Positions 1 to 9,936 of a DNA stretch of 9,936 nucleotides are shown here, piece after piece (the stretch's first letter is position 1; every line of letters starts with the position of its first letter). The position numbers and the translations under genes are program-made. The notes below the pieces were generated by a model, which was not told the DNA's origin, did not search any database, and saw nothing but the letters and a program-made list of their open reading frames with translations. The DNA lies in assembly GCA_035387745.1 (NCBI GenBank), contig DAOOON010000008.1, positions 1 through 9,936 on the forward strand, given 5' to 3'. The stretch comes from an archaeon (GTDB lineage: Archaea; Iainarchaeota; Iainarchaeia; Iainarchaeales; CSSED10-239).

Positions 1-786
1 AAGAAAGCAGATATTGGCATAGCTATGGGAATTAAAGGCACAGAGGCCACAAAAGAGGTTGCTGACGTTGTTCTAAAAGACGATAATTATTCAAGTATTA
101 TTTCTGCAATTAAAGAGGGCAGAAGAATATATGATAATATTTTGTTGTTTGTCAAGTACATGCTAGCAGTTAATTTTGATTTATTAATTATTGTAGCTTT
201 ACTTACAATTTTGGCTTTTCCTATACCACTACTTGCGTTACAGATTCTTTGGATTAATCTTGTAACTGATTCTTTACCGGCTATTGCTCTTGGTAGAAAA
301 CCTGCAACAAAAGATATAATGTTAAGAAAACCAAACAAGCACACCGGTAATTCTTTCAAGTCTTTTACAACTTTTATAATTATTGCTTTAGTTGTTAAAA
401 TTATAGGTGAAATAATTTTGTTTTCTTATGGTCTTAATATTGATACAAGTATGGGTATCAATCCTTTTGATATTAGTCAGCCATCTTATGCAAGGACTTT
501 GTTATTAACGGGCATTGTAGTTTTTGAACTAATATTTGCATTTGCTTGTAATTCAGAAGGGTCCTTTAGCCCAAAGAGATTATTTTCTAACAAGATGCTT
601 ATAGGAAGCGTTATTTTGGTTTTAGCTTTACAATTATTTTTAATATACAATCCATTTATGCAAAATGCTTTTAATGCAGTGGCATTATCTTTTAAGGATT
701 GGTTAATGGTTTTAGCATTTGGATTGTTTTCTTTTATAATTATTCCAATTACTAATTTTTTAGAAAAAATAAGATCAAAAAGTTAA
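1..786 (+). CDS. P-type (E1-E2) cation-transporting ATPase, C-terminal fragment; the 5' end lies outside the window
   Basis: Frame 1 is open from base 1 (KKADIGIAMGIKGTEATKEVADVVLKDDNYSSIISAIKEGRRIYDNI...), so the ORF-track start at 25 is an internal Met. The hinge motif (D-x-G-IAMG..GT..AKE.AD.VL.DDNF) and the TM5/6 motif LQILWINLVTDSLPAIALG are typical of type II, Ca2+-ATPase-like pumps. Several C-terminal TM helices follow. Stop TAA at 784-786. Confidence 0.85.
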   Translation, partial: KKADIGIAMGIKGTEATKEVADVVLKDDNYSSIISAIKEGRRIYDNILLFVKYMLAVNFDLLIIVALLTILAFPIPLLALQILWINLVTDSLPAIALGRKPATKDIMLRKPNKHTGNSFKSFTTFIIIALVVKIIGEIILFSYGLNIDTSMGINPFDISQPSYARTLLLTGIVVFELIFAFACNSEGSFSPKRLFSNKMLIGSVILVLALQLFLIYNPFMQNAFNAVALSFKDWLMVLAFGLFSFIIIPITNFLEKIRSKS

Positions 787-1535
787 TTTCTTTTTATTTC
801 TTTTCTAAAATAGAAAAGATATCTTAAGAAAAGAATAGAGTACTTAAAGATTTTAACGCTTGTTTCTTTTTGTTCTTTCCAAGTAACAGGATAGTCAGTA
901 ATTTTAAGGCCTTTATATTTTGCTAAAACCAGAAGCTCTGTGTCAAAGAACATATTGTTTCTGTCTCCTGATAGTCTTTTTTTAAGAAATAGCTCTTTTA
1001 TCTCATAATATGCTCTCTTATTAATTGCCTTAAAGCCACACTGTGTATCTGTAAAGCTTGTACCCAAAAGCATCTTTTGCAGAAAAAGATATCCTTTGCT
1101 TATAATATATCTCCCTATTGTTCTTTTGGTTTTAGATTCTTTATGGTATCTACTGCCATAAACCAAATCATAGTTTTCTTTAGTAATTTTTTTTATCAAC
1201 CCAGGAAAAGCATCTATTCCGGTTGCAAGGTCTGCATCCATAAATGAGAGAATATCGTAGTTCTTTCCAGTATTATGCCAGGAATACTTGATTGCAATGC
1301 CCTTTCCTTGTTCTTTAACAAAAGTGTACTTGACAGTAGAGTATTTCTTTTCTAGTTTTTTTGCAATATCTTTTGTGTTGTCTTTAGAGTTATTATCTGC
1401 AATATCAATCAGGTATGGTTCTTTAAGTTTTTTAGAAAGAAAACTATTAAGTCTAGTTATGTTTTTTTCTAGTTTCTTGTCTTCGTTATAGCAAGGTATT
1501 GTTATTAATATTTTCGTGTTTTTCAATTTTTTCAC
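783..1535 (-). CDS. GT2 family polyprenyl/dolichyl-phosphate hexosyltransferase (ALG5 / GtrB / ArnC-like)
   Basis: Motifs present are the N-terminal ILITIPCYNE, ADNNSKDNT, GKGIAIKYSW, the DxD motif FMDADL, YGSR and TDTQCGFKAI (the DTQCGFK signature of ALG5-type Dol-P-Glc synthases). The start codon at 1533-1535 is GTG, not ATG, and has no clear SD, so the exact start is uncertain (a TTG lies 3 codons downstream). It sits 9 nt after the upstream GT-C gene. Confidence 0.85.
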   Translation of the reverse strand: MKKLKNTKILITIPCYNEDKKLEKNITRLNSFLSKKLKEPYLIDIADNNSKDNTKDIAKKLEKKYSTVKYTFVKEQGKGIAIKYSWHNTGKNYDILSFMDADLATGIDAFPGLIKKITKENYDLVYGSRYHKESKTKRTIGRYIISKGYLFLQKMLLGTSFTDTQCGFKAINKRAYYEIKELFLKKRLSGDRNNMFFDTELLVLAKYKGLKITDYPVTWKEQKETSVKIFKYSILFLRYLFYFRKEIKRN

Positions 1536-1544
1536 AATTTATTT

Positions 1545-3023
1545 TTATTTTTCTGAGTTAATAAAATAACAGATATTTTCTATTGGCTTTATTTTATTAA
1601 ATAAAATATTACAGGGATTAGTATATAATGAATTATGGATATAAAATAGTTCTACATAGTTTTCTTTTAGTTTACAATTTTTTAAATCTCCTAGTATCAT
1701 GATGTTGTTTGTTTTAATTATTGTGGGCAATTGATTTTCTAATGCTATTATTTGTTCTTTTGAACGAGTAGGAGTATATAGAAACAAAACTTTATCCTGA
1801 TAATTTGGAATATCTTTAATATATATTTCTATTGGTAACATAATAATATTAGAATCCAAATAATTATAGAATGTCCAGGCATCAGAGTACATTACACAAT
1901 CTTCTAAATTATTTTTATAGATTGTGTTTATGGCATTTTTATATCTAGTAATATATGGATAATCTAATTTATAGGTTTCTTCTAATATTTTAATAGAACT
2001 AATAAGCACAGAAAAAATTAGTAGAATATATATCGTTATTAAATAAATGCGATGTAATTTAATTTTGTGTTTTTTAATTTTTTCAGCAATTGATGTTATA
2101 CCAACATATGTAAAATAACCAATTGGAAGCATTAATGTGAAAAGATATCTCATGTCTTTAAAGGGGGTTGAAAAATAGGTGTGTATTGTATATATTGTTA
2201 ATAAAAGCATTATTATAGAAAAGGAATTATTTAGAGGTTTAGCGTTTTTATTTTTTTTAATCAATTTATAAAGAATATATAATAGGCCAATTAATGTAAA
2301 TACAAATAAAATTGATTGGACACTAATAAAATGAATAAGTTTTGGAGCTTGTGCAATATCTAATCTAGAAGTAATGTTTTGATGATATTGGTCTGCTATA
2401 CTTGTAAAGAAATTACCAAATTTTAGTTTGCTGTAAATAAACCAAGGTATAAAAGTTAAGCAAAATAAGATTATAGATTTAATTTTTTTGTCTATTCCTT
2501 TATGAAACAGTAAAATAACGCCAAAAACAATTCCAGTATATCTGGTTAATGCAGAAAAACCAATAAATAACCCAGAGATCCAATTATTTTTTATAATAAA
2601 ATATATCCCTAATAATAATAGGGCTACTGAAAGTAATTCTGTGCCGTTTATTTGTCCAAAATAAAGAACGAACGGAGTAAATAATATTAGATAGAATAAT
2701 TCTGTATTAAAATTTAATTGTTTAGATATTAATATAATACTTAAACAGAATAGTGCACTTACAATTATAATATATATTATTTCTGCAGCAGCATATCCTA
2801 AAATTTGTGCAAATAATCCAATAATAAAAGAAGTTAGTGGGGGTCTAAATGTTTCAAAATAAAGTCCGGAATTAAACATGTTTTTTGCATTTAAAACATA
2901 TGATATAAAATCCCAAGAAATTGTAAATTGATGTTGAATTATAAAGAAAAGTGTTGTAAATAAAAATATAAATAATACAAATTTATATTTTTTTAATAAG
3001 CCCATTATCGTTTTTGAATTCAT
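1545..3023 (-). CDS. Polytopic membrane glycosyltransferase with a GT-C fold (ArnT / PMT_2-like), carrying a C-terminal soluble domain of about 160 aa
   Basis: The protein is 492 aa. About 330 aa contain many predicted TM helices. The first extracytoplasmic loop reads ISWDFISYVLNAKNMFNSGLYFETFRPPL, which matches the acidic-residue ... PPL pattern of ArnT/PMT_2-type GT-C enzymes. The C-terminal region is non-hydrophobic. ATG at 3021-3023 is preceded by GGGTG (SD-like, 3034-3038). The gene lies immediately upstream of a Dol-P-sugar synthase-like GT2. Confidence 0.65.
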   Translation of the reverse strand: MNSKTIMGLLKKYKFVLFIFLFTTLFFIIQHQFTISWDFISYVLNAKNMFNSGLYFETFRPPLTSFIIGLFAQILGYAAAEIIYIIIVSALFCLSIILISKQLNFNTELFYLILFTPFVLYFGQINGTELLSVALLLLGIYFIIKNNWISGLFIGFSALTRYTGIVFGVILLFHKGIDKKIKSIILFCLTFIPWFIYSKLKFGNFFTSIADQYHQNITSRLDIAQAPKLIHFISVQSILFVFTLIGLLYILYKLIKKNKNAKPLNNSFSIIMLLLTIYTIHTYFSTPFKDMRYLFTLMLPIGYFTYVGITSIAEKIKKHKIKLHRIYLITIYILLIFSVLISSIKILEETYKLDYPYITRYKNAINTIYKNNLEDCVMYSDAWTFYNYLDSNIIMLPIEIYIKDIPNYQDKVLFLYTPTRSKEQIIALENQLPTIIKTNNIMILGDLKNCKLKENYVELFYIHNSLYTNPCNILFNKIKPIENICYFINSEK

Positions 3024-3042
3024 TTTATTTTAGGCACCCGTT

Positions 3043-3786
3043 TTATTCAAGTAATATCATCAACAGCATAATCCCAATTCCAAGAAGTAATCCAATAAGC
3101 TGAATGCTTGTTTTTTTAAGACCAATGTCTTTTTTCATTTCTGGTATTAGATCTGCTGTTGCGATGTAAATAAATCCACCTGCTGTAAAAGCAATCATTA
3201 TTCCTGCAAAAGAAGTAATGCTTTTGCTTAATAGCAGGCCAACAATGCCTCCAAATATTGCAGTAAGAGAAATTAAAAAATTCATTAATAATGCTTTCTT
3301 TTTAGAATAACCAGCATAAATTAATACTCCAAAATCTCCAACTTCTTGAGGAATCTCATGCAAAAGGACAGCAATAGTTGTTGCAATACCAAGAGGAATA
3401 CTAACAACATAGCTTGTTGCTATGATTATTCCATCTAAAAAGTTATGAAAAGCATCCCCCAGAAGGTTCATTGCAGCTAAAGGGTGTGGATGTTCTTTAG
3501 AGGTTGGCTGATGGCAATGTCTCCAATGTATTATTTTTTCTAAAATAAAGAAAGCTAAGATTCCTGAAATTATTGCTAAAGGTATAAAGTTAATGCCTGA
3601 TTCCATGGCCTCAGGTAAAAGATGTAAAAATGAATCTCCTAGTAAAGCACCAGCAGAAAAACTAATTAAAAAAAGCAAAACAATTGGTAAATGCTTGTCT
3701 TTTGTAAAGAATAAAGTTATTCCAATAATTGAAATAATACTTACAACAAATATGCTAATTAATGTATAAATATATATAGACATCAT
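3043..3786 (-). CDS. ZIP family divalent metal (Zn2+/Fe2+) transporter
   Basis: Contains the ZIP signature LHEIPQEVGDFGVLIYAG, a His-rich loop (HWRHCHQPTSKEHPHP) and about 8 TM helices in 247 aa. Two tandem ATG codons occur at 3781-3786. No SD-like motif lies upstream. Confidence 0.88.
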   Translation of the reverse strand: MMSIYIYTLISIFVVSIISIIGITLFFTKDKHLPIVLLFLISFSAGALLGDSFLHLLPEAMESGINFIPLAIISGILAFFILEKIIHWRHCHQPTSKEHPHPLAAMNLLGDAFHNFLDGIIIATSYVVSIPLGIATTIAVLLHEIPQEVGDFGVLIYAGYSKKKALLMNFLISLTAIFGGIVGLLLSKSITSFAGIMIAFTAGGFIYIATADLIPEMKKDIGLKKTSIQLIGLLLGIGIMLLMILLE

Positions 3787-3808
3787 ATAATAATTATCAA
3801 GAATACAA

Positions 3809-3816
3809 TTTATAAA
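3809..3816. promoter_or_regulatory. Palindromic TATA-like box (TTTATAAA) in the 69-bp divergent intergenic region; possible bidirectional archaeal-type promoter
   Basis: TTTATAAA equals its own reverse complement. Its centre lies about 26 nt from the ZIP ATG at 3786, which fits a leaderless transcript. It lies about 27 nt upstream of GTGAGGT (3840-3846), the SD of the + strand gene. It is flanked by the imperfect inverted repeat TCAAGAA (3797-3803) / CTTTTGA (3819-3825). Confidence 0.3.
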
Positions 3817-3855
3817 CGCTTTTGAAATATAGAATATATGTGAGGTAATAATAAA

Positions 3856-4647
3856 ATGCCAAGAAAATTTGGAAAAATAAGAGAACCAATAATTAGTATA
3901 AAACGAATAAAAAGAGGCGTTCCAGAAAAAGAAGAATGGCCAATGTCTTTTGGTAAAAAAGAAAGATTTATTAGTAATCCTCTATATTTAGACACGGTTG
4001 TAAATATTAATACAAAAAATAAATCCCCTAAAATTTTGATAATGGGTCCAGGACTTGGCGAAGAAATAATAGAGTTTGATAGCTTTTTAAAAACACACAA
4101 ACATATTAATCCACAAATTGAATCACTAGGAATAACCAATCAACTAACAAAAGATGCTCTAAAAACAGTAAAAAAAGATCATTCTCTTGGTATTGCTTTA
4201 GAAGAGATTGATCCAGAAAACCCCATACATAAGCAAGCTATAAAAAAATTAATTGGGAGATTTGATTATATAATTGCGCCAGTTAGTGTTGGTATTCACA
4301 CAAGATATCCTGCATATAATTGTTTTTTGTGTGCCTTAGCATTAAAACCGCAAGGAGAAGCCAGAATCAATATTATGAATCCAGAATCTATAAAGAGCCA
4401 TATGGATCTTTACAAACACCAACTAACAGAAACTTCAGAACAATATACTCCCACAGAAATAAGAAACATTACTGCAAATTTTAAGCTTGCAAAATTAAAT
4501 TATAATCAAGTAAGTAAAATAGAAAAAATAATATATAGAATGTTAAACTCTTATTTTAAAAAAGATGTAAAAGACCAGTTTTTTATTAAAATAAGAACAG
4601 ATTCTAGTTCCAAACACCAGATAATAGTAATAAAAAGGAATTATTAA
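3856..4647 (+). CDS. Hypothetical protein, 263 aa, with a weak Rossmann / class I methyltransferase-like motif pattern
   Basis: ATG at 3856 is preceded by GAGGT (3842-3846). KILIMGPGLGEEIIEF resembles SAM-MTase motif I. GRFDYIIAP and LKPQGEARI resemble motifs II and III. I recognise no confident family. The N-terminus is basic (PRKFGKIREPIISIKRIKRG). An 11-nt gap separates it from the downstream PRT gene. Confidence 0.65.
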   Translation: MPRKFGKIREPIISIKRIKRGVPEKEEWPMSFGKKERFISNPLYLDTVVNINTKNKSPKILIMGPGLGEEIIEFDSFLKTHKHINPQIESLGITNQLTKDALKTVKKDHSLGIALEEIDPENPIHKQAIKKLIGRFDYIIAPVSVGIHTRYPAYNCFLCALALKPQGEARINIMNPESIKSHMDLYKHQLTETSEQYTPTEIRNITANFKLAKLNYNQVSKIEKIIYRMLNSYFKKDVKDQFFIKIRTDSSSKHQIIVIKRNY

Positions 4648-4658
4648 AGTGATAAATT

Positions 4659-5123
4659 ATGCCCGAAACCATAAAAGTAAATTATAAACAAGTAGAGAAT
4701 TTTTGTTTAGAAATATTTAAAGACATTTCAAAAACAAAATTTCAACCAGATTGTGTAATTGGTGTTTCTGTTGGGGGGGTCTTTCCGGCAATCCATTTTG
4801 CCAGATTGTTTAATACTAAAAACCTTCTAACAATTGCAGTAAAGTCCTATGATGGCAAAAAAAGAAAAGAAATACAAGTGATTAATCTTCCAAAAAAAGA
4901 ATCTCTTCTAGGAAAGAAAGTGCTTTTGATTGATGATATCTCCGATAGTGGGAGCACTCTAAAATTTATTGTAAATCTTTTAAAGAAAGAATATAAGGTT
5001 AAAGAAATAAAAACCACAACAATATTTGTAAACGAAGAACATTGTAAATACTATCCAGACTTCTATTCAAAAAAAGTAAATAAATGGCTAGACTTTCCAT
5101 GGGATAGATTTGAAAAAAAGTAA
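4659..5123 (+). CDS. gpt: Purine phosphoribosyltransferase, xanthine-guanine PRT (Gpt)-like
   Basis: At 154 aa it has the same size and architecture as E. coli Gpt. Shared elements are VIGVSVGGVFPA (compare IIAVSRGGLVPG), SYD...KEIQVI, the PRPP-binding motif VLLIDDISDSGSTL and the C-terminal WLDFPWD (compare WIEQPWD). GTGAT SD-like motif at 4649-4653. Confidence 0.82.
   Translation: MPETIKVNYKQVENFCLEIFKDISKTKFQPDCVIGVSVGGVFPAIHFARLFNTKNLLTIAVKSYDGKKRKEIQVINLPKKESLLGKKVLLIDDISDSGSTLKFIVNLLKKEYKVKEIKTTTIFVNEEHCKYYPDFYSKKVNKWLDFPWDRFEKK
5113..5119 (-). terminator. Oligo-T tract (T7 on the minus strand) downstream of tRNA-Thr and the hairpin element; candidate archaeal-type terminator
   Basis: The minus strand reads ...GCGCGCAATGGTTAC-TTTTTTT-CA. 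It is the only T run of 5 or more downstream of the ABC/tRNA transcription unit. It lies inside the last codons (GAA AAA AAG TAA) of the convergent gpt gene. Confidence 0.4.
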
Positions 5124-5125
5124 CC

Positions 5126-5155
5126 ATTGCGCGCTAACCAGAGCGAAACCGGCTA
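5126..5155 (-). repeat. GC-rich hairpin element, copy A (3' trailer of tRNA-Thr)
   Basis: Minus strand: TAGCCGG-TTTCGCT-CTGGTTA-GCGCGCAAT. The stem is 7 bp with two G.U pairs and a 7-nt loop. It shares the 14-nt core AGCCGGTTTCGCTC and the 9-nt tail GCGCGCAAT with copy B at 7799-7827. It is a strong GC island in AT-rich DNA. Confidence 0.65.
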
Positions 5156-5227
5156 AGCTCCTAGTGGGATTTGAACCCACGACCTCCGGTTTACAAGACC
5201 AGCGCTCTACCACTGAGCTATAGAAGC
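5156..5227 (-). tRNA. tRNA-Thr (anticodon UGU), 72 nt, no encoded CCA, no intron
   Basis: The reverse complement folds as a canonical cloverleaf: GCTTCTA-TA-GCTC-AGTGGTA-GAGC-G-CTGGT-CTTGTAA-ACCGG-AGGTC-GTGGG-TTCAAAT-CCCAC-TAGGAGC-T. The acceptor stem is 7 bp (one G.U), the D stem 4 bp, the anticodon stem 5 bp and the T stem 5 bp. The T loop is TTCAAAT, the anticodon TGT and the discriminator U. Confidence 0.93.
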
Positions 5228-5246
5228 AAGAAATAAGTCCTTTTGT

Positions 5247-5255
5247 CTATATAAT
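5247..5255 (-). promoter_or_regulatory. TATA-like box (minus strand ATTATATAG) about 24 nt upstream of the tRNA-Thr 5' end
   Basis: The spacing fits an archaeal TATA box at about -26, with an A-rich BRE-like stretch (AAATAAAAT) just upstream. The context is AT-rich, so a chance match is possible. Confidence 0.35.
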
Positions 5256-5286
5256 ATTTTATTTAAGAAATATTTATAAATGGATT

Positions 5287-6501
5287 TTATTGCTGCCTTA
5301 AAGCATCAACAATATTCATCTTTGCTGCAGCTCTAGCAGGGAAAAGCCCAGATACCAAACCAACAATCAACGATAATAACAATGTCATAATAACTAACCA
5401 AGGAGTAATGTGTATTGTAAGCATTGTAAAGTTATGTGTTGCTGCATAAAGTATTACAAGTCTTGCAATTCCAATTCCTGCAAAAAAGCCAATAATTCCT
5501 CCGACAACAGTTAACACCACAGATTCAAATACAAATATAAAAGTGATATCTGAAATTCTTGCACCAATTGATTTTAAAACCCCAATCTCTTTTGTCCTCT
5601 CAAGAACAGAAGTAAATACAGAGTTAGCAATACCAAGAGACGCGACAATTAATGAAATTCCTGCAATTGCAATAAGAATTGATCTCATCATATTCATAAC
5701 TCTTCTGATTAGTTCTAAAAAAGATTCAGAACTTATAACTGTATATGTGTCCTCTTCTCTTGTTTTTTTAAGTATTCTTTCTATTTTTTTAACTACCAAG
5801 TCAGCATCTGCATCTTCTTTGGATTTAATCATCATGTAGTTTACAGTTTCTCCATAATCATCAACAGCAAGTCCTGCTTTTCTTCCAATATATATAGAAC
5901 TATCGTCTGATTCATTTCCAACTGCTTCTAATATGCCGCCAACTTTAAAATCAACATCATTAATCTTAATTGTATCTCCAACTTTTATTTCTCTATTAAA
6001 TGCTTCTTTTGCAAGGTATGGTCCAATAATTGCAATATATCCGTCTTTTCCATCAAAGCTTTTTCCTTTATCTATTCTAACATCAAAAAACTTAAACATA
6101 GAGTCCAGTTTATCAGAAGGGATAGTAACTACATAAACAAAAAGCTCTTCTCCTTTATATTCTCCTTTAGCTGTAAAGAAATTCATTGCATATACTTCTT
6201 CAACTTCTGCAATCTTAGAAATACTATATGCTTCGCTCATCTTTAACCTATTTTCTTCTGATACTCTTCCAGAAGTATTTGGATTGCCATTAAATGCAGG
6301 CATCACAAAAATAGAATTTGCACCCATCTTATTAAATTGGTCAGTGACTGCTGCAAGCATTCCTTCGCTTAAAACAATTAATGCAACAACTGAAGCAACA
6401 CCTATGATTACAGAAAGAATAGTTAAGGTTGACCTCAACTTCTTTCTGAATATATTCTTTATGGTGAGATTAATCAACGATTTATATTTTTCTGAACTCA
6501 T
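5287..6501 (-). CDS. MacB/FtsX-family ABC permease 2 (TM1, extracytoplasmic domain of about 230 aa, then 3 TM)
   Basis: The N-terminus reads IKNIFRKKLRSTLTILSVIIGVASVVALI (TM1), followed by a large soluble loop and a C-terminal FtsX domain (ERTKEIGVLKSIGARISDITFIFVFESVV...). The ending is VDALRQQ. Its ATG directly abuts the stop of the upstream gene (TAAATG at 6499-6504). AGGA lies 5 nt upstream. Confidence 0.9.
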   Translation of the reverse strand: MSSEKYKSLINLTIKNIFRKKLRSTLTILSVIIGVASVVALIVLSEGMLAAVTDQFNKMGANSIFVMPAFNGNPNTSGRVSEENRLKMSEAYSISKIAEVEEVYAMNFFTAKGEYKGEELFVYVVTIPSDKLDSMFKFFDVRIDKGKSFDGKDGYIAIIGPYLAKEAFNREIKVGDTIKINDVDFKVGGILEAVGNESDDSSIYIGRKAGLAVDDYGETVNYMMIKSKEDADADLVVKKIERILKKTREEDTYTVISSESFLELIRRVMNMMRSILIAIAGISLIVASLGIANSVFTSVLERTKEIGVLKSIGARISDITFIFVFESVVLTVVGGIIGFFAGIGIARLVILYAATHNFTMLTIHITPWLVIMTLLLSLIVGLVSGLFPARAAAKMNIVDALRQQ

Positions 6502-7767
6502 TTATTTCCTTTTTTTAAAGACATTTTGATATAATCCTCCAAAAGCTGGAATCAAAATCTTTTTGTTTGCCCATCTAAGGAATAATATGATTAAGGCAAG
6601 AATAATTATCCCAATTAAAATTCCAATAACTATACTTATTATCCCTGACATTACAGATTTTGTTTTAGGATTTTTTAGAATTTCAACAGTTATGCCTTTT
6701 TTTATTTCTTGTTCTTTAAGAGCTGAGTCTTTATAGTGTATTGTAATCTCGACAGGATAGCTCCCTGGCTTAATGTCTGCGTTTGTATTAAATTCTAAAG
6801 CCACAGAATCATAATTGTCTTTCTCAATAGAACCAACAAAGTATTTTGGAGTTTCAGTTGTTATTGTGCTAGTCATTTCTGCATAAACTGATTCTGCATC
6901 AATGTTACCAACATTATAGATTTCTAGATCAATCTTTTCTTTGTTTCCAATATAGATTTTGTTATTGTTGTTTGTTCCTATACTTACTATATTTAAAACA
7001 AGCTTAGGGTTATCATCAATTTTTACACCAATATCTCTTGTTATTGTTTCTTCTCCTGATTGCCCAGTAAATCTAAGAGTTAATGGCAAAGGATAGCTAT
7101 TTTGTGTAATTGTTTTTGCAACATTTAATTTATATTTTGCTTTAATTTCTTGTCCTGCACCAATATTTTCAAAATATTGTGTTTTAAGATTAAGAACAGA
7201 AATATAGTCTCCTGTAGAGTCTTCTAAAGTTACAAAAACATCTCTAACAGTCTTTGCTCCTAGATTTTTTATAGTTAATTCAAGTTCTCCGTCTGAGCCG
7301 ATAGACATTTCAGATAATTTTGTGTCTGTAATTTCAAGAACAGTAGAGCCTGAAGAAACATCTATTGAATAATTTTCTATGTTATATACTTGGCTTTGTC
7401 CAGGTTTATATTTAAATTCTATTTCATATATATTGTCTTGTGCTTTAATATCTGTTGTTAAATTATATTTGATAATTGTTGTTTGGTATGGTGCCAACAT
7501 GGCTATTGTTTTTTCTGTGTTATTAAAGTCTGCAACAGAAAACGGATATTCTAAGTCTAGTATATAGGTTACATTTTCTGCAAGAACGTTACTATTGTTT
7601 GTTAACTGTATCCATAGTTCAAATTCTTCTCCTGGAGAAACAGGAACTGGACTATAGTTGTATGTATCTGCAACCAAATTTATTGAATCGTAGTCTGTTG
7701 TTGCTGCATATATCCCATTAAGAAGTATAATGGAAAACAGCAGAGTCATTATATATTTTGTTTTCAT
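6502..7767 (-). CDS. Secreted type-I membrane protein with three tandem CARDB-like (COG1361 S-layer-domain-like) beta-sandwich repeats and a C-terminal TM anchor
   Basis: The Sec-type signal peptide is MKTKYIMTLLFSIILLNGIYA/AT. Three units of about 110 aa (aa ~28-137, ~141-251, ~254-364) each carry a G-[ED]-x-hydrophobic-x-L-x-I-x-N-x-G-like strand pattern (PGEEFELWIQLTNNS; SDGELELTIKNLGAKTVRDV; NKEKIDLEIYNVGNIDAESV). The TM helix is GIISIVIGILIGIIILALIILFL, followed by a 24-aa basic tail. SD GGTGAG at 7775-7780, 7 nt before the ATG. Confidence 0.8.
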   Translation of the reverse strand: MKTKYIMTLLFSIILLNGIYAATTDYDSINLVADTYNYSPVPVSPGEEFELWIQLTNNSNVLAENVTYILDLEYPFSVADFNNTEKTIAMLAPYQTTIIKYNLTTDIKAQDNIYEIEFKYKPGQSQVYNIENYSIDVSSGSTVLEITDTKLSEMSIGSDGELELTIKNLGAKTVRDVFVTLEDSTGDYISVLNLKTQYFENIGAGQEIKAKYKLNVAKTITQNSYPLPLTLRFTGQSGEETITRDIGVKIDDNPKLVLNIVSIGTNNNNKIYIGNKEKIDLEIYNVGNIDAESVYAEMTSTITTETPKYFVGSIEKDNYDSVALEFNTNADIKPGSYPVEITIHYKDSALKEQEIKKGITVEILKNPKTKSVMSGIISIVIGILIGIIILALIILFLRWANKKILIPAFGGLYQNVFKKRK

Positions 7768-7774
7768 TTTTTAT

Positions 7775-7780
7775 CTCACC
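7775..7780 (-). promoter_or_regulatory. Shine-Dalgarno motif (GGTGAG) for the CARDB-repeat gene
   Basis: Minus strand GGTGAG-ATAAAAA-ATG. It is the strongest SD in the ABC cluster, whereas the flanking genes rely on stop/start coupling. Confidence 0.6.
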
Positions 7781-7798
7781 ATTTTATTTTTTATAAGT

Positions 7799-7827
7799 AT
7801 TGCGCGCGAGCCGAGCGAAACCGGCTC
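7799..7827 (-). repeat. GC-rich hairpin element, copy B (intra-operon, beginning in the stop codon of permease 1)
   Basis: Minus strand: TA[G-AGCCG-GTTTCGCT-CGGCTC]-GCGCGCAAT. It forms a perfect 6-bp Watson-Crick stem (7822-7827 / 7808-7813) with an 8-nt loop. The first stem base is the G of the TAG stop at 7827-7829. It has the same core and tail as copy A. Confidence 0.65.
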
Positions 7828-9023
7828 TATTCTTCTCGAAGAGCATCAACTGGTTCTTGATTTGAAGCAAGATATGCTGGTATCATTCCAGAGATTACTC
7901 CAATCATAAAGGAAAAGCCAAGTGCTAATATGATTATGCTTGCAGTTATTGAAATACTTATTGTTATTCCTACTTGATAAGCAACTAATTTTACTAGTCC
8001 TGCTAAGCTAAATCCTAAAATAACACCAATGGTCCCTCCAAGTAAACCAATGATTCCGGATTCTAAAAGAAATATCATTAAGATGTCTCTTCTTTTTGCA
8101 CCAATCGCTTTTAAAACTCCAATTTCTTTTTTTCTTTCAAATACAGAAGTATACATTGAGTTAAGTATTCCAACTCCTCCAACTAAAAGCGAAATACAAG
8201 CAATACCAACAACAACAATTGTAACAATACCAAGAGTTTCTTCTCTGTTTTTTGCTTCTTGTATTGGGGAAGTCACAGTAACGTCTTTAGCATCTCTTGC
8301 TTTTTCTAGTTTTATTTCTATTCTGTTTGCTGCATTCTCTATGTCTTTTCCTGGTTTTACAATTGCAAAGATTGTGTCATAGGTTTCTGATTCTGTAATT
8401 TCTTGTAAATTCTCATTTGAAAGATACATTACGTTGTCTTTTCTAGAGTCTCCGGTTTTTTTAAGTATTCCAATGACTGTATAATCAGAGGTTGCAATTT
8501 TTATTTTTTTTCCAATATCTAGGGTTTTTCCAAAAAGGTCTTTTGCTTTTTCTGTATCTGTATAGTTGTAACCAATAATTACTGCTTTACTTTTTTCATC
8601 AGTAATGTATTCCCCTTTTTCAATTTCTAGATTATTTTGTTCTAACATTTCCTGTAAATATTCTGCAGCATAAGAAGTATATGAAATCATTATAGTTTCT
8701 TGAGCATATTTTGTTTCAATATATCCATTTAGAGAGCCACTACTAAATTCAATATCACTAATCTTATTTATAGTTTTTATATCTTCATCAGTTAGTCCTT
8801 TCCCACTGCTGCTTCCTGCAAAACCAGCATATTTAGAAGTTATTGTTATTTTGTTAGCTCCAAGACTATTAAATTCTTCATTTATTGTATTTTTAAGTCC
8901 TTCTGAAAGAGATATTAAAGAAACAATTGCAATTACTCCAACAACAATTCCAAGTATAGTTAGCCAATTTCGAAGTTTTCTTCGTCTGATATTTCTAATT
9001 ACGAAATTAAATATTCCAATCAT
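7827..9023 (-). CDS. MacB/FtsX-family ABC permease 1 (TM1, extracytoplasmic domain of about 225 aa, then 3 TM)
   Basis: The N-terminus reads VIRNIRRRKLRNWLTILGIVVGVIAIV (TM1), followed by a large soluble loop and an FtsX domain (ERKKEIGVLKAIGAKRRDILMIFLLESGI...). The ending is VDALREE. It is a clear but diverged paralog of permease 2. Its ATG lies 1 nt after the ATPase stop (TAA-A-ATG). Confidence 0.9.
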   Translation of the reverse strand: MIGIFNFVIRNIRRRKLRNWLTILGIVVGVIAIVSLISLSEGLKNTINEEFNSLGANKITITSKYAGFAGSSSGKGLTDEDIKTINKISDIEFSSGSLNGYIETKYAQETIMISYTSYAAEYLQEMLEQNNLEIEKGEYITDEKSKAVIIGYNYTDTEKAKDLFGKTLDIGKKIKIATSDYTVIGILKKTGDSRKDNVMYLSNENLQEITESETYDTIFAIVKPGKDIENAANRIEIKLEKARDAKDVTVTSPIQEAKNREETLGIVTIVVVGIACISLLVGGVGILNSMYTSVFERKKEIGVLKAIGAKRRDILMIFLLESGIIGLLGGTIGVILGFSLAGLVKLVAYQVGITISISITASIIILALGFSFMIGVISGMIPAYLASNQEPVDALREE

Positions 9024-9024
9024 T

Positions 9025-9732
9025 TTAATGCGTAATTTTATCTTCTATGATTTTTCCATCTTTTAGATGTATTTGTCTTCTTGCAAGATGTGCAACAGTT
9101 CTATCGTGTGTAATTAATATTATGGTTTTTCCTTTCTTGTTTAAATCTTTTAAAAGATCCATAATCTCTTCGCTTGCTTTAGAGTCTAGAGCTCCAGTTG
9201 GTTCATCTGCAAGTATAATTTCAGGATCATTAGCAAGTGCTCTAGCTATAGCTACTCTTTGTTGTTGTCCTCCAGAAAGTTCAGTTGGTCTGTGTGTGAT
9301 TCTTTCTCCTAAACCCACAAGTGTTAATAAAGCTTTACAATGTTTTTCTTGAATTTCTAAAGGTTTATTGTTTTCTTGAAAAAGCATTGGTAGCATTACA
9401 TTTTCTAAAGCAGTTAAAGTTGGAATAAGATTAAAATCCTGAAAAACAAAACCAATCTTTTGTCCTCTAATCTTTGCAAGATTGTCTTCCGAAAGATTAG
9501 AAACATCTGTTCCATCAAGAAATACTTGCCCTTTAGAAACTAAATCTAGTGCTCCGATAATATGCATCATTGTGGATTTACCAGAACCGCTTGGGCCCAT
9601 GATTGCTAAAAATTCTCCTGGTTTAATTTTTAGGTCAACACCATTTAATGCATTAACGCAAGCTTCAGAACCCATACAGTATATCTTATATACTCCTTTT
9701 AGTTCTACAACATTTTTCTCTTTTATAGCCAT
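9025..9732 (-). CDS. ABC transporter ATP-binding protein, MacB/LolD/FtsE-type (COG1136-like)
   Basis: Motifs present are Walker A GPSGSGKST, the Q-loop FVFQDFNL, the signature LSGGQQQRVAIARAL, Walker B ILADEPTGALD and the H-loop ILITHD. ATG at 9730-9732 is preceded by GGTTGA (reverse complement of 9740-9745). Confidence 0.95.
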   Translation of the reverse strand: MAIKEKNVVELKGVYKIYCMGSEACVNALNGVDLKIKPGEFLAIMGPSGSGKSTMMHIIGALDLVSKGQVFLDGTDVSNLSEDNLAKIRGQKIGFVFQDFNLIPTLTALENVMLPMLFQENNKPLEIQEKHCKALLTLVGLGERITHRPTELSGGQQQRVAIARALANDPEIILADEPTGALDSKASEEIMDLLKDLNKKGKTIILITHDRTVAHLARRQIHLKDGKIIEDKITH

Positions 9733-9918
9733 AGTTATTCAACCAATGTAAAAAATCGCAAGTATACTAGTAATATATATTATTGTACAGAAATATATAT
9801 AAATCCATAAAAACTTCCTAAAATATAGCTTTATATATATTTTTAATCCTAAATATATTAATCGACCACAGATATTAAAAAATAGAAATTTTGCAGTTTC
9901 TTTTCCAATAGGTTGATT

Positions 9919-9936
9919 ATTGGGTGCGAGCTGACC
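9919..9936 (-). repeat. Probable third, truncated copy (C) of the GC-rich element at the window edge
   Basis: Plus strand ATTGGGTGCGAGCTGACC versus copy B ATTGCGCGCGAGCCGAGC gives 14/18 identities by hand alignment. It is again an abrupt GC island after about 190 bp of very AT-rich DNA. The window ends before the hairpin core. Confidence 0.3.

What the first reader, a model, noticed from the sequence alone, without database searches (positions are those of the whole stretch)
5287..9732. MacB-type ABC module with two paralogous permeases and an embedded triple CARDB-like surface protein: candidate uncharacterised extracytoplasmic machine
What the sequence shows:
- Four co-directional genes are packed almost without spacers.
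- The order is ATPase, TAA-A-ATG, permease 1, a 59-nt spacer holding a hairpin plus a strong SD, the CARDB-repeat protein, TAAATG, permease 2.
- The two permeases share the full MacB architecture (TM1, large extracytoplasmic domain, FtsX 3-TM bundle) but are clearly diverged. This suggests a LolC/LolE-like heterodimer.
- The 421-aa protein has a signal peptide, three Ig-like CARDB-type repeats, one C-terminal TM helix and a basic cytoplasmic tail.

Established knowledge: MacB/FtsX (type VII) ABC systems do not move substrate across the membrane. They transmit ATP-driven motion to extracytoplasmic partners, such as LolCDE with lipoproteins, FtsEX with EnvC/PcsB, and MacAB with MacA/TolC.

Inference:
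- The membrane-anchored CARDB protein would be the dedicated extracytoplasmic partner or cargo of the heterodimeric permease.
- It resembles none of the known partners. It has no coiled-coil hairpin, no LytM/CHAP domain and no lipobox.
- In a reduced, possibly episymbiotic cell, such a module could act in envelope or S-layer assembly, adhesion, or extraction of material from a host surface.
Basis: partly seen in the sequence, partly recalled or inferred. Interest (0 to 1): 0.7.

Follow-up and report, generated by a model that had tools for sequence, protein, structure and literature searches.

The report
Archaeal ABC pump with Ig-repeat partner
A four-gene operon from a tiny (DPANN-type) archaeon encodes a MacB-type ABC machine whose genes are almost always found together with a membrane-anchored, three-domain Ig-like surface protein; relatives of that protein sit next to a different kind of export pump in salt-loving archaea, so it is probably an archaeal counterpart of the bacterial 'adaptor' proteins that connect export pumps to the cell envelope, a role not yet tested experimentally.

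Summary
On the minus strand, 9732-5287 encodes an ABC ATPase, MacB-type permease P1, a 421-aa protein (signal peptide, three Ig-like domains, C-terminal TM helix, basic tail) and permease P2. The linkage is not chance: all 34 close metagenomic relatives keep ATPase-P1-Ig-P2, and 72 of 89 other non-redundant loci have ATPase, Ig protein and two permeases. Three gene orders occur (A-P-Ig-P, A-Ig-P-P, A-Ig-P). The Ig family is large (3,147 clusters at E<1e-10) and NCBI names relatives 'COG1361 S-layer family protein'. New here: in 9 of 9 haloarchaeal replicons examined, homologues with the same topology lie directly upstream of an MMPL/RND transporter, in 5 of 9 with a divergent TetR/HTH regulator. 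One accessory family serving two unrelated exporter classes, as bacterial periplasmic adaptors do, favours a non-homologous adaptor analogue over cargo or a stray adhesin. Physical interaction, stoichiometry and substrate are untested. Prior literature mentions SalXY-type ABC genes beside 'S-layer domain' genes in Methanococcales only in passing. The spacer hairpin is a lineage-specific repeat element, not a conserved regulator. Rating: new variant of a known kind; interest 0.6.

The parts
9025..9732 (-). ABC ATPase (235 aa) of the MacB/LolD/FtsE clade, with all catalytic motifs intact
   Evidence: ABC_tran 1e-34. Best NCBIfam hits are MacB, LolD, YbbA and FtsE, all below cut-off. Best solved relative is M. 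jannaschii MJ0796, 4e-73. Walker A GPSGSGKS at residue 46, LSGGQ at 152, Walker B IILADE at 172, H-loop ITH at 207.
7827..9023 (-). Permease P1 (398 aa): TM1, MacB-type extracytoplasmic domain, FtsX 3-TM bundle
   Evidence: MacB_PCD 2e-27 and FtsX 6e-24. Full-length match to MacB structures 5gko/5lil/5nik, 6e-33. Hydrophobic segments at 21-39 and 266-381. Orthologues always lie upstream of the Ig gene in 34 relatives.
7799..7827 (-). GC-rich hairpin element (copy 1 of a REP/MITE-like repeat), directly after the P1 stop codon
   Evidence: 7-bp stem. Exact 13-mer GCCGGTTTCGCTC occurs twice in the window against 0.01 expected. A variant with a compensatory stem change is at the same place in L097, and one with a nested insertion in L098/L100; it is absent in the other relatives.
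7768..7798 (-). A/T-rich spacer with TTATAAAA (TATA-like, by eye) and Shine-Dalgarno GGTGA (7780..7776), 8 nt before the Ig start codon
   Evidence: Sequence. GGTG(A) about 8 nt upstream of the ATG is conserved in nearly all window-type relatives. Promoter function is not tested.
6502..7767 (-). COG1361-type Ig-repeat accessory protein (421 aa): signal peptide, Ig1-Ig3, C-terminal TM helix, basic cytoplasmic tail; family signature FVGSIEKDNYDS in Ig3
   Evidence: AF2 pLDDT 84 with three beta-sandwiches. Foldseek gives only generic tandem-Ig matches. NEW3 1e-5, CARDB 3e-3. Family of 3,147 clusters at E<1e-10. Same architecture in 105/124 representatives. Signature motif. Homology to proteins NCBI names 'COG1361 S-layer family protein'.
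5287..6501 (-). Permease P2 (404 aa), paralogue of P1 (33% identity), start codon abutting the Ig stop codon
   Evidence: MacB_PCD 1.6e-28 and FtsX 3.5e-20. P1/P2 comparison. Orthologues always lie downstream of the Ig gene. Separate P1 and P2 clades.
5156..5227 (-). tRNA-Thr(TGT), co-directional, 59 nt downstream of P2 (a neighbour, not part of the machine)
   Evidence: ARAGORN; Rfam tRNA 75.6 bits.
5126..5155 (-). Copy 2 of the GC-rich hairpin repeat, directly after the tRNA
   Evidence: 7-bp stem with two G-U pairs.
9919..9936 (-). Copy 3 of the repeat (3' half only, cut by the window edge), upstream of the ATPase gene
   Evidence: GGTCAGCTCGCACCCAAT matches the L097 variant of the element.
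3856..4647 (+). Unannotated 263-aa ORF with a Rossmann-like GxGxGE motif; possible lineage-specific accessory gene
   Evidence: 35% identical (E 1e-26) to an ORF inserted between P1 and the Ig gene in L107, with similar insertions in L111/L113/L117/L118/L124. Found near the module in 12/37 window-type loci and 0/81 Woesearchaeota-type loci. No Pfam or NCBIfam hit. Structure model unusable.

Best explanation
The operon encodes a type VII (MacB/FtsX-type) ABC machine: an ATPase homodimer and, by inference, a P1/P2 permease heterodimer. It also encodes a dedicated fifth polypeptide, a COG1361-family protein that is secreted by Sec, held in the membrane by one C-terminal helix, and carries three Ig-like domains that would extend roughly 10 nm from the membrane.

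Proposed mechanism (inferred): ATP binding and hydrolysis drive movements of the permeases' extracytoplasmic domains. The Ig protein docks beside or on them through its TM helix and its membrane-proximal domain Ig3, which carries the family signature [FY][IVL]Gx[LIM][ED]x[DN][DN][FY][DE][ST]. It then acts as the extracytoplasmic adaptor that receives or channels what the pump expels, most likely hydrophobic or amphipathic molecules taken from the outer leaflet or the pseudo-periplasm, towards or through the surface layer. In function it would be an archaeal, non-homologous counterpart of bacterial periplasmic adaptor (membrane-fusion) proteins such as MacA, YknX, Spr0693 and AcrA.

Shown: gene content, domain architecture, topology, fold, and very strong conserved linkage to two exporter classes. 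Inferred: physical complex, heterodimer, stoichiometry, direction and identity of the substrate.
For: 1. Linkage. A-P1-Ig-P2 is kept in 34/34 window-type metagenome loci and in L001, L003, L004. Of 89 other non-redundant loci, 72 have ATPase, Ig protein and two permeases; 9 are cut by contig ends but are consistent. The link persists through three gene orders and down to about 20% identity of the Ig protein, including a bacterial contig (L012).
2. Tight packing in the window: 1-nt and 0-nt junctions, and a conserved SD before the Ig gene.
3. The Ig protein behaves like a machine subunit. Its mean column identity is 0.50 against 0.44-0.48 for the permease ectodomains, and distal Ig1 is the most conserved part at 0.56. 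The architecture is uniform in 105/124 representatives.
4. The permease was duplicated into stable orthologous pairs, apparently twice independently. This fits an asymmetric complex, as in LolCDE.
5. Homologues with the same topology (hhalign 98.7%, E 3.6e-16 across all three Ig domains) lie 0-27 nt upstream of an MMPL/RND transporter in 9/9 haloarchaeal replicons inspected. In 5/9 a divergent TetR/AcrR or HTH regulator lies directly upstream. That is the layout of bacterial regulator-adaptor-RND efflux operons. In bacteria one accessory family serving both ABC and RND pumps is the hallmark of adaptor proteins (PMC8277102).
6. Precedent that MacB-type pumps in single-membrane cells depend on membrane-anchored extracytoplasmic accessory proteins: YknWXYZ (PMC4887032) and Spr0693-0695 (PMC5768738).
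7. Weak support: N-glycosylation sequons are enriched in Ig1 (1.9x expectation) and depleted in Ig3 (0.65x) across 27 homologues, as expected if Ig3 is occluded. A MarR-like wHTH gene leads 17/70 Woesearchaeota-type operons.
Against:
- The Ig protein has no similarity to membrane-fusion proteins, and nothing shows that it oligomerises into a conduit.
- It is anchored at the C-terminus, whereas MFPs are anchored at the N-terminus.
- The ESDD[FY]D signature of the ABC-linked subfamilies is not kept in the MMPL-linked haloarchaeal proteins, so the two groups may dock differently or do different things.
- Similarity between Ig-repeat proteins can overstate relatedness.
- Loci sampled within DPANN are phylogenetically related, so the raw counts overstate independence.
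- Regulators are present in only a minority of DPANN operons.
- A cargo relationship would produce the same synteny.
Confidence: 0.55

Rival explanations
1. Cargo or assembly model. The Ig-repeat protein is itself a surface-coat (S-layer-type) protein. The ABC machine (or the MMPL pump in haloarchaea) extracts, positions or recycles it, as LolCDE extracts lipoproteins. The C-terminal helix plus basic tail would act as a sorting signal.
For: The family carries the database name 'S-layer family/domain'. Archaeal S-layer proteins are commonly built of Ig-like domains and anchored at the C-terminus (general knowledge). The layout of hydrophobic helix plus basic tail resembles tripartite sorting signals. 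The H. volcanii homologue gives a faint, sub-threshold hit to a CTERM sorting-domain model (16 bits against a cut-off of 29). A TATA-like box and a strong SD before the Ig gene could give it higher expression. Synteny cannot separate partner from cargo.
Against: No S-layer role has ever been demonstrated for COG1361 proteins; the papers that cite the name only assume it. There is no conserved motif before the TM helix, and the window protein matches no sorting-domain model. The TM and tail are about as conserved as the ectodomain in close relatives. A major coat protein is unlikely to be encoded between two permease genes with 0-nt coupling, or to be linked one-to-one to two unrelated pumps. 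L017 has a second ATPase-Ig pair in the same locus, which fits paralogous pumps better than a single coat.
Confidence: 0.2
2. FtsEX-like signalling model. The transporter moves no substrate. It uses ATP-driven motion, relayed through the Ig stalk, to switch on an unidentified extracellular enzyme or to remodel the envelope during growth or division.
For: Type VII ABC systems include pure mechanotransducers such as FtsEX-EnvC (PMC7668044). The module is retained in at least 428 species-level genomes, the best-matching of which are DPANN lineages with small genomes, which suggests a housekeeping role. Makarova et al. proposed membrane remodelling for the SalXY/'S-layer domain'/SpoIIM-like loci of Methanococcales (PMC5898192).
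Against: No hydrolase or other effector gene is consistently linked. The permeases have full MacB-type ectodomains and match MacB better than FtsX (141/116 bits against at most 43 bits). The MMPL pairing and the TetR regulators in haloarchaea are typical of export or efflux, not of division.
Confidence: 0.15
3. DPANN-specific host-interaction model. The stalk reaches a host cell and the pump extracts or delivers lipids or other material, serving the episymbiotic lifestyle.
For: The ABC-linked subfamilies sampled here are overwhelmingly from DPANN lineages. Type VII ABC systems can extract lipidic molecules from membranes (LolCDE; YbbAP-TesA, PMC12646458). MMPL pumps are lipid exporters (PMC8277102). 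Many DPANN lack lipid synthesis (general knowledge).
Against: The distal domain is conserved rather than diversifying. Homologous pairs occur in free-living haloarchaea, and probably in Methanococcales (homology not tested). A 10-nm stalk hardly projects beyond the cell's own surface layer.
Confidence: 0.07
4. Chance adjacency. A generic adhesin or S-layer gene happened to insert into an ordinary ABC operon.
For: Ig-repeat surface proteins are common and mobile in archaeal genomes (PMC8416519). One locus (L046) has the Ig gene without permeases, and L011 lacks the ATPase.
Against: The association recurs in more than 110 loci, in three gene orders, across lineages whose Ig proteins share only about 20% identity.
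Confidence: 0.02

Closest known systems
MacAB-TolC and its single-membrane relatives Spr0693-0694-0695 (S. pneumoniae) and YknWXYZ (Bacillus)
   Same: MacB-type permease (TM1, large ectodomain, FtsX bundle) with an ATPase of the same clade. Best solved matches are MacB (6e-33), Spr0695 and YtrF. A membrane-anchored extracytoplasmic accessory protein is encoded in the same operon. In those systems the accessory protein is required and/or stimulates the ATPase (PMC4887032, PMC5768738).
   Different: The accessory protein is not a membrane-fusion protein: no alpha-hairpin, lipoyl or beta-barrel domains; all-beta Ig repeats; anchored at the C-terminus rather than the N-terminus. The ATPase and permease are separate genes. 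There are two paralogous permeases. There is no outer-membrane channel, and no Yip1 gene in the DPANN operons.
LolCDE lipoprotein extractor
   Same: One ATPase gene plus two diverged paralogous MacB-type permeases, implying an asymmetric D2CE-like complex. The closest solved ATPase relative, MJ0796, is described as the closest NBD homologue of LolD (PMC8277102).
   Different: Scores are far below the LolC/LolE/LolD equivalog cut-offs. The host is archaeal, with no LolA/LolB partner. The linked protein has no lipobox and no cysteine.
FtsEX-EnvC / FtsEX-PcsB
   Same: A type VII ABC system coupled to a dedicated extracytoplasmic protein rather than to a classical substrate path.
   Different: The partner has no coiled coil and no LytM or CHAP domain. 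The permeases carry full MacB_PCD domains and score only 28-43 bits on FtsX models with cut-offs of 225-255. No hydrolase is linked.
SalXY-type ABC + 'S-layer domain' (arCOG04400) + Yip1/SpoIIM-like cassettes in Methanococcales, Archaeoglobi and Thermococci (Makarova et al. 2014, 2015)
   Same: Archaeal MacB-type ATPase and permease genes (arCOG00922, arCOG02312) lie next to a signal-peptide- and TM-bearing 'S-layer domain' protein, including the neighbourhood of MJ0796. This is the only prior mention found of such an association.
   Different: It was noted only in passing, as part of larger, variable loci, and interpreted as defence or membrane remodelling. No dedicated-partner or adaptor idea and no experiments followed. 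Homology of arCOG04400 to the window protein could not be tested here. The DPANN operons are compact and lack the Yip1/SpoIIM-like genes.
Regulator-adaptor-RND efflux operons (e.g. acrR-acrAB) and the haloarchaeal COG1361-MMPL pairs found here
   Same: In 9/9 haloarchaeal loci the homologous Ig-repeat gene occupies the slot just upstream of the RND-superfamily pump gene, and 5/9 have a divergent TetR/HTH regulator. The accessory protein has the same topology as the window protein.
   Different: The pump class differs (proton-driven MMPL/RND rather than ABC). The haloarchaeal proteins are longer (462-650 aa, one of 1,385 aa) and lack the ESDD[FY]D signature. None has been studied experimentally.

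Membership tests
Type VII (MacB/FtsX-type) ABC transporter superfamily | Permease with N-terminal TM1, a large extracytoplasmic domain between TM1 and TM2, and a C-terminal FtsX three-helix bundle | tested here: met
   MacB_PCD and FtsX are both above Pfam cut-offs in P1 and P2. Full-length alignment to MacB structures. Hydrophobic segments fit a 1+3 topology.
Type VII (MacB/FtsX-type) ABC transporter superfamily | Cognate ATPase of the MacB/LolD/FtsE clade with intact catalytic motifs | tested here: met
   Top NCBIfam hits are MacB, LolD, YbbA and FtsE. Top PDB hits are MJ0796, Spr0694, MacB and LolD. Walker A, Walker B, signature and H-loop are present.
Type VII (MacB/FtsX-type) ABC transporter superfamily | Mechanotransmission: work is done outside the membrane, with no transmembrane substrate path | not testable with these tools
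   Requires structures in several nucleotide states or biochemistry.
LolCDE | Two paralogous permeases with a single ATPase gene (heterodimeric core) | tested here: met
   P1/P2 are 33% identical. Stable P1 and P2 orthologue sets in 34 loci and separate clades. Heterodimer formation itself is inferred.
LolCDE | Equivalog-level similarity to LolC/LolE/LolD | tested here: not met
   lolCE 50.7 and 62.1 bits against a cut-off of 362; LolD 234 against 308.
LolCDE | Lipoprotein cargo (lipobox cysteine) and a LolA-type acceptor | tested here: not met
   The linked protein has no cysteine. No LolA-like gene in the window or in related loci.
MacAB-type tripartite / MFP-dependent pumps | Membrane-fusion (HlyD-family) adaptor with alpha-hairpin, lipoyl and beta-barrel domains | tested here: not met
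   Only Ig-like Pfam hits. All-beta AF2 model. Foldseek matches only tandem-Ig proteins.
MacAB-type tripartite / MFP-dependent pumps | MacB equivalog (fused NBD-permease polypeptide) | tested here: not met
   Separate genes; 240, 141 and 116 bits against a cut-off of 966.
MacAB-type tripartite / MFP-dependent pumps | The accessory protein binds the permease ectodomain and is needed for, or stimulates, activity | not testable with these tools
   Structure prediction takes single chains and returns neither coordinates nor PAE. Biochemistry is required.
FtsEX | FtsX/FtsE equivalog and a coiled-coil/LytM or CHAP partner | tested here: not met
   FtsX models score 28-43 bits against cut-offs of 225-255; FtsE 219 against 265. 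The partner is all-beta Ig.
BceAB-type peptide-resistance transporters | Ten-helix permease with the ectodomain between TM7 and TM8, linked to a BceRS two-component system | tested here: not met
   P1 and P2 are about 400 aa with four TM segments. No histidine kinase or response regulator in the loci.
COG1361 / CARDB-NEW3 'S-layer family' proteins | Tandem CARDB/NEW3-type Ig-like domains in a secreted protein | tested here: met
   NEW3 is above its cut-off and CARDB below it for the window protein. CARDB matches 57/60 and NEW3 50/60 family members. Three beta-sandwiches in the model.
COG1361 / CARDB-NEW3 'S-layer family' proteins | Homology to proteins that NCBI names 'COG1361 S-layer family protein' | tested here: met
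   Profile hits to P0054 (1e-35) and P0060 (8.8e-75). hhalign 98.7% to the Salinigranum protein.
COG1361 / CARDB-NEW3 'S-layer family' proteins | Forms the S-layer lattice | not testable with these tools
   No experimental basis for the name was found in the papers that use it.

The most novel reading that the evidence does not exclude
COG1361-type, C-terminally anchored Ig-repeat proteins are a previously unrecognised, archaea-wide class of exporter adaptor. They would be a non-homologous replacement for bacterial membrane-fusion proteins, coupling both MacB-type ABC machines (DPANN, probably Methanococcales) and MMPL/RND pumps (Halobacteria) to the pseudo-periplasm and S-layer. In DPANN cells, which generally cannot make their own lipids, the ABC version might move lipids or other hydrophobic material across the envelope.
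Probability: 0.3. Interest if true: 0.8.

Novelty: new variant of a known kind. Interest (0 to 1): 0.6.

Why it matters
How archaeal exporters hand substrates across the space between the membrane and the S-layer is essentially unstudied, and reviews of MacB-type and tripartite pumps barely mention archaea. This operon points to a concrete candidate: one accessory protein family genomically linked to two unrelated pump classes. It occurs in at least 428 species-level genomes (the best-matching 80 are almost all DPANN MAGs) and in genetically tractable haloarchaea, including Haloferax volcanii pHV4. That makes the idea directly testable. It would also give a function to the uninformative 'COG1361 S-layer family protein' annotation, and a transporter context to MJ0796, a textbook ABC ATPase structure. 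If the adaptor idea is wrong, the module is still one of the most consistently conserved uncharacterised envelope operons in the DPANN genomes sampled here.

Tried and rejected
- Word-indexed homologue searches saturated on close relatives. Breadth came from the exhaustive profile search.
- The genome scan with the 60-sequence alignment failed because no stretch was conserved enough. It was redone with a 25-sequence alignment.
- The weak Sulfuracidifex hit (P0057) has no ABC neighbours and was set aside as a non-member.
- There is no solved structure of the Ig family by sequence or profile. Foldseek gave only generic tandem-Ig matches, so the fold gives no functional clue.
- The hairpin as a regulatory element was rejected. 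It is no more stable than shuffled sequence, it is absent in most relatives, and it is part of a repeat family.
- 'All sequons in Ig1' holds for the window protein but not across homologues. Only a gradient remains.
- Accessory-gene candidates (class I methyltransferase, MscS, Rossmann-like ORF, wHTH) are lineage-specific, not core.
- The structure of the Rossmann-like ORF was unusable at pLDDT 36.5.
- Complex modelling was not attempted. Structure prediction accepts only single window or homologue sequences and returns neither coordinates nor PAE.
- tblastn of the Woesearchaeota-type protein against plasmids found nothing.
- Ten literature searches found no paper proposing this partnership.
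The correct count is 5 of 9.

Full report
**1. What is in the window**

The window is AT-rich (21-35% G+C). Positions 9732 to 5287 on the minus strand carry four tightly packed genes:
- an ABC ATPase (9732..9025, 235 aa);
- permease P1 (9023..7827, 398 aa);
- a 421-aa protein (7767..6502);
- permease P2 (6501..5287, 404 aa).

A tRNA-Thr(TGT) follows on the same strand.

The other genes in the window are a P-type ATPase C-terminus, a GT2 glycosyltransferase, a GT87/EpsG-like membrane glycosyltransferase, a ZIP transporter, an unannotated 263-aa ORF and a phosphoribosyltransferase. The closest relatives of the 421-aa protein come from MAGs labelled 'archaeon' or 'Candidatus Ainarchaeum', so the source is a DPANN-type archaeon.

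**2. Domain checks**

Pfam gives ABC_tran for the ATPase, and MacB_PCD plus FtsX for each permease, all well above the cut-offs. The ATPase has every catalytic motif. Its best solved relative is M. jannaschii MJ0796 (4e-73). The permeases align full-length to MacB structures.

No curated NCBIfam equivalog (MacB, LolC/E, LolD, FtsE/X, DevC, YbbP) comes near its cut-off. This is a type VII ABC system outside every characterised family. P1 and P2 are 33% identical.

The 421-aa protein has a signal peptide, one C-terminal TM helix, a basic tail and no cysteine. Pfam sees only marginal Ig-type hits: NEW3 just above its threshold and CARDB below it. An AlphaFold2 model built on 28 homologues is confident (pLDDT 84) and shows three beta-sandwich domains followed by a long helix. 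Foldseek against PDB returns only generic tandem-Ig proteins: integrin legs, HYDIN, alpha-2-macroglobulin and transglutaminase C-domains. No solved relative exists by sequence or profile.

**3. The Ig family is large and uniform**

An exhaustive profile search found 5,445 clusters (50% identity) at E<1e-3, 3,147 at E<1e-10 and 543 at E<1e-30. Most are 390-430 aa and match end to end. Of 124 representatives of 370-470 aa, 105 have the same layout of N-terminal signal, C-terminal TM helix and basic tail. CARDB matches 57 of 60 diverse members. NCBI names some of them 'COG1361 S-layer family protein'.

The family has a signature in the membrane-proximal domain Ig3: [FY][IVL]Gx[LIM][ED]x[DN][DN][FY][DE][ST]. 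In the window protein it reads FVGSIEKDNYDS.

**4. Linkage to the ABC genes**

Neighbourhoods of divergent homologues showed several arrangements:
- ATPase-P-Ig-P (L001-L004);
- ATPase-Ig-P-P (Woesearchaeota and marine contigs);
- ATPase-Ig-P (L012 is a bacterial contig with a sigma-70 gene).

Only a weak Sulfolobales hit lacked ABC genes.

A scan of GTDB species representatives with the signature motif found 428 relatives. The best 80 loci were fetched. A metagenome scan with the close-family alignment gave 36 more. I called ORFs in all loci and detected ATPase, permease and Ig homologues with the window's own proteins.

Results:
- All 34 window-type loci have ATPase-P1-Ig-P2 as far as each contig reaches. 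The upstream permease always matches P1 best and the downstream one P2.
- Among 89 other non-redundant loci, 72 have ATPase, Ig protein and two permeases. One more has a fragmented permease. Three have the one-permease form. Nine are cut by contig ends but are consistent.
- Only L046 (Ig gene alone) and L011 (no ATPase) are real exceptions.

The loci are phylogenetically related, so the counts are not independent. Even so, persistence through three gene orders and down to about 20% identity shows selection for linkage.

A neighbour-joining tree of 152 permeases (midpoint-rooted, no bootstrap) separates first and second permeases of the Woesearchaeota type into two clades. It places window-type P1 and P2, each with its own orthologues, in a different clade together with the single-permease systems. 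This suggests that the permease duplicated twice independently, which fits an inherently asymmetric complex.

**5. How the Ig protein evolves**

In about 25 window-type operons, mean column identity is:
- 0.70 for the ATPase;
- 0.58 for P1 and 0.52 for P2;
- 0.50 for the Ig protein;
- 0.44-0.48 for the permeases' own ectodomains.

Distal Ig1 is the most conserved Ig domain (0.56), and the TM helix scores 0.47. That is the behaviour of a machine subunit, not a diversifying adhesin.

N-glycosylation sequons are enriched in Ig1 (3.2 per protein against 1.7 expected) and depleted in Ig3 (1.2 against 1.8). This is weak evidence that Ig3 is occluded.

**6. Operon details**

A GGTG(A) Shine-Dalgarno about 8 nt before the Ig start codon is conserved in relatives.

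The GC-rich hairpin in the spacer is not conserved. It occurs only in the window, in L097 (with a compensatory C:G to T:A change in the stem) and in L098/L100 (with a 64-nt nested insertion). The window has two further copies, one after the tRNA and one truncated at the window edge upstream of the ATPase gene. Its stability is unremarkable. It is a REP/MITE-like repeat.

Accessory genes are lineage-specific:
- A Rossmann-like ORF homologous to window 3856-4647 lies inside the operon in six relatives and near it in 12/37 window-type loci.
- A MarR-like wHTH gene leads 17/70 Woesearchaeota-type operons.

**7. A second partner class**

tblastn of the window protein against annotated plasmids hit three haloarchaeal megaplasmids weakly. 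Profile-profile comparison confirmed homology across all three Ig domains (98.7%, E 3.6e-16). The haloarchaeal proteins share the topology of signal peptide, Ig repeats, C-terminal TM helix and Arg-rich tail.

In every one of nine loci inspected, the gene is followed within 0-27 nt by an MMPL/RND-superfamily transporter gene (MMPL E 1e-28 to 1e-45). The genera are Salinigranum, Halobacterium, three Haloarcula, Haloferax volcanii pHV4, Natronorubrum, Haladaptatus and Halorubrum. In five of the nine, a divergent TetR/AcrR (3) or other HTH (2) regulator lies directly upstream. Thirty-eight haloarchaeal replicons carry such proteins.

Regulator-adaptor-RND is the canonical layout of bacterial efflux operons. 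In bacteria, an accessory family shared by ABC and RND pumps defines the periplasmic adaptor proteins (PMC8277102).

**8. Interpretation**

The best-supported reading (confidence 0.55) is that the Ig-repeat protein is a dedicated extracytoplasmic subunit of the ABC machine, functionally analogous but not homologous to membrane-fusion adaptors. There is precedent in single-membrane bacteria. YknYZ needs the anchored adaptor YknX and the Yip1-family YknW (PMC4887032). Spr0693 forms a conduit over Spr0694-0695 and stimulates its ATPase (PMC5768738). Yip1-family genes also flank the 'S-layer domain'/SalXY genes of Methanococcales.

The rivals are:
- a cargo or assembly relationship (0.2);
- an FtsEX-like switch with an unknown effector (0.15);
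- a DPANN-specific host-interaction role (0.07);
- chance adjacency (0.02).

The substrate is unknown. The partner pumps and regulators suggest hydrophobic or amphipathic molecules, but that is inference.

**9. Prior knowledge**

Ten full-text searches found no paper proposing this partnership.

The closest are Makarova et al. 2014 and 2015. They listed SalX/SalY (arCOG00922/arCOG02312) beside an 'S-layer domain' protein (arCOG04400) within variable loci of Methanococcales, Archaeoglobi and Thermococci, including the region next to MJ0796. They suggested defence or membrane remodelling. I could not test whether arCOG04400 is homologous to the window protein.

Papers that cite COG1361 simply assume an S-layer or adhesive role. 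One reports a COG1361 gene induced 4.6-fold (log2FC 2.21) by silver in Haloferax alexandrinus. Whether that gene is the MMPL-linked copy was not verified.

**10. Verdict**

The lifestyle-specific speculation is not supported. The system is a new variant of a known kind: a type VII ABC machine with a new class of accessory protein. Interest is 0.6. It is not a surprise in principle, but it is a widespread, testable candidate answer to how archaeal exporters connect to the envelope.

Noticed in passing
window 7827-7799, 5155-5126, 9936-9919 (all minus strand); L097:1120-1150; L098 and L100 P1-Ig spacers: A GC-rich hairpin repeat (consensus about GAGCYGGTTTCGSTCRGCTCGCRCSCAAT) in a 29% G+C genome. 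It has three copies in the window: after P1, after tRNA-Thr, and truncated at the window edge. A relative carries a compensatory stem change, and two relatives carry a 64-nt nested insertion inside the element. It looks like a REP/MITE-like element. There is no Rfam match.
   Followed up: partly
window 3856-4647 (+); L107:3965-4624, L111, L113, L117, L118, L124 (between P1 and the Ig gene); L003:8543-9409, L004:8483-9382 (convergent after P2): An unannotated protein of about 220-263 aa with a Rossmann-like GxGxGE motif and no Pfam or NCBIfam family. It is a recurrent neighbour of window-type modules (12/37 loci), and in six relatives it is inserted inside the operon in the same orientation. 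Its function is unknown; the single-sequence structure model failed (pLDDT 36.5).
   Followed up: partly
L129-L137 (haloarchaeal replicons, e.g. Haloferax volcanii pHV4 NC_013966.1 472294-476165): COG1361/CARDB/NEW3 Ig-repeat genes lie immediately upstream of MMPL/RND transporter genes in 9/9 loci inspected. In 5/9 a divergent TetR/AcrR or HTH regulator lies directly upstream. 38 replicons carry such proteins. No description of this pairing was found in the literature searched.
   Followed up: yes
L119:2840-3670, L124:2155-3030, L125:2616-3452: An unknown 276-291-aa ORF with no Pfam hit is inserted between the ATPase and P1 genes in three window-type relatives.
   Followed up: no
L006:4792-5274, L007:4778-5266 and 15 other Woesearchaeota-type loci: A MarR-like winged-helix gene of about 160 aa, overlapping or adjacent to the ATPase start codon, leads the operon in 17 of 70 loci. 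This suggests autoregulated or inducible expression in that subset.
   Followed up: partly
L017:11011-13248; L046:5839-7122; L011:5827-8470: Variants of the module. L017 has a second ATPase-Ig pair downstream of a complete module. L046 has an orphan Ig gene with an ATPase gene 2 kb away on the opposite strand. L011 has Ig protein plus permease without an ATPase, next to IS elements.
   Followed up: no
window 783-3023 (-): A GT2 glycosyltransferase and a 492-aa multi-TM GT87/EpsG-like glycosyltransferase lie about 2-4 kb from the operon. The Ig protein carries six N-x-S/T sequons, all in Ig1, so it may be a glycoprotein. No link was tested.
   Followed up: no
L001, L003, L004 and 12-14 other window-type loci, upstream of the ATPase gene: A class I SAM-methyltransferase gene (15/37 loci) and an MscS channel gene (17/37 loci) lie upstream of the ATPase gene on the opposite strand in window-type loci. 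This is probably local synteny among related genomes rather than a functional link.
   Followed up: partly
L016, L017, L020, L022 and others; L071: Many contigs carrying Woesearchaeota-type modules are deposited as 'uncultured Methanosarcinales archaeon' (TPA MAGs), and one as 'Candidatus Aminicenantes bacterium'. The labels look like placeholders or mis-binning and were not verified.
   Followed up: no
L132:4139-5527 (H. volcanii WP_004040820.1), residues 437-461: A faint, sub-threshold match of the C-terminus to the NCBIfam 'GVDTG sorting domain' model (16 bits, cut-off 29). This raises the possibility that some family members are processed at the C-terminus. The window protein shows no such hit.
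   Followed up: no
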